Assembly (NCBI GenBank): GCA_947627935.1 | Contig: CANQXY010000005.1 | Coordinates: forward strand, 179 to 64,178 | Source of the DNA: an uncultured Clostridia bacterium | GTDB taxonomy: Bacteria > Bacillota > Clostridia > TANB77 > CAG-508 | DNA length: 64,000 nucleotides | Direction of reading: 5' to 3' | Shown here: positions 1-64,000 of the stretch, in pieces | How positions within the stretch are numbered: the first letter of the stretch is position 1 | Layout of the letters: each line of letters opens with the position of its first letter | Program-made: the position numbers and the translations under genes | Notes under the pieces: model-generated | What the model saw: only the letters and a program-made list of their open reading frames with translations | Database searches by the model: none | What the model was told of the DNA's origin: nothing

Positions 1-598
1 TTGCTTTTTCTATTTCCTTTTTTATCTCATTTGATAATTTATCTAAATCTATTTCTTCTAGTAATTTTCTTAAAGCTTCTGCTCCCATTTCTGCTTTAAA
101 TGATTTCTTACCATATTTTTCTTCTGCTTCATGATATTCTTTTTCATTTAAAACTTGGCATTTTTCTAGTCCAGATGTTCCTTTATCTATAACTATATAT
201 GAAGCAAAATATACTATTTTTTCTAGATTTCTTGGTGAAATATCTAACATTAATGCTATTCTGCTAGGTATTCCTTTAAAATACCAAATATGTGCTACTG
301 GCGCTGCAAGTTCTATATGTCCCATTCTTTCTCTTCTTACTTTTGATTTTGTAACTTCTACACCACATCTATCACAAACAATTCCTTTATATCTAACTCT
401 CTTATATTTACCACAATGACATTCCCAGTCTTTTGTAGGCCCAAATATTCTTTCACAGAAAAGTCCATCTTTTTCTGGTTTAAGAGTTCTATAATTTATA
501 GTTTCAGGTTTTTTTACTTCACCTTTTGACCATTCTCTTATTTGTTCATCTGATGCAATTCCTATTTTTAATTTATCAAATATATCTAATTCGTCCAC
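1..598 (-). CDS. rpoC: DNA-directed RNA polymerase subunit beta-prime, N-terminal ~199 codons (gene continues past the left edge)
   Basis: My own minus-strand translation from GTG at 598 gives [83 protein letters not shown]...[17 protein letters not shown]. This is the conserved beta-prime N-terminus with its Cys4 zinc motif. An SD-like AAAGGGG lies upstream, and the gene is directly downstream of rpoB. It is absent from the ORF track because it is truncated and GTG-started. Confidence 0.95.
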
Positions 599-719
599 GA
601 ATTTAGCCCCTTTCTATATTCTTATTCGGGTAACCTTAGAACAATCTTAAAATTTTAACACTGCTCGAACAATTCCATAATGCAATTTTAAGATTTTCTA
701 AGATTTATTAAATTAATTA

Positions 720-3700
720 TTATTCATCAATGATATCTTCATCATTTTCAATGTTATCTGCAGCTAAATCACTATCAAATATTCCATCATCTTCATCATC
801 TAATTCTTCGAATAATTCATCATCATCTTCCATTAAATCGTCATCTGATGTTTCTTCTACATAATTTTCTTCAATTTCATCATTTACAATAACATCTTGT
901 TCACTTAAAATATCTTTATCTCTTTCTAAATTGAAGTCAATTCCTTCATCAATATCTTCTTTAAGTTCTAATTCTTTATTATCCTCTGAATATAATTTTA
1001 TATCTAATCCTAAAGATTGAAGTTCTTTTACTAAAACTTTAAAGCTTTCTGGAACTCCTGGTTCTGGAACATTTTCTCCTTTAACTATAGCTTCATAAGT
1101 TTTAACACGTCCTACAACGTCATCTGATTTTACAGTTAAAATTTCTTGTAATGTATAAGCTGCTCCATATGCTTCTAATGCCCAAACTTCCATTTCTCCG
1201 AAACGTTGTCCACCAAATTGTGCTTTACCTCCAAGTGGTTGTTGTGTAACTAATGAGTATGGTCCAGTTGAACGAGCATGTATTTTATCATCAACTAAAT
1301 GATGTAATTTAAGCATATACATAACTCCAACTGTAATTGGTTTATCAAAAGGTTCTCCTGTTCTACCATCATATAAAATTGTTTTACCATCTTCTGATAA
1401 TCCTGCTTTTTTAAGTAATTCTTCTATATCTTTTTCTGTAGCACCATCAAATACTGGTGTAGATACTTTCCATCCTAGTGCCCTTGCTGCAGCTCCTAAA
1501 TGAACTTCTAGAACTTGACCTAAGTTCATACGTGAAGGAACACCTAATGGATTAAGTAATATATCTACTGGTGTACCATCTGGCATAAATGGCATATCTT
1601 CAACTGGTAATATTCTTGAAATAACACCTTTATTTCCATGACGTCCAGCCATTTTATCTCCAACAGATATTTTTCTTTTTGTTGCTATATAACATCTTAT
1701 AACTTGATTTACTCCAGGTCCTAATTCTTCTGAATTTTCTCTTGTAAATATTTTTACATCAACAATTGTTCCTGCTTCTCCATGTGGTACTCTAAGTGAA
1801 GTATCTCTTACTTCTCTAGCTTTTTCTCCAAAGATAGCTCTTAATAATCTTTCCTCAGCTGTAAGTTCTGTTTCTCCTTTTGGAGTAACTTTACCTACTA
1901 AAATATCTCCAGGTCTTACTTCTGCACCTATTCTTATTATTCCGTTTTCATCTAGGTCTTTTAATGAATCATCACCTATATTTGGAATATCACGAGTAAT
2001 TTCTTCTGCACCTAGTTTAGTATCACGACATTCACAATCATATTCTTCAATATGTATAGATGTATATACATCTTCTTTTACTAATCTTTCACTAATTAAT
2101 ATAGCGTCTTCATAGTTATAACCTTCCCAAGTTGTAAATGCAATTAAAACATTTTTACCTAAAGCCATTTCTCCATTTTGAGTAGCTGGTCCATCTGCAA
2201 TTGCATCACCTTTTTTAACTTTTTCACCTTTTACAACAATTGGTTTTTGGTTTATACATGTTCCACCATTTGTTCTTTTAAATTTACGAAGCTTATGTAC
2301 AACTGTAGAACCATTTTTATATTTTACTGTTATACTATCTCCTGTAACTTTTTCAACAACTCCATCATCTTCAGCTAATACTAATATTCCTGAATCTTTA
2401 GCTGTTCTATATTCTATACCTGTTCCTACTATTGGTGATTCAGTAATCATAAGTGGTACAGCTTGACGTTGCATGTTAGCACCCATAAGAGCACGTTTAG
2501 CATCATCATGTTCCAAGAATGGTATCATCGCTGCAGCTACTGAAACTAATTGCTTTGGTGATACATCTATGTATTGTACCATGTCTTTATCAACTTCTAT
2601 TATTTCATTTTGATATCTAACTCTTATTCTGTCATGTATAAATCTTCCTTTATCGTCCATAGGTTCTGATGCTTGAGCAATAATGTAATTATCTTCTACA
2701 TCTGCACTCATATATTCAACAATATCAGTTACTTTATGTGTTTTTGGATCTATTTTTCTATAAGGTGTTTCAATAAATCCATATTCATTTATATTTGCAA
2801 ATGAAGAAAGTGCTGATATTAATCCTATGTTTGGTCCTTCTGGAGATTCTATTGGGCAAAGTCTTCCATAGTGAGTATAGTGAACGTCACGAACTTCAAA
2901 TCCTGCTCTTTCTCTTGATAGACCACCAGGTCCTAATGCAGAAATTCTTCTTTTATGAGTTAACTCTGAAAGTGGGTTTGTTTGATCCATAAATTGTGAT
3001 AATTGTGAACTTCCAAAGAATTCTCTTATTGCAGAAGTTATTGGCTTTGTATTAATTAATGTTTGTGGTGTAATTACATCTAAATCTTGTATTGTCATTC
3101 TTTCACGAACAACTCTTTCAAGTCTTGTTAAACCAATTCTAAATTGATTTTGTAATAATTCACCAACACATCTAATTCTACGGTTAGCTAAATGGTCTAT
3201 ATCATCTGATTTTCCAAGTCCATGTGATAAATTTAATAAATAGTTTATAGAAGCAATTATATCTTCTGTTGTTATATGTTTTGGAACTAATTCATCATAT
3301 CTTTCTTCTATAACTTTTACTAATTCTTTCTTGTCTGTATTTTCAATTATATTTTTTAATACTTCATAATTTACTAACTCTTTAATATGTAATTTTGATA
3401 AATCAACTTTTGGTAAAACATTATGAATATTTACTGTTCCATTTCCTATTATTCTTATCTTTTTATCATCATGTTCATAGTGTTTTATATCTACAACATT
3501 TATACCAGCATCTTGTATTTTATTTGCCATTTCTTCTGTTATTGTTTCACCAGCTTGAACAAATACTTCTCCTGTTTGTTTATCTACTATATCAGTAAAT
3601 GCTATTTGTCCTTTTATTCTGTTGGCAATACTTAATTTTTGATTAAATTTATATCTTCCTACTTTAGCTAAATCATATCTTCTATTATCAAAGAATAATC

Positions 3701-4469
3701 CATTAAATAAATTTCTTGCAGCATCAACTGTTGGAAGCTCTCCTGGTCTTAACTTTTTATATATTTCTACTAATGCATCTTCTTGAGTTTTTATTGGATC
3801 TTTTTGTATTGTTGCTTCAAGCATTGGCTCTTCTCCAAATAATTCTCTTATTTGATCATCTGTAGCAATACCAATTGCTCTTAATAAAGATGTTACTGGT
3901 AATTTTCTTGTCCTATCTACACGAACATAAAAAACATCATTTCCATCTGTTTCATATTCAATCCAAGCTCCTCTTAAAGGCATAACAGTTGAAGTATATA
4001 TACTTTTTCCTGTTTTACTATCAAAATCATCAGCATAATAGCATCCTGGTGAACGAACTAATTGGCTTACAACAACTCTTTCTGCACCATTTATTATAAA
4101 TGTTCCACTGTCTGTCATTAAAGGAAAATCACCTAAATAGATTTCTTGCTCTTTTATTTCTCCAGTTTCACGATTTATAAGTCTTACTTTAACATGTAAT
4201 CTTGTTGAATAAGTAGCATCTCTTTCTTTTGCTTCCTCTAATGAGTATTTTGTCTTATCTTCCATGTAATAATCGAAAAATTCAAGAACTAAATTTCCAG
4301 AATAATCAATAATAGGCGAAATATCTTTTAACACCTCTCCTAATCCTTCTTCTACAAACCAATCATATGAATCTTTTTGTACTTTGATTAGATTTGGCAT
4401 TTCAATATAATCGCCAACTTTTGCGAAATCTTTACGAGAAGCTTTCTCGTATTTAATCTCTTTGATCAA
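720..4469 (-). CDS. rpoB: DNA-directed RNA polymerase subunit beta
   Basis: 1249-aa ORF with a TTG start at 4469 preceded by AGGGGTGA. Hallmark beta-subunit blocks are present: [48 protein letters not shown]. It has an acidic C-terminal tail and is followed by rpoC. Confidence 0.98.
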
Positions 4470-4661
4470 AATAAATCACCCCTATAAAATATTAAGCAGA
4501 GAAAATTTATAATATTTTAAAAGAAGTCCTTCTTAGAATATAATTATCCGTAAGGCTTTAAAGATGTCTGCTCTTACCATCTTTTTGCTCAAATTTCAAA
4601 ATTATATCTAATTCCTCTTCCCTTAAAGAATTAACTAAACAAAATGACAACAAAAAGACCT

Positions 4662-4693
4662 GTTGGTAAGGTTCTTACCAACTTGCTTTTTTA
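4662..4693. terminator. Terminator or attenuator-like hairpin in the rpoB leader
   Basis: GTTGGTAAG-gtt-CTTACCAAC forms a perfect 9-bp stem. It is followed by TTGCTTTTTTA on the plus strand and by AGGTCTTTTTGTTG on the minus strand. It lies between the putative rpoB promoter (4791-4819) and the rpoB start. Confidence 0.5.
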
Positions 4694-4790
4694 TTAATTT
4701 AAATACTTTTTGAATATTTATTATTTATCTTAATCACCCTTAACAAATTTTTATGATTAAGTAATTAAATCTCAAGTAAACTATTTTTAT

Positions 4791-4819
4791 ATAATAGCAT
4801 ATTTCCGTAGGCTTGTCAA
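4791..4819 (-). promoter_or_regulatory. SigA-type promoter candidate for rpoB-rpoC
   Basis: On the minus strand: TTGACA (4819-4814), 17-nt spacer, TATTAT (4796-4791). This implies a leader of about 320 nt. Confidence 0.5.
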
Positions 4820-4927
4820 TACTTATCTTAGTATTTTTTAGTATATATTAAAAATAATTACATATAAATTATTTACAACAAAAATTTGTTATGATAATAT
4901 ATTAAAAAAATTGTCGAGGAGAAAAAA

Positions 4928-5431
4928 ATGATAAATAGTTTACCATTAATAGTTAAATATATAATTACAGGTTTTATAGGAATGATACCAATTATTGAAC
5001 TAAGAGGTGCTATACCTGTTGGGGTATTTACTTTTCACCTAAATTATATTGAATCATTTATTTGTAGCTTTATTGGAAATATTATACCTGTATATTTTAT
5101 TGTTAAATACATAAGACCATTATTTGATTTTTTTGGTAGATGGAAACCTTTTAAAATTATAATTGATTGGGCATCAGAAAAAGCAACAAAAAATATTGAA
5201 GAAAATGAAAGATTACAAAATTTTGCGGCACTAGGTCTATTTTTATTTGTTGCAATTCCACTTCCTGGAACAGGTGCATGGGTAGGATCACTAATTGCAA
5301 ACTTTTTAGACCTACCACCTAAAAAAGCTATCCCACCTATAATTCTTGGTGTTATATCTGCTGGTATAATAGTTTTAACTTTAACTGCCATAGCAAATGG
5401 TGGAATACAATATTTATTACAAAGAGGTTAA
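4928..5431 (+). CDS. Small integral membrane protein, COG2426/PF06695-like (putative small multidrug export protein family)
   Basis: 167 aa with several hydrophobic segments. The IPIIELRGAIPVG motif is recalled from this family. GAGGAG SD upstream, and a hairpin terminator follows the stop. Confidence 0.5.
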   Translation: MINSLPLIVKYIITGFIGMIPIIELRGAIPVGVFTFHLNYIESFICSFIGNIIPVYFIVKYIRPLFDFFGRWKPFKIIIDWASEKATKNIEENERLQNFAALGLFLFVAIPLPGTGAWVGSLIANFLDLPPKKAIPPIILGVISAGIIVLTLTAIANGGIQYLLQRG

Positions 5432-5438
5432 TTTAAAA

Positions 5439-5459
5439 AGGTCACTTTAAAAGTGACCT
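5439..5459. terminator. Bidirectional hairpin between convergent genes
   Basis: AGGTCACTT-taa-AAGTGACCT is flanked by an A-run and a T-rich run. It sits between the stop of 4928..5431 (+) and the stop of 5469..6314 (-). Confidence 0.6.
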
Positions 5460-5468
5460 TCTATTATT

Positions 5469-6314
5469 TTATAAATTATCAATTTCTTCCTTTGTTAGAC
5501 CTGTTATTTCAGCGATTAATTCTACCTGCATGCTTTTATCCTTCATCTTTTTTGCTATTTCTTTTTTACCTTCTTGTTCTCCTTTCTTATATGCAGAATT
5601 TGTTCTTGTATTTTCTTCTAATATTGCTTTTTCTCTCCACCATGCCATTTGTTGCATTTTCTCATCTTTACTTATTTGGTCTAATTTTTCTTTAGCTTCT
5701 TTTATTGCCCCATTTTCTTCCATTTTCTTTTTCACCCTTTCTGATTCAGGATTTTTTAAAAAATATATCCAATCTTCCAGTTTATCATTCTCATTCTCTT
5801 TATTTTTACCTATTTTTTCTATCTCTATTATATGAATTTCAAATTTGTCTGTCAATATCTTTTTCCTACTTTTATTTTCTATTATTTTCCATTGCGTATG
5901 ATATTCTTCTAGTTCTTTTATTTTTTCTATTTTTTTATCTGATATTAATATTATTATTGTTTTTTCAAGTTTTTCATAGTTTTCAGCTTTCTTTATACTC
6001 CTTATATACATTTTCGACCAATAATATAATATTCTTTCTATTATATCTTCTTGCTTTACTATTTGTAATTCTATATCACAATTTTCTTTGTTATTTATTC
6101 TTGCTACTATATCTAATATTCCAAGTTTATCTTCTATTTGCTCTCTTCTTAATATTGGATTTTTACTTAAATCTATTTCTGTTATTTCTTCATTTAATAT
6201 TGCTTGTAATAAACTTTTTGTTATTCTTTCACTTCCTTCTTCTCCAAATAATGCTTGAAATACTATATCTAGTTTTGGTGATAATATTTTTGCTTTTTCT
6301 ATTTTATTTTCCAT
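5469..6314 (-). CDS. Rpn family recombination-promoting nuclease / PD-(D/E)XK nuclease family transposase (PDDEXK_2-type), copy A
   Basis: 281 aa. The N-terminus LSPKLDIVFQALFGEEGSERIT...NPILRRE...DKLGILDIVARI...CDIELQ is typical of this family. It is a close paralog (roughly three quarters identical by eye) of 16782..17642. Confidence 0.8.
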   Translation of the reverse strand: MENKIEKAKILSPKLDIVFQALFGEEGSERITKSLLQAILNEEITEIDLSKNPILRREQIEDKLGILDIVARINNKENCDIELQIVKQEDIIERILYYWSKMYIRSIKKAENYEKLEKTIIILISDKKIEKIKELEEYHTQWKIIENKSRKKILTDKFEIHIIEIEKIGKNKENENDKLEDWIYFLKNPESERVKKKMEENGAIKEAKEKLDQISKDEKMQQMAWWREKAILEENTRTNSAYKKGEQEGKKEIAKKMKDKSMQVELIAEITGLTKEEIDNL

Positions 6315-6545
6315 TTTTCCTTCCTTCTTTATTATCTAGTACATTTAGATAATTAATAAAATTTATTTGTGCTAAACTTTACTTTAAAAAATTGCAACAT
6401 TAATAATTCTAAATATTATATTTAGAAATTCTTTATTTTCTTTTTGGAAATTTTTATCTAAGGAATTAAATTATTGATTCAAATTATTTTGATCTAAAAG
6501 TTATTAAAATAAAAACAGTTATGTACTTTATTTAGCACATAACTA
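6315..6545 (-). repeat. Conserved non-coding module upstream of Rpn copy A (paralogous to 17643..17881)
   Basis: Blocks shared with copy B: T[G/A]TGCTAAAC, AAAAAATT[G/A]CAACATTAATAA, AAATATTATATTTA, TTTTTGGAAAT, and a hairpin AGTTATGTAC...GCACATAACT followed by a T-run in the gene sense. 10-nt inverted repeats TGTGCTAAAC (6368-6377) and TTTAGCACA (6531-6539) bracket about 155 bp. Confidence 0.7.
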
Positions 6546-6590
6546 TTTTATATAATATTTATTAAAATTTTTCAAGTATTTATTTTATTA

Positions 6591-7724
6591 TTATGTTTTT
6601 CCTTCTTTTATTTTATTTTTATATTCTATATAATCATTAATAATTATTTTTATTACAGCAATAACTGGAACTCCTAAAAACATTCCTACTACACCAAAGT
6701 ACGCTCCTCCTATTGTTACTGCCAATATTACAAGTAATGGACTAATTTTAAGCGAATCTCCTACAATTTTTGGATTAATTATATTTGCATCTATTTGTTG
6801 AAGAATTGTAACTACAATTATCATCCAAACTGCTTGTGATAATCCTCCTGTAATACATGTAATTATTGCTGAAATTATAACTGCAATTATAGCTCCAAAG
6901 TATGGAATCATATTAAACAATCCTATCATAAATCCAAGTAATGGTGCATATTTAATACCCATAATTAACATTGCAATTGTTGTTAATATTCCTACTACTA
7001 TTGCATCTAAAAATTGACTTGCTAAAAACTTAAAAAATATTGCATTAGTTTGTTCAAAATATCTTCCTAAATTATGATATGTTTTCTTCTCAAATATAGC
7101 TCCTGCAAGTTTTTTAATAAATTGTAATATTTCTTTTCTTTCTAAAAGAATATATACTGAAACAATAAATGATACAAATATATCAAATATTGCAGAAGCA
7201 GCGTTTATAGCACCTTTTGCATATTCTGTTATTTTATTTATATTTATATATTCTTTTATATCAATATTTTGTAGATTTTTTATTAAATCATTTACTAATT
7301 CGCCCTTAAGTATAGAATCTTCTGGAAGTTCTTGATATCTCTGCATAGCATCTTTAAAATATCCTTGAAAATTATTTGTTAATTCAATTACACTTTCAAA
7401 AACAACAGGTAATATAAATTTTATTAGTATTATTAGTATTATAATAGCTATTATATAAACAGTTAAAACACTTATTTTTCTATAATGTTTTGATATTAAT
7501 TTAAATTTAGACTTTTGATAGAAATTTTCCATTTTTTTAGTTGGTATGTAAAGTAAATACGCAATTAATATACCTACTAAAAATGGAGCTAATATACTAA
7601 AAAATTCTCCAATCCATGATGTTATATCATTAAAATTATCTAAAGTTTTATATACGCCAATTACAGCTACTGCAAATAAAAACCAATATAACCATTTAGT
7701 CCAATGTTTTTTTATTTCATTCAT
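6591..7724 (-). CDS. AI-2E family transporter (PerM/UPF0118, YtvI-like)
   Basis: 377 aa, polytopic membrane protein. The C-terminal half with ...FNMIPYFGAIIAVI... and ...GVPVIAVIKII... is typical of the AI-2E family. Confidence 0.8.
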   Translation of the reverse strand: MNEIKKHWTKWLYWFLFAVAVIGVYKTLDNFNDITSWIGEFFSILAPFLVGILIAYLLYIPTKKMENFYQKSKFKLISKHYRKISVLTVYIIAIIILIILIKFILPVVFESVIELTNNFQGYFKDAMQRYQELPEDSILKGELVNDLIKNLQNIDIKEYININKITEYAKGAINAASAIFDIFVSFIVSVYILLERKEILQFIKKLAGAIFEKKTYHNLGRYFEQTNAIFFKFLASQFLDAIVVGILTTIAMLIMGIKYAPLLGFMIGLFNMIPYFGAIIAVIISAIITCITGGLSQAVWMIIVVTILQQIDANIINPKIVGDSLKISPLLVILAVTIGGAYFGVVGMFLGVPVIAVIKIIINDYIEYKNKIKEGKT

Positions 7725-7734
7725 AATATTCCTC

Positions 7735-8490
7735 CTAAATATCTATACTTAATCCAACTGGGCAATGATCACTTCCATATACCTCTGGATAAATATTTGC
7801 TTCTTCTATTTTATCTTGGATACTTTTTGATACTATAAAATAATCAATTCTCCAGCCAATATTTTTTTCTCTTGCTTGTCCCATATAAGACCACCAACTA
7901 TATGCATTTTCTTTTTCTGGATATAAAAACCTAAAAGAATCAGTAAAACCTGAATTTAAAAGTTCTGTCATCTTTTGTCTTTCTTCATCAGTAAATCCTG
8001 CATTTCCTCTATTAGTTTTTGGATTTTTTAAGTCAATCTCTTTATATGCTACATTTAAGTCCCCACACATAATTACAGGTTTTGTTTTATTTAATTTTAA
8101 TAGATATTTTCTAATTTCGTCTTCCCAAATCATTCTATATCCTAATCTTTCCAAGTCTCTTCTTGAATTAGGTGTATATATATCTACTAAATAAAATTTA
8201 TCAAATTCTAAAGTTATTACTCTTCCTTCTTTGTCATGTTCTTCTATACCAATACCATATGTTACATTTATTGGATCTTTTTTTGTAAAAATTGCTGTTC
8301 CTGAATATCCTTTTTTCTCTGCACTATTCCAAAAGCTTTTATACCCCTTAAATTCTAGTTCTACTTGCCCTTCTTGACATTTTGTTTCTTGTAGGCAAAA
8401 TATATCTGCATCTATTTGCTTAAAAAAGTCCTTAAATCCTTTATTTATACAAGCTCTTATACCATTAACATTCCAAGAAATAAGTTTCAT
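7735..8490 (-). CDS. xth: Exodeoxyribonuclease III (AP endonuclease)
   Basis: 251 aa with EEP-fold motifs: MKLISWNVNGIRA, CLQETK, GDLNVA, GSDHCPV. Confidence 0.92.
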   Translation of the reverse strand: MKLISWNVNGIRACINKGFKDFFKQIDADIFCLQETKCQEGQVELEFKGYKSFWNSAEKKGYSGTAIFTKKDPINVTYGIGIEEHDKEGRVITLEFDKFYLVDIYTPNSRRDLERLGYRMIWEDEIRKYLLKLNKTKPVIMCGDLNVAYKEIDLKNPKTNRGNAGFTDEERQKMTELLNSGFTDSFRFLYPEKENAYSWWSYMGQAREKNIGWRIDYFIVSKSIQDKIEEANIYPEVYGSDHCPVGLSIDI

Positions 8491-8554
8491 AATTTATCCT
8501 CTCTTTGTTTTATTTTTTTGCTTTTTAATTATAACATACTATTGTACAAAAATC

Positions 8555-8589
8555 AAAAAGAGAAAAGACTATTTATCTTTTCTCTTTTT
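8555..8589 (-). terminator. Intrinsic terminator after the yabE-like gene
   Basis: AAAAAGAGAAAAGA-ctattta-TCTTTTCTCTTTTT; on the minus strand the hairpin is followed by TTTTTGATTTTT. Confidence 0.7.
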
Positions 8590-8592
8590 ATA

Positions 8593-9525
8593 TTATTTAA
8601 CTACTTCGACTGGTAAATATCTTACTCCCCATGCTAAAGCTGCTGAGTGTGAATTCATATATACGTCTATTTTATTTCCTTTTATTGCTCCACCTCTATC
8701 TTCAACTACATATGTTTTACCATTTATTTTTAATTTTGTACCAAATTTAAAGTTTGAAGGTGCTGCAACTGTACGTCCAGCTGTAGCTTTTGTTCCTGAT
8801 GCTGTACGTCCTGTTCTTTTACCACAACATTTTGCACAAGAACAATATGCTGTTATTTTATAATATTTTGTACCTGTAGGAGTTGTTCTAGATGAAATAG
8901 ATGATCTTGATGTTACTGATCTTTGAACTTGAACTATTTTGCTTACAGGTTCTTTCTTTATTTCTTCTGATAATACTATTTTTTCTATTTCTATATCATT
9001 TTGATATTTTATTTTATAAGTTACTAATTTTATTCCATTTTGTCCTTCTCTTAATACTCTGTTGCTTGTATCTTTTGATCCATTAGAAGCGTCTTTTGTT
9101 ACAGTCTCGAAAGGTATAGGTTCTTCTTTTGTTACTATTTTTTCTGTAATTGGTGCATAATTTTTTAGTATTTCCTCTAAAGAAGTATCTGTGCCACCTT
9201 CTGAAACTTTTGCAATTTGAATTTCTTTTTCAGATCTATTAGAAATTTTTATAATTCTATTTTCTTTAATTTCTTCATCTAAGCTAGGACTAACTTTTTC
9301 ATCTTCTGATAAAACAATGTTATTGTCTGCTAAAATTTCTGATACTTTAGTTTTAGATGTTAATACTGTCATTTCATATCCATCTGCTAAAGTTATTGTT
9401 ACATTGTCTATTTGTGTTGTTACAGCCATAACTCCTATTCCTGATAAAAATAAAAGTATAAGGCTTACACAAATGATTTTCATTATAGAAGCAGAAGTTT
9501 TTTCTTCTCTTTTCATAAAAATCAT
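8593..9525 (-). CDS. yabE: YabE-like cell-wall protein (DUF348 + G5 + 3D/RlpA-like domains)
   Basis: 310 aa with an N-terminal TM anchor. A G5-like segment (REGQNGIKLVTYKIKYQND) and a C-terminal 3D domain (ITAYCSCAKCCGKRTGRTASGT...VEDRGGAIKGNKIDVYM) are present. It lies next to tatD/yabD as in Bacillus. Confidence 0.8.
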   Translation of the reverse strand: MIFMKREEKTSASIMKIICVSLILLFLSGIGVMAVTTQIDNVTITLADGYEMTVLTSKTKVSEILADNNIVLSEDEKVSPSLDEEIKENRIIKISNRSEKEIQIAKVSEGGTDTSLEEILKNYAPITEKIVTKEEPIPFETVTKDASNGSKDTSNRVLREGQNGIKLVTYKIKYQNDIEIEKIVLSEEIKKEPVSKIVQVQRSVTSRSSISSRTTPTGTKYYKITAYCSCAKCCGKRTGRTASGTKATAGRTVAAPSNFKFGTKLKINGKTYVVEDRGGAIKGNKIDVYMNSHSAALAWGVRYLPVEVVK

Positions 9526-9549
9526 ATACCTCCTTTAAACAACAATTTC

Positions 9550-9578
9550 ATTATACAATATTTTGAGAAATTTGTCAA
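9550..9578 (-). promoter_or_regulatory. Consensus SigA promoter upstream of the yabE-like gene
   Basis: On the minus strand: TTGACA (9578-9573), 17 nt, TATAAT (9555-9550). Confidence 0.6.
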
Positions 9579-9665
9579 ATTTGTCATTTTTTGGATATTA
9601 TTACGGAAACACCTGATTTACTATATTATATTCAGCTTGTACCAAAATATTACAAAATAAAAATT

Positions 9666-10448
9666 TTATTTTTCTATATTAAATAACTTACATGCATTGT
9701 CATATGTTATTTTTGCAACTTCATCTTCAGAAATTTCTTTTACTTGTGATATTTTACTTACTACATATTTTAAATTACTTGAATCATTACGTTTTCCTCT
9801 TAAAGGTTCTGGGCAAAGATATGGAGAATCTGTTTCTATTAAAATTTTATCTAATGGTACCATTTTAATAATTTCATCTGCATTTTTTGAATTTTTAAAT
9901 GTTGCTGTTCCTCCAAATGCTATATAATAGCCAAAGTTTAATCCTTGTTTTACTAATTCTCTATTAAACGGACAACAATGTAATACTCCACCTAAATTTA
10001 CTTTATTATTTCTTATAATTTCTATTGTATCATCTATTGCATCTCTAGTATGGATTGAAATTGGTAGCTTAAGTTCATTTGCTAATTTTATTTGATAAAT
10101 AAATGCTTTTTTTTGTAAGTCTTTATTATCTTTATTCCAATAATAGTCTAAACCAATTTCTCCAATTGCAATAACTTTATTATTTATTTTAGCTAATTTC
10201 TTTATTTGTTCTATCATTTTCCACAATTCTTCTTCTGATTGTGGAATTTCACTTGGATGTATTGCACATGTTGCATAAATAAAATCATATTCATTTGCTA
10301 AATCTATAGAGTTTTTAGAAGTTTGAATATCACATCCAATATTAATACACTTAGTAACTCCATTTTTATATATTTTTTCTATTATTTCTTTTCTATCTTC
10401 ATTAAATTTTTCATCATCATAATGTGCATGTGAATCAAAAAATTCCAT
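9666..10448 (-). CDS. tatD: TatD family metal-dependent hydrolase/DNase (YabD)
   Basis: 260 aa with motifs FDSHAHY, EIGLDYYW, SIHTRDA, ETDSPYL. Confidence 0.92.
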   Translation of the reverse strand: MEFFDSHAHYDDEKFNEDRKEIIEKIYKNGVTKCINIGCDIQTSKNSIDLANEYDFIYATCAIHPSEIPQSEEELWKMIEQIKKLAKINNKVIAIGEIGLDYYWNKDNKDLQKKAFIYQIKLANELKLPISIHTRDAIDDTIEIIRNNKVNLGGVLHCCPFNRELVKQGLNFGYYIAFGGTATFKNSKNADEIIKMVPLDKILIETDSPYLCPEPLRGKRNDSSNLKYVVSKISQVKEISEDEVAKITYDNACKLFNIEK

Positions 10449-10460
10449 TTCTACCTCCTG

Positions 10461-10835
10461 TTAATTATGTATTAATACAACACTTGCTACAGCATACTCT
10501 TTGCAATGAGATATGCTTATATCAATACTTTGAATATTGTATTTTTCTTTATTTTTTATATTAACAATTGGTCTAGCATCTTTATCATTTAAAACTTCTA
10601 TGTCTTTCCATTCAATATTATATTTATTTTCTACAAATGATGATATTGCTTTAAATGTAGCTTCTTTTGCTGCAAATCTAGCCGCATAATGTTGATATCT
10701 TTGATTTTTTTTGCTTTCACAATATTTTATTTCATTATCTGTATAAATTTTATTTATAAACTTGTCTTGTAATTCATCGATACTTTCTTTAATTCTAGAA
10801 ATTTCTATAATATCTATTCCTGTTTTTATCTCCAT
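10461..10835 (-). CDS. acpS: Holo-[acyl-carrier-protein] synthase
   Basis: 124 aa with GIDIIEISRI and RFAAKEATFKA motifs. Confidence 0.9.
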   Translation of the reverse strand: MEIKTGIDIIEISRIKESIDELQDKFINKIYTDNEIKYCESKKNQRYQHYAARFAAKEATFKAISSFVENKYNIEWKDIEVLNDKDARPIVNIKNKEKYNIQSIDISISHCKEYAVASVVLIHN

Positions 10836-10881
10836 ATTATACCTCTATATTAATTATAGCCAGATTAAATCTGGCTATTTA

Positions 10882-12414
10882 TTATATTTCACAATAATAA
10901 TTCATATTTATATCTTGACCTAAATGCCATTTTCCAATAAAGTCTATAACTATATTATTATCTAAATTATATATTGGATCTATTACTACTTTTCCGTTAG
11001 TATCTATACTACCCCATTTTCCATCTTTCTTAACTGCTGCATATCCATATGGATTTTGTTCTGTTGCATCATCATAAATATAATCTACTACAACTTCATC
11101 TTTTGAATTAACAAATCCATATTTTCCATCTTTTTTACTTAAGAATAGAGTATTTGAAGTTAATATATCTTTATTAGATTTTTCTTCGAATTTAAAATTA
11201 TAATATTTGTATTCATCACCAACTCTTAATTTCATATATCCTTTATCAGTATTAATTTCTGATAATATTCCTTGTAGTTTATTATTAAATTGATTATCAA
11301 ATACTACTGTATTATAATTTTCATCTTCTGCTAAATATATATCTGCTTGTTGATTATATGTTATATTAGAATAATTAAATTCTACTTTTGTATTTTTTTC
11401 TTTGTCTATTATTCCATATTTTCCGCCTTTTTTAGCTATAAATATAGAATCTTTAGCTTCTTTTATTTCTTCATATTCTGCTGGAATTATTTCATCTCCA
11501 TTTAAGTCCATAACTCCATATTTTTTACTATCTGTAAATATTATTCCTTCTGAATATTGTAATATTTGTTTTATTTCGTCAAATCCTTTTTCTAACACAA
11601 CTTTTTTTTCAGAGTCTATTAATTTTTCTTTATCTGATTCTTTTATAACAAATAAATTTTTTCCATATACTTGTTTAATTTCTTCATATTCATTTGGTAA
11701 CAATTGTTTTTTATTATAATCAATTACTCCATATTTATTATTTTCATCTACTGTTATATATCCTTTTTTATAATCTTCTTCAATATTTTTTATTTCTTTA
11801 TAATTAGCTTCTATTACAATATTTCCTTCTGAATTAACTAATCCATATTTTCCATCTTTTTGTACTAGTATACTATTTTCTACACCTTTTAATGTAGATA
11901 TATTATCATATTCGATTGGAAGAACTTCATTTCCTGAAAGATCTATTAGTCCATATTTTTCATCTTTTTTTACTTTTAGTAGATTTTTCTCATACCAAAC
12001 ATTATTATTTTTATCATAGTTATCTAAAGCTTCTATTTTACTATATTCAGTAAAAATTTCTTCATTTTTACTATTTAAAACTTTAGTTTTATATTCTCCT
12101 GTTTCATCATTTACATCATATGTACATAAAAATACATCTTTTTTATTATCAGGAATTATAATCATTTCTTGATATGAAGGACTAATTACTTCTTTACTAG
12201 AATTATCAATTATTCCCCATTTATTATCTTTATATAATGTAAAATATGTTGAACTAGTTATTTTACCAGTATTATTATCTTTTGTTAAAAAGCTTTTTAT
12301 TATAAGTATAAACATTATAAGTACGATAATCGCTATAATTACTGCAAATACTTTTTTAATGTTTAATTTTGGTTCATTGCTATATCTTTTACCTCTACTC
12401 ATATTATCCTCCAT
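10882..12414 (-). CDS. Membrane-anchored WG (KWG-type) repeat protein
   Basis: 510 aa with an N-terminal TM segment. About ten or more repeats of the pattern KYG[LVI][IV]D..G..V[IL]P.EY[DE].I follow. Confidence 0.75.
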   Translation of the reverse strand: MEDNMSRGKRYSNEPKLNIKKVFAVIIAIIVLIMFILIIKSFLTKDNNTGKITSSTYFTLYKDNKWGIIDNSSKEVISPSYQEMIIIPDNKKDVFLCTYDVNDETGEYKTKVLNSKNEEIFTEYSKIEALDNYDKNNNVWYEKNLLKVKKDEKYGLIDLSGNEVLPIEYDNISTLKGVENSILVQKDGKYGLVNSEGNIVIEANYKEIKNIEEDYKKGYITVDENNKYGVIDYNKKQLLPNEYEEIKQVYGKNLFVIKESDKEKLIDSEKKVVLEKGFDEIKQILQYSEGIIFTDSKKYGVMDLNGDEIIPAEYEEIKEAKDSIFIAKKGGKYGIIDKEKNTKVEFNYSNITYNQQADIYLAEDENYNTVVFDNQFNNKLQGILSEINTDKGYMKLRVGDEYKYYNFKFEEKSNKDILTSNTLFLSKKDGKYGFVNSKDEVVVDYIYDDATEQNPYGYAAVKKDGKWGSIDTNGKVVIDPIYNLDNNIVIDFIGKWHLGQDINMNYYCEI

Positions 12415-12561
12415 TAATTTTTTTAATACCTATACTATATCACAAATTAATATAAAATTACAAGCATTATATATTTTTTTTAAATATTCTAAATGTGAAA
12501 TTTTTTATAATATCTTTTTAATTTTGTTTCACATTATATAAAATCTAGGTATATAAAATAA

Positions 12562-13860
12562 TTATATAAACTTATCTATATATTCAATTAAGAATAATGG
12601 TATATTTATTATTTTTCCATTTTTATCTAAATTGTTTAAAGATAATCTTATTGATATATCATTATTATTATTTTCATTATATTTTGTTAAACTTAGGTTA
12701 TTAGTTGATTTATTTGATTTTACTTCAATTGGAATTATTTTATTTCTGTTCTGAATTACAAAATCAATTTCATTTCTATCAAATGTAAAATAATTTGGTA
12801 CATTTTCATATATTATATTTAACATGTTTAATACATAATTTTCTGTAAATGCTCCTTTAAACTCTTCAAATAGTTTATGTCCTTCTACTATAATTTTACT
12901 ATCTAAATTTGCCATTCTTCTCAATAATCCTACATCATTCATATATATTTTAAAACAACTTAAGTCATTATATGCTTTAAGCGGAAAATCTGTTTTTGAA
13001 AGATTATAAACTTTATATATTAAATTTGCATCATTTAACCAGTTTAATGCGTTTTCATATTCTCTTGCTCTAGCTCCTTCTTTAATTGTTTGGTATAAAA
13101 ATTTTTTATTTTCTTTAGCTAGTTGTGATGGTATACTATTCCAAATTAATGAAATTTTATTTGCTTCACTATTTAATGTATGTTTTGAAAAATCATTTTC
13201 ATAAGATTTTAATATATTATCTTGAATATTATTTACTCTTTCCATGTCTTTTTCATTTACCCAAGAATAAACAACTTCAGGCATTCCACCAATTATAAAA
13301 TATGCTTTTAATTTTTCTTCTAGTTTATTAAAAAATATATCTGAAATTTTTTCTATGCTATTAATAGATTTCATATACTGTACCAAATTTTCACAATTAT
13401 CTGCTAATAAAAATTCACTAAAAGATAATGGATACAAGTTCATAAATTCTACTTTTCCTACAGGAAATGATGTATGTGATAATCTAATTCCAAGTAAACT
13501 TCCTGCACAAGCAATATGATATTGATTTGCTTCTTCTTGAAAATATTTTAGACTATTTAAAGCATCTGGACATTCTTGTATTTCATCAAAAATTATTAAT
13601 GTATTTTCTGGTGTTATTGCTTTTCCATATATAAAAGCTAATTGTTCTAATATTCTTTTGGGATCTTTTGTTATTTTAAATAAATTATACAAATCCTCAT
13701 CATGATCAAAATTAAAATATGCAACTTTTTCATAATTTTCTTCTCCAAATTGTTTTAAAATATATGTTTTCCCAACTTGTCTAGCTCCTCTTAATATTAA
13801 TGGTTTTCTACTTTTACTGCTTTTCCATTTTATTAATTTATCCATTATAAACCTTTCCAT
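12562..13860 (-). CDS. AAA+ ATPase with DUF4143-type C-terminal domain
   Basis: 432 aa. Walker A is LRGARQVGKTY and Walker B is LIIFDEIQE. The architecture is recalled from the AAA_14/DUF4143 family. SD AAGGGAG lies 9 nt before the ATG. Confidence 0.75.
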   Translation of the reverse strand: MERFIMDKLIKWKSSKSRKPLILRGARQVGKTYILKQFGEENYEKVAYFNFDHDEDLYNLFKITKDPKRILEQLAFIYGKAITPENTLIIFDEIQECPDALNSLKYFQEEANQYHIACAGSLLGIRLSHTSFPVGKVEFMNLYPLSFSEFLLADNCENLVQYMKSINSIEKISDIFFNKLEEKLKAYFIIGGMPEVVYSWVNEKDMERVNNIQDNILKSYENDFSKHTLNSEANKISLIWNSIPSQLAKENKKFLYQTIKEGARAREYENALNWLNDANLIYKVYNLSKTDFPLKAYNDLSCFKIYMNDVGLLRRMANLDSKIIVEGHKLFEEFKGAFTENYVLNMLNIIYENVPNYFTFDRNEIDFVIQNRNKIIPIEVKSNKSTNNLSLTKYNENNNNDISIRLSLNNLDKNGKIINIPLFLIEYIDKFI

Positions 13861-13902
13861 TTTTATCAGCTCCCTTTATTAATATATTCTAATTCTATAT
13901 TA

Positions 13903-13930
13903 ATTATACAACAAAATCACACTTTTGCAA
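13903..13930 (-). promoter_or_regulatory. SigA-type promoter candidate for the AAA ATPase gene
   Basis: On the minus strand: TTGCAA (13930-13925, part of repeat 1), 16 nt, TATAAT (13908-13903). Confidence 0.5.
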
Positions 13931-14043
13931 CACTTTTTAAACTTTTTATCACACTTTTGCAAGGTTTTTTTATATTTTTATCACATTTTTGCAACGTTTT
14001 TTACATTTTTTATCACACTTTTGTAAAGTGTTTATATTTGCTC
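13916..14043. repeat. Four direct repeats with exact 32-bp phasing (core ATCACACTTTTGCAA)
   Basis: Cores start at 13916, 13948, 13980 and 14012: ATCACACTTTTGCAA, ATCACACTTTTGCAA, ATCACATTTTTGCAA, ATCACACTTTTGTAA. Each is followed by a 17-nt T-rich spacer. Confidence 0.9.
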
Positions 14044-14287
14044 TATTAAAAATATTTAATTATAATTTGTATTTATTTTATTTTTTAAGTTTATTTTTCT
14101 ACAAAATATTGTTTTTTTTGCTATTCTGTAATAAAATAAAAGACATAATTTACTACATAAGAAAAAATTAAATATAAATATATCACATTATGCAGAAAAC
14201 TTTTTTGAGTTAGCATACCAAAAAAGACAAAATAATCCAAAGATAAAAAGTACAATGTTAACTATAAAAAGTTAAGAGGTGGTAAAT

Positions 14288-16723
14288 ATGTTTCAAAATA
14301 TACAAAATGATGTACAACCTGAAGAAGAAAAGGATGTTAATAAAAAAGTTAATATTTTTTCAAATGTATTCTCAAAACAAAATATATTGTTATATATAAT
14401 ATCATTTATGACTTCGACTATAGGTATGGGACAAGCTGTTTCACCTTTTTCATTAAGTATAACTGCATCTTGTTTATCTTGTGGAATACCTGCTTTAGGA
14501 GTTATGATAGTTTCTTTAATAGGTAATATTATAGCTTTTGGAGCAAATGGAGCTTTAAATTATATTATAACTTTACTAGTTTTGATGATTACATTTTTTG
14601 TATTAAAGCCAAGATATAATGAAGAAAATAAAAATGAAAAGATAAAAATAGGAAAAAACCTTTTTATAAGTACTTTATTAGTAGGAATAGCTAGAATTTT
14701 AATGTCTACTTTTACAATCTATGACTTATTACTTGTAATAACTTTATCAATAATATCTTTCGTTTTTTATAAGATATTTGTTAATTCTATTGTAGTTTTA
14801 AGAGATTTTAAAGATAAAAAAGCTTTTTCTATTGAAGAAGTTATTGGTGCAAGCTTACTTTTAGCAATTTCAGTATCTGCATTAGGAGATTTTCAAATTT
14901 TAGGTTTTTCAATTAGAAATATTTTAAGTATTTTTATTGTTTTAGTACTTGGTTGGAAAAATGGTATATTAGTTGGTACTACTTCTGGTGTAACAATAGG
15001 TGTAACATTAGGGATAATTGCAGGTGCAGAGCCTATTATGATAGCAGCTTTTGCTATTTCTGGTATGATTGCAGGAATTTTAAATAAATTTGGTAAAATA
15101 GGAGTTATTTTAGGCTTTATAATTGGAAATGGAATATTAATGTATGTATCAAATGGTGGTACTTCTGAATTAATACTTTTAAAAGAAATTTTAATAGCTT
15201 CAATTGGTTTACTTGCAGTACCTAAAAATATCAGAATAGATATAGAAGATTTTGTTGGAACAGGTAAATTTTTACCAACATTTCCTGGTAATGCTTTAAA
15301 TAAAAGTAAAGAAGTTGCTAAAAAATTAAATACTGTTTCAGAAGCAATTCAAGATATGGCAGATACATATAATGAAGTTGCTGTAACAACAATAGATGAA
15401 GAAGATACTTTAGAAAAAAATAAACAAATATTTATTAGTGAACTTTTAAATAGTATTGATAATTTAAAAGATAATATGCTATATGATGACATTTCAGATG
15501 TAGAAGGAAATATTGTAAATGAATTATTTAATATTTTAGTAAAAAAACAAGAAATTAATAGACAAGACTTATTAAAAACTTTTGCAAAATTTAATAGTTA
15601 TATTATAGGATTTGATGATGAGCAAATAAGTAGTTATTTAGAAACTAATATACAAGAAGTTATTAAAGCATTTAACTATTCTTATAGAATAAGTAAAGTA
15701 AATTTTGTATGGTCTAAAAAAATTGAAGAAAAAAATAAAAATATAAAAGCACAATTAGATGGTGTATCTAAAGCTATAGAAAATATAGTATCAGATATAG
15801 AAAATGATTTAGATGAATCTGATAAATTTATAAAAGAAAAACAACAAATATTAGAATTACTTAATCAAAAAAATATAATAGTAGATAATATTATAATAAA
15901 ACAACAAAAAAGTAATAGGTATATAATAGATATTTACTTAAAAAATAGTGAAATTAGACAACAATCTATTGAAAAAATTGAACATATAATTTCTATGAGC
16001 TTAAAAGAAAAAGTTGTCTTAAATGAAGATAGTTCAAATGATGATATGTTAAATTTTATATCTGAAGATAAATATGCATTAGGATTAGGAATAGCAAAAG
16101 CTACAAAAGATAAAAATACTGTTTCTGGTGATAGTATATTACATTTAAGACTTAAAGATGGAAAATACTTATTAGTTATAAGTGATGGTATGGGATCTGG
16201 TCCAGAAGCTAGAAAAAGTAGTCAAATTGCTACAAAAATGTTAGAAAGACTTCTTCTATCTGGTTTTGATAGAGATACTTCTATAGATTTAATTAATACA
16301 ACCATATTAAATACAAATGAAGATATATTTGCAACATTAGATATTGCTATAGTTGATTTATATTTAGGTAATATAGAATTTATAAAAACAGGAGCATGTC
16401 CTACATATATTAAAAATAAAAAGAATGTACAAATTATTAAATCATTAGATCTTCCAGCAGGAATATTAAAACAAATAAGTTCAACAGTATATGATAGAGA
16501 TATTGATGATAATGATATTTTAGTTATGTGTAGTGATGGTATATTAGATTCTAATGTTGAATATAAAAATAAAGAATTATGGGTAAAATATTTACTTGAA
16601 GATATTGAAACAGATAATACTCAAAAGATAGCTGATTTATTATTAAATGAATCTATTGATAATAACTTTGGAATAGTTAAAGATGATATGAGTATAATAG
16701 TTTGTAAATTTATAAAAAAATAA
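14288..16723 (+). CDS. spoIIE: Stage II sporulation protein E (membrane PP2C phosphatase)
   Basis: About 10 N-terminal TM segments plus a C-terminal PP2C domain (LLVISDGMGSGPEARKSS, ILVMCSDGILD). I prefer the ATG at 14288 (SD AGAGGTGG 5 nt upstream) over the in-frame GTG at 14279 given in the ORF track. Confidence 0.92.
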   Translation: MFQNIQNDVQPEEEKDVNKKVNIFSNVFSKQNILLYIISFMTSTIGMGQAVSPFSLSITASCLSCGIPALGVMIVSLIGNIIAFGANGALNYIITLLVLMITFFVLKPRYNEENKNEKIKIGKNLFISTLLVGIARILMSTFTIYDLLLVITLSIISFVFYKIFVNSIVVLRDFKDKKAFSIEEVIGASLLLAISVSALGDFQILGFSIRNILSIFIVLVLGWKNGILVGTTSGVTIGVTLGIIAGAEPIMIAAFAISGMIAGILNKFGKIGVILGFIIGNGILMYVSNGGTSELILLKEILIASIGLLAVPKNIRIDIEDFVGTGKFLPTFPGNALNKSKEVAKKLNTVSEAIQDMADTYNEVAVTTIDEEDTLEKNKQIFISELLNSIDNLKDNMLYDDISDVEGNIVNELFNILVKKQEINRQDLLKTFAKFNSYIIGFDDEQISSYLETNIQEVIKAFNYSYRISKVNFVWSKKIEEKNKNIKAQLDGVSKAIENIVSDIENDLDESDKFIKEKQQILELLNQKNIIVDNIIIKQQKSNRYIIDIYLKNSEIRQQSIEKIEHIISMSLKEKVVLNEDSSNDDMLNFISEDKYALGLGIAKATKDKNTVSGDSILHLRLKDGKYLLVISDGMGSGPEARKSSQIATKMLERLLLSGFDRDTSIDLINTTILNTNEDIFATLDIAIVDLYLGNIEFIKTGACPTYIKNKKNVQIIKSLDLPAGILKQISSTVYDRDIDDNDILVMCSDGILDSNVEYKNKELWVKYLLEDIETDNTQKIADLLLNESIDNNFGIVKDDMSIIVCKFIKK

Positions 16724-16736
16724 TAAAAAACAAATT

Positions 16737-16765
16737 AGCCTAGAATTTACTTTCTAGGCTTTTAT
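16737..16765. terminator. Bidirectional terminator between spoIIE and Rpn copy B
   Basis: AGCCTAGAA-tttact-TTCTAGGCT, followed by TTTTA. Confidence 0.7.
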
Positions 16766-16781
16766 AATTCACAATTATTAA

Positions 16782-17642
16782 CTATTCTATATTATCAATC
16801 TCTTCTTTTGTTAAATCAGTAAATTTTATTATTAGATCAACTGGCATATTTTCTTTTTTCATTTTCTTTGCAGTTTCTATTTTATTTTTCTTTTCCCCTG
16901 CTTGTTCTCCTTTTCTATATGCTGCATTTTTCTCTGTATTTTCTTCATATATTGCTTTTTCTCTCCACCATGCTAATTGTTGCATTTTCTCATCTTCACT
17001 TATTTTATCTAACTTTTCTTTTGCTTCTCTGATTGCTTCGTTTTCCCTCATCTTTTCTTTCACCCTTTCTGACTCAGGATTTTTTATAAAATATAACCAA
17101 TCTAATAGTTTGTCATTTGTTTTTTCTTTACTCTCATTTATCTTATCCAGTTCTATTATACATATTTCAAATTTGTCTGTCAATATTTCCTTTCTGTTCT
17201 TATTTTCTATTATTCTCCATTGTGTATGATATTCTTCTAATTTTTTTAAACTTTCTATTTTTTTGTCTGAAATTAATATTACTATTGTTTTTTCTAGTTC
17301 TTTATAATCTTCGCTTTTCTTTAATCCTTTTGTATATATCCTAGCCCAGTAAAATAGTATTCGTTCTATTATATCTTCTTGCTTTACCATTTGTAGTTCT
17401 ATATCACAATTTTGATTTCCATTTATTTTTGCCATAATATCTAATATCCCTAATTTGTCATTTGGCATTTCTCTTCTTAGTATTGGATTTTTACTTAAGT
17501 CTATTTCTGTTATTTTTTCATTTAGTATTGTTTCTAATAAGTTTGTAGTTATTCTTTCACTCCCTTCTTCTCCAAATAGTGCTTGAAAAACTATATCTAT
17601 TTTAGGTGATAACGTTTTTCTTTCTTTTGTTTCATTTACCAT
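16782..17642 (-). CDS. Rpn family recombination-promoting nuclease / PD-(D/E)XK nuclease family transposase, copy B
   Basis: 286 aa with LSPKIDIVFQALFGEEGSERIT...DKLGILDIMAKI...CDIELQ. It is collinear with copy A over its whole length. Confidence 0.8.
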   Translation of the reverse strand: MVNETKERKTLSPKIDIVFQALFGEEGSERITTNLLETILNEKITEIDLSKNPILRREMPNDKLGILDIMAKINGNQNCDIELQMVKQEDIIERILFYWARIYTKGLKKSEDYKELEKTIVILISDKKIESLKKLEEYHTQWRIIENKNRKEILTDKFEICIIELDKINESKEKTNDKLLDWLYFIKNPESERVKEKMRENEAIREAKEKLDKISEDEKMQQLAWWREKAIYEENTEKNAAYRKGEQAGEKKNKIETAKKMKKENMPVDLIIKFTDLTKEEIDNIE

Positions 17643-17881
17643 ATATCCTTCTTTCTTTGCCTTATATTAAGTGCATAAAATATAAGCAATACTTGATTTA
17701 TGCTAAACATTTAATATAAAAAATTACAACATTAATAAATACAAATATTATATTTAAAAGTTTGTTTATTTTATTTTTTGGAAATCTTTGAATTTCATGA
17801 ATAAAATTTTTTAAATTAATTAATTTGAATAAAAATTTATTAAAAAAAAACTGATTATGCACTTGTTTAGCACATAATCAG
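17643..17881 (-). repeat. Conserved non-coding module upstream of Rpn copy B (paralogous to 6315..6545)
   Basis: It has the same ordered blocks as copy A. The hairpin CTGATTATG...CATAATCAG is followed (in the gene sense) by T9. Inverted repeats TATGCTAAAC (17699-17708) and GTTTAGCACA (17865-17874) are present. Confidence 0.7.
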
Positions 17882-17939
17882 TTTATATACTATTTTATAA
17901 TAACTTACAACTACTTTTTATCGCATTTTTCGACATTTA

Positions 17940-20900
17940 CTATTTTTTACGTTTTATTGATATAAATGCAATTCCTCCTACTATTAATGCTATTGTTGCA
18001 ACTGATATTATTACATAGTAAATCATTGTGTTTTCTGTACTTCCTGTTGGAGGTGTAATTGTAACTTCTTCAGAAGATCCTCCTATACCTTTGCCACCAT
18101 CAAATGTATATTCTCCTATTTTAGTTACTATTGTTCTTCCTCCTGTTTTTGATGCTCCTATTAATTCTACATCATTGTCATATGTCATATCTGTATCAGT
18201 ATTTGAAAGTAATTTTGTTAAGACAAGTTTTAAATTACCATCTGATTCATCTGGAGCTAAAGCTACCTCTTTATCAGCCCAATAATTTGATTGTAATAAA
18301 GTATTTATATTTTCTTTCTTAATATCATTACCTTTAATATCTGTATATAGTACTCCACCTTTATCTATGACATCTTTTATATTGTCTAAGTTTACAAGTT
18401 TCCAATTGTTAGCTATATTAATTTCATTTGTAGAATCATATGTTAAATCATTACTTACATAGTCTACTAATATACTTGGTGTTATTTTAACTATTGAATT
18501 TTCATCTTTGTCTCCATATTTATAGTATGCTTCATTAGTATAATCTAACTCACTTGTATTTTTTGCTTTCATTGTATATCCAATTTCTAGAGTTGCACCA
18601 TGAATTAGTTCATTGTCTAATTCTATGTCTACTATTCCTCTTGATTTTGGATTATCTGTTCCTGGAAGTACTTTTATACTTGATGCTTTATTTTGAAGTT
18701 TTCTACCTTCTTCTGTATCTATAATAACTGCATCTAATAATACTTGATCATTTGTTAAAGCAACTTTTACTGTTGATACTTCTTTTTCTATTTCCATTTG
18801 TTGTCTTGGTCTTTCTGTTATACCAAAGTCCATATTTAAAAGCTTGTAGTTTGCTGGTGTATATGTATTTCCTCCTGATATTGTGTTTAGTTCTACTGCA
18901 ACTTCCATACGTGGTGTTGTAGCTGTCATTGCTGTTTCAACATTTTGAGTATTTTCTCTACCAGTATTTTTTCTATCTACATTTTTATAGTTTTCGTCAA
19001 TGCCTTTTCTTGTTTCCCAATTATCAACTGCTTCACTATATCTTGTAAATTGAGTTCTTACTTGACCAGCATTTTGAGGATTATCTAGTTTATACCAATC
19101 TGTAGCTCCATTTTTAAATGCTGTTTTTACTTTTGTTTGTCCTTCAACATCATATACTATTGCTGATTTATAATCTACTGTATTGATATTTACTGTATCT
19201 TCTCCATTTTTATAAGTTGTTTTATTATCATATTGATATTGTAATGTATAATCTCCTGGTATAAATCCAGATATAGTATAGTTTCCATTTTCGTTAGTTT
19301 TAATATTTCCATAATTGTGTGCAACTGATGTAGCTAGTTGTCCTGTTACAATATTCTTTGAGTTGATAGTTTGACCTATTAATGTAACTTGAACACCTTC
19401 TAATGTTTTATCTTCACTTTCTTTATATATACTGTCTCCTTTTCTTTCTGCTCCTGTTTGTAATTCATTTGATGTACTATCTAGGAATACAGTTCCTGTT
19501 AATGTTCTTTCTTCTTTTTGATTTATTGTAAATTCTCTTGCTACACCTGTGTCATTATCTATTTGGCTAACATTTGTCACGTTTACATTTCCTGCTGCAG
19601 AGTTCTTGTCAACACCTGCATAATATGCTGTTCCTTGAGCATCTGAATATGTTGAATATGCATTTATTTCTACGATGTTATTCATTGTTGGAGTATATAT
19701 TTCTCCTTTTTGTTCATATTCTAGCATATTCATTACTTCAGTATCACTTACTTTAAATGTCATATAGATTTCTTTAAAGTTATTCTTTCCAGGTTCTCCA
19801 TTAAATGGTATCACATCTTGTGACATATTTATACAAACTTTTTTATATTCACTTGGACTATAATTACTGTAATTACTATTTGTTATTAATCTCTTTCTAT
19901 AATTATCTTTTGCAACATAATTATATTTACTTTCATCTAAAACATTTCCTATAAATCTTAATTCATAATTGTTATCATAGTATATAGCCAATTCTTTTAC
20001 TCTATTATATAGGCTTGTTGATTCATTTGTTATTCTTACTTTATATGTTACAAATATTTGTAATTTATCTGAAACTGTATCGTCAACTAATGTTTTTACA
20101 TCTGATGGATATACTGTAAGGTTTGATAATTTATCCGCTTCTACATAAGTAACTCCTACTTTTAATGCTGAATCACTTGGTTGTAAATTAAGTGTTCCGT
20201 CTCCTCTTTTATCAATTGTTTTCTTATATAAGTTATTATATCCATTAACTGTAGTTACAACATTTTCTATTTGGTTACTTACACTTAAGTCTGGGCTTTC
20301 TCTTGTTATTAATGCTAAATTTATTCCTTCTACTGTATTTCCAGTTAAATATTTAACTACTTCATTTCCAATTCCTTTTTCTAACTTATAGGTTGCTTCT
20401 ATAGCATTTTTTGCGTCTCCTTTTACAGTAACTCTTTTGTTACTTTCATCTTTATTATATCCAGCTGATAAACCGTTTATCGTACTTACCTTATTATTGT
20501 AACTATATGATAAACTAACAATACCACTATCTTTGCCTTTAGCATGTATTGCTTCTCCTTGTGTTAAACTATTATTCTTACCTGTAATTGTTGCATATTT
20601 ATTATTTAATTCTATTCTTTGAGTTGCATTTTCTAATGCTTTTGAGCCATTTTGTTTATCATTGTAATTTGGTGTTGCGCATGCTATGAAATCAATACCA
20701 TCATACACAAATTTAACTTTATACCCTGTAAGCTCATCTTTATATCTAGCTAATATCTTAAAGCTATAATTTCCATTAGCACCTGTTTTTGTTGAACCTA
20801 CACACTGACCTATAACTTCACCAGTTGTTGGGTTTTTGTTGATATCTTCCCAATATGTACCTGTTAAAACTTTAATACCATCAATTGTTTCTGTTTTTTC

Positions 20901-22622
20901 TTTTAATTGTCTCATTTGCCATAATTCTACTCTTATATTTTGAACTAAAAGTTTATTTGTATCATATGTATTTGCAGCATTATCATTTACTGATTTTTCA
21001 TCTTTACCTTCTTTTTTCGGTGTCCATACTTTACCAGTAATCTTAAATTCTTGCTCCTTATCCCTTATATTTTTTGCAATTTCCTTATCTTCCGTATTTG
21101 TATTATTTTCTTTTATTTTTGCAGTTACAATTGCTTTTCTACCTAAATTGCTATTATTATAACTAGAATTACTAATAGCTACTTCCTCAAATATATATTT
21201 TCCTGAAACAAGTCCTGTAATAAGTATATTTCCATTTGATCCTGTATTGAATTTTGTTGCTTGATCTCTTGAAGTAACATATTTTATTGTTCCGCTTTGA
21301 TCTTTACTTACATATAATCCTGTATCTTTATGTTGAAGTATAAATTGAACATTTTCTACTCCAGTATTATCATAAACATCCCTTTTAGATATGTCAACTT
21401 GTGCTTTTTTTAAATTATATTCAAATGTTATATCATTATACTTTATAGCTTTGCTACTTGTAGTAAGTTTTTTTATTAATTTCTGCTTGTAAGCTTTTGA
21501 TGGTTTTAATAATTCTATTTTTGCTGAATATACTGTTATTCCAGATTGTTTTGGCCTAAGAGTAATTTTTATTTTATTTAAATTAATTACATCATTAATA
21601 TCTATTGGATTTTTTTCGCCCTCAAGTGGAATTAATAGATAAAATGGACTGTTCTTTTTTATTGTGATTCCACAAGTACCTATATTGTTTTGATTATCAA
21701 TAGCTTTTATACCAGAAGTTATAGTGCTACCATCTGCCTTTGTTACAGATATATTAAAATCATTTTCAAGTGTGTTTCCACTAAAATCCCATGTTATTGG
21801 TCCAATTTTAAAATATTTTATATTTTGCTTATTATCTGGATGTATATAATTTTCAATAGTTGGGCAAAAATCTGTAGTTCCAGTATTATCGTTGAAAGAT
21901 GCTTCACCTTTATAATTGTTTAATTGTGTTACATATGCTTTTGCACCATTATATATGCTAGAGTCAGTCATTACAAAACTTGCGTCATTACTTCCAAATC
22001 CAGATCCAAGTTCCGTTGTAAAACTCCAAAACCATTTATATAATGCTTGCTGTGCTGGTGAATAACTAACTGAAGTTCCTCCCCTATATCCATTTCCATG
22101 TGCTAGTATATATGCTATTCTTGCAGCATTATCACTTGTTATTGTTTTGTTACCCATAGTTGCTGTTCTTGCATTTTGTAATGTACAATCTGGATTTATT
22201 GTAATAGTTCCTGCACTGTTATATGTTGTTTTTACCTCGTTTTTTTCATCCAAAATTTTATATTTGTAACCTGTAACTCCAAGATAATGGGTACCACCAT
22301 TTCTTGTAGCCTGATCGTGCACATAGCTACTTTTACATAATACACTTGTTTGATTTGAAGGAGCAGTAGAATTTGGTTGTTTATAATACTTCTCACTATA
22401 TTTATTATATCCATTACATTTTACTGAATTTACCTCATACCATTCTAAATATTTTCCATCTTCAGTTTCATTTATTCTGTTATCATGATTAACACAATAT
22501 AAATCTGTTCTTGTTTTAAGATCACTCCAGCCAATTGAGTCTGCTCTAACTGAATATTGAGGTACTATTATAGCTCCTAACATTATTATCATTAGTAATA
22601 TTATTTTTTTAATTTTAGTCAT
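17940..22622 (-). CDS. Giant cell-surface protein: signal peptide, thioester-domain-like N-terminus, Cna-B/SdrD-B-like domains, XPXTG-type C-terminal sorting signal
   Basis: 1560 aa. The signal peptide is MTKIKKIILLMIIMLGAIIVPQYSVRA. Prealbumin-fold-type motifs include SGKYIFEEV, TGANGNYSFK and NENGNYTISGFIPGDYTLQYQYD. The C-terminus is VTITPPTGS + hydrophobic segment + KRKK. Confidence 0.8.
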   Translation of the reverse strand: MTKIKKIILLMIIMLGAIIVPQYSVRADSIGWSDLKTRTDLYCVNHDNRINETEDGKYLEWYEVNSVKCNGYNKYSEKYYKQPNSTAPSNQTSVLCKSSYVHDQATRNGGTHYLGVTGYKYKILDEKNEVKTTYNSAGTITINPDCTLQNARTATMGNKTITSDNAARIAYILAHGNGYRGGTSVSYSPAQQALYKWFWSFTTELGSGFGSNDASFVMTDSSIYNGAKAYVTQLNNYKGEASFNDNTGTTDFCPTIENYIHPDNKQNIKYFKIGPITWDFSGNTLENDFNISVTKADGSTITSGIKAIDNQNNIGTCGITIKKNSPFYLLIPLEGEKNPIDINDVINLNKIKITLRPKQSGITVYSAKIELLKPSKAYKQKLIKKLTTSSKAIKYNDITFEYNLKKAQVDISKRDVYDNTGVENVQFILQHKDTGLYVSKDQSGTIKYVTSRDQATKFNTGSNGNILITGLVSGKYIFEEVAISNSSYNNSNLGRKAIVTAKIKENNTNTEDKEIAKNIRDKEQEFKITGKVWTPKKEGKDEKSVNDNAANTYDTNKLLVQNIRVELWQMRQLKEKTETIDGIKVLTGTYWEDINKNPTTGEVIGQCVGSTKTGANGNYSFKILARYKDELTGYKVKFVYDGIDFIACATPNYNDKQNGSKALENATQRIELNNKYATITGKNNSLTQGEAIHAKGKDSGIVSLSYSYNNKVSTINGLSAGYNKDESNKRVTVKGDAKNAIEATYKLEKGIGNEVVKYLTGNTVEGINLALITRESPDLSVSNQIENVVTTVNGYNNLYKKTIDKRGDGTLNLQPSDSALKVGVTYVEADKLSNLTVYPSDVKTLVDDTVSDKLQIFVTYKVRITNESTSLYNRVKELAIYYDNNYELRFIGNVLDESKYNYVAKDNYRKRLITNSNYSNYSPSEYKKVCINMSQDVIPFNGEPGKNNFKEIYMTFKVSDTEVMNMLEYEQKGEIYTPTMNNIVEINAYSTYSDAQGTAYYAGVDKNSAAGNVNVTNVSQIDNDTGVAREFTINQKEERTLTGTVFLDSTSNELQTGAERKGDSIYKESEDKTLEGVQVTLIGQTINSKNIVTGQLATSVAHNYGNIKTNENGNYTISGFIPGDYTLQYQYDNKTTYKNGEDTVNINTVDYKSAIVYDVEGQTKVKTAFKNGATDWYKLDNPQNAGQVRTQFTRYSEAVDNWETRKGIDENYKNVDRKNTGRENTQNVETAMTATTPRMEVAVELNTISGGNTYTPANYKLLNMDFGITERPRQQMEIEKEVSTVKVALTNDQVLLDAVIIDTEEGRKLQNKASSIKVLPGTDNPKSRGIVDIELDNELIHGATLEIGYTMKAKNTSELDYTNEAYYKYGDKDENSIVKITPSILVDYVSNDLTYDSTNEINIANNWKLVNLDNIKDVIDKGGVLYTDIKGNDIKKENINTLLQSNYWADKEVALAPDESDGNLKLVLTKLLSNTDTDMTYDNDVELIGASKTGGRTIVTKIGEYTFDGGKGIGGSSEEVTITPPTGSTENTMIYYVIISVATIALIVGGIAFISIKRKK

Positions 22623-22641
22623 TATATATCCTCCTCTCTTC

Positions 22642-25600
22642 CTATATTTTAAGCTTTATGAATTTTCTATTTATTAAATATGCTCCTGTTCCAATTACAA
22701 GTATTGTTAATAATGTAATTAGAGCTACATTTACTACAATTTCACCTGTTGCTATACCTATTATGATGTCTGCGTTATTCATATCGCTTTCTCCTTGTAC
22801 TTTATTTCCTGCTTTTGAATTTTCACTTTCTATTCCAGATGGACTATAGCTTTCTGCTATTTCTGCTAAGTTGTTTACTATCTCTGAGTCTTCTGATGTT
22901 ACTACTTTTGTTAATACTAATTTAACTGTCTTTGATTCACCTGGTAATATTTTTTCATTTGCTAAACTTACATTATATAAGTTGTTATCTAATTGATGCC
23001 AATCTTTATTTAGTTCTGAACTAAATTTAAGTCCTGATGGTATGTAATCAACTATACTTCTTACATATCCTTCTGCATCTCCGATGTTTGTTACTTTAAT
23101 TTCATATTCAATTACCATATTTGTATTTTTCATATATTTTGATGGTAATTCTATTTTTGTTGTTGATGTATTAGTAAAATCATATGTTTTTGTTTCTTTA
23201 CTATTTTGTACTATTACTTTGCTTATTTGTTTATCTAATTTTAATTCAAATGTTTTTATATCTTTTAGTCCTATGTTTATTCCTGCTATACTGCTATCTT
23301 TTATTGTTACTTTATCTGTATTTGCTATTGTTTTTTCTTGTCCATCTAATTCTAATTTATTTATTACTACGTCAGAGTTAATAGCTTCATCTACTCCTTC
23401 TGCTTTATATGTTGTTGGCATATATTTTGTATTGTCATATTCAAATACTACTATATAATTTCCTTTTGGTACATTATCTAATGAGTAGAATCCTTCTTCA
23501 TCTGTTGTTGTCTTTATGTCATTTCCATCTGCATCTTTTATAATTTTGTTTTTATCTATGTCTAATAATCTTACTGCTATATTACTTAATAATTCTTCAT
23601 CAGAATCTTTTGTTCCATCCTCATCTGCATCATACCATGCTGTTCCTGATATTGAATAAGTTCCTTCTTTATTTGTGTTTCCACTATTTTCTCCTGGATT
23701 TTCTCCTGGATTTTCTCCATTTCCATTACCATTTTCGTCTTCTGGTAATGCTTCTAAATAGTTTACTATCTCGTTAGATTGAATCGTTGAACTATTATAT
23801 TTTGCACTTGCTATGTTTGATATTTTTTGAGTTTTTGATGTTTGTGCGCCTTCTCTTACTTTTGTTGCAATTTTAAATTCTGTTTCTTCTCCTGGTTTTA
23901 AGTCAATACCTGACTGTAGTACATAATTACCAATTATTTCATTTTCATTAGATTCTTCTATTAATTTACCATCTCTTTCTATAGACTCTATTGTTAAAGT
24001 ATCTGGTACTTCATCTGAAAAATCTATGCCTAAGATATCCATTTCACTATTATTTTTAAATTTAACTGTATAATCAATCTTATCTCCTTCTTTTACATAT
24101 TTATTTGTTGTATTTGAAGATTGATTTACGGATAATGTTGCTGTGTTTATATTATATACAACTTCATTTGCTCTATATTCTTTATCTTCTGTTATAACTT
24201 TAGCATTTATTTTTGATTTAATATTATTTAAGTTATTTGTCATTAAGTCAACACATATAATTATTACATCATCTGCCTCTAAATTATCTATAGTAACTGT
24301 TTTTTCTTCTAAGGAAATTTTACTTTCATCTACATCATCAGATTCAATACTATTTATTTTTAAGTTTTCATCATTAAATAATTTAAATTTTACATTTTTT
24401 ATGTCTTTACCACTATAATTTATTATATCAAATTCTAGTAAGTCTCTATCATATCCTGCAATTAAATTTGTGTTTTCTTCTATATCAATTGCACTTACTG
24501 TAATATTTCCTAAATCTGTTTTTAAATTTAATTCATTAGAATCTGTAGTAACATCATTATTATATTGTACTGTTAATTTATTTGTTATATTTGTATCTTT
24601 TTGTGTTTCTTCTTCTACAGTTACTTGATATTCTTGTTCTATAGATTTTCCTGGTTGTAATAAATCAATTTTTATATCTTCTAGTGATTCTAAGAAATCT
24701 TTATGTATATGTATACCATCATTTTCTTCACAACCGTCACAAAGTCTATATTTTGAACAATATGTATTATCTGGTATATTTTGATGTAATATTACATTTG
24801 TTGCATCTTCTGTTCCTACATTTTCTATTTTTACTTTGTATTTGATTGTTTCTCCACCTGCAACTGTATCTCCATCTTTTACTTCTTCTCCACCTACTGT
24901 TGCTGTTAATGTTGCTTTTAATTCTGGTCCTACTCCTGTTGATACTCCTAATGCTGTTGCTTGTGTTTCTTCTTTTTGTCCATTTAGATTATTTGTATAC
25001 ACTACTTTGTAGTTTTCATATGCTTTTTCGTTGTATCCTAATTTTTCTGGTATTTGTACTCCATATGTTGCTGTTAAGTTTTCTCCTGCTTTCATTTGAT
25101 TTACTGTTATTAAATAACTTTTTACTTCTTCGTTATTTGTTATTTCTTGTGACCATCCATTTTCTGGTGTTAATTCTTCTGTTGCATCTTGTTTTTGGCT
25201 ATAATATATTTTTACTTTGCTTGGATCTATTCCTTGTGCTGTTATTCCTTTTGTTATTGTTGTTTTAATTGTATTTTCACTATTTTTTGTTGGGAAGCTT
25301 CCTAATATTTTTACATCTTTTACTTCTGCTTCGTTATTATTTATTACTTCTATTTTTACTTCTTCTTGTTTTGCTTCTTTTCCTGTTTCAATTATTTTTG
25401 TTTTTTCTTCTTCTTGTCCTATTGTTTCTATATTTAATTGTTCCATTGTATTTGCTACTACCATTCCTGTTGGTGCAACTATTTCTATTTCTTTTTCTAA
25501 TTGTTCTATTGGGCTTGTTGCTTTTTCGTTTGTGTATTCTATTTTTATTTTTTCTGTACTATTTGCTATCTTTTTATTTAATGTCATATTTGCATTTATT

Positions 25601-27501
25601 ATTATTGTTGCCCCTTGAGCTATTTGGCTATCTATGTATTTTGTTTGTTCTCCTTGTAAATTTATTTCTATAACTTTTGCTCCATTATCATCATAAAGTC
25701 TAGCATTTCCTACTTTTAATTCTTCGTCATATAATAAGTTTATTGAATTTACTTTAACATTTTCTACTTGACTTGGTAATTTTACTTTTATTGTAGGATT
25801 TTTATATAAATCATATTTTTCATTGTCTGTTACTAATGTTGCTTTTATTTCTAAACCTTTATTTTCTACTACTGTTGATAAACTTTTCTTGTTTATTTCC
25901 ATTTTTGCTTTTGTTGTTGTTTCTTTTAAAGCAATTTTGTTTGTATCTGTTATTGTTATTCCATCATGTGTTAATACTGTTTCTTGTTTTATTTCTTTCA
26001 TTTCTTTTAATGTTTCTGTTTCGTATTCTTCTGCTTTTATTACTTTTGTATTTTCTATTTTTATTATTCCTGTTGCTACTGGAGCACTTGTTTTTATTGT
26101 TAATTCTTTTACTCCATCTTCATAGTTTACTTCTATTTGTCCTTGTTCATTTTCTATTGTTTTACTTGTTATTTTTGCTATTTGTCTTCCATCTTGGTCT
26201 GCTATTTCTATTGTTCCTTCTTCTCCTAATACATTTAAGATATCTTCTTTACTTATTTTTGTTTGTTTATATTGTGTATTTGCTATTAATTCTCTTTCTC
26301 CATCTACATATGTTGCTTGTTTTTGACTTACTTCTATTCCTTCTTTTGCTTCTGGATAGTTTACATTTATGTCTAATTTTGTTTTATATTCTCTTTCTTG
26401 TTTTGCATATATCTTTCCTTTATATATGCTTTTCTCTTCGTTTTTTGTTTTTATTTCTATTGTTCCGTCTTTTTCTTCTCCAACTTTTATTGTATTTTCT
26501 ACTGTTTTTGTTGTTACTTTACTATTATATAATGTTATTTCTGCTTTTGTATTTATTTCATTTTCTGTTACTTCTACTTCTTCTGGTAATATGTATGTTA
26601 CTACTACTGTATCTTTTGCATTCTTATTCCATGTTATTTTTCCATTTTGTTCTTGGTTTTCAATTTTTATTTGTAATTTATTTTCTTCTTTTATATATTC
26701 CCAGTTATCTTCTGTAAAAGTATTTTCATCTTTTCCATTTGTTGCCTCTGTTCCTAAAGATGTAACTTTTACATCTTCTACTTCTTCTGGTACATTTAAT
26801 TCTATATTAGTTGATTTTACTGGGTATTTATTTTCTTCTAGAGAACTATTTATTTTTATTTGTACTACTCTCTTATTTGTACCTTCTATGTTATATACTT
26901 TATTTGTTAGTATTTGTGCATCTAAAATAGCTCCATTATTTTCTTCATATGGATCTTCTAATATTAGTTTTACTTGTTTTGTTGCTTCTATATCTATTTT
27001 ATCTGCTTTACTATTTGTATATATTCCACTTAATTTTATTTGGCTTTCCATGTTTAATAGACTTAAATCTATTACGTTTCCTTGCTTTGCTGCTATTCCT
27101 AATTCTACTTCCATTGTTTCTCCAGCACGTATTTGATTTAAGCTTATTTGGTTTCCTTCTATTTTATTTATTCCTTCACTTAGCTGGTCTGCTTTAACTT
27201 CAAAGTTACTATCTAATATTTCTACCTTTCCGTTAAAGTACCCTTCATCTTGTACGGATATTTCCATGTATAATTTCATGTTTTCTTCGGCTATACTTTC
27301 TTCCTTTATATCTACCCTTTCGCCGTTTTCTGTTTTGAAGTATGCACTAAATTTAACATTTTTGTTGTTTGTTTCACTACTTTGATTTAATGTTCCTATT
27401 GCATAACTTACAAAACTTGCTCCTAAAAATAGGAAATTAGCCATTGTTAGTGTTATTACTAAACTAATCGCTACTATTGCCTTTAAAACTTTTCTTTCCA
27501 T
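22642..27501 (-). CDS. Giant cell-surface protein with DUF11-like repeats and an SdrD-B-like domain; C-terminal TM anchor
   Basis: 1619 aa with an N-terminal signal/TM (KAIVAISLVITLTMANFLFLGASFVSYA). A DUF11-like block is present (GGETIKYKVKIENVGTEDATNVIL, also EGDKIDYTVKFKNNS). The Ca-type SdrD-B motif is AWYDADEDGTKDSDE...TDEEGFYSLDNVPKGNYIVVFEYD. There is a GENPGENPGENSGN linker and a C-terminal hydrophobic segment plus RKFIKLKI. A 19-nt gap to the next gene implies an operon. Confidence 0.8.
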   Translation of the reverse strand: MERKVLKAIVAISLVITLTMANFLFLGASFVSYAIGTLNQSSETNNKNVKFSAYFKTENGERVDIKEESIAEENMKLYMEISVQDEGYFNGKVEILDSNFEVKADQLSEGINKIEGNQISLNQIRAGETMEVELGIAAKQGNVIDLSLLNMESQIKLSGIYTNSKADKIDIEATKQVKLILEDPYEENNGAILDAQILTNKVYNIEGTNKRVVQIKINSSLEENKYPVKSTNIELNVPEEVEDVKVTSLGTEATNGKDENTFTEDNWEYIKEENKLQIKIENQEQNGKITWNKNAKDTVVVTYILPEEVEVTENEINTKAEITLYNSKVTTKTVENTIKVGEEKDGTIEIKTKNEEKSIYKGKIYAKQEREYKTKLDINVNYPEAKEGIEVSQKQATYVDGERELIANTQYKQTKISKEDILNVLGEEGTIEIADQDGRQIAKITSKTIENEQGQIEVNYEDGVKELTIKTSAPVATGIIKIENTKVIKAEEYETETLKEMKEIKQETVLTHDGITITDTNKIALKETTTKAKMEINKKSLSTVVENKGLEIKATLVTDNEKYDLYKNPTIKVKLPSQVENVKVNSINLLYDEELKVGNARLYDDNGAKVIEINLQGEQTKYIDSQIAQGATIIINANMTLNKKIANSTEKIKIEYTNEKATSPIEQLEKEIEIVAPTGMVVANTMEQLNIETIGQEEEKTKIIETGKEAKQEEVKIEVINNNEAEVKDVKILGSFPTKNSENTIKTTITKGITAQGIDPSKVKIYYSQKQDATEELTPENGWSQEITNNEEVKSYLITVNQMKAGENLTATYGVQIPEKLGYNEKAYENYKVVYTNNLNGQKEETQATALGVSTGVGPELKATLTATVGGEEVKDGDTVAGGETIKYKVKIENVGTEDATNVILHQNIPDNTYCSKYRLCDGCEENDGIHIHKDFLESLEDIKIDLLQPGKSIEQEYQVTVEEETQKDTNITNKLTVQYNNDVTTDSNELNLKTDLGNITVSAIDIEENTNLIAGYDRDLLEFDIINYSGKDIKNVKFKLFNDENLKINSIESDDVDESKISLEEKTVTIDNLEADDVIIICVDLMTNNLNNIKSKINAKVITEDKEYRANEVVYNINTATLSVNQSSNTTNKYVKEGDKIDYTVKFKNNSEMDILGIDFSDEVPDTLTIESIERDGKLIEESNENEIIGNYVLQSGIDLKPGEETEFKIATKVREGAQTSKTQKISNIASAKYNSSTIQSNEIVNYLEALPEDENGNGNGENPGENPGENSGNTNKEGTYSISGTAWYDADEDGTKDSDEELLSNIAVRLLDIDKNKIIKDADGNDIKTTTDEEGFYSLDNVPKGNYIVVFEYDNTKYMPTTYKAEGVDEAINSDVVINKLELDGQEKTIANTDKVTIKDSSIAGINIGLKDIKTFELKLDKQISKVIVQNSKETKTYDFTNTSTTKIELPSKYMKNTNMVIEYEIKVTNIGDAEGYVRSIVDYIPSGLKFSSELNKDWHQLDNNLYNVSLANEKILPGESKTVKLVLTKVVTSEDSEIVNNLAEIAESYSPSGIESENSKAGNKVQGESDMNNADIIIGIATGEIVVNVALITLLTILVIGTGAYLINRKFIKLKI

Positions 27502-27561
27502 ATTGATTTTTCCTCCTTAAATTTTTTTGTATTTAGTCTAAGTAAAGTTTTTCCTTACTTT

Positions 27562-27590
27562 ATAATATATTTTTTAAAAATATAAGTCAA
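27562..27590 (-). promoter_or_regulatory. SigA-type promoter candidate for the giant surface-protein operon
   Basis: On the minus strand: TTGACT (27590-27585), 17 nt, TATTAT (27567-27562). Downstream is the SD AAGGAGG and the ATG at 27501. Confidence 0.5.
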
Positions 27591-27942
27591 TATGATATAT
27601 CTTCCATAAATTTAATTTTACAAATATATCTTTGATATCCTTTTACGGAAGGTCTTTTCTGAATATTTGACACCTCTAATTTTACATTTTCATTACATTT
27701 TTGTTACATTTGAATTTTTAAGTCAAATAAATATTAAAAATGTCAAAATAACACATTGACCCTAAGTTATATTATACTACTGTTTTTTAGTTTTTTCAAT
27801 GGTTATATTAAATTTTTTTAACTTTTTATGTAACTTTGTCAAAAATCTATAAATTAACTTATATGAGTAGTAACAATATTTACTTATATTTCATAATATA
27901 ATATATCTTTCATATATATATTAGTATAAAGAGGTGAATATT

Positions 27943-28092
27943 ATGAATAATATAGATATGGGAAAATTGATGAATATGATAAGTAAGATGGATAAGAAAG
28001 ATTTGCAAAACACTATTGCAAAAGCTAATGAAATTATGAATTCCCCAGATAGAGATAAAATAATTAATGAACTTAAGAAAAATATGAACTAG
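27943..28092 (+). CDS. Small hypothetical protein (49 aa), first gene of a 3-gene plus-strand operon
   Basis: My own translation: MNNIDMGKLMNMISKMDKKDLQNTIAKANEIMNSPDRDKIINELKKNMN. SD AGAGGTGA lies 5 nt upstream. It is below the ORF-track size cutoff. Its N-terminal pattern resembles that of the next ORF. Confidence 0.5.
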   Translation: MNNIDMGKLMNMISKMDKKDLQNTIAKANEIMNSPDRDKIINELKKNMN

Positions 28093-28112
28093 CAAAAGGG
28101 AAGTGATAATTT

Positions 28113-28592
28113 ATGTCTGATGATATGTCTGATGTTTTTAATAATATAAAAAATATGATGGATAATGGCAATTTACCAGATAATATTCAAGAAATTGTTA
28201 ATAATATTAAAAATTCTAATACTTCTAATAATACAGAAAATAATAATTCAAATTCTACCTCTAATAACATTAATATTGATTCAAATAAAATATCTCCTGA
28301 AATGATAAATACTTTATCTAGTTTATTAAATTCTACCTCTAATGAAAAAACTGCAAACAATGATACAAATTCAGAATCTACAATAGACGTAAATACAATT
28401 TTAAAAATGAAAACAATAATAGACTCTATGAATCAAAAGAATGATCCAAGAGCAAATTTACTTTATTCTTTAAAACCTTATTTAAGAGAAAATAAAAAAA
28501 ATAAATTAGATCAATATGTAAATTTACTAAAAATGACTAAAATTGCAGATATTATGAAAAATGAAAAAAAGGAGAATAGTTCTAATGCCTAG
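28113..28592 (+). CDS. Hypothetical Asn/Ser-rich protein (159 aa)
   Basis: SD AAGGGAAGTGA upstream. A low-complexity N/S/T-rich centre is followed by a conserved-looking C-terminus DPRANLLYSLKPYLRENKKNKLDQYVNLLKM. The stop overlaps the next start (ATGCCTAG). Confidence 0.6.
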   Translation: MSDDMSDVFNNIKNMMDNGNLPDNIQEIVNNIKNSNTSNNTENNNSNSTSNNINIDSNKISPEMINTLSSLLNSTSNEKTANNDTNSESTIDVNTILKMKTIIDSMNQKNDPRANLLYSLKPYLRENKKNKLDQYVNLLKMTKIADIMKNEKKENSSNA

Positions 28593-28893
28593 TTACCCTT
28601 TTTTTGGATTTCCCTTTCCTCCTCATAGGCGTTACAATTATAATAATCATAACAACTATAATAAAAATAATGAATTACATAGTAATAATACATTAGAAAA
28701 AGATAAGTATCTAGATAAAGGTACTAATGAGTCTAATAATACATATAGTAATGAACCATATTTATTTGATTTATTTGGAATAAAATTATATTTTGATGAC
28801 ATTTTAATAATATGTTTAATATTCTTTTTATATAATGAAGGTGTTAAAGACGAAGGATTATTTTTTGCTTTGATATTACTACTTCTAACCTAG
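28585..28893 (+). CDS. Hypothetical membrane protein (102 aa)
   Basis: ATG at 28585 with SD AAGGAGAA 10 nt upstream, overlapping the upstream stop. It has a Pro/Phe-rich N-terminus and a C-terminal hydrophobic segment DILIICLIFFLYNEGVKDEGLFFALILLLL. The ORF-track start at 28561 is less likely. Confidence 0.55.
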   Translation: MPSYPFFGFPFPPHRRYNYNNHNNYNKNNELHSNNTLEKDKYLDKGTNESNNTYSNEPYLFDLFGIKLYFDDILIICLIFFLYNEGVKDEGLFFALILLLLT

Positions 28894-28896
28894 AAA

Positions 28897-28930
28897 GGCC
28901 ACAAATATTTTATTGTGGTCTTTTTTTTTA
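28897..28930 (+). terminator. Intrinsic terminator of the small-ORF operon
   Basis: GGCCACAA-atatttta-TTGTGGTC followed by T9. Confidence 0.75.
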
Positions 28931-28957
28931 TTTCAAATATTCTATAATTTTACATTA

Positions 28958-29989
28958 TTAACTTTCTTTTTCAATTATATCAATATGTAAATTTAAATCT
29001 TCTTCTGTTGGTAATATACTCAAAATATCTTTTGGTAATACCTTTGAAATCTCATAAGAACTGACTCCTATTGGTTTGTTAATATCTCTTAATGAATATT
29101 CAACTGAAAATTTTGTTTTTTCTCTGCATAATATTATTCCAATTGTTGGATTATCAGTTTCTGTTTTTAGCAAATCATCAACTGCTGATAAATAAAAATT
29201 CAATTTTCCAGCATATTCTGGTTTGTATTCTGTATTCTTTAATTCTACTACTATATAGCAATGCAATTTAGTATGATAAAATAACATATCTATAAAATAT
29301 TCCTTATCATCTACTAAAATTTTATATTGATTTCCAATAAAACTAAAACCATTTCCTAGCTCCAATAAAACTGTTTTTATTTTTTCAACCATTGCTTTTT
29401 CTAATTCTGTTTCTATAAAACTTTCTTTTAAATTTGATAAATTTAAAATATATGGATCTTTCATCATATCTTTTGCTAATTTACTTTGTGTTGCTTGTAA
29501 TGTATTTTTAAAATTATTAGGTTTATCTCCTAAAACTTGGCGTGTATATAAATCACTTTTAATTTGAAATGCTAAATCATCATAACTCCATCCATTTATT
29601 GCAGTTTGTTCTATATACCACTCTCTTTGCTTTTCGTTTTTTATTTTACTAAAAATTAATATATTGTGTGACCAAGGTATCTTTTCAGAAAGTTTTTTAA
29701 GATTATTATTATTTTTACACTCTAAATAATATTTTTTCATATTAAGAAGATTTCTTTCTGAAAAGCCTTTCATATTAGGAAAATTAACTTTTAACTCTAC
29801 TGATAAATTGTTTATAAAGCTATTTCCATATTTAGAATTTTCATCTATTACTTGTCCTAAGTAACAATATAATGCTAACATTCTTATATTTGCACTTTTA
29901 TAAATATCATATTGTGCATTTAATATTTCATTTTTTATATCTTTAAATACTTCTTTAAAATCTTTTTCCAACATTCTATTTTCCTTCAT
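28958..29989 (-). CDS. YhcG-like PDDEXK nuclease domain protein (DUF1016)
   Basis: 343 aa. The N-terminal helical region ends ...FPNMKGFSERNLLNMKKYY. The C-terminal nuclease core is YFIDMLFYHTKLHCYIVVELKNTEYKPEYAGKLNFYL, as in the DUF1016/YhcG family. Confidence 0.8.
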   Translation of the reverse strand: MKENRMLEKDFKEVFKDIKNEILNAQYDIYKSANIRMLALYCYLGQVIDENSKYGNSFINNLSVELKVNFPNMKGFSERNLLNMKKYYLECKNNNNLKKLSEKIPWSHNILIFSKIKNEKQREWYIEQTAINGWSYDDLAFQIKSDLYTRQVLGDKPNNFKNTLQATQSKLAKDMMKDPYILNLSNLKESFIETELEKAMVEKIKTVLLELGNGFSFIGNQYKILVDDKEYFIDMLFYHTKLHCYIVVELKNTEYKPEYAGKLNFYLSAVDDLLKTETDNPTIGIILCREKTKFSVEYSLRDINKPIGVSSYEISKVLPKDILSILPTEEDLNLHIDIIEKES

Positions 29990-30043
29990 ATGCTACCTCT
30001 TTTCTTAAATTATTTAAATTAAAATGCTTATATCTCAATAATT

Positions 30044-30081
30044 TTTTTGAAATTCGCAGACGCATCTGCGAATTTCAAAAA
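30044..30081. repeat. Perfect 17-bp inverted repeat (hairpin) in the DUF1016 leader
   Basis: TTTTTGAAATTCGCAGA-cgca-TCTGCGAATTTCAAAAA. Confidence 0.85.
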
Positions 30082-30140
30082 TATTTATTTTATAAAAAAT
30101 ACTTAAATATTAAAATTTTAACATATAATTCTCCTTAAAT

Positions 30141-30290
30141 TTATAAAAAGAGAGCTAAAATATATATTTTAGCCCCCTATATTAAACTTCGCTTATTTTT
30201 ATTGAGCCGCGAAACGCTCGAATATATCGTTCGCTGTTGTGTCTGAGTCGCGAAACACTCGAATTAATGAATAGCTATTCTTTTATTAGT
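30141..30290 (-). ncRNA. Candidate structured RNA (sRNA or cis-leader) with tandem GC-rich hairpin units and its own promoter and terminator
   Basis: The promoter is TTGACA (30324-30319), 16 nt, TATAAT (30302-30297). No ATG lies between the predicted TSS (~30290) and the terminator. That terminator is a GCTAAAAT/ATTTTAGC stem (30173-30154) followed by CTCTTTTTAT. It contains tandem ~41-nt units with GAGC/GCTC versus GAGT/ACTC stems. The ends are approximate. Confidence 0.45.
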
Positions 30291-30296
30291 ATATTC

Positions 30297-30324
30297 ATTA
30301 TACTATTTTTATTAATTATGTCAA
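30297..30324 (-). promoter_or_regulatory. Consensus SigA promoter immediately downstream of minC
   Basis: On the minus strand: TTGACA, 16 nt, TATAAT. Confidence 0.6.
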
Positions 30325-30377
30325 TATAAATTATTAATTCTATAATCTTTTTTAAATTATTTATTAATTTTTCTAGT

Positions 30378-30989
30378 TTATTCTATTACAATTTCATCTT
30401 TATCTACATATATATATGCTTGTTTATGTAATGGTTCTTCTTCTCTATCTATTTCTTTTACTATATTTGAAATTCTAAGTTGTACAGTATCTAATATTCC
30501 TGCAGATATAATTGCTTGTTTATTTCCTTTAGCCCCTGCATGTGCTAATCCTCTAAGTGTACCTAAAACTACTATATTGTCTCTTGCCATTACTTCAGCA
30601 CCTGAATTAACATCTCCTAAAATAACTATACTTCCTTCTACTTCCATTTTTTGTCCTGATCTTAATGAACCTCTATGAAATTTAGTTTCTGAAACAGCTA
30701 TTTCTTGTTCAAATGTTTTTTTAATATTAGATAATCCAAATCCTTTTGGCATATCAAATTCTATATCAACATCTATTTTTTGTTTTATTAATTCTTGTAA
30801 TTCATCTATCTCTTTATTCTTTAAAACCTTTCCAGTTACTTTTATAGGTGTTGTTGCTCCCTTATATAATTTCTTTAAATCTGGTAGCTTTTTATTAAAA
30901 CTCCACACAATATTACTAAAATCTGCATCTTCATTTATTTTAATTACTATATAATCTTTTTTTAAATTTATTGTTATACAACTTCTCAT
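30378..30989 (-). CDS. minC: Septum site-determining protein MinC
   Basis: 203 aa. The C-terminal beta-helix motif is ILGDVNSGAEVMARDNIVVLGTLRGLAHAGAKGN. It is the last gene of the mreBCD-pbp2 cluster. Confidence 0.9.
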   Translation of the reverse strand: MRSCITINLKKDYIVIKINEDADFSNIVWSFNKKLPDLKKLYKGATTPIKVTGKVLKNKEIDELQELIKQKIDVDIEFDMPKGFGLSNIKKTFEQEIAVSETKFHRGSLRSGQKMEVEGSIVILGDVNSGAEVMARDNIVVLGTLRGLAHAGAKGNKQAIISAGILDTVQLRISNIVKEIDREEEPLHKQAYIYVDKDEIVIE

Positions 30990-31014
30990 TTTTACATCCT
31001 CTCTTTATTTAAAA

Positions 31015-33111
31015 TTAATTTATAACTTCTACATATGGAATAGCTGTCATATCTTCTTGTACATTGTTTGAATTCATACCAAAATATTCTGCCATTATAT
31101 CTCTTACTGCCTCTGCTGTGTAATTACCATGTCCACCATTTTCTACCATTACTACTATAGCAATTTCAGGGTCATTAAATGGTGCAAATCCTGCAAACCA
31201 TGCATTTACATTTTGTCCCGCTTCTGCTGAACCTGTTTTTCCACCAACTTCTATATTAAAATCTTTAAATTTGTCATATGCTGTTCCTCCTGTTTCACTT
31301 GTAACTGATCTCATACCTTCTAATATTGCATTTAGATTTTCTTGGTTAATATTAAGATCTTCTTCTTGGTCATTATTTAATCCTAATTTATTATTTACAA
31401 ATTCATTTATTTCTTCTCTTGAAACTTCAGTTCCATCAGAATTTTGTATTGATTTAACTATTGTAGGATTAACTTTTTTTCCTCCATTTGCAAGCATACT
31501 TATATATTTAACCATTTGTAGAGGAGTAAATTGGTTATCTCCTTGTCCTATTACTGCATTTAGCACATCTCCACCATTCCATGGTTTATTTAATGCCTCT
31601 GACGTTTCTTTACTTGCCACACTTCCTGATGTTTCACTAGGAAGTTCTATTCCTGTTTTAGTTCCAAGTCCAAAATATTTAGCATATTTTACTAAATTAT
31701 CTATTCCCATTCTTCTTGCAGTTTCATAGAAGAAGAAGTTACATGAGTGCTGTATTGCACCTGATACATTAAGCCATCCATGTCCTCTTCCATAGTCTGT
31801 ATAATACCAACATTTCCATGAATTATTTCCTAATCTATATACACCTGTATCATTTATTCTTTCAGTAGTTGTTATTGCTCCTGACTCTAATCCAGCAATG
31901 GCAGATACCATTTTAAATATTGATCCAGGGGCATATGCATCTTGTATTGCTTTATTTCTAAGTGGTTTTGCAGTATTTGTTATATATGAATTCCAATTTT
32001 CAGGGCTTATTCCTCCAACAAATAGTTCTGGTTGATAATCTGGATAACTTGCCATAGCAAGTATTTCACCTGTTTTTACATTCATAACAACACAACTACC
32101 AGCTTTTGTGTCATACCTTTGAGAAAATCCTCCATTTGCTATTTTTTGTATATTGTTTGCTAATGCTTGCTCTGTTATTTTTTGTAAATTTGCATCAATA
32201 GTTAAAACAACATTTGAACCTGCTTTTGCTTCTTCTGTTATGTATTCTGATGTAACAGTTCCGTCTACTGCCATATCTATTTGTCTTATTCCATTTTTAC
32301 CTTTTAGATATTCCTCAAAAACATATTCAATTCCCGATCTACCAATTATATCATTATTATCATATATATCACTTTTTTCTTTATACTCTTCTTCATTAAT
32401 TTGTCCAACATATCCTAATATATGTGAAGCTAAATTACCTGAAGTATATGTTCTTATAGGCTCTGTTACTATGTTTATTCCAGGAAAATCATCTGATCTT
32501 TCACTTAATTCTGCAACTGTTTGTCTACTAATATCTTTTGCGATACTTAATGATTTTGTACTGCTATATCCTTTTTCTGAAATTTCATATCTTATTGCTA
32601 TTATTCTTCTTACATCTTCTATATTCTCATTTTCTATTTTATATTTTATCTTAAATTTATAAAAACAATCTTCTGCTGTTGCATCTTCTTTCATTTTGTT
32701 TTTTTCTTTCCATTTAACAAGTGTATCTCCATCAATTGTAAATGTAAAAGGGTTTATTGTTATAGGGAAAGAATCTGCATACTTTTGTCCATTCTTTTCT
32801 AAAACTTTTGTTAAATCTAATATTGTATTATTTAAAGTTTGAGTATCTATTTTTGTTTTATATAATTCTATACTAAATCCCATTTTAGTACTAGCTAATA
32901 TATTTCCTGTTTTATCTAATATAGTTCCTCTTGAAGCTTCTAATTTACTTTCACGTGAGAGCCTTGTATTCGATTGGTTTCTATAATCTTCTCCTTTTAT
33001 AATTTGTAAGTTGAATAATTGGATAATTAATATTATTCCAACAATATAAATAAAAAGAGATATAGTATTAAATCTTAAATTTATATTTTCTCTAGATATT
33101 CTCTTACCCAA
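31015..33111 (-). CDS. mrdA: Penicillin-binding protein 2 (elongation transpeptidase)
   Basis: 698 aa with an N-terminal TM. Motifs SxxK (GSIFK), SxN (HSCN) and KTG (GKTGSAE) are present. It lies between mreD and minC. Confidence 0.88.
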   Translation of the reverse strand: MGKRISRENINLRFNTISLFIYIVGIILIIQLFNLQIIKGEDYRNQSNTRLSRESKLEASRGTILDKTGNILASTKMGFSIELYKTKIDTQTLNNTILDLTKVLEKNGQKYADSFPITINPFTFTIDGDTLVKWKEKNKMKEDATAEDCFYKFKIKYKIENENIEDVRRIIAIRYEISEKGYSSTKSLSIAKDISRQTVAELSERSDDFPGINIVTEPIRTYTSGNLASHILGYVGQINEEEYKEKSDIYDNNDIIGRSGIEYVFEEYLKGKNGIRQIDMAVDGTVTSEYITEEAKAGSNVVLTIDANLQKITEQALANNIQKIANGGFSQRYDTKAGSCVVMNVKTGEILAMASYPDYQPELFVGGISPENWNSYITNTAKPLRNKAIQDAYAPGSIFKMVSAIAGLESGAITTTERINDTGVYRLGNNSWKCWYYTDYGRGHGWLNVSGAIQHSCNFFFYETARRMGIDNLVKYAKYFGLGTKTGIELPSETSGSVASKETSEALNKPWNGGDVLNAVIGQGDNQFTPLQMVKYISMLANGGKKVNPTIVKSIQNSDGTEVSREEINEFVNNKLGLNNDQEEDLNINQENLNAILEGMRSVTSETGGTAYDKFKDFNIEVGGKTGSAEAGQNVNAWFAGFAPFNDPEIAIVVMVENGGHGNYTAEAVRDIMAEYFGMNSNNVQEDMTAIPYVEVIN

Positions 33112-33127
33112 TTTTTCACCTTCTTTA

Positions 33128-33670
33128 TTAAAAGTATCTTGTTAAAATTTTATTTTCCTTATATTTGTTCTCAATATAATATCCTGCTTTTTGTAATAAT
33201 GGATAAATGATAATTGTAATTATAATATTGTATAATACTTCTACTAGTAATATTTTAATGAATTCAAATATTTCTACGTTAATTGAAAATATAATATAAT
33301 TTATAAAATACATTCCTACTTCATATATTATTGTAGATACCATTACCATTATCATCATAGTTATTCTACTATCTTTAGAAAAGTTCTTATCAAAAATAGA
33401 TCCTATTATTCCTATAGCTCCAAGCATTATTGCAGTAATTCCTATTTTTTTACCTATAAATAAATCTAATAATATTCCTAAAATTACACCATATGTTACA
33501 CCTAATGTTCTATTTGTAAAAAGTGCAATAAATAGTACTAAAATAACAAATATATTTGGCATAACACCTGCTATTTTAAACCATGAAAAGAAGTTTAATT
33601 GTAAAAAATAAATTATAAAAAATGTTAATATTAAAAAAATGTTAATTATTATCTTTTTCAACCACTTCAC
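33128..33670 (-). CDS. mreD: Rod shape-determining protein MreD
   Basis: 180 aa polytopic membrane protein directly after mreC. Confidence 0.8.
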   Translation of the reverse strand: MKWLKKIIINIFLILTFFIIYFLQLNFFSWFKIAGVMPNIFVILVLFIALFTNRTLGVTYGVILGILLDLFIGKKIGITAIMLGAIGIIGSIFDKNFSKDSRITMMIMVMVSTIIYEVGMYFINYIIFSINVEIFEFIKILLVEVLYNIIITIIIYPLLQKAGYYIENKYKENKILTRYF

Positions 33671-33695
33671 TTCACTTTCATACTTTTTGTTATTT

Positions 33696-34514
33696 TTATT
33701 TATTTTTTATAACTAAAACTGTTTCCAATTTATCAAAATCAACTGCTGTTTTTATGACAGCATATCTATCAATATTATTATTTGTATTTACAACTTTTTC
33801 TACAGTACCAATGTGTATACCTTTAGGATATATTCCACCAATTCCTGAAGTTTCTATACTATCTCCTTGTATTATTGTAGTATTTGTAGGTATATACATA
33901 GCTCTTAAACTTGAAGTACTTTCTAGTGTTCCCTTACATACTATACTATCTCTTGTAGTACTCATTAAACTACTTACAGAACTACCACTATCTATTATTG
34001 TTTGAACTTTTGATGTATTATCATCCACAGATATTATATGGCCTACTAATCCTTTATCAGATATTACAGGCATTTTTTCTTCTACTCCATCTTTTTTTCC
34101 TATGCTTATAACTATTGTTCTTGAATAATTACTTATATCTCTATTTACTACATATCCTGGTATTGTTTCATATTTACTAAATTTTTCTGTTAAACTTAAA
34201 TATTCTTTTAAAGTTTCATTTTCTGTTTTTATATTTTCTAACTCTCTTAAACTTTGTTCTAATTGACTATTTTTTTCTTTTAATTGTTTATTTTCATCTT
34301 TTAAGTCATTAATGTCTGTAAAAAATGTACTATTTCCATTTATTTTATTTTTTAAGTATGTTAACCCATTTTGAATAGGCACAACTAATTTACTTGCCAC
34401 ATTTTCTATATATGACAAGTTACTATTTTCTATATTTGTTAATATAACTAGCATTATTAAAATAATAATTGTTAATATTATTCCTAAAATGCCACTTTTT
34501 TTATTTTTATACAT
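33696..34514 (-). CDS. mreC: Rod shape-determining protein MreC
   Basis: 272 aa with an N-terminal TM, a coiled-coil segment (LKDENKQLKEKNSQLEQSLRELEN) and a beta-rich C-terminal domain. It lies between mreB and mreD. Confidence 0.88.
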   Translation of the reverse strand: MYKNKKSGILGIILTIIILIMLVILTNIENSNLSYIENVASKLVVPIQNGLTYLKNKINGNSTFFTDINDLKDENKQLKEKNSQLEQSLRELENIKTENETLKEYLSLTEKFSKYETIPGYVVNRDISNYSRTIVISIGKKDGVEEKMPVISDKGLVGHIISVDDNTSKVQTIIDSGSSVSSLMSTTRDSIVCKGTLESTSSLRAMYIPTNTTIIQGDSIETSGIGGIYPKGIHIGTVEKVVNTNNNIDRYAVIKTAVDFDKLETVLVIKNK

Positions 34515-34568
34515 TTTCTACTAGCCTATATTAGCAAAAAGCTAACATACCTTTCTATTTAATCTTAT

Positions 34569-35600
34569 TTATCTTCTTTTTCTAGAATTTATCAATACTG
34601 TTTTTAATTTTTCTAGATCTTCTAAGGTTTTACCTGTTCCTCTTACAACACAATCTAATGGCTCTTCTGCAATATATACAGGCATTCCTGTTTCATTACT
34701 TAATAGCTTATCTAAATTTTGTATAAGAGCTCCTCCACCTGCTAATACTATACCTTTTTCAATTATATCTGATGCAAGTTCTGGTGGTGTTTTTTCTAAA
34801 GTAAGTTTTACAACATCTACTATTTTTGCTATAGATTCTCTCATTGCCTCTTCTACTTGTACAGAAGTTATAGTAACATTTCTTGGAAGTCCATCTGTTA
34901 AATCTCTTCCTCTTATTTCCATAGATTCTTCTGTCATTAATGGCATTGCACAACCTATTTGCATTTTTATTTGCTCAGCTGTTGTTTCTCCAATAGCTAA
35001 ATTCATTTCTCTTTTTATATAATTTATAATATCTTCATCTAATTCATCTCCAGCAACTCTTAAAGAATTACTAGTTACAATTCCACCTAAAGATATAACT
35101 GCAACTTCAGTTGTACCTCCACCAATATCTACAATTATATTTCCTGTTGGTTCTGCTACATTTAGTGAAGCTCCTATTGCTGCTGCCATTGGTTCTTCTA
35201 TTAAATATACTTCTTTTGCTCCAGCTTGAATTACAGATTCTTCTACTGCTCTTTCTTCTACTTCTGTTATTCCTGATGGAACTCCAACAACTACTCTTGG
35301 TTTTCCTATATTATATCTTTGTGCTATTTTTCTTATTATGTTTTTAAGCATTAATTGAGTTGCTGTAAAGTCAGCAATTACCCCATCTTTTAAAGGTCTT
35401 ACTGCTTTTATTTGCTCTGGTGTTCTACCTAACATTTCTTTTGCTTCATGACCTGTTGCTAATATATTTCCTGATTTTATATCTATAGCAACAACAGATG
35501 GTTCTTTTAAAACAATTCCCTTTCCTCTTAGTGTAACTAATATGTTAGCTGTTCCTAAGTCTATTCCTATGTCTTTTGATCCAATTGTAAAAAGTTTCAT
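34569..35600 (-). CDS. mreB: Rod shape-determining protein MreB
   Basis: 343 aa actin-like ATPase: IGIDLGTANILV, VPSGITEVEERAV, IVDIGGGTTEVAV, GIVLAGGGA. Confidence 0.97.
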   Translation of the reverse strand: MKLFTIGSKDIGIDLGTANILVTLRGKGIVLKEPSVVAIDIKSGNILATGHEAKEMLGRTPEQIKAVRPLKDGVIADFTATQLMLKNIIRKIAQRYNIGKPRVVVGVPSGITEVEERAVEESVIQAGAKEVYLIEEPMAAAIGASLNVAEPTGNIIVDIGGGTTEVAVISLGGIVTSNSLRVAGDELDEDIINYIKREMNLAIGETTAEQIKMQIGCAMPLMTEESMEIRGRDLTDGLPRNVTITSVQVEEAMRESIAKIVDVVKLTLEKTPPELASDIIEKGIVLAGGGALIQNLDKLLSNETGMPVYIAEEPLDCVVRGTGKTLEDLEKLKTVLINSRKRR

Positions 35601-35635
35601 AATTTCATTTTCCTTTCCAAATATATTTATATAAT

Positions 35636-36346
35636 TTAATTAAGCTTTTGTTCTTTTAACTTTTGTGTAAATATACTTGTATATTCCATATTACCTATGA
35701 CTATATGATCTAGTAATTCTATCCCTAGAAGACTAGCAGCATCATATACTCTATCAGTAAATAGTATATCGCTTTTACTTGGAGTTGAATCTCCACTTGG
35801 ATGATTATGAACTAAAATAATTTTAGGCGCCTGCATTTTTACAACTTCGCCTAATACATCTTTTATTTCTATTTTTGCAAAGTTTGCCCCACCTAAAGAT
35901 ATATCTAATATTTTTAAGATAACATTTTTATTGTTTAATATTACTACTTTAGCAATTTCTCTTTTTTGAAATCTTAACTCTTGCATTAATATTTTTGCAA
36001 TATCATATGGTTCTTTTATCTTTATTTTTTTATAATTTGAAGGCTTATTCATTCTTATTGAAAGTTCACATACAGCTTTTAGTTGTATTGCTTTTACTTT
36101 TCCAATTCCATTAATTTTCATGAGCTCTTCTAAAGATAAATCTCTTAAAAAATTTAATTCATCTTCCTGTGGATTTTTATTCAATTTTAAGATTTTATTT
36201 GCCAATTCTATTGATGTTTCTTTTTTAGTTCCACTTTTAATAATTATTGCCAATAATTCTGCATTTGATAAAGTTTTTTCTCCAAATAATTCTAATTTTT
36301 CATATGGTCTTTCACTAATTGGTAATTCTTTTATTTTTAAAGACAA
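35636..36346 (-). CDS. radC: RadC-family JAB/MPN domain protein
   Basis: 236 aa with an HhH region (INGIGKVKAIQLKA) and the JAMM motif HNHPSGDSTPS. It lies upstream of mreB as in many Firmicutes. Confidence 0.9.
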   Translation of the reverse strand: MSLKIKELPISERPYEKLELFGEKTLSNAELLAIIIKSGTKKETSIELANKILKLNKNPQEDELNFLRDLSLEELMKINGIGKVKAIQLKAVCELSIRMNKPSNYKKIKIKEPYDIAKILMQELRFQKREIAKVVILNNKNVILKILDISLGGANFAKIEIKDVLGEVVKMQAPKIILVHNHPSGDSTPSKSDILFTDRVYDAASLLGIELLDHIVIGNMEYTSIFTQKLKEQKLN

Positions 36347-36389
36347 AATATCAATCCTTTCTAAAATTTTATTTTGCCCCTATAATATT

Positions 36390-36647
36390 TTAAACTTTTC
36401 TATATATAAATATAGCTATCCCCATACCTATAATACTTGAAATATTTATCTTAAACATTAACGCAAAAGTAATTTTAACTATATTTAAATCTAATACTAA
36501 AGGATTTTCTAATCCAAATTGTTGTCCGAAACTAAGCCACCATAACCAATCTACTCTTGAAGCTAATTCTCCTAGTAATCCCCCTATTACTAATCCTGAT
36601 AAAATAAATATTATTAAAATCCATATGTTCTTTTCTCTTGTACTCAT
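36390..36647 (-). CDS. DUF4321 small membrane protein
   Basis: 85 aa with two hydrophobic segments. The sequence pattern and the position beside radC are recalled from the clostridial DUF4321 family. Confidence 0.6.
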   Translation of the reverse strand: MSTREKNIWILIIFILSGLVIGGLLGELASRVDWLWWLSFGQQFGLENPLVLDLNIVKITFALMFKINISSIIGMGIAIFIYRKV

Positions 36648-36865
36648 TTTTTTCCTCCATTTATTACTTTTCTTACGGCTATTATTTTTACATTGATATT
36701 ATATATGTTATATGGTGATTTTTCAAGTACTAATTGATTTTTTTATAAAATGTGCTTTTATTTTTTTATTATTTATGCTATATTCTTATTACCAAAATTT
36801 GTTTCTTTAAATATAATAATAATAGTAGTATAATTAAATTAGTACACTTAGGAGGATTATTATTT

Positions 36866-37492
36866 ATGAAGATTGAAAAACTTACAGAAAACAAAATTAG
36901 AATTATTCTTAATTTAGAAGACTTAGAAAAAAATAATATTGACCTACATTCTTTTATGTCTAATTCTGTTGAATCCCAAAACTTATTTATTGATATTTTA
37001 GATAAAGCTGAACATGAAGTAGGATTTACTACTAAAGATTGTAAAATATTAATTGAAGCATTAGCATCTTCTGATGGACACTTTATATTTACAATAACTA
37101 AATATAAAACAAATACTGATAAAGATAAACAAAAAAGAAAAAAATTAACTGTAAAAAGAAAAGTTAATAATATAAATTCTGAAAATGCAATTTATGTATT
37201 TAATACTTTTGAAGAATTTTGTAACTATTGTTCTTACATAAATACTAGTAATTTAAATAATTTAAATGGATTATCCACAAATATTTCATTATATGTGTAT
37301 AATGCTAAATATTATTTAGTTTTTAAAAACATAAATTTATCTTTTAAAAACTTAAAAGGTTTTTATGCTTCTATATGTGAATTTGCAAAATATATAAATC
37401 ATTCTGAAAACTTTGAATCAAAACTTATTGAACATGGAAAATTAATTATGAAAAAAAATGCTATAAAAAAATGTATAGAATATTTTATATAA
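36866..37492 (+). CDS. mecA: Adaptor protein MecA
   Basis: MKIEKLTENKIRIILNLEDLEKNNIDLHSFMSNSVESQNLFIDILDKAEHEVGF matches the MecA N-domain pattern. The ATG at 36866 follows SD TAGGAGGA. The ORF-track start at 36752 adds an implausible hydrophobic extension. Confidence 0.82.
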   Translation: MKIEKLTENKIRIILNLEDLEKNNIDLHSFMSNSVESQNLFIDILDKAEHEVGFTTKDCKILIEALASSDGHFIFTITKYKTNTDKDKQKRKKLTVKRKVNNINSENAIYVFNTFEEFCNYCSYINTSNLNNLNGLSTNISLYVYNAKYYLVFKNINLSFKNLKGFYASICEFAKYINHSENFESKLIEHGKLIMKKNAIKKCIEYFI

Positions 37493-37495
37493 CAA

Positions 37496-37524
37496 AAAAG
37501 GTATCAAATTTTATGATACCTTTT
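37496..37524. terminator. Bidirectional terminator between mecA and the M23 peptidase gene
   Basis: AAAAGGTATCA-aatttta-TGATACCTTTT. Confidence 0.75.
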
Positions 37525-37528
37525 CATT

Positions 37529-38530
37529 TTAATATACGTAATTTTGTGGATTATATGCTACTCCATTTACTCTTACTTCTAAATGAAGATGTGGTCCTGT
37601 TGCATTTCCAGTTGAACCTACGGCTCCAATTTTTTGTCCTTGTGATACTTTTTGTCCAACTGATACATTTATTGCACTACAATGTGCATAATATGTTTGT
37701 ACTCCATTACCATGTGCTATAGCAATCATATTACCATATGCACCTTTACGTCCTGCAAATACAACTGTTCCTGATGCTGCTGCCCCTATTGATGTTCCTT
37801 TTGGTGCAGCGATATCAAGTCCTGTATGAGTACCTGCTCTTACACTACTATTAGTTGCAAATCTAGATGATATTCTTCCAGAAATTGGTCTAGCAAGAGC
37901 TACACCTAACTCTATTTTCTTTGATGATATATTTCTTGCAGTAGATACATTTCCTGAATATACACTTTTTGTATTTGTTTTTGATACTGTTACAGTTCTT
38001 ATAGGTTGTATGTATAATTTAGAAATTGCCTCTTCCGCAGATACAAAATCTTTTAATTCAGTTTCATATTTTTCTGATACTGATATAGTAGATACATTAT
38101 AGCTATCTTTTTGTTTTAAACCTTCTACTACTGCCTCTGCATCTTGGAAATTTGATACATAAACTTTTTCTTCTTCGCCATCTAAAATTGCATAATATTT
38201 ATAATATGTTACACCACTATTTTTTACAATATTAAAAATTTCCTCATCGTTAGTTGTAATATTTCTTTTTAGTAAGCAAAGTTTATATTTAGGTAAGTTA
38301 TCAATTTGCACAAAGGCTACATTTTCGCCTTCTCCATTTTTCATATATTCATTTATTCTTGATTGTAACTTACTTTTATTTTCACTATATCCAACTTCTT
38401 GTCCGTCTATAGTCACACTATAAATAGGCTTGTATACAAAAGATACTGCACCTATTATTAAAAATGCCCCTATAAGTACGAGTACTATAAATTTTACAGA
38501 TGTTCTTAAATGGATTAACATCTTTTTCAT
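37529..38530 (-). CDS. M23 family metallopeptidase (membrane-anchored peptidoglycan endopeptidase)
   Basis: 333 aa with an N-terminal TM. The LytM catalytic motifs HTGLDIAAP and GPHLHLEVR are present. Confidence 0.88.
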   Translation of the reverse strand: MKKMLIHLRTSVKFIVLVLIGAFLIIGAVSFVYKPIYSVTIDGQEVGYSENKSKLQSRINEYMKNGEGENVAFVQIDNLPKYKLCLLKRNITTNDEEIFNIVKNSGVTYYKYYAILDGEEEKVYVSNFQDAEAVVEGLKQKDSYNVSTISVSEKYETELKDFVSAEEAISKLYIQPIRTVTVSKTNTKSVYSGNVSTARNISSKKIELGVALARPISGRISSRFATNSSVRAGTHTGLDIAAPKGTSIGAAASGTVVFAGRKGAYGNMIAIAHGNGVQTYYAHCSAINVSVGQKVSQGQKIGAVGSTGNATGPHLHLEVRVNGVAYNPQNYVY

Positions 38531-38683
38531 AATTTAATAATCTCCTTTGTACTTTTGATGCTCATATTTTATAGATAATTTTATAAATTTGCAATTTTGA
38601 TTGACTACCAATTTCCGTATGTTTTTGTCCATTTTTTCGTTTTATCTCTTTTTTTCTCTGTTTTATAAATTTATAATTAAACA

Positions 38684-38715
38684 ATAAAAGTAACGATTTT
38701 TATCGTTACTTTTAT
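38684..38715 (-). terminator. Intrinsic terminator after the cotF-like gene
   Basis: ATAAAAGTAACGA-ttttta-TCGTTACTTTTAT, overlapping the stop codon. Confidence 0.7.
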
Positions 38716-38957
38716 TGTTGTAATTCACTTTTTACTGTATTTATCTCAGTTACAGTTGCTTTTTGTGCAGGCTTATAATAACCTTTCGTTTGTGCTACTT
38801 TAAATAATTCATATTGAAAGCTTTCACTATTATTTCTTATTTGTTGTATTGTTTGTCTAAGTTGCATATTTTCTGTTTCTGCTATAACTCCTTGAAAAGT
38901 TGTAAGTTCAGCCTTAGTTCCTTCTAAAATATCATTAACCATTGTTTTTTCGTCCAT
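38712..38957 (-). CDS. Spore coat protein, CotF-like
   Basis: 81 aa. MVNDILEGTKAELTTFQGVIAETENMQLRQTIQQIRNNSESFQYELFKVAQTKGYY fits the Coat F domain pattern. Confidence 0.75.
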   Translation of the reverse strand: MDEKTMVNDILEGTKAELTTFQGVIAETENMQLRQTIQQIRNNSESFQYELFKVAQTKGYYKPAQKATVTEINTVKSELQQ

Positions 38958-38968
38958 TATTTTCCTCC

Positions 38969-39157
38969 TTAATTATTTAAAAATGACATTAATTTTTGTT
39001 TAGTATTTAGACTATCTTGTGCTGATTTAGTAAAAAGCTGTTTTATTTGCGGATCAACACATTGTGAGGCATAATTATTAAATTTTTGATATGAAGTTTC
39101 TTGTGCTCCAATTAGATGTCTTAAATTTTGTAATTCCACTTGACTTAAATCTGCCAT
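38969..39157 (-). CDS. Small Coat-F-associated spore protein
   Basis: 62 aa counted from the ATG at 39157 (SD AAGGAAGG upstream). The pattern LSQVELQNLRHLIGAQETSYQKFNNYASQCVDPQIKQLF is like the small partners of clostridial cotF genes. Confidence 0.6.
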   Translation of the reverse strand: MADLSQVELQNLRHLIGAQETSYQKFNNYASQCVDPQIKQLFTKSAQDSLNTKQKLMSFLNN

Positions 39158-39268
39158 ATTTATCCTTCCTTTCAAAATATATTATAAATATTATTTACAA
39201 TATATTTTAAAGTATTCATCTTTTGACTTTTTACGTAATTTTTGTTATAATTAATAGAGGTGATTATT

Positions 39269-39844
39269 ATGAAAAATTATAATATACCTAACCAACTTTA
39301 TACAATGCAAACTGATAATAAACAAATTTCAATTTTTCCTTTACTCAATAAGGATAACTCATTATCACAAGAGCCTATATATGACGCTTATGGTAATTTT
39401 ATAAAATATTTATCAAACTTTAGATATATTGAAAATAATAATGAAACTAACCAATTTAAATCATTTAATATTTTAGTTGATTTAGATATAAATTTATATA
39501 ATAATGATATTAATTATAGAAATGCTATATATTCAAAACTTTTATCATATAATAGAATTGATAAAATATATAACGAATACCACAATTACGCCGGAGGGCT
39601 AAGTTTTAATCCAGCAACTAATAAATATGAAAAATATGTAGACAAAAGAATTCTAGATAGTTTAAATTATAAACAAAAACTTAAAAATCAAGACAGATTA
39701 TCCTCATTTCAAAATAAAAGACGAGATTTCTTAAGTAGAGTACAATCTTATGGGGTACATATAAAAACAGATCATGCTCAAAAATTAACTCCAGAAATGT
39801 ATAAAGAAATGTATGGAAAAAGTTTATATCAAGATGAAAGATAA
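39269..39844 (+). CDS. Hypothetical Asn/Tyr-rich protein (191 aa)
   Basis: ATG at 39269 follows SD AGAGGTGA. I recognise no family. It is divergent from the coat-protein pair. Confidence 0.55.
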   Translation: MKNYNIPNQLYTMQTDNKQISIFPLLNKDNSLSQEPIYDAYGNFIKYLSNFRYIENNNETNQFKSFNILVDLDINLYNNDINYRNAIYSKLLSYNRIDKIYNEYHNYAGGLSFNPATNKYEKYVDKRILDSLNYKQKLKNQDRLSSFQNKRRDFLSRVQSYGVHIKTDHAQKLTPEMYKEMYGKSLYQDER

Positions 39845-39860
39845 TTTATTAATTACTATA

Positions 39861-39886
39861 AAAAATGGACCTATCGGTCCATTTTT
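39861..39886. terminator. Bidirectional terminator
   Basis: AAAAATGGACC-tatc-GGTCCATTTTT. Confidence 0.8.
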
Positions 39887-42155
39887 ATATTATCTCTAAA
39901 TTAGCATATTTTGCCATTAATCTCTTATTTCCAACTTTATCGAAACTTATATCAACTTTTAAGTCGTCTCCCTCTTCTTCTACTGACATAATAGTTCCTT
40001 CTCCAAACTTTTTATGAAAAATTCTTACTCCTGCTTTATATTTTGATAAATCAACATTATCATTACTTGATTTTTTGCTAAGCGAATTTAGGAAGCTTTC
40101 TGCTGTTTTAAATACAAATCCACTGTTATTTTTAACTTCTTTTGTATTATTATCTTTATACACATTTAATTTTGATTTTCCATATTTCCAATCTATTTGT
40201 GTATCTTCAAAAGTATCATTTTCTTCATTATTATCAATTTGATTTAATATTTCTTCTGGCATTTCTTTTAAAAATCTTGACATCATATTACAACTAGTTG
40301 AGCCAAATATAGTTCTTTGCCTACTACATGTTAAAAATAAATTCTCTTTTGCTCTTGTTATTCCCACATAACATAATCTTCTTTCTTCTTCTAATTCCTT
40401 TTGTTCTGATATTGATTTATATCCAGGAAATATTCCTTCTTCCATTCCAACTAAAAATACTGTAGGAAATTCTAGTCCTTTTGCACTATGAAGTGTCATA
40501 AGCGTTACGGAATCATCTGTTTCTTCTAAATTATCAATATCACTAGATAATGTTATACTTTCTAAAAAATCGCTCAAACTATTTTCAGCAAATTCCTCTT
40601 CAAATTCTATTGCAACTGTTAAAAATTCTTCCAAGTTTTCTATTCTATTTTCCGCTTCAACTGTATTTTCTTCTTCTAATGCTTTTGTGTATCCTGTCTT
40701 TTTTAATATAGTTTTTATTAATTCAGAAATAGTTAAATCATCTTTTTTTACTCTTATTTCTTCTATTACATTAATAAATTCTCTTGAACTTAAATATACT
40801 CTATTTAAGCCATACTTTTCTGCATTTTTTATTATATCATACATAGATATATTATTTTCTTCTGATAATTTTTGTATTTTATCTAGACTTGTTTTTCCAA
40901 TTCCACGTTTTGGCTCATTTATTATTCTTATTAAGCTTAAGTTATCAGAAGTATTTTGTATTAATCTTAAATATGCAATTATATCTTTAATTTCTTTTCT
41001 TTCATAGAATTTTAGTCCACCTACTATTTTATATGGGATATTTTCTCTTCTTAAAATATCCTCTATTGCTCTCGATTGTGTATTCATTCTATATAAAATT
41101 ACAAAATCTGAATATTTATAATATTCTTCTCTTCTTAAATGTTCTATTTGTTCTACAATATATGAAGCTTCATCATATTCATTATCAGCTACATATAATT
41201 TAGGTACATTTCCTGTTTCATTTTCTGTCCATAACTTTTTATCGTATTTAACTTCATTATGCTTTATAACAGAATTTGCTACTTTTAATATATTTCCTGT
41301 ACATCTATAATTTTGCTCTAATTTTATTATTTTTGTTCCTGGAAAATCTTTTTCAAAATTTAATATATTAGAAATATCTGCACCTCTAAATGAGTATATT
41401 CCTTGATCATTATCTCCAACAACTGTTATATTCCCATGTCTAGATGCAAGAAGTGTAATTAGCATAAATTGAGCTTTATTTGTGTCTTGATATTCATCTA
41501 CTAAAACATACTCAAATTTGTTAGAATAATATTCTAATATATCACTATTTTGCATTAATATTTTAATTGTAAAATTTATTATATCATCAAAATCTATTGC
41601 ATTATTATCTTTTAATCTTTTTTGATATAATTCATAAATTGTAGCAATTTTTTCTTTTCTAAAATCTCCTTTTGATTTTTCTATATATTCACTTGGTTCT
41701 TGCATTTCATTTTTAGCATTACTAATTTCTGATAATACTGCTCTATCATTAAATAATTTATCATCTATTTCTAAATCTCTCATACATTGTTTTATTAATG
41801 TTCTTTGGTCTGATTGATCAAATATTATAAAAGATTTATCAAATCCAATCCTATCTATAAATTTTCTTAGAATTCTTACACAAATTGAATGAAATGTACC
41901 CATCCAAATGTCAGATGCAGCTCCTTCAACTAAAGATGCTATTCTTTCTTTCATTTCATTTGCAGCTTTATTTGTAAATGTTATTGCTAATATATTCCAT
42001 GGTTTTACACCTTTTTCTTCTATTAAATATGCTATTTTATGTGTTAATACCTTCGTTTTTCCGCTTCCAGCCCCTGCTATTATCAAACATGGACCATCTG
42101 TGTTTAATACAGCTTCATATTGTTTATCATTTAAATTCTCTAATATTTTTTGCAT
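39885..42155 (-). CDS. pcrA: ATP-dependent DNA helicase PcrA (UvrD/Rep family)
   Basis: 756 aa with AGAGSGKT, VLVDEYQDTN, TLMTLHSAKGLEF and VGITRAKENL motifs, plus a C-terminal Tudor-like tail (VRIFHKKFGEGTI). Confidence 0.93.
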   Translation of the reverse strand: MQKILENLNDKQYEAVLNTDGPCLIIAGAGSGKTKVLTHKIAYLIEEKGVKPWNILAITFTNKAANEMKERIASLVEGAASDIWMGTFHSICVRILRKFIDRIGFDKSFIIFDQSDQRTLIKQCMRDLEIDDKLFNDRAVLSEISNAKNEMQEPSEYIEKSKGDFRKEKIATIYELYQKRLKDNNAIDFDDIINFTIKILMQNSDILEYYSNKFEYVLVDEYQDTNKAQFMLITLLASRHGNITVVGDNDQGIYSFRGADISNILNFEKDFPGTKIIKLEQNYRCTGNILKVANSVIKHNEVKYDKKLWTENETGNVPKLYVADNEYDEASYIVEQIEHLRREEYYKYSDFVILYRMNTQSRAIEDILRRENIPYKIVGGLKFYERKEIKDIIAYLRLIQNTSDNLSLIRIINEPKRGIGKTSLDKIQKLSEENNISMYDIIKNAEKYGLNRVYLSSREFINVIEEIRVKKDDLTISELIKTILKKTGYTKALEEENTVEAENRIENLEEFLTVAIEFEEEFAENSLSDFLESITLSSDIDNLEETDDSVTLMTLHSAKGLEFPTVFLVGMEEGIFPGYKSISEQKELEEERRLCYVGITRAKENLFLTCSRQRTIFGSTSCNMMSRFLKEMPEEILNQIDNNEENDTFEDTQIDWKYGKSKLNVYKDNNTKEVKNNSGFVFKTAESFLNSLSKKSSNDNVDLSKYKAGVRIFHKKFGEGTIMSVEEEGDDLKVDISFDKVGNKRLMAKYANLEII

Positions 42156-42251
42156 TTACTTTCCATCCTTAATCTATTTTTATATAAGTAGTATAATTTT
42201 TTTAATATTTATTGTCAATATTTTTTACAAACATTTTTTTGTATGTTTTTA

Positions 42252-43190
42252 TTAATTTCCTATTGCTTTTAGTATAGTCTTTCCTGATGCCTGTTCTCCA
42301 CGAATTCTCCCTAAATTAGTTAAATCAAGATCTGAACTTTTATTTACTGTACCATATCTAGTTTGTACTTGAATTTCAAATCCAGCTTCTTTTAGATATT
42401 TTTTAGATGCTTTTGAGCTTGCTCCCGCAGGATATGCCATTATTTTTTGTACTTTATCTCCTAAAACTTCTTCAATTTTATTATGAGTACGATTGTAATC
42501 TGAAATTAAAGTTTCTTTACTAACATTAGAATAGTCAATGTGCTTTCTTCCATGTACATGTATTTTTACTAACCCCGTATCATACATTTCTTTAGCTTCA
42601 TCCCATGTAAAATATTGGCTTGTTCCAACTAATTCTTCTACTATAAATATTGTTGCTGGAACTTTATATTTTTTTAGTACTTCAAATGCTTCTGTATAAC
42701 ATCCCTTCCATCCATCATCCATAGTTATAATTATATTTTTCTCTGGTAAAGAAATTTTACCATTTTTATATTTATATAAATCTTCTAATGTTATGAAAGT
42801 ATATCCATTATCTAATAGTGTTTTTACATTTTCTTCAAATCTTTCCTGTGTACTAAATAATTTATAAATATCATTTTCAGGTACTGGAGTTTGGAAAGCA
42901 TGATAAATAAGTATTGGTATTTTAATATCTTTTTCTCCAATTTTATAAGTTTTTACATCAATATTTCCAAAAGAAGGTTCATTTTCTTTTAAATGATTTA
43001 AATCTGTTTTTTCTTCTATATTATTTTCCTCAATTTTAACAATATTAGTATTTGAAATCTCTTTTGTTTCTTCTTTATCCTTCTTCGTAAATAAATATAT
43101 TAATACAAATATTAAAATCATAATAATTAATATTAATATACTTATTGATTTAATAAATTTTCTTTTATTTACTATTCTCATTATAATCAT
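42252..43190 (-). CDS. Polysaccharide deacetylase family protein (NodB domain), membrane-anchored
   Basis: 312 aa with an N-terminal TM. NodB motifs are ITMDDGW, ATIFIV and HVHGRKH. It overlaps the upstream gene by 26 nt. Confidence 0.82.
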   Translation of the reverse strand: MIIMRIVNKRKFIKSISILILIIMILIFVLIYLFTKKDKEETKEISNTNIVKIEENNIEEKTDLNHLKENEPSFGNIDVKTYKIGEKDIKIPILIYHAFQTPVPENDIYKLFSTQERFEENVKTLLDNGYTFITLEDLYKYKNGKISLPEKNIIITMDDGWKGCYTEAFEVLKKYKVPATIFIVEELVGTSQYFTWDEAKEMYDTGLVKIHVHGRKHIDYSNVSKETLISDYNRTHNKIEEVLGDKVQKIMAYPAGASSKASKKYLKEAGFEIQVQTRYGTVNKSSDLDLTNLGRIRGEQASGKTILKAIGN

Positions 43191-43650
43191 CCTTTAGTTT
43201 TTTTAATAATAATTCTAGACATTCGTCTATTTCTGCTGCACAATATCTATATGTCTCTACATCATATCCCCAAGGATCTTTTATATTTAATTTATCATGA
43301 TATTGCTTATCATAATTTACATATTCTTTTAAAGTATATACCTTGTCCAATAATTTTGGATATAAATCTAATACTGCTATTTTATGAGAATTAGTAGCAC
43401 ATAATATTAAATCCATTTGGTCTATATTAGAATTTTTTATATTTGTTGCTTTATGTTCTTTTATATTTATACCATATTCATTCATAACTTCTATTGCATT
43501 ATATGTAGCTCTATCACCATTTTCTGCATATATTCCACATGAATAAACTTCTATTCCTTTTATATTATTTTGTTTTATTTTACTTTCAAACATTACATGT
43601 GCCATTGCACTTCTACATATATTACCTGTACATATAAACATTATTTTCAT
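43165..43650 (-). CDS. ywlE: Low-molecular-weight protein arginine/tyrosine phosphatase (YwlE-like)
   Basis: 161 aa with the P-loop FICTGNICRSAMA and a DP motif (IKDPWG). Confidence 0.85.
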   Translation of the reverse strand: MKIMFICTGNICRSAMAHVMFESKIKQNNIKGIEVYSCGIYAENGDRATYNAIEVMNEYGINIKEHKATNIKNSNIDQMDLILCATNSHKIAVLDLYPKLLDKVYTLKEYVNYDKQYHDKLNIKDPWGYDVETYRYCAAEIDECLELLLKKLKDDYNENSK

Positions 43651-43713
43651 ATATAATACTCCTTACATTAAAGTATTATAACACAATCTTTAAGATTTAT
43701 ATATATTTTTTAT

Positions 43714-44466
43714 CTAAATTTGTGTAGCAAAAATTCCTATAATAAATCCCATCATATTGCCTATGGCCGTAGTTTTTCCATTGTATAATTTATTTGATTC
43801 AGGTATTAATTCTCCAGATACTATATAAAGCATTGCTCCTGCTGCAAAACTTAAACACATAGATATTACTTGCTCTGATATTGAGCCTACTATAGCTCCA
43901 AAAAATGCCCCTATTCCTGTTGTAACTCCTGATAGTATTACATAGAAAACTATTTTTACTGGGTTCATCCCTCCATTTTTCATAGGAACTGCCATTGATA
44001 TTCCCTCTGGAACATCATGTAAACAAATTGCTATTGCTAAACTTAATCCAAGTTTCATTGAAGCCTCTAAACCTGATCCTATAGCTAATCCTTCAGGAAA
44101 ATTATGTATTGCTAAACCTAAACTTACAATTATACCTGTTTTTAATAGACTATTTTTATTTCCTTCAAATCTCACTGATTTATTAAATTTTTTATCTACT
44201 AATATATCACAAAATATCATCATAATTATTCCTATAATTAATCCTAAAAAAATATTAGATATATTGCTTATCCCTAGAGCTTCAGGTATTAAATCAAAAC
44301 ATATTATAGACATCATTAAACCTGATGCAAATGATAAAATAAAACTTAAAAATTTATTAGAATTTTTCTTTATTATTACTCCTAATATTCCTCCTAAAGT
44401 AGTTCCAAATGTTCCAAAAAATAAACCTATTAATGTAGTTTTTAATATTTCACTCATAAAAAACAC
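43714..44466 (-). CDS. ZIP family metal transporter (ZupT-like)
   Basis: 250 aa polytopic protein with HNFPEGLAIG and HDVPEG motifs. Confidence 0.85.
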   Translation of the reverse strand: MFFMSEILKTTLIGLFFGTFGTTLGGILGVIIKKNSNKFLSFILSFASGLMMSIICFDLIPEALGISNISNIFLGLIIGIIMMIFCDILVDKKFNKSVRFEGNKNSLLKTGIIVSLGLAIHNFPEGLAIGSGLEASMKLGLSLAIAICLHDVPEGISMAVPMKNGGMNPVKIVFYVILSGVTTGIGAFFGAIVGSISEQVISMCLSFAAGAMLYIVSGELIPESNKLYNGKTTAIGNMMGFIIGIFATQI

Positions 44467-44522
44467 CCTTTAAATAATCTTTATAATAGTTTATTTAAAG
44501 AGTGTTATTTTTATTCTTAAAT

Positions 44523-45584
44523 TTATTCCTCATTACCTTTTAGTTTTTCTGCTCTATCAGCTGCAATTAAATTATCTATCATTTCATCAATATCTCCATT
44601 TAGGAAATTTTCCATTTGGAATATACTCATTCCTATTCTATGATCTGTAATTCTTCCTTGAGGATAATTATATGTACGTATTTTTTCACTTCTATCTCCT
44701 GAACCTACTTGACTTTTTCTAGCATTTGCAACTTCGCTATCTTGTTTTTCTTTTTCAATTTCATATAACTTAGTTCTAAGCATTCTCATAGCATTATCTT
44801 TGTTTTGGAATTGAGATCTTTCTGTTTGACATTCTACAACTATTCCTGTTGGTTCGTGTATTAATCTTACGGCAGATGATGTTTTATTAATATGTTGTCC
44901 TCCTGCTCCTGATGCCCTATATACTTCCATTTTTATATCTGATGGATTTATATCTATTTCTACATCTTCTACAACTGGTAAAACTGCTACTGTTGCTGTA
45001 GAAGTATGTATTCTTCCACTACTTTCAGTATCAGGTACCCTTTGTACTCTATGAACTCCACTTTCAAATTTTAATCTGCCATATGCTGATTTTCCAGTTA
45101 TCATAAATGAAATTTCTTTATATCCACCTAAACCTGTCTCATTTTCATTTAATATTTCTAATTTCCAATGTTTTTTTTCTGCATACATTGTATACATTCT
45201 AAATAGTGTTCCTGCAAATAAAGCAGCTTCTTCTCCTCCTGCACCTGCACGAATTTCACAAATAATATCTTTATCATCGTCTGGATCTTTTGGTATTAAT
45301 AATATTTTTAATTCTTCCTCTAATTTTGGTAGTAGTTCTTTTGAGTCATAATATTCTGCTTCTGCAAGTTCTTTCATCTCTGGATCTTGCATTAATTCTT
45401 CTGCATCTTCCATTGCTTTTTTGGTCTTTTTATATTCTCTAAATTTTAATACTATATCCTCAATATTTGCATGTTCTTTCATCAATTTTTGCCACTCAGA
45501 CTGGTTAGCAATTATTTCTGGATCACTAATTAATTTAGTCAATTCCTCATATCTTTTTTCTACTGTCTCTAATTTATCAAACAT
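44523..45584 (-). CDS. prfA: Peptide chain release factor 1
   Basis: 353 aa with the GGQ motif ([11 protein letters not shown]) and [18 protein letters not shown] (RF1 PxT-type region). Confidence 0.96.
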
Positions 45585-45674
45585 AAATATTCTCCTTTAC
45601 TTTCAAGCTTTAAAAATTATACTATATTTTTTTTACTTTTACAAGTAATTAGTTGTATTTTATATTAAACTTAA

Positions 45675-45707
45675 AAGAAGTTAAATGTTACTACATTTTA
45701 ACTTCTT
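45675..45707 (-). terminator. Hairpin after the yhaN-like gene
   Basis: AAGAAGTTAAA-11 nt-TTTAACTTCTT. The trailing U-tract on the minus strand is only moderate. Confidence 0.45.
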
Positions 45708-45712
45708 AAAAA

Positions 45713-47623
45713 TTATAAACTTATATAATTATATGGTACTTTTGATTCTTCTAATATATTTTTTTCTCTATCTGTACAAGTAAATATTATTATTTGTCTA
45801 TCTTTAAACTTATTATTTATATACTCTAATGTACTTTTTAGTCTTTCTGTATCATAAAATGCAAAAACTTCATCTAAAAATATTGGTATATTTTCTTGTG
45901 ATATTTCTTCTATTATCGCAAATCTTAATGCTAAATATATTTGTTCAATAGTACCTATACTTAATCTTTCTGCCAAAATATATTTACCATTATCTAGTTC
46001 TACGATTAATCCATCTTCGTCATTAAACAAAATATTATTATATTTACCATCTGTAATTTCAGAAATATTTTTAGATATTTTTTCTATAAACTTAGGATTA
46101 ACATTGTTTTTCATAGCATTATAAGAACTTTCAAGTACTTCCTTTGCTATTTCCATACTCCTATTTATCTTGTTTATGTTTACTAATTGTTCTTCTAGCA
46201 TAATCTTTTCTTCTTCAAGTTCCGTAGCCTCTGTAAGTTTTAAATCTATGTTTTTAGAATCAATATTCATTGTCTCTATTTTTATTTTATCTTCATTTAT
46301 TTCATTTTCTAATTTTTCAATTTCATTTTCTAAATTTTTATTATTTATTAATTTATCTAATTCAATTTCGTCTATTTTATTTTTATATTTATTTTTTATT
46401 TTTTCTTTTTCTAAATTATTTTTTAAATTTATTTCATTTTTATTTTTTTCTATTTCATCTTTAATTTCATTTTTATTTTTTTCTATAATTTTTATTTCAT
46501 TATTTAATTCATTTATTTTATTATTTATTTTTTCTTTTTCTAATAAATTATTATTTTTTATTTTTATTTTTTTATAAAAATAATAAAAAATTAAAATGTT
46601 TGTGGCTGTAAGAAGAAAAATATAATTAAATATTTTATTTTTTATTAAAACAAATTGTAAAATATTAATTAAAATAATTATTATTAAATAAATAATTATT
46701 TTTTTATTTATTTTATTTTTATTTTCTTCATTTATAAAATTATTTTTTCCTTTTTTTATTTTTTCTATTTCTTCATAAATATTTTTTATTTTATTTTCAT
46801 CATTTATTATAATATTATTTTTTATTTTTATTTTTTCATTTTCGATATTTTGATTATCATTTAATAATTTTATATCTTTTAATATTTCATATTTCCTTTT
46901 ATTATGTATACTTCTTTTTTCAATATCGTTTTTTCTGTAAACTATATTTTCTTTTTCTACTTTTAAACTTTCTAGTTCCTTTTCTTTTTCTTCAATTTCT
47001 TCTATTTTTTTAGGAATAACGTTTATTGGCTTTTCCCTAGTCCTTTGAGACCCTATTTCTTCAATTAGTCTTTTATTTATCTTTTCTATTGCTTTTTTAA
47101 AAGACATATTTTGTTTACCTGTACTAATTGTATTAGATATTTTTTGTATTAATATGTTTTGTGCATTTTTTTCAATTTTAACTTCTTTTTGAATAATAGC
47201 AAAAGTAGATAAAAATGTTTCTTCACTTATATTGGTTTGTTCTTCAAAAAATTCATTTCCTTTATTTTTATCTATATTAAATTTTTTAGATATATCTTCA
47301 TGATTTTCATTATAAATATTTGGATTTTTCTTTTTAAAATCTCTATATATTTCATACTTTTCTCTATTATCTAATTCATATTCTATTTTACCTGAAAACT
47401 CTTCTCCAATCCATGGAATATATTGATCATAATCAGATATGTCTTTCCCTTTTTTATTTTTTGAAATTCCATATAAAGAATTAATTATAAATTTTAATAA
47501 TGTAGATTTTCCACTTTCATTTTTTCCATATACTATATTTATATTATTATCAAAATTAATTTCCTTATCATTCAGTTTTCCAAATCTATTTATTTTTAAT
47601 TTATTTATTTTCAAAAAAACCAC
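45713..47623 (-). CDS. yhaN: YhaN-like SMC/SbcC-type ATPase with central membrane hairpin
   Basis: 636 aa. Walker A is GKNESGKST, the signature-like motif is LSIGTIEQ, and Walker B is IPIFLDEVF. It has long K/E/N coiled coils and two central hydrophobic segments (IIIYLIIIILINILQFVLI, IFLLTATNILIFYYF). Confidence 0.8.
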   Translation of the reverse strand: MVFLKINKLKINRFGKLNDKEINFDNNINIVYGKNESGKSTLLKFIINSLYGISKNKKGKDISDYDQYIPWIGEEFSGKIEYELDNREKYEIYRDFKKKNPNIYNENHEDISKKFNIDKNKGNEFFEEQTNISEETFLSTFAIIQKEVKIEKNAQNILIQKISNTISTGKQNMSFKKAIEKINKRLIEEIGSQRTREKPINVIPKKIEEIEEKEKELESLKVEKENIVYRKNDIEKRSIHNKRKYEILKDIKLLNDNQNIENEKIKIKNNIIINDENKIKNIYEEIEKIKKGKNNFINEENKNKINKKIIIYLIIIILINILQFVLIKNKIFNYIFLLTATNILIFYYFYKKIKIKNNNLLEKEKINNKINELNNEIKIIEKNKNEIKDEIEKNKNEINLKNNLEKEKIKNKYKNKIDEIELDKLINNKNLENEIEKLENEINEDKIKIETMNIDSKNIDLKLTEATELEEEKIMLEEQLVNINKINRSMEIAKEVLESSYNAMKNNVNPKFIEKISKNISEITDGKYNNILFNDEDGLIVELDNGKYILAERLSIGTIEQIYLALRFAIIEEISQENIPIFLDEVFAFYDTERLKSTLEYINNKFKDRQIIIFTCTDREKNILEESKVPYNYISL

Positions 47624-47625
47624 TC

Positions 47626-48712
47626 CTAATTATTTAGTGCTTCTATACCTATCTCCATTGCTTTTTCTAAGATTTCTTTTTCTTCTTCATCATTGCAATT
47701 TTCAATCTTTGTAAGCAATTCTTTAACAAATATACCTACTAATGTATTTTCATTTGATATTTTTTCAAAATCTAATTTTAATTTTGTATTATTTTTTATT
47801 TTAATTATTTTATTATTTATTTCATATTTATATAAATTATATATATTTATTTCAAAATTTCTATATCCTGTAAGTATTACTTTATATAAATAATTATCAT
47901 ATAATTCTAATTCATTTATTTTTTGAATTAACTCTTCCTCTGTCGCTATTTGTGTACAATCTATTTCTATTTCACAAAATTGTCTTTCATCTATAGTTAC
48001 AAATTCCAATTCTAACTTATTTTTTTCAATATCTCCGGACAATCATTCCATGATTACCTAGCTCATCAAATCCATTTGATATTGTTGAACCTGGATATAT
48101 TATATTGTTTTTTTCATTAATATTATAATTAGTTTTATGTATATGTCCTAAAGCAATATAATCAAATCCCTTTTCTCTTAACATTTTTTCTGACATTGAA
48201 TTATATTGTTTATCTTCTATTGATGCTCCATTTAAAGTTCCATGTATTACTAGTATATTTATTTTTTCTTTATCTTCTACTTTTATTTCTTCAATTCCAG
48301 AATTAGTACAATAAAAGTCATCAAATCCATATCCATATATATTAATATCATCAAATTCAATTTTTTCGAATTTTGAATTAAATATTTTTACATTTTCATT
48401 CCAATTAAATGTATTATAATATGAATTTTTTATAAATGGATCATGATTTCCAGGTGATATAAATATTTTAGTATTAGGAATTTCCCTAAATAAATTATTT
48501 ATATATTCTATTGTTGATTCTTTTACATATTCATTTTCATATAAATCTCCAGAAATAAATAAAAAAGGAATATTATTTTGTTTTATATAATCTATTATTT
48601 TCTTAAATGCATCTCTTTGTTCTAATCTTCTAATATTTCCTAAATTTCCTATGTCTGATAGTGTTGTAAAAGGGCAATCAAAATGCATATCTGCAATATG
48701 TACAAATTTCAT
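47626..48712 (-). pseudogene. yhaO: YhaO/SbcD-like metallophosphoesterase, split by a 1-nt frameshift near 48040
   Basis: The 228-aa ORF carries the calcineurin-fold motifs DMHFD, GDLYE, GNHD, GHIH and ends ...GNHGMIVRRY*. The overlapping 138-aa ORF (TTG at 48042) continues SGDIEKNKLELEFVTID... in another frame. The two fuse cleanly as GNHGMI[V]SGDIEKNK. Confidence 0.7.
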
Positions 48713-48812
48713 AATTTTCTCCTAATTTTTAACTATTTTAAAATAATTCTATACTATAATTATATTTTTTTCAAGCAAATAGCGAAAATATTTTTGGTAA
48801 TTATATAAAATA

Positions 48813-48844
48813 AAAACTATATTAGAAAATCTAATATAGCTTTT
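48813..48844 (-). terminator. Intrinsic terminator after the coupling-protein gene
   Basis: On the minus strand: AAAAGCTATATTAG-atttt-CTAATATAGTTTT followed by TATTTT. Confidence 0.7.
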
Positions 48845-48850
48845 AAATTA

Positions 48851-50882
48851 TTATTCATCATCACTAGTATCACTTAAAGGTCCAAATAATTCATCAAATT
48901 TTGCTTCTAATTCTTTTTGTAAGTCATATTCTTCCTCTTTTTCCTCTGTTTGAGGAAGTACAGGTGAATCATCAAATTCTTGTAAATCAAGTGGTTCTAT
49001 AGGTTTGCTTTCCTGTATTTGCTCTACAGAATCTGCAGGAGCCTCTTTTGTTACTTCTTCTTTAGGTGAATCACTTTCAAATAAGTCATCTAATGATTCT
49101 ACTTTAAGATTATCAACATTTTTATCATCATTTTCTTCTACATAAGGATTATATGGATTATATTTTCTCCATGGTCCTCTATCAATTTCTCCTATATCGT
49201 TATGGCTTATTTGGAACATTGCAAGTTTCTTTGCCATAGGATGTTTAAAATAATAAAATTTATTTGCTTTTATAGGTTTTAGACCTTTTTCAAATATGAT
49301 ACACAAATCGTTATCTAATCTTCTTAATTCATCTGGAGTCATTAATGCTCTTGCCATTACTTGATCAGATACACTTTTTCCTGTTTTCCAGTTCTGTCTA
49401 TCTCTATTTATTGATATACTATCTCTTTCTATTGTCTTTTCCCCTAATGCTTTTGAAAAATATTCAACTGTTTTATATGAGTTACTTCCTAAGAATATGT
49501 GTGTATCACAGTTACCTATAATTGTCTCATATGATTTTTCATATGTTGCTTCTAATTGATCTAAGTTTTGTAAAATAACACTAAATGAAATCTTTCTACT
49601 TCTTGATGTTGATATCTTTTTATCAAAATCAGGTATTTGTCCTATATTTGCAAACTCGTCTAGTATAAAATATGTAGGCATTTTTAATGCTCCACCATTA
49701 TCATCAGCATAATTATATAGTTGTTGTATCATTTGTGAGAAAAATATTGTAAGTAAAAAATCATATGCTGTATGTGTATCTGATGATATTACATATACTG
49801 CAGTCTTTTTATTTCCTATATCTTCAAAATTTATTGTATCTGTTGATGTAAGTTCTGCAATTTCTTTTGAATCAAATTTACCTAATCTTGATTGTAATGT
49901 ACTTAAAATTGATCCATAAGTTTTTTCTGGTGCAATTTCAATTGATTTATAGTACATTCTTGCTGGATGGTCATATGGTAATTGGCTTATTAATTCTGTA
50001 AGAAGGTTACTTCCTCCATTTTTATTTGCTGCTCTAACTAATTCAGCACAACTTGCTAAGTTTTGCTCTTCTTCTGGCCTTGTTGCAATTAGATAATATA
50101 TTAATGCTTTTAATAACATTTCAGCCATATCATCCCAATATGGATCTGCCTTGCTACCTTCTACTTTTTGTCCTTTTATTATTGTATTTGCAATTACATC
50201 GACATCTATTTCAGATGATATATGCATTAAAGGATTATATCCATCACTATTTTGAGGTTTTACTAAATTTAAAACTTTTATTTCATATCCATTTTGTTTT
50301 AAATATCCCGCCGTTCTATCATATAATTCTCCTTTAGGATCTGTAAAAACATATGAGCCTAACATTTGATATGCATTTGGTATTGAATATGAAGCAGATT
50401 TACCAGAACCTGATCCGTCCTACTACTAATACATTAGTATTTCCTCTTTTATCAAGTGGTAAGTAGTTATCCTCTGCTAGAATAATTCCTTTTTTATTAC
50501 TCAATATTCTATATTGTTCTCCCCTTTGACTCCAATCACTTGATCCGTGTTCAATATCTGTATATTCATTTTTAGGGGCTGATCTTACACATCCGATAAA
50601 AAAGAATATAGTGTATATTATAGTAAACCAAAACAATGCATTAAAATAGCTTCCAAAAGCACCTAAAGATATTATATTTCCAATTGATCCAAATGGACTA
50701 GTTAAAGCTTCTGGAAATTTTTCTATAAATATCTGTAAATCAAAAGAGCCTTCAGCTTTAGCAACAAAATTGCTATAAACAAAAGGCGGAATTAATACTA
50801 TGGTAGCTATAATCCATAGTATTATATATAATATGAAATTTTTTCTATTTCTTCTAATTATTCCTTCGATTTTATAATTCAT
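48851..50882 (-). pseudogene. VirD4/TraG-type type IV coupling protein, frameshifted within the Walker A motif
   Basis: The N-terminal ORF (two TM segments, HGSSDWS) ends NTNVLVVGRIRFW*. The next frame reads DGSGSGKSASYSIPNAYQMLGSYVFTDPKGELY... Removing one nt at about 50417 restores VVGGSGSGKS. It has a Walker B-like FILDEFAN and an acidic C-terminal tail. The likely ATG is at 50882 (SD AGTAGGTGA). Confidence 0.8.
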
Positions 50883-50910
50883 AAAAATCACCTACTCTTT
50901 AGTAAATTAT

Positions 50911-51177
50911 CTATCTTCCTTGCTCCTGTTCTTTATTTTGTCTAGCTACTGATATACGTTGAGCTCTATCTTGGTCTTTAATATTAACTATTGTACCATC
51001 TGGTAATTTTCTTTTAAATTCGCCATCTCTATCTTTAAAAATTGTATGGCTTTTTACTTGTATATCTTGTCTTTCTGATCCTAATTCCATTTTTCCTTGA
51101 TTTGTTACTTCAAGTCCTCTTTCACCAGTGATGCAAACTACACATACTGGACCATTTTTTGTTGTATTAATATTCAT
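50911..51177 (-). CDS. Hypothetical small protein (88 aa)
   Basis: ATG at 51177, 9 nt after SD AAGGAAGG. It looks beta-rich (PVCVVCITGERGLEVTNQGKMELG...). It is tightly packed between the 174-aa ORF and the coupling-protein gene. Confidence 0.6.
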   Translation of the reverse strand: MNINTTKNGPVCVVCITGERGLEVTNQGKMELGSERQDIQVKSHTIFKDRDGEFKRKLPDGTIVNIKDQDRAQRISVARQNKEQEQGR

Positions 51178-51192
51178 AATCAACTTCCTTCC

Positions 51193-51717
51193 TTAATCTT
51201 GTTTTTCGTCTCTGATTTCAAAAGCGAAATAAGATTTATATGGTTTTAATTTACATTTTCCTTTTACTTCATTTGTATTTTCATCAAAATAAAGTGTTGG
51301 CTTTATTTCTTCTGTTGTTTCTGGATCTATAATACATATAGGTCTTTTTAAATTTGGTGTATATCTAAAATCTTTGTATTCTGTCCCTTCTTCTGAATAT
51401 ATGTTATTAAATTTTAGTGGCATAGGTTTTTTGCTAATTGATATTTTATCATCATTAAGTAAAGCCATATTTACTACCACTCTCTCTTTTCCAAATGACA
51501 AAATAACCAATTGGTCTTGGTCTTCTGATGGATTATCCACAAAAAATGTTTTTTTCTTTAAATCTCCTCTAAACTCTTCTGTAAATTCTAATCTTTCAAC
51601 AGTATACTTTGGAGAATCTTTTAAAAACTCTTTTTCTGTTTTGTTAATTTTATATATAACAGTACTCACATCTTTTGGATCTGTTATACTAAAATGTTTA
51701 CCTTGCCATGATTCCAT
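51193..51717 (-). CDS. Hypothetical protein (174 aa)
   Basis: SD AGGAAGAGGTG upstream. No family recognised. It is the first gene behind a consensus promoter. Confidence 0.6.
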   Translation of the reverse strand: MESWQGKHFSITDPKDVSTVIYKINKTEKEFLKDSPKYTVERLEFTEEFRGDLKKKTFFVDNPSEDQDQLVILSFGKERVVVNMALLNDDKISISKKPMPLKFNNIYSEEGTEYKDFRYTPNLKRPICIIDPETTEEIKPTLYFDENTNEVKGKCKLKPYKSYFAFEIRDEKQD

Positions 51718-51779
51718 AAATTTTTACACCTCTTCCTATCATTTAATCCATGGTTTATCTTTTGTTAATCACATCTTTA

Positions 51780-51808
51780 ATTATACATTAAATTTAAACT
51801 TCTGTCAA
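51780..51808 (-). promoter_or_regulatory. Consensus SigA promoter of the 174aa-88aa-coupling protein operon
   Basis: On the minus strand: TTGACA (51808-51803), 17 nt, TATAAT (51785-51780), with TG immediately upstream of the -10. Confidence 0.6.
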
Positions 51809-51840
51809 CTATTTTACGTTTTTTATTAAATTTATGTAAA

Positions 51841-52737
51841 TTAACCTATTCTTGGATTAAATTTTGATATTTTATTTAAATTTTCAAACATCTCTTTTTC
51901 TTGGTCCGTAAGTTGTCTTGGCACCATTATCTTAACTTCTGCTACTAAATCTCCTCTACTTCCTTTACCATCTTTATAACCTTTTCCTGGTATTCTTATT
52001 ATTTCTCCACTTTGTATTCCTTGAGGTATATATACTTGAGTTTCATCATCTATAGAATTAACTTTTGCTCTTGTTCCTAAAGCCGCTTCCCATGGTGTTA
52101 ATAATAAATTAGTATGTAAATCATATCCTTTTAAAGAAAATTTGTTATCATCTTCTATATTAATTTTTATAAATAAATCTCCGTTTTTTCCTCCATTTTG
52201 TCCTGGTTTACCTTGTCCTATTAATCTTATTTTTTCGCCATCTCTTATTCCTGCTGGAACAGAAACAGTAAAAGTTTTCATATTTCCTTCGACAGTTCTC
52301 AATGATATTTTTTTAGTTAAGCCATAAAAAGCTTCATTTATAGTTACTTTTATCTCAGTCTCAACATTTTCTCCTTTTATAGCTGGCTTACCTTTTTTTA
52401 TTATAGTATTATCATCTTGTGATTCTATGTTTCCAAAAAACATATTAAAGAAATCACTAAATATTGAATTTGAATCTCTTTTGCTTTCTTCAAATGCTTT
52501 TTTCTTTTTTGCTACATTTGCATTCCACATTCTATCATATTTTCTTTTTGATGCTGAATCTGATAATACTTTATATGCTTCGTTTATATCTTTTATTCTA
52601 TCTTCTGCTAGATTATCTCCTAGATTTATATCTGGATGATGTTTCTTTACGGCTGCCCTATATGCAACTTTTATTTCATCTAAAGATACTCTACTGGTTT
52701 CTAGCTCTAATATTTTGTAATAATCTTTAAAAATCAT
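51841..52737 (-). CDS. J-domain co-chaperone, CbpA-like (no zinc-finger domain)
   Basis: From the ATG at 52737 (SD GGGAGGA): MIFKDYYKILELETSRVSLDEIKVAYRAAVKKHHPDIN (HPD motif). The DnaJ C-terminal substrate-binding repeats follow (GENVETEIKVTINEAFYG..., GDLFIKINIEDD, GDLVAEVKIMVP). No CxxCxGxG repeats. Confidence 0.85.
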   Translation of the reverse strand: MIFKDYYKILELETSRVSLDEIKVAYRAAVKKHHPDINLGDNLAEDRIKDINEAYKVLSDSASKRKYDRMWNANVAKKKKAFEESKRDSNSIFSDFFNMFFGNIESQDDNTIIKKGKPAIKGENVETEIKVTINEAFYGLTKKISLRTVEGNMKTFTVSVPAGIRDGEKIRLIGQGKPGQNGGKNGDLFIKINIEDDNKFSLKGYDLHTNLLLTPWEAALGTRAKVNSIDDETQVYIPQGIQSGEIIRIPGKGYKDGKGSRGDLVAEVKIMVPRQLTDQEKEMFENLNKISKFNPRIG

Positions 52738-52788
52738 TCGACATCCTCCCAAAAATTTTGGTAGGTATATTGTATCAAAAAAACAAAA

Positions 52789-52815
52789 AAAAATCCATAG
52801 TTTTTATGGATTTTT
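52789..52815 (-). terminator. Intrinsic terminator after ddl
   Basis: AAAAATCCATA-gtttt-TATGGATTTTT. Confidence 0.75.
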
Positions 52816-53879
52816 TAAGTAAATTTACAATTTAAATTACACATTTCTATTAATTTATCTAATAAGTCACTATATTTAATTCCTATATGTTCAAATAATT
52901 TTGGATACATACTTATTTTTGTAAAGCCTGGCATAGTATTTATTTCATTTATATAAATTTCTTTTGTATTATTTTCTATGAAAAAATCTACTCTAGATAA
53001 TCCTTTACCATCTATACATTTAAATGCTTTTTTAGCTAATTTTCTTATTTTATTGCTTTCATCTTCTGTGATATTTGCTGGTATTATAGTTTTAGATTCT
53101 TTCATTTTATATTTTGCGTCAAAACTATAATAATCTTCTGCAGGTACAACTTCTCCTACACAAGAAGTTATAACTTCTTCATTTCCTAATACTGCACATT
53201 CAACTTCTTTACCATTTATTCCTTCTTCTACTAATATTTTGCTATCATATTTTGCAGCTTCTTCTATATATTTTTTTAACTCTTTAATATTTTCTGCTTT
53301 ATTTACACCAACTGAAGATCCAGAATTAGATGGTTTAACAAACATAGGAAAATCTATTTTTTCTGCTATAACATCTACCAATTCATCTAATTTATATATT
53401 GTTTCATTAAATTTATCATCTACAAATTTATAAACTTCATCATATTTTTTTATATAACAATATTTTGCTTGTTTAAATCCTGCATTTTTAAATATTATTT
53501 TACTATATACCTTATCCATTCCTATACTTGAAGCTAAAACTCTACACCCTACATATGGTATTTTCATAATTTCAAATAGTCCTTGTATAGTTCCATCTTC
53601 TCCATATAACCCATGTAGTATAGGGAAAACTATATCTAAATTTTTTAAGTATTTTTGTAAATTATCAATTTCTATAATTTTTTTAATATCTTTAATTGTT
53701 TTTGATGTGTCAATTTCATCATTATATTCATACCATTTTCCTGATTTATCAATATATATTGGAAAAATATTGTACTTTTCTTTATTTAAATTATTTAAAA
53801 CATATAATCCTGAAGTGAATGAAACTTCATTTTCAGATGACATTCCGCCAAATACAACGCCTAATTTAATTTTCTCCAT
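52815..53879 (-). CDS. ddl: D-alanine--D-alanine ligase
   Basis: 354 aa. It has GVVFGGMSSENEVS, HGLYGEDGTIQGL, and the ATP-grasp C-terminus EINTMPGFT. Confidence 0.95.
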   Translation of the reverse strand: MEKIKLGVVFGGMSSENEVSFTSGLYVLNNLNKEKYNIFPIYIDKSGKWYEYNDEIDTSKTIKDIKKIIEIDNLQKYLKNLDIVFPILHGLYGEDGTIQGLFEIMKIPYVGCRVLASSIGMDKVYSKIIFKNAGFKQAKYCYIKKYDEVYKFVDDKFNETIYKLDELVDVIAEKIDFPMFVKPSNSGSSVGVNKAENIKELKKYIEEAAKYDSKILVEEGINGKEVECAVLGNEEVITSCVGEVVPAEDYYSFDAKYKMKESKTIIPANITEDESNKIRKLAKKAFKCIDGKGLSRVDFFIENNTKEIYINEINTMPGFTKISMYPKLFEHIGIKYSDLLDKLIEMCNLNCKFT

Positions 53880-53906
53880 AGCAGTCCTCTCTTTTACAAA
53901 ATTATT

Positions 53907-55310
53907 TTACTTAACGTTCTTTTGTATTTGCTCAACTATATCAAAGAATTTCATTGCATTTGATGCCTTTAAAAGTACTACATCATCTTTAGTTAGTATT
54001 TGTTTTAACCTTTCTGATACCATATTAATACTATTTTCATAATATATATTATCATTTCTCATTCCTAAATTTTTAGCTTCTTCTATAATAAATTTAGAAT
54101 TATCACCACAGCAAATTAAAATATCTATATTATTTTTTACAACTTCTTTTCCTACTTTTCTGTGTAATTCTTCTGAATAATCTCCTAATTCAAACATATC
54201 TCCTAAAACTGCAATCTTTCTTTTTCCATTTAATTTTGATAAATATTCTAAAGATGCTTTCATAGATTCATAACTTGCATTATAAGAATCATTAATTATT
54301 GTAATATCATCTTTTAATTTTATTACATCCATTCTCTTTTTAGTTAACTCAAATTCTTTAATACCTTTTTGTATTTTTTCATTATTTATATTTAATATTT
54401 TACCAATAAGTGATGCACACATTGCATTATATACAAAATGCTTACCGCTTACGGGAACTTCAATCTTTATCTTTTCATCTTTTATATAAATATCAAATTT
54501 ACTACTATCATCTTCTATATTAATATTTTTTGCTATCAAATCACTTTTATTTTCTATTCCATATGTATAAACTTTAATGTTTTCATTTTCTTTAGATTTA
54601 TTCCAATTACTTAATAAATCATTATCATTATTTATTACTAATACTTTATTTTCCATACCTTCTAAAATTTCTAATTTTGCTTTTAATATATTTTCTCTTG
54701 AGCCTAAATTTCCTATGTGTGAAGTTCCTATATTTGTTATTACAGATATAGTTGGTTTTGCAATATTAGTAAGGAGACTTATTTCTCCAAAATGATTCAT
54801 TCCCATTTCTATTACTAAAGCTTCATGATTTTTAAGTTTTAAAATTGTTAGTGGTAATCCTATATTGTTATTATTGTTTCCTTCTGTTTTCAATGTTTTA
54901 TATTTTTGACTTACAACACTTGCTATTATATCTTTTGTACTAGTTTTTCCAACACTTCCAGTAATAGCTATAACAGGTATGTCATATAAACTTCTTTTAT
55001 ATGAAGCTATTTTATATAAAGCTTGTAGTGTATTTTCTACTAATATAATATTTTTTCCTTTATACATTTTAATATCATTATCTGTAAATTTTATATTTTC
55101 TACTATTACAGTTTTTGCACCTTTTTCTAAAGCTTCTTTCCAAAATTCACTTCCATTAAACTTTTCTCCTCTAATTCCAATATATGTATCTCCAGCATTT
55201 ATATTTCTAGTATCTTTAGAAAAATTCTCGCAAACATCATTTTCATTTCCTATTACTAATTTTCCTTTTGTGCATTTTAATATATCTTTTATATAAATTT
55301 GCTTATCCAT
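53907..55310 (-). CDS. murF: UDP-N-acetylmuramoyl-tripeptide--D-alanyl-D-alanine ligase
   Basis: 467 aa. The Mur ligase P-loop is ITGSVGKTSTKD, with EMGMNHFGEI also present. It lies upstream of ddl. Confidence 0.92.
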   Translation of the reverse strand: MDKQIYIKDILKCTKGKLVIGNENDVCENFSKDTRNINAGDTYIGIRGEKFNGSEFWKEALEKGAKTVIVENIKFTDNDIKMYKGKNIILVENTLQALYKIASYKRSLYDIPVIAITGSVGKTSTKDIIASVVSQKYKTLKTEGNNNNNIGLPLTILKLKNHEALVIEMGMNHFGEISLLTNIAKPTISVITNIGTSHIGNLGSRENILKAKLEILEGMENKVLVINNDNDLLSNWNKSKENENIKVYTYGIENKSDLIAKNINIEDDSSKFDIYIKDEKIKIEVPVSGKHFVYNAMCASLIGKILNINNEKIQKGIKEFELTKKRMDVIKLKDDITIINDSYNASYESMKASLEYLSKLNGKRKIAVLGDMFELGDYSEELHRKVGKEVVKNNIDILICCGDNSKFIIEEAKNLGMRNDNIYYENSINMVSERLKQILTKDDVVLLKASNAMKFFDIVEQIQKNVK

Positions 55311-55464
55311 AAAATACCTCTATTTTTATTTTCTTTATGAATTATATGCTAAAAGTTTAATTAGTGCAACTAGATTTTTTTAAGAATATTTAATATTTTA
55401 CTTTATCTATTTTAAAAGTTATGATATTATAAAATATATAATAAACAAAAGAAGAGGAGATAGT

Positions 55465-56187
55465 ATGAAAAAAATACTTGTCAGTGACTTTGATGGTACT
55501 TTTTATTTAAATAACGATGATATCAAAAAAAATATAGAAAAAGTGGAAAAGTTTAGAAAAAGTGGAAATATCTTTATAATTGCAACAGGTAGATCTTATG
55601 ACGAATTTAAAGAAGCTTTAAGTAAATATCCTTTATCATACGATTATCTTATAATAAATAATGGTGCTACAATTTTAAATAAAGATCATGTGTTTATTAG
55701 TAATTGTATAATAAAAGATTGGATTAAAAAAATTTTATTAAAAAATTTGAATTTTTCTGATATAACTAATATATATGGATGCACTATTATAAATAGTAAA
55801 ATTGATGTAAGTAGAAGACGTTTAACTAAAATTCACATAGAATATTCTACTGTTGAACAAGCTAAAAAGATAAGTAGTTATATTAATAGAAAATATAAAT
55901 TATTTTTAAAAAGTTATGTTATTGTTACAACAAAAGCAGTTGAAATAATTTCATCAAAATGTAATAAAGCAAAATCAGTTAAAAAAATCGCAAAATCTAA
56001 AAAAATTAATAAAAAAGATATTTATGCAGTTGGTGATAGCTATAATGATTTAGATATGATAAAAGCATTTAATGGTTATACTATGGAAAATGGAAAAGAT
56101 GAATTAAAACAAATTAGTATTTCAATATTGCCTACTGTATCTGATTTAATAGAAAATTTATTAGAAAAAGAAAAAGGAAATCAATAA
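55465..56187 (+). CDS. Cof-type HAD-IIB family hydrolase
   Basis: 240 aa with motif I VSDFDGTF, ATGRS, and motif IV GDSYNDLDM. Confidence 0.82.
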   Translation: MKKILVSDFDGTFYLNNDDIKKNIEKVEKFRKSGNIFIIATGRSYDEFKEALSKYPLSYDYLIINNGATILNKDHVFISNCIIKDWIKKILLKNLNFSDITNIYGCTIINSKIDVSRRRLTKIHIEYSTVEQAKKISSYINRKYKLFLKSYVIVTTKAVEIISSKCNKAKSVKKIAKSKKINKKDIYAVGDSYNDLDMIKAFNGYTMENGKDELKQISISILPTVSDLIENLLEKEKGNQ

Positions 56188-56217
56188 TTAAAATGATTTC
56201 CTTTTTTATTTAACAAA

Positions 56218-56394
56218 CTATTTTTCTACTGATCTGTTTGCAATTTCTATTGCTTTTGTTACTATATTACCACATGTTTTAGAAGATACATTTGCCCAAC
56301 TACCACCATCTTGTTTTACTTGATCATATACTCCTAATTCTTTTGCAATTTCTTCTCTAAGGTTTTCAGATATTAATTTACTATTTCTAGACAT
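56218..56394 (-). CDS. sspF: Alpha/beta-type small acid-soluble spore protein, SspF-like
   Basis: From the ATG at 56394 (SD TGGAGGA): MSRNSKLISENLREEIAKELGVYDQVKQDGGSWANVSSKTCGNIVTKAIEIAN. This parallels the B. subtilis SspF pattern ...ELAKDLGFYDTVKNGGWGEI..AGNMVKRAIEIAE. Confidence 0.75.
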   Translation of the reverse strand: MSRNSKLISENLREEIAKELGVYDQVKQDGGSWANVSSKTCGNIVTKAIEIANRSVEK

Positions 56395-56507
56395 AACATC
56401 CTCCAATTCTAATAAAGCAATTTTGCTTTATTAATTATATTATAAGCATTTTTATTTTTTTTATTTTAATAATTTTTTACTAAAAAGTAATTTTTATCAT
56501 TTTTTTA

Positions 56508-57875
56508 TTACATTGTTAATGTTCCATTTGGAGTATTTATTATTACTAATATATCTTCCTCTTTACCATTTTCTGCATTTATATATACTAAAAATTCTGT
56601 ATCATCAACAGTTCCTTTAAATTCATAACATAAAACTTCTGTCTTCCATTCTGTAGGTATAATTGCCAATCCTTCACTTTTTATTTCTAAATCTTTATTT
56701 AATATTTTTTTTGCATCTTCTTTTGAAATTTTTACATTTGAAATATTTCTTTGTTCATGACAATTAAGATATCCTGTTGTTTCAATTCCTAATATTTCTC
56801 CATTATCTAATGCAACTTTAACTTTTATTAAATCTGGATATATTACAACACCATTTTGTTCATATGCATAATTTATTGTTACTATTCCTTGTTGATTTAA
56901 ATAATAAGTTTCTTTCATATTAGGGAATCCTTTATTTTTCAAAAATTCTTTACCTATATTATTTGCTTCATCTTGTGATATTATTTCTGTTTCTACATTT
57001 CTGTTATGATTCATAAATATAACATGTCCGCCTTTTTTTGAAATAGATATATTAATATTTTCATCATCGTTTGTTGTAATAGAAAAATCATATCCAGCTA
57101 TATCTGCATTTTCTGATAGCCCTAAACTAGATAGCTCTTTTATTTTATCATTTCCTATAAATTCTTGTGCTTTTTGTTTTGCAGTTTCTTCATCTATTTC
57201 ATCTCCTGTAAGACCTTTCTTTGTTCCACTGGTCATGTGTTCTGAAAATGCACCATCATAGATTAATCCAGAATATTCATGGAAATTTTCTTCTAAATTG
57301 CTAAAACTATCCTTAGATATATTACTTACTTGTTGTGCAAAAAGAACCTCACCATCATTTGTTAAATCTTTCCATGTTATCCTTCCATTATATAAATCTT
57401 CTGAAAGTTGATTTAATGTATTTTGTAGTTCAACACTATAAGTATATAATTCTTTTAAATTTTTTAAATCGTCTTGTGATAAACTTTCATTATATATGTT
57501 TTTTCTAGATAATGAATAACTATAATCACTTACTTGATTTAAAAATTTTTCTGTATTTTCTAACTCTTGGCTTTCTATTGGAAGCCTTGTTAAATAACTT
57601 TGTGCTAAATTTGCTTCTCTCCATACATGTGTCAATGTTTCTGCTCCATGCTCAGGAGTAGTAGAAATCAAAGATTTAGCAAGATATGTCTTTACATTTT
57701 CTACATAATCTACTAATTCATAAAAACACATATTATATTCATTTTCACTAGCTAATCTAGATTCTTTATTTTTTTGATATAACATTGCACCTAATACAAC
57801 TGCAATTATTATTAAAAAAGTAACTCCTATTTTAATTGCTTTACTTTTGTTTATATTATTTAATAATTCTTTCAT
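56508..57875 (-). CDS. ypeB: Germination protein YpeB
   Basis: 455 aa with an N-terminal TM and the YpeB N-domain pattern (YNMCFYELVDYVENV...THVWREANLAQSYLTRLP...FLNQVSDYSYSL). C-terminal PepSY-like repeats follow. Confidence 0.85.
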   Translation of the reverse strand: MKELLNNINKSKAIKIGVTFLIIIAVVLGAMLYQKNKESRLASENEYNMCFYELVDYVENVKTYLAKSLISTTPEHGAETLTHVWREANLAQSYLTRLPIESQELENTEKFLNQVSDYSYSLSRKNIYNESLSQDDLKNLKELYTYSVELQNTLNQLSEDLYNGRITWKDLTNDGEVLFAQQVSNISKDSFSNLEENFHEYSGLIYDGAFSEHMTSGTKKGLTGDEIDEETAKQKAQEFIGNDKIKELSSLGLSENADIAGYDFSITTNDDENINISISKKGGHVIFMNHNRNVETEIISQDEANNIGKEFLKNKGFPNMKETYYLNQQGIVTINYAYEQNGVVIYPDLIKVKVALDNGEILGIETTGYLNCHEQRNISNVKISKEDAKKILNKDLEIKSEGLAIIPTEWKTEVLCYEFKGTVDDTEFLVYINAENGKEEDILVIINTPNGTLTM

Positions 57876-57991
57876 ACAATTTCCTACCTTTAATTTTTTA
57901 TATATTTATTTTGTATTTTTTTTCAAAAAATATACTATACATGTAATATTTGTGATAAAATTTTAAAAAAAGAATTAAGAAAGAGGATATT

Positions 57992-59116
57992 ATGAAAAAA
58001 GTTTTAATTTTTTATGCATCATATGGCGGAGGTCATTTATCAGCTGCAAAATCAATTCAAGAATTTATTTTAAATAATTATAATAATATAGATACAGAAT
58101 TGATTGATTGTATGAAATATGTAAATAAACCAGTAGAAAAACTTACAACAGCTGCATATAGAGAAATGGCAAAAAGAGCTCCATGGGCATGGGGAAAAAT
58201 ATATTCCAATTCTCAATCTGGACCTTTAGCACATATTTCAACAAGATCAAATAAGATTATGGCTATAAAATTGCTTAAATTATTGAGAGAAAAGAAGCCT
58301 GATCTTATAATTTCTACACATCCTTTTAGTAGTCAAATGTGTAGTTATTTAAAAAGAAAAGGTAAAATAACAGCCAAAATTGCAACAATTATGACTGATT
58401 TCTCTCCACATGATCAATGGTTAGTTGGAAGTGATTATACTGATTATTTTTTTGTTGCACATGACAAGATGAAAAATTATTTATTAAGTAAAAATATAGA
58501 TTCATCAAAAGTTTTTGCAACTGGTATACCAATATCTAATAGATTTTTAGAAAAACATGATAATCAAAAAACTCTAAATGAATTTGGATTTACTAATAAA
58601 AATCCTGTTTTATTATTTTTTGGTGGCGGAGAATATGGTTTAGGAAAAAATCGTACTCTAGAAATTTTTGAATGTTTAGTTAAAAATTTTAATGATCTTC
58701 AAATTATTACAATAGCTGGTAAAAATGAGAAAATAAAAAAAGGATTTGAAGATATTGTACATAAATATAATAAAGATAATTCAGTAAAAGTACTAGGTTT
58801 TACAAATAAAGTTCCTGAACTTATGAGTATTTCAAGTTTAGTTATAACTAAACCTGGAGGTCTTACCACATCAGAAAGTCTAGCTTGCAATTTGCCAATT
58901 ATAGTTATAAATCCAATTCCTGGTCAAGAAGAGGAAAATGCAGAATTTTTAGTAGAAAAAAATATAGCAATATGGCTAAAAAAAGATACTAATATTGAAG
59001 TAGCTTTAAAAGATTTATTTGAAAATCCAGATAGATTAAATGAAATGAAAGAAAATACAAAAATTCTATCTAAAAAGTATTCAACAAAAAATATCTGTGA
59101 AATTTTATTAAAATAA
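57992..59116 (+). CDS. ugtP: UgtP/MGDG-synthase-like diacylglycerol glycosyltransferase (GT28)
   Basis: 374 aa. It has the N-terminal motif ASYGGGHLSAAKSI and the GT-B C-terminal motif ITKPGGLTTSESLACNLPII...PGQEEENAEFL. Confidence 0.8.
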   Translation: MKKVLIFYASYGGGHLSAAKSIQEFILNNYNNIDTELIDCMKYVNKPVEKLTTAAYREMAKRAPWAWGKIYSNSQSGPLAHISTRSNKIMAIKLLKLLREKKPDLIISTHPFSSQMCSYLKRKGKITAKIATIMTDFSPHDQWLVGSDYTDYFFVAHDKMKNYLLSKNIDSSKVFATGIPISNRFLEKHDNQKTLNEFGFTNKNPVLLFFGGGEYGLGKNRTLEIFECLVKNFNDLQIITIAGKNEKIKKGFEDIVHKYNKDNSVKVLGFTNKVPELMSISSLVITKPGGLTTSESLACNLPIIVINPIPGQEEENAEFLVEKNIAIWLKKDTNIEVALKDLFENPDRLNEMKENTKILSKKYSTKNICEILLK

Positions 59117-59135
59117 GAGAGCATTCGCTCTCTTA
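59114..59135. terminator. Bidirectional terminator
   Basis: TAAGAGAGC-attc-GCTCTCTTA, followed by TTTTA. Confidence 0.7.
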
Positions 59136-59414
59136 TTTTATTGTAATATAACCATTATAGAAAAATACCTCTACACTTTCTATTACTTCTCTTAATTTTC
59201 TTGGAATTATTATCCGATTTTTTTCTCCCATAATTGACTTATGAATAACTTTCATATTTGTAGATTCATCATATGGTACAATTGATATCATATCTTTACC
59301 CACAGAAACAAAAGCTAGTATGTCTCCTTTTTTTATATTAGTATGTTCAAATAAAAAATAGGGAATCGTTATTCTTCCTTGTGAATCAACATGCCGGAAT
59401 ATTTTGTTTTTCAT
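59133..59414 (-). CDS. AbrB/MazE/SpoVT-type DNA-binding protein with two swapped-hairpin half-motifs
   Basis: 93 aa. It has VDSQGRITIPYFLFEHTNIKKGDIL and, in the second half, GEKNRIIIPRKLREVIE. Confidence 0.6.
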   Translation of the reverse strand: MKNKIFRHVDSQGRITIPYFLFEHTNIKKGDILAFVSVGKDMISIVPYDESTNMKVIHKSIMGEKNRIIIPRKLREVIESVEVFFYNGYITIK

Positions 59415-59520
59415 ATAAAGTTCCTCCTTTAGGTTAATATTTTTATTATAATACTTTTTACATAATTTGTCAATTCACCAATTAAATAAAGCACTCATAT
59501 ATAATATAGGGGTGCTTTAT

Positions 59521-59727
59521 ATGTGTATTAAAGATTTATCTAGCTGTGAACTAATTGCACTAGCAAGTAGTATCGCAGTGTTTTTAGGTGAAAATTTATC
59601 TAATGAAGAAATAAGTACATTATCTGCATTTTTTTCTAGTCTTGGAGATAATTTAGCAATAATATCAACAGTACCAGTATCTAATAATTTAAATAATAAA
59701 GATTTACCCTCACAAAATAAGACTTAA
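59521..59727 (+). CDS. Small hypothetical protein (68 aa)
   Basis: ATG at 59521 follows SD AGGGGTG. MCIKDLSSCELIALASSIAVFLGENLSNEEISTLSAFFSSLGDNLAIIST resembles small clostridial proteins of unknown function. The ORF-track start at 59467 is less likely. Confidence 0.5.
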   Translation: MCIKDLSSCELIALASSIAVFLGENLSNEEISTLSAFFSSLGDNLAIISTVPVSNNLNNKDLPSQNKT

Positions 59728-60327
59728 TTATATTTCTCTTCTTCCTTCTAATGCTTTAGTTAAAGTTATCTCATCTGTGTATTCTAAATCTCCTCCAACT
59801 GGAATTCCATGTGCTATTCTAGTCACAGTAATTCCTAATGGTTTTATGAGTTTTGATAAATAAATTGCTGTTGCTTCTCCTTCTACTCTTGGATTTGTAG
59901 CTAAAATAACTTCTTTTACTTTACCATCCATTAACCTAGAAAGTAGTTCCTTTATTTTTATATCATCTGGACCAATTCCATTCATTGGTGATATTGATCC
60001 ATGTAAAACATGGTAAACACCTTTAAATTCATGTGTTCTCTCCATTGCTATTATATCTTTTACATCTTCAACTACGCAAATGCAAGATTTATCCCTTTTT
60101 TCATTACTACATATTTGACAAGGATCTGTATCTGAAATATTATAACAAATACTACAATATTTTAAATTCTTTTTAGCATCTATAATTGAAGAAACAAACT
60201 CATTTGTCTCTTCTTGTGAACTATTTAAAATATAAAATGCAAGTCTTATTGCCGTTTTATGTCCTATACTTGGTAGTTTTTCAAAACTTTCAATTAATTT
60301 TTCTATTGATGGTGAATAATATGACAT
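59728..60327 (-). CDS. recR: Recombination protein RecR
   Basis: 199 aa with an HhH N-terminus, a C4 zinc finger ([16 protein letters not shown]) and a Toprim domain. Confidence 0.96.
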
Positions 60328-60346
60328 TTAAATACATCCTTTACTA

Positions 60347-60691
60347 TTACATTAACCCTGGAATATTAAATTTTCCCATTTCTGCAGCTTGTGCACTATC
60401 TACTTTTCTTAATGCTTCATTTGTACAAGTTAAAATTAAATCTTGAAGCATTTCTACATCATCTGGGTCAATAACATCCTTTTTTATTATTATTTCTTTA
60501 ATTATTTTTTGACCAGAAACTTTTACTGTAACTGCTCCTCCCCCTGCTGTTGCATCAAATTCTTTTTCTGCTAAATCTGCTTGTGATTTTTCTAAATCTG
60601 CTTGCATTTTTTTGGCTTCTTTCATCAAATTATTTATATTCATTCCGCCAAATCCTCCCATTCTTCCTGGGAATCCTCCTCTTTTTGACAT
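60347..60691 (-). CDS. ybaB: YbaB/EbfC family nucleoid-associated protein
   Basis: 114 aa. It has NINNLMKEAKKMQADLEK..., and lies between dnaX and recR. Confidence 0.93.
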   Translation of the reverse strand: MSKRGGFPGRMGGFGGMNINNLMKEAKKMQADLEKSQADLAEKEFDATAGGGAVTVKVSGQKIIKEIIIKKDVIDPDDVEMLQDLILTCTNEALRKVDSAQAAEMGKFNIPGLM

Positions 60692-60707
60692 TTAATTTTC
60701 CTCCTTT

Positions 60708-62312
60708 TTAATCTATTATATTAAATGGTAAATCTAATCCATTTGCAAATTCTTGTATATTTTTTTGAACTGAATCATTATCACTTTCATCTTCTTTTTT
60801 ACTATCTATTAATTTTATTTGCATTTCTTTTCCACAAGCTATAGACACTAGTTCAGATAGTTCTTTTATATTTTCTGGTTTTTCTAATACAGTTTTTCCA
60901 AATGGAGTTATTCCTTGCGGAAACTCGATTCCTATCGTCATATCATTTATTTCTTTTGCTACTGTGTTTATTAAATTAGTATATAGTACTATTTTGCCCT
61001 TATTTTTTAAATCTTCTACAAGTTTTGGCCAATAGTCTTGAACTTTTCCATTATATACTACTTTATTTTCCTTTGGTTTTTTTTGTTTATTTTCTTCATT
61101 TGATAAATTAGATAAATTTTTTGTATTTACATTATTTTGTTTGCTTATATTGTTAGATTTTAAATAATTTTCTATATTTTCTATTCTACTTAATAGTTGA
61201 TTATTATTATCATTATTACTATTTTCCAAATTTTCTATATTATTACATAATTTAATAATTCCTGCTTGGAAAATAATTATTCTTTGGCTTGACCATTTCA
61301 TATTTTCTTCAATTTTTGATAAATCATATATTAAGTTTATCGCTCTTTGCTTTGTTAATTCATTAGATAATACTTTTATATCTTCTATTTCTTTACTACT
61401 ATATAACTCAAGTTTTCCACTTGTTTTAAATAATAATATATCTTTTACATATTTAATAATTTCCCATAAAAAATTATTAATATCTTTTCCATCATTTATT
61501 ACTTCTTCAATAGTATTTAACGCTTCATCTATATTATATTTTATAATAGCTTCTACTATTTTATGAACATATGTTAATTTTGGTATTCCTACTAAATCTT
61601 TTATTTTATCTTCATCAATTTTGTTTTCTCCATCTTGAATACATCTTTCTAAAATAGATAATGCATCTCTCATAGCTCCTTCAGATAAAACAGCAATTAC
61701 ATTTAAGGCTTCTTTTGTTATATCTATATTACTTTCTTTGCAAACTACTTCTAGTCTTTTTATTATATCTTCATTAGGTATTTTTTTAAAATCAAATCTT
61801 TGACATCTTGATAAAATTGTTGCTGGTAATTTTTGTGGTTCTGTCGTTGCTAAAATAAATTTTACATGTTCAGGTGGCTCTTCTAATGTTTTTAATAATG
61901 CATTAAAAGCCCCTGTTGATAACATATGAACCTCATCTATTATATATACTCTATATTTAGCTTTAGTAGGTAAAAAATTAACTTCTTCTCTAATGCTTCT
62001 TATATCTTCAACACTATTATTTGATGCTGCATCCATTTCAACTATATCTGTAAGTGATCCAGATAATGCTTCCCTGCAAATTTCACATTCATTACATGGT
62101 TCTCCATCATGAGGATTTAAGCAGTTAATAGCTCTTGCTAAAATTTTTGCAGATGATGTTTTCCCTGTTCCTCTCCCACCATTAAATAAATATGCATGTC
62201 CTATTCTTCCAGAAGTTATTTGATTTTTTAAGGTTTTTGTAATATGTTCTTGCCCTACCATTTCACTAAAAGTTAGTGGTCTAAATTTTCTATAAAGAGC
62301 AGTATATCCCAT
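60708..62312 (-). CDS. dnaX: DNA polymerase III subunit gamma/tau
   Basis: MGYTALYRKFRP..., Walker A GGRGTGKTS, zinc module CNECEIC, DEVHMLS, sensor LSRCQRF. I prefer the ATG at 62312 (SD AAAGGATG) over the GTG at 62321. Confidence 0.95.
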   Translation of the reverse strand: MGYTALYRKFRPLTFSEMVGQEHITKTLKNQITSGRIGHAYLFNGGRGTGKTSSAKILARAINCLNPHDGEPCNECEICREALSGSLTDIVEMDAASNNSVEDIRSIREEVNFLPTKAKYRVYIIDEVHMLSTGAFNALLKTLEEPPEHVKFILATTEPQKLPATILSRCQRFDFKKIPNEDIIKRLEVVCKESNIDITKEALNVIAVLSEGAMRDALSILERCIQDGENKIDEDKIKDLVGIPKLTYVHKIVEAIIKYNIDEALNTIEEVINDGKDINNFLWEIIKYVKDILLFKTSGKLELYSSKEIEDIKVLSNELTKQRAINLIYDLSKIEENMKWSSQRIIIFQAGIIKLCNNIENLENSNNDNNNQLLSRIENIENYLKSNNISKQNNVNTKNLSNLSNEENKQKKPKENKVVYNGKVQDYWPKLVEDLKNKGKIVLYTNLINTVAKEINDMTIGIEFPQGITPFGKTVLEKPENIKELSELVSIACGKEMQIKLIDSKKEDESDNDSVQKNIQEFANGLDLPFNIID

Positions 62313-62345
62313 TTTTTTCACATCCTTTATGCTTCCTATAATATA

Positions 62346-62488
62346 GAAAAATGGCGTGAATTACAATCTCTCTATGGAAAGCAATTTCCACGCAAACTTT
62401 ACTGCTTATTGCTGCTTCCTTCCGGACCTGACAAGGTTCACAGGAGCTTGCTGGTTTGCTCTCCATACAGAAATTGTATTCATACCAT
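62346..62488 (-). ncRNA. ffs: Signal recognition particle RNA (apparently short, 4.5S-like form)
   Basis: The minus strand contains the universal domain IV sequence GUCAGGUCCGGAAGGAAGCAGC (complement of 62411-62432). The 5' GGUAUGAAUACAAUUUCUGUAUGG pairs with the 3' CCAUAGAGAGAUUGUAAUUCACGCC to form a long closing helix followed by AUUUUU. The position upstream of dnaX is canonical. Ends are accurate to about 10 nt. Confidence 0.88.
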
Positions 62489-62492
62489 GTAA

Positions 62493-62521
62493 ATTATATA
62501 ATTTTATTGTAAATTTATCAA
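62493..62521 (-). promoter_or_regulatory. SigA promoter of ffs
   Basis: On the minus strand: TTGATA (62521-62516), 17 nt, TATAAT (62498-62493). Confidence 0.65.
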
Positions 62522-62531
62522 GTATATTTGC

Positions 62532-63275
62532 TTAATTTTCTACTCTCTTAAAAACAATATTACTTGTATCATTAATTTCTTGGTAAGATGATCCTTCTTT
62601 AGAAAAATCTGTTGGTAAAATGTTTAAACCTATATTTGCTTTAAATGACTTTTTAGAGGCTAGGTTTATTGTAATATCAAAAGATACTTCTTCTTCAAAA
62701 TCACTTTCCTTCATATTTATTTTTTTTAGTAATTTATTATGATTAATTTCTTCATCTTCATTAGATATATATGTACCTATATTATCATTTGCACATCTAA
62801 AAACTATTACTCCACCTTGATTAGACACTTTTAAATTTTTAATATCTTGATCTAAACTTCCATCAAATTTTATAGATTCTGCTTTGTAATTATCAACATT
62901 CTCAAATATATAACTTGCATTACTACTTGGCATATATATATTATTTTTTCCTATTTGTTTTTTTCTATTAACAGAAAAATTATCTAATACAATATTTTCT
63001 ATAACTTCAGTTTCTTTGTAATTTTCATCTTTTACTATATATAAATATATATCATTATTTTGATTTATTACCATATTCCATTTTTCTTGTTTATTTTCTT
63101 GATCTATACCTTCTGCTGAACTAACAATTTTAATACTAGAAATTTTAAATGGTAAATCTTTTTCTCCCTCTACATGGTATCTTAAAATAATTATTCCAAT
63201 AGTAAATAATATAACTGCAATAATGACTATAAGCATACATATATGAAATATCTTTTTTTTAGTTCTTTGTTCCAT
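62532..63275 (-). CDS. Hypothetical membrane-anchored protein (247 aa)
   Basis: Strong SD AGGAGGA. One N-terminal TM (IFHICMLIVIIAVILFTIGIIIL) is followed by a beta-rich extracytoplasmic region. It starts 8 nt after the tadA stop. No family recognised. Confidence 0.65.
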   Translation of the reverse strand: MEQRTKKKIFHICMLIVIIAVILFTIGIIILRYHVEGEKDLPFKISSIKIVSSAEGIDQENKQEKWNMVINQNNDIYLYIVKDENYKETEVIENIVLDNFSVNRKKQIGKNNIYMPSSNASYIFENVDNYKAESIKFDGSLDQDIKNLKVSNQGGVIVFRCANDNIGTYISNEDEEINHNKLLKKINMKESDFEEEVSFDITINLASKKSFKANIGLNILPTDFSKEGSSYQEINDTSNIVFKRVEN

Positions 63276-63283
63276 AAATCCTC

Positions 63284-63745
63284 CTATTTATTTTTTTTGA
63301 TTTTTCGTAACTTTTTAAAAAAATCCTTTAATATATTTTCACATTCTTTTTCTAATATACCTTTTTCTATTTCTACTTTATGATTAAAATTATAATCTTC
63401 AAATAAGTTTAAAACAGAACCAGCTGCACCCGTTTTTTCATCCATTGCACCTATATACACTTTTTTAATTCTAGAATTAATTATTGCACCCGCACACATA
63501 GAACATGGTTCTAACGTTATATACATCTCACAATCTATTAATCTCCAAGATTTTAGTTTTTTACTTGCTTTTTGTATTGCTATAATTTCAGCATGTTTTG
63601 TAGTATCTGATTTTGTTTCTTTTAAATTATGTGCTCTGGCAATAATTTTTCCATCTTTAACTATTATAGCTCCTACTGGTACTTCTAATTTTTCATATGC
63701 TTTTTTTGCTTCCTTTAATGCTTCTTTCATATATTTTTCTTCCAT
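63284..63745 (-). CDS. tadA: tRNA-specific adenosine deaminase
   Basis: 153 aa with CDA zinc motifs HAEIIAI and PCSMCAGAI. Confidence 0.93.
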   Translation of the reverse strand: MEEKYMKEALKEAKKAYEKLEVPVGAIIVKDGKIIARAHNLKETKSDTTKHAEIIAIQKASKKLKSWRLIDCEMYITLEPCSMCAGAIINSRIKKVYIGAMDEKTGAAGSVLNLFEDYNFNHKVEIEKGILEKECENILKDFFKKLRKIKKNK

Positions 63746-63870
63746 ATTGCTCTCCTAAATGCTTTTTTATTATTTTATAATAATTTATACCTTTTGTAAA
63801 TAATTTATATATTTGATTTTTTCTTAATTTTATGTTAATATATAATTATACTATATTAGGAGGTATTTTT

Positions 63871-63993
63871 ATGGCTAACATTCATTTTGATGGTAACAAA
63901 ATTGTTATCACAAATGAAATTCGGAAAATTATTAAAGATTTAGCATCTGAAAATGATTATTCCGATTCAAATACTCAAGATGATAACGATTAA
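63871..63993 (+). CDS. Small hypothetical ORF (40 aa)
   Basis: My own translation: MANIHFDGNKIVITNEIRKIIKDLASENDYSDSNTQDDND. A strong SD AGGAGG lies 7 nt upstream. Support is limited to the SD and the open frame. Confidence 0.35.
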   Translation: MANIHFDGNKIVITNEIRKIIKDLASENDYSDSNTQDDND

Positions 63994-64000
63994 CTTTCAA

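What the first reader, a model, noticed from the sequence alone, without database searches (positions are those of the whole stretch)
30141..30324. Promoter-to-terminator unit (~150 nt) after minC with tandem GC-rich hairpins, one compensatory base-pair change and pseudoknot potential: candidate novel sRNA or tandem-aptamer leader
Seen in the sequence, on the minus strand about 50 nt after the minC stop:
- A promoter: TTGACA (30324-30319), 16 nt, TATAAT (30302-30297).
- About 150 nt with no ATG and no SD.
- A terminator: GCTAAAAT/ATTTTAGC hairpin (30173-30154) followed by CTCTTTTTAT.

The body is a tandem ~41-nt duplication (plus-strand 30186-30226 and 30228-30268). Its pattern is TTCGCT-N8/9-TGAG[C/T]CGCGAAAC[G/A]CTCGAAT. 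These are the only GC-rich islands in this AT-rich spacer.
- Copy 1 folds GAGC(30204-07)/GCTC(30216-19).
- Copy 2 folds GAGT(30245-48)/ACTC(30257-60).
- The C>T change in one arm is matched by G>A in the other, so pairing is preserved.
- In the RNA sense, each loop GUUUCGCG contains UUCGC. This is complementary to the GCGAA located 8-9 nt 3' of each hairpin, so each unit could form an H-type pseudoknot.

Inference: this is either a stand-alone sRNA or a cis-acting tandem element. The cis reading would be promoter, structured units, terminator, SD plus 4-codon ORF, 17-bp hairpin, then the DUF1016 nuclease gene. I do not recognise it as a family I know; for example, the loops are not the ACGR loops of mini-ykkC.
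Basis: partly seen in the sequence, partly recalled or inferred. Interest (0 to 1): 0.72.

Follow-up and report, generated by a model that had tools for sequence, protein, structure and literature searches.

The report
Orphan ToxI antitoxin RNA repeats
The small structured RNA unit after minC is the antitoxin half of a known phage-defence toxin-antitoxin module (ToxIN/AbiQ, type III) whose toxin gene has been cut down to four codons, so it belongs to a known class and is not a new riboswitch or sRNA.

Summary
The element is not a new RNA class. At least 12 distinct loci from gut Clostridia genomes and metagenomes carry the same promoter, leader, repeat units, terminator and Shine-Dalgarno sequence. 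In the intact ones, a 162-166 aa ToxN/AbiQ endoribonuclease gene follows (Pfam PF13958, E about 1e-34).

That layout defines a type III toxin-antitoxin locus, and the repeats are its ToxI-like antitoxin RNA. Across 28 distinct units, 99.6% of pair cells form standard pairs and all five pseudoknot pairs covary.

In the window, toxN survives only as ATG TTA AAA TTT TAA. Homology to toxIN loci stops at 30111. A YhcG/DUF1016 nuclease cassette (PADLOC candidate PDC-S02) starts about 8 nt later; elsewhere this cassette occurs without any ToxI array. A sister taxon (MinC 92% identical) lacks the whole 1,458-bp toxI-yhcG segment.

Verdict: this is an orphaned antitoxin array in a variable defence islet, a new member of a known kind. 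Whether it still acts, in trans or as a promoter-attenuator for yhcG, is open.

The parts
30297..30324 (-). toxI promoter: -35 TTGACA (30324-30319), 16-nt spacer, -10 TATAAT (30302-30297)
   Evidence: 12/12 consensus match. The same promoter and the sequence after it (TAGTATAATGAATATACTAA) are conserved in toxIN loci L108, L118, L146, L147, L153 and L159.
30264..30290 (-). Conserved leader (AUACUAAUAAAAGAAUAGCUAUUCAUUAA) with a small GAAU-AGCU-AUUC hairpin. The start near 30290 is inferred from the position of the -10 box.
   Evidence: Conserved in all homologous arrays. The hairpin is predicted in the minimum-free-energy fold. The transcription start was not mapped.
30223..30263 (-). ToxI-like repeat unit 1 (41 nt): S1 GAGU 30260-57 / ACUC 30248-45; 8-nt loop 30256-49; linker 30244-35; S2 partner GCGAA 30234-30; tail CGAUAUA
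   Evidence: S1 is 4/4 paired and S2 is 5/5 paired. The linker AGACACAACA lacks the A-run seen in most homologous units.
30182..30222 (-). ToxI-like repeat unit 2 (41 nt): S1 GAGC 30219-16 / GCUC 30207-04; loop 30215-08; A-rich linker 30203-193; S2 partner GCGAA 30192-88
   Evidence: It is closest to unit 2 of L159 (GAGC GUUUCGCG GCUU).
30141..30178 (-). Rho-independent terminator (13-pair stem 30178-30149, then a U-run). In intact relatives it separates the toxI repeats from toxN.
   Evidence: The equivalent GGGGG..AAAAU hairpin lies at the same place in all homologous loci.
30110..30136 (-). toxN stump: SD AAGGAG (30136-31), then ATG TTA AAA TTT TAA (30124-30110), reading MLKF-stop
   Evidence: L118 toxN starts ATG TTA AAG TTT TAT (MLKFYEVD...) behind the same SD. 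Homology of five toxIN loci to the window ends at 30111. tblastn finds no other toxN in the window.
30103..30110 (.). Recombination junction between the toxIN remnant and the YhcG cassette
   Evidence: toxIN homology ends at 30111. YhcG-cassette homology starts at 30102 (L163), 30095 (L011) and 30089 (L012). The junction is identical in three independent metagenome contigs, L002-L004.
30044..30081 (.). 17-bp-arm palindrome (core TTCGCAGAYGCRTCTGCGAA) belonging to the YhcG cassette, not to the RNA array
   Evidence: Present upstream of yhcG homologues in L011, L012, L162 (two copies) and L163, all of which lack ToxI repeats.
28958..29989 (-). yhcG / DUF1016 PD-(D/E)XK nuclease gene (343 aa), which occupies the place of toxN
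   Evidence: Pfam DUF1016_N and YhcG_C. PADLOC candidate defence family PDC-S02, E 1e-123.
28893..30350 (.). Lineage-specific 1,458-bp insertion (toxI remnant plus yhcG cassette) between minC and the convergent downstream genes
   Evidence: Sister-taxon contigs L170-L173 (MinC 92% identical) align to the window up to 30351 and resume at 28892. Only about 20 nt lies between these points in those contigs.

Best explanation
The unit is the antitoxin (toxI-like) half of a ToxIN/AbiQ-family type III toxin-antitoxin / abortive-infection module.

In intact relatives the mechanism, taken from the characterised ToxIN systems, is as follows. One strong promoter transcribes a short leader and three ~41-nt repeats. 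A terminator lets only a fraction of transcripts continue into toxN. The ToxN endoribonuclease cuts the repeat precursor into single units. Each unit folds as a hairpin-type pseudoknot (4-bp S1, 8-nt loop whose positions 3-7 pair with a 5-nt strand 8-12 nt downstream) and binds ToxN in an inactive cyclic complex.

In this window the toxin gene was deleted after codon 4 and a YhcG/DUF1016 nuclease cassette was joined there. What remains is an orphan antitoxin RNA gene with two repeats, an intact promoter and an intact terminator. It is most likely a recent leftover of defence-gene turnover in a variable spot after minC.

Shown here: homology of the cassette, the toxin identity in relatives, pseudoknot covariation, and the deletion and insertion boundaries. 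Inferred: transcription, processing, neutralising ability, and the cleavage site. The cleavage site is probably in the conserved inter-unit AUAUAUUC, by analogy with AA/AUUC of Pectobacterium ToxI.
For: 1. Loci L105, L108, L118, L144-L147, L149, L153, L159 and L161 share promoter, leader, repeat units, terminator and SD with the window. A ToxN gene follows in each.
2. The downstream proteins match Pfam PF13958 ToxN_toxin (E 2e-34 and 9e-35) and PADLOC AbiQ (E 1e-31 and 3e-33). They also match solved ToxN/AbiQ structures 7d8o, 2xd0, 4ato and 4glk.
3. On 28 distinct units, 99.6% of cells are paired, 7 of 9 pairs change on both sides, and all 5 S2 pairs covary. None of 500 shuffles reaches the observed covariation score, and slid controls pair at 20-46%.
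4. Of 33 units, 32 have a 5/5 S2 pairing, against a mean of 0.98 after shuffling the downstream sequence. S2 strand pairs include UUCGC/GCGAA, UUCAC/GUGAA, AGGCU/AGCCU, ACGCU/AGCGU, AUGCU/AGCAU and AGGUU/AACCU.
5. Ten G-U cells fix the structure to the promoter strand.
6. The layout fits the published ToxI template and toxIN ranges: repeats of 31-62 nt in 1.9-5.6 copies, and Group II with loop 1b-2b longer than 7 nt (PMC3401426). It mirrors canonical ToxI: AUUC-AGGU-GAUUUGCU-ACCU against AUUC-GAGU-GUUUCGCG-ACUC.
7. toxN homology ends at 30111 and YhcG-cassette homology begins at 30102-30089.
8. L077 and L129 show a second, independent decay in which toxN lacks about 47 N-terminal codons but the array is kept.
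Against: - No toxin gene is present in cis or anywhere in the 64-kb window, so one defining component of a type III locus is missing here.
- The array has 2 repeats, whereas most intact relatives have 3.
- Unit 1 has lost the A-run in its linker.
- Nothing shows the RNA is made, processed or active.
- No Rfam model supports the assignment. However, Rfam 15 also gives no hit on the canonical ToxI of pECA1039, so this absence is uninformative.
- Alignment A3 was built after choosing the best S2 partner position and trimming the linker, so it leans towards the structure. Searches give the untrimmed check.
Confidence: 0.9

Rival explanations
1. Functional stand-alone antitoxin. The orphan ToxI array is kept because it neutralises a ToxN encoded elsewhere in the genome, or an incoming toxIN-bearing plasmid or phage (anti-addiction or immunity role). 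This shares the ancestry claim with the best explanation but differs on present function.
For: - The promoter is still 12/12 consensus and the terminator is intact.
- Both units keep S1 4/4 and S2 5/5.
- Two repeats lie within the range that works for antiQ, which needs at least 1.8 (PMC5086642).
- L105 has an intact toxN with a single repeat.
- Related toxIN loci occur in metagenome assemblies with accession numbers close to those of the window's contigs (ERZ272492xx-ERZ272496xx).
- Phage pseudo-ToxI shows that free ToxI-like RNA can be useful (PMC5086642).
Against: - No toxN is found in the 64-kb window.
- A sister taxon with 92%-identical MinC lacks the array altogether, so there is no sign of long-term retention.
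- The four contigs carrying it are identical, or nearly so, from the promoter onward and give no selection signal.
- Loss of the toxin with survival of the antitoxin is the neutral expectation for toxin-antitoxin decay.
Confidence: 0.2
2. Co-opted expression cassette. After the replacement, the toxI promoter, repeats and terminator drive and meter transcription of the YhcG/PDC-S02 nuclease by partial read-through, as they once did for toxN.
For: - yhcG sits exactly where toxN was.
- Cassette homology to L011, L012 and L162 begins only about 8-20 nt upstream of the palindrome. That is downstream of the GCTATAATG promoter those loci carry, so the usual yhcG promoter appears to be missing here.
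- Type III loci are known to express the downstream gene by terminator read-through (PMC3401426).
Against: - yhcG homologues at 84-93% protein identity work in five other contexts without any ToxI array.
- A weaker promoter-like site lies between the palindrome and yhcG (30038-30009, 10/12).
- The junction region is AT-rich and its alignment is ambiguous.
- No expression data exist.
Confidence: 0.2
3. Novel tandem riboswitch or aptamer, or a new trans-acting regulatory sRNA unrelated to toxin-antitoxin systems.
For: - Structured GC-rich units lie between a promoter and a terminator.
- No Rfam hit was found.
Against: - In every homologous locus with an intact downstream gene, that gene is toxN, never a transporter or metabolic gene.
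- The loop nucleotides are not conserved. They are replaced wholesale together with their pairing partner in second and third repeats. This fits a scaffold helix, not a ligand pocket.
- Rfam's silence also applies to bona fide ToxI.
Confidence: 0.02
4. DNA-level feature (iterons, operator repeats or a REP-like element), or a chance repeat.
For: The feature consists of direct repeats in an intergenic region.
Against: - Only two copies occur in 64 kb, against 0 expected by chance.
- The pattern's other hits in genome contigs and viral contigs are unpaired chance matches in GC-rich DNA.
- Covariation with G-U pairs is strand-specific, which points to RNA.
Confidence: 0.01

Closest known systems
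ToxI/ToxN (toxIN family) type III toxin-antitoxin / abortive infection systems, e.g. Pectobacterium atrosepticum pECA1039 ToxIN, Bacillus thuringiensis ToxIN, E. coli ToxIN (PDB 7d8o)
   Same: - Promoter, tandem ~36-41-nt repeats, Rho-independent terminator, then SD and toxN, as seen in the intact relatives.
- Each unit is a hairpin-type pseudoknot with a 4-bp S1, an 8-nt loop, a 1-nt loop 2a-1b and a longer loop 1b-2b.
- An AUUC tail precedes S1, as in canonical ToxI.
- The relatives' toxins match PF13958 and the solved ToxN structures.
   Different: - The window has no toxin, only 4 codons.
- It has 2 repeats, whereas most intact relatives have 3.
- The repeat sequence is unrelated beyond the layout.
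- The arrays of this subfamily are heterogeneous: second and third repeats often carry a different but fully compensated S2 helix.
- The toxins align to ToxN of P. atrosepticum only at E about 1e-14.
AbiQ/antiQ of Lactococcus lactis pSRQ900
   Same: - It is a Firmicutes toxIN-family member, and PADLOC's AbiQ model hits the relatives' toxins.
- antiQ has 2.8 repeats of 35 nt, and at least 1.8 repeats are needed for antitoxin activity (PMC5086642).
   Different: - The repeat sequence differs.
- The match to solved AbiQ is weaker (E 3e-10).
- The elements here are chromosomal, in gut Clostridia.
Phage pseudo-ToxI (PhiTE escape mutants)
   Same: It is a ToxI-type repeat RNA that exists without a cognate toxin gene in cis (PMC5086642; PMC3475682, listed).
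   Different: It is phage-encoded and selected to disarm host ToxN. Here the orphan is chromosomal and arose by deletion of its own toxin gene. No homologue of the array was found in IMG/VR.
Truncated-toxin type III loci noted by Blower et al. 2012 (e.g. cptIN loci with 45-66 aa toxins)
   Same: Full antitoxic repeats and a terminator are retained while the toxin gene is shortened (PMC3401426). L077 and L129 are of this kind.
   Different: In the window the truncation is extreme (4 codons), and another defence-candidate gene has been spliced in.

Membership tests
Type III toxin-antitoxin locus, toxIN family (criteria of Blower et al. 2012, PMC3401426) | Tandem array of nucleotide repeats upstream of the toxin (family range 31-62 nt, 1.9-5.6 copies) | tested here: met
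   Two 41-nt units at 30263-30182. Ten distinct complete arrays in relatives, including the toxN-truncated L077, have 3 units; L105 has 1.
Type III toxin-antitoxin locus, toxIN family (criteria of Blower et al. 2012, PMC3401426) | Short palindromic Rho-independent terminator between the repeats and the toxin gene | tested here: met
   13-pair stem 30178-30149 plus a U-run. It is conserved in position in all relatives.
Type III toxin-antitoxin locus, toxIN family (criteria of Blower et al. 2012, PMC3401426) | -35/-10 promoter placed just before the repeats | tested here: met
   TTGACA-16-TATAAT, 12/12.
Type III toxin-antitoxin locus, toxIN family (criteria of Blower et al. 2012, PMC3401426) | ToxN/AbiQ-fold endoribonuclease gene immediately downstream | tested here: not met
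   The window keeps only SD plus MLKF-stop (30136-30110), and tblastn finds no toxN in 64 kb. The criterion is met in homologous loci (PF13958, E about 1e-34). The window element is therefore filed as an orphaned antitoxin component, not as a complete type III system.
ToxI-type antitoxin RNA (structural template of Blower et al. 2011/2012) | Hairpin-type pseudoknot: two nested 3-5-bp stems, short loop 2a-1b (1-2 nt), longer variable loop 1b-2b | tested here: met
   S1 is 4 bp, loop 1a-2a is 2 nt, S2 is 5 bp, loop 2a-1b is 1 nt and loop 1b-2b is 5-12 nt (Group II). 99.6% of cells are paired and 7 of 9 pairs covary. The template is described.
ToxI-type antitoxin RNA (structural template of Blower et al. 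2011/2012) | Processed by, and neutralises, its cognate toxin | not testable with these tools
   This needs co-expression and Northern blots. The cleavage site is only inferred by analogy: the conserved AUAUAUUC between units against AA/AUUC in ToxI of P. atrosepticum.
cptIN / tenpIN type III families | CptN- or TenpN-type toxin with 40-57-nt repeats | tested here: not met
   The relatives' toxins hit only ToxN_toxin in Pfam and only AbiQ in PADLOC.
Riboswitch / tandem aptamer (e.g. guanidine-II mini-ykkC, preQ1-type pseudoknots) | Invariant ligand-contacting loop nucleotides, and a recurrent link to transport or metabolic genes | tested here: not met
   Loop positions 3-7 change completely together with their partner strand. 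The downstream gene is always toxN. No Rfam family matches at E up to 10.
REP-like / dispersed repeat element | Many dispersed copies per genome | tested here: not met
   There are 2 copies in 64 kb even with 3 mismatches allowed. Elsewhere the unit is found only at toxIN loci.
Any Rfam 15 family | Covariance-model match | tested here: inconclusive
   No relevant hit was found for the window or for intact relatives. The canonical pECA1039 ToxI also gets no hit, so Rfam has no usable ToxI model.

The most novel reading that the evidence does not exclude
The toxI promoter-repeat-terminator cassette was not simply left behind but is retained for use. One possibility is a trans-acting 'immunity' RNA against ToxN toxins arriving on mobile elements or encoded elsewhere in the genome. 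Another is a read-through attenuator that now meters the PD-(D/E)XK defence candidate YhcG (PDC-S02). The second would be a natural hybrid in which a type III antitoxin module has been rewired to a different effector.
Probability: 0.1. Interest if true: 0.6.

Novelty: new member of a known kind. Interest (0 to 1): 0.27.

Why it matters
It turns an apparent 'novel structured RNA' into a recognisable, annotatable feature: a ToxI-type antitoxin array.

- Type III antitoxin arrays are not found by Rfam (no hit even on the canonical ToxI), and Tandem Repeats Finder misses this two-copy array. Orphans like this one will therefore keep appearing as false novel sRNAs.
- The gut-Clostridia subfamily collected here gives an unusually clean natural covariation set for the ToxI pseudoknot, with six or more different S2 helices on one scaffold.
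- The locus is a dated snapshot of defence-gene turnover. The sister taxon has an empty site, this lineage gained toxIN, and then the toxin was replaced by a PDC-S02 nuclease while the antitoxin survived.

Tried and rejected
- Rfam at gathering and at E up to 10 on the window and on intact relatives: only noise such as miRNA and CRISPR-DR hits. The control on pECA1039 ToxI showed this silence is uninformative.
- blastn of the spacer against plasmids: one irrelevant AT-rich hit.
- IMG/VR: two DNA patterns and one toxin-protein scan gave only chance matches with unpaired stems.
115 of the rows were GC-rich chance matches, and only L077, L105, L108, L118 and L129 were real. A more AT-anchored pattern would have been better.
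- The protein-based metagenome scan used low-complexity peptides and returned only 3 loci.
- Tandem Repeats Finder does not see the array.
- The nested minimum-free-energy fold cannot represent the pseudoknot. It pairs S2-like strands instead, and its z-score of -2.5 was not used as evidence.
- Supplementary tables of Blower 2012 are not held, so I could not check whether this exact repeat consensus was already listed.
- Type III system with YhcG as the toxin: rejected, because YhcG homologues lack the array elsewhere.
- A base-pairing link between ToxI loops and the GCGAA in the yhcG palindrome: rejected as a 5-nt coincidence.
- Fine alignment of the junction against L162 and L163 is ambiguous in AT-rich sequence, so only the roughly 8-nt junction zone is claimed.

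Full report
**Observation**

- A perfect sigma-70 promoter: TTGACA 30324-30319, 16 nt, TATAAT 30302-30297. It is the only 12/12 site in the region.
- Two tandem 41-nt units at 30263-30223 and 30222-30182, with a start-to-start spacing of 41 nt.
- A 13-pair terminator at 30178-30149 with a U-run.
- The shared 20-mer TTCGAGYGTTTCGCGRCTCA occurs exactly twice in 64 kb even with three mismatches allowed, against 0 expected.
- Each unit has a 4-bp stem (GAGU/ACUC and GAGC/GCUC, a compensatory difference), an 8-nt loop GUUUCGCG, and GCGAA 10-11 nt downstream that is complementary to loop UUCGC.

**What the surroundings are**

Upstream lie mreD, a class B penicillin-binding protein and minC. Downstream lies a 343-aa DUF1016_N + YhcG_C PD-(D/E)XK nuclease. 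PADLOC classes this nuclease as the candidate defence family PDC-S02 (E 1e-123).

YhcG homologues at 84-93% protein identity were fetched from five other genomic contexts: after argS, after a Y-family polymerase gene, before ldh, and others. All of them carry the 17-bp-arm palindrome (core TTCGCAGAYGCRTCTGCGAA) in front of yhcG, and none carries the tandem units. The palindrome therefore belongs to the YhcG cassette, and the repeats do not.

**What the repeats are**

A degenerate single-unit pattern was scanned across 185,579 species genomes. Most hits were unpaired chance matches in GC-rich DNA, but five were real, all in uncultured Clostridium or Clostridia MAGs. Protein-anchored retrieval added more loci.

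The distinct loci L105, L108, L118, L144, L145, L146, L147, L149, L153, L159 and L161 share several elements with the window:
- the promoter;
- the sequence TAGTATAATGAATATACTAA and the leader GAAUAGCUAUUC;
- the repeat units;
- the GGGGG...AAAAU terminator;
- an AGGAG Shine-Dalgarno sequence.

In each of these loci the next gene encodes a 162-166-aa protein. The two tested (L118, L108) match Pfam PF13958 ToxN_toxin (E 2e-34 and 9e-35, full length) and the PADLOC AbiQ model, and L118's also matches the solved ToxN/AbiQ structures 7d8o, 2xd0, 4ato and 4glk; the toxins of the loci fetched through P0123, P0143, P0190 and P0200 carry precomputed PF13958 hits.

A promoter, tandem repeats, a terminator and a toxN gene are exactly the published criteria for a type III toxin-antitoxin locus (PMC3401426). 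The 41-nt unit and the 2-3 copies fall within the toxIN-family ranges of 31-62 nt and 1.9-5.6 copies. The repeats are thus a ToxI-type antitoxin RNA.

**Structure**

I parsed 33 units from 12 arrays.
- All have S1 4/4 paired.
- 32 of 33 have S2 5/5 paired at a linker distance of 5-12 nt. Shuffling the downstream sequence gives a mean of 0.98 such units, with a maximum of 6 in 2,000 trials.
- On an ungapped alignment of 28 distinct units (linker trimmed to 5 nt), the pseudoknot ...((((..[[[[[.)))).....]]]]]...... pairs in 99.6% of cells.
- 7 of 9 pairs change on both sides, and all five S2 pairs covary.
- None of 500 shuffles reaches the observed covariation score. Sliding the partner by 1-3 columns drops pairing to 20-46%.
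- S2 appears as UUCGC/GCGAA, UUCAC/GUGAA, AGGCU/AGCCU, ACGCU/AGCGU, AUGCU/AGCAU, AGGUU/AACCU and GGGUU/AACCU.
- S1 appears as GAGU/ACUC, GAGC/GCUC, GAGG/CCUC and AAGC/GCUU, with G-U intermediates.
- Ten G-U cells tie the fold to the transcribed strand.

The layout matches the ToxI template, Group II: a 4-bp S1, a 2-nt loop 1a-2a, a 5-bp S2, a 1-nt loop 2a-1b and a long A-rich loop 1b-2b. It parallels canonical ToxI read from pECA1039: AUUC-AGGU-GAUUUGCU-ACCU-...GCAGC-UAGAA against AUUC-GAGU-GUUUCGCG-ACUC-...GCGAA-CGAUAU.

One caveat applies. The trimmed alignment was fitted to the structure. The untrimmed parse and the shuffle control address this.

**What happened in the window**

After the terminator the window reads AAGGAGAATTAT ATG TTA AAA TTT TAA. 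L118 toxN begins ATG TTA AAG TTT TAT GAA (MLKFYEVD).

Homology of five toxIN loci to the window stops at 30111. YhcG-cassette homology starts at 30102, 30095 and 30089 in three different comparisons. toxN was therefore removed after codon 4 and the YhcG cassette was joined within about 8 nt.

Three independent metagenome contigs are identical across the junction, so it is not an assembly artefact. tblastn finds no toxN anywhere in the window.

Contigs of a sister taxon (MinC 92% identical, DNA 82-84%) align up to 30351 and resume at 28892, with only a small hairpin between these points. The whole 1,458-bp toxI-yhcG segment is therefore a lineage-specific insertion in the spacer after minC.

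A second, independent decay is seen in L077 and L129. There the array is intact but toxN lacks its first ~47 codons. Loss of the toxin with retention of the antitoxin is the direction of decay that a toxin-antitoxin module tolerates.

**Mechanism and open points**

For intact relatives I adopt the established ToxIN mechanism (PMC5086642):
- the repeat RNA is made in excess;
- the terminator limits expression of toxN;
- ToxN cuts the precursor into units;
- the units assemble with ToxN into an inactive cyclic complex;
- phage infection releases the RNase.

For the window, only ancestry and architecture are shown. Transcription, processing and residual activity are inferred or unknown.

Two repeats would be enough by the antiQ precedent, which needs at least 1.8 repeats. 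L105 shows an intact toxN behind a single unit.

Because the usual yhcG promoter seen in L011, L012 and L162 lies outside the detectable homology, yhcG may now depend partly on read-through from the toxI promoter. However, a 10/12 promoter-like site at 30038-30009 offers an alternative.

The absence of the array from the sister taxon argues against long-term selection for the orphan.

**Comparison and verdict**

It works like ToxI and is homologous to it. It fails the locus-level membership test for a complete type III system on one tested feature, the toxin gene. I therefore file it as an orphaned ToxI-type antitoxin array.
- Riboswitch, REP-like and DNA-repeat readings are rejected: the downstream gene is always toxN, the loops covary rather than being conserved, there are no dispersed copies, and the G-U pairs are strand-specific.
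- Rfam gives no hit. It gives none on bona fide ToxI either, so that negative carries no weight.
- Novelty: a new member of a known kind.
- Interest is modest. It is a useful annotation lesson, a neat covariation set, and a clear example of defence-gene replacement, but not a new RNA class.

Noticed in passing
window 30044-30081; also L011 ~2650, L012 ~3900, L162 (two copies, ~1210 and ~1250), L163 ~1740: A near-perfect palindrome with core TTCGCAGAYGCRTCTGCGAA sits between the promoter and the SD of yhcG/DUF1016 (PDC-S02) genes in five unrelated genomic contexts. It looks like a conserved operator or 5'-UTR hairpin of this candidate defence gene. Its function is unknown.
   Followed up: partly
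window 28893-30350 versus L170-L173: The spacer after minC is a variable spot. A sister taxon has minC followed within 50 nt by the convergent small ORFs, whereas this lineage carries a 1,458-bp toxI-remnant plus yhcG islet.
   Followed up: yes
L077 4267-4400, L145, L147, L149, L153 (third repeats): In this ToxI subfamily the last repeat, and sometimes the second, carries a completely different S2 helix that is fully compensated. Arrays therefore encode non-identical pseudoknots. Whether the toxin binds all variants equally is unknown.
   Followed up: partly
L105 5879-5930: An apparently intact toxN (MKLKFYEVDGEY...) is preceded by only one repeat unit, which has an A-C mismatch in S1, and by a weakened -10 box. 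It may be a minimal or failing antitoxin.
   Followed up: no
L169 357-578 (pECA1039, NC_011767.1 1714-1935): RefSeq annotates a 'hypothetical protein' CDS across the canonical ToxI repeat array, and Rfam 15 returns no family for that array. Type III antitoxins are effectively invisible to standard annotation.
   Followed up: partly
window 28113-28893 (+) and 22642-27501 (-): Two small convergent ORFs (159 and 110 aa, no Pfam hit) and a 1,619-aa DUF11/SdrD_B-repeat surface protein follow the islet. They are conserved in the sister taxon.
   Followed up: partly
window 62374-62463 (-): Bacterial small SRP RNA (RF00169, 58.5 bits). This is an ordinary housekeeping RNA.
   Followed up: no
window 30378-30989 and downstream: minC is not followed by minD or minE in this window or in the sister-taxon contigs. 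The min operon appears split or reduced in this Clostridia lineage.
   Followed up: no
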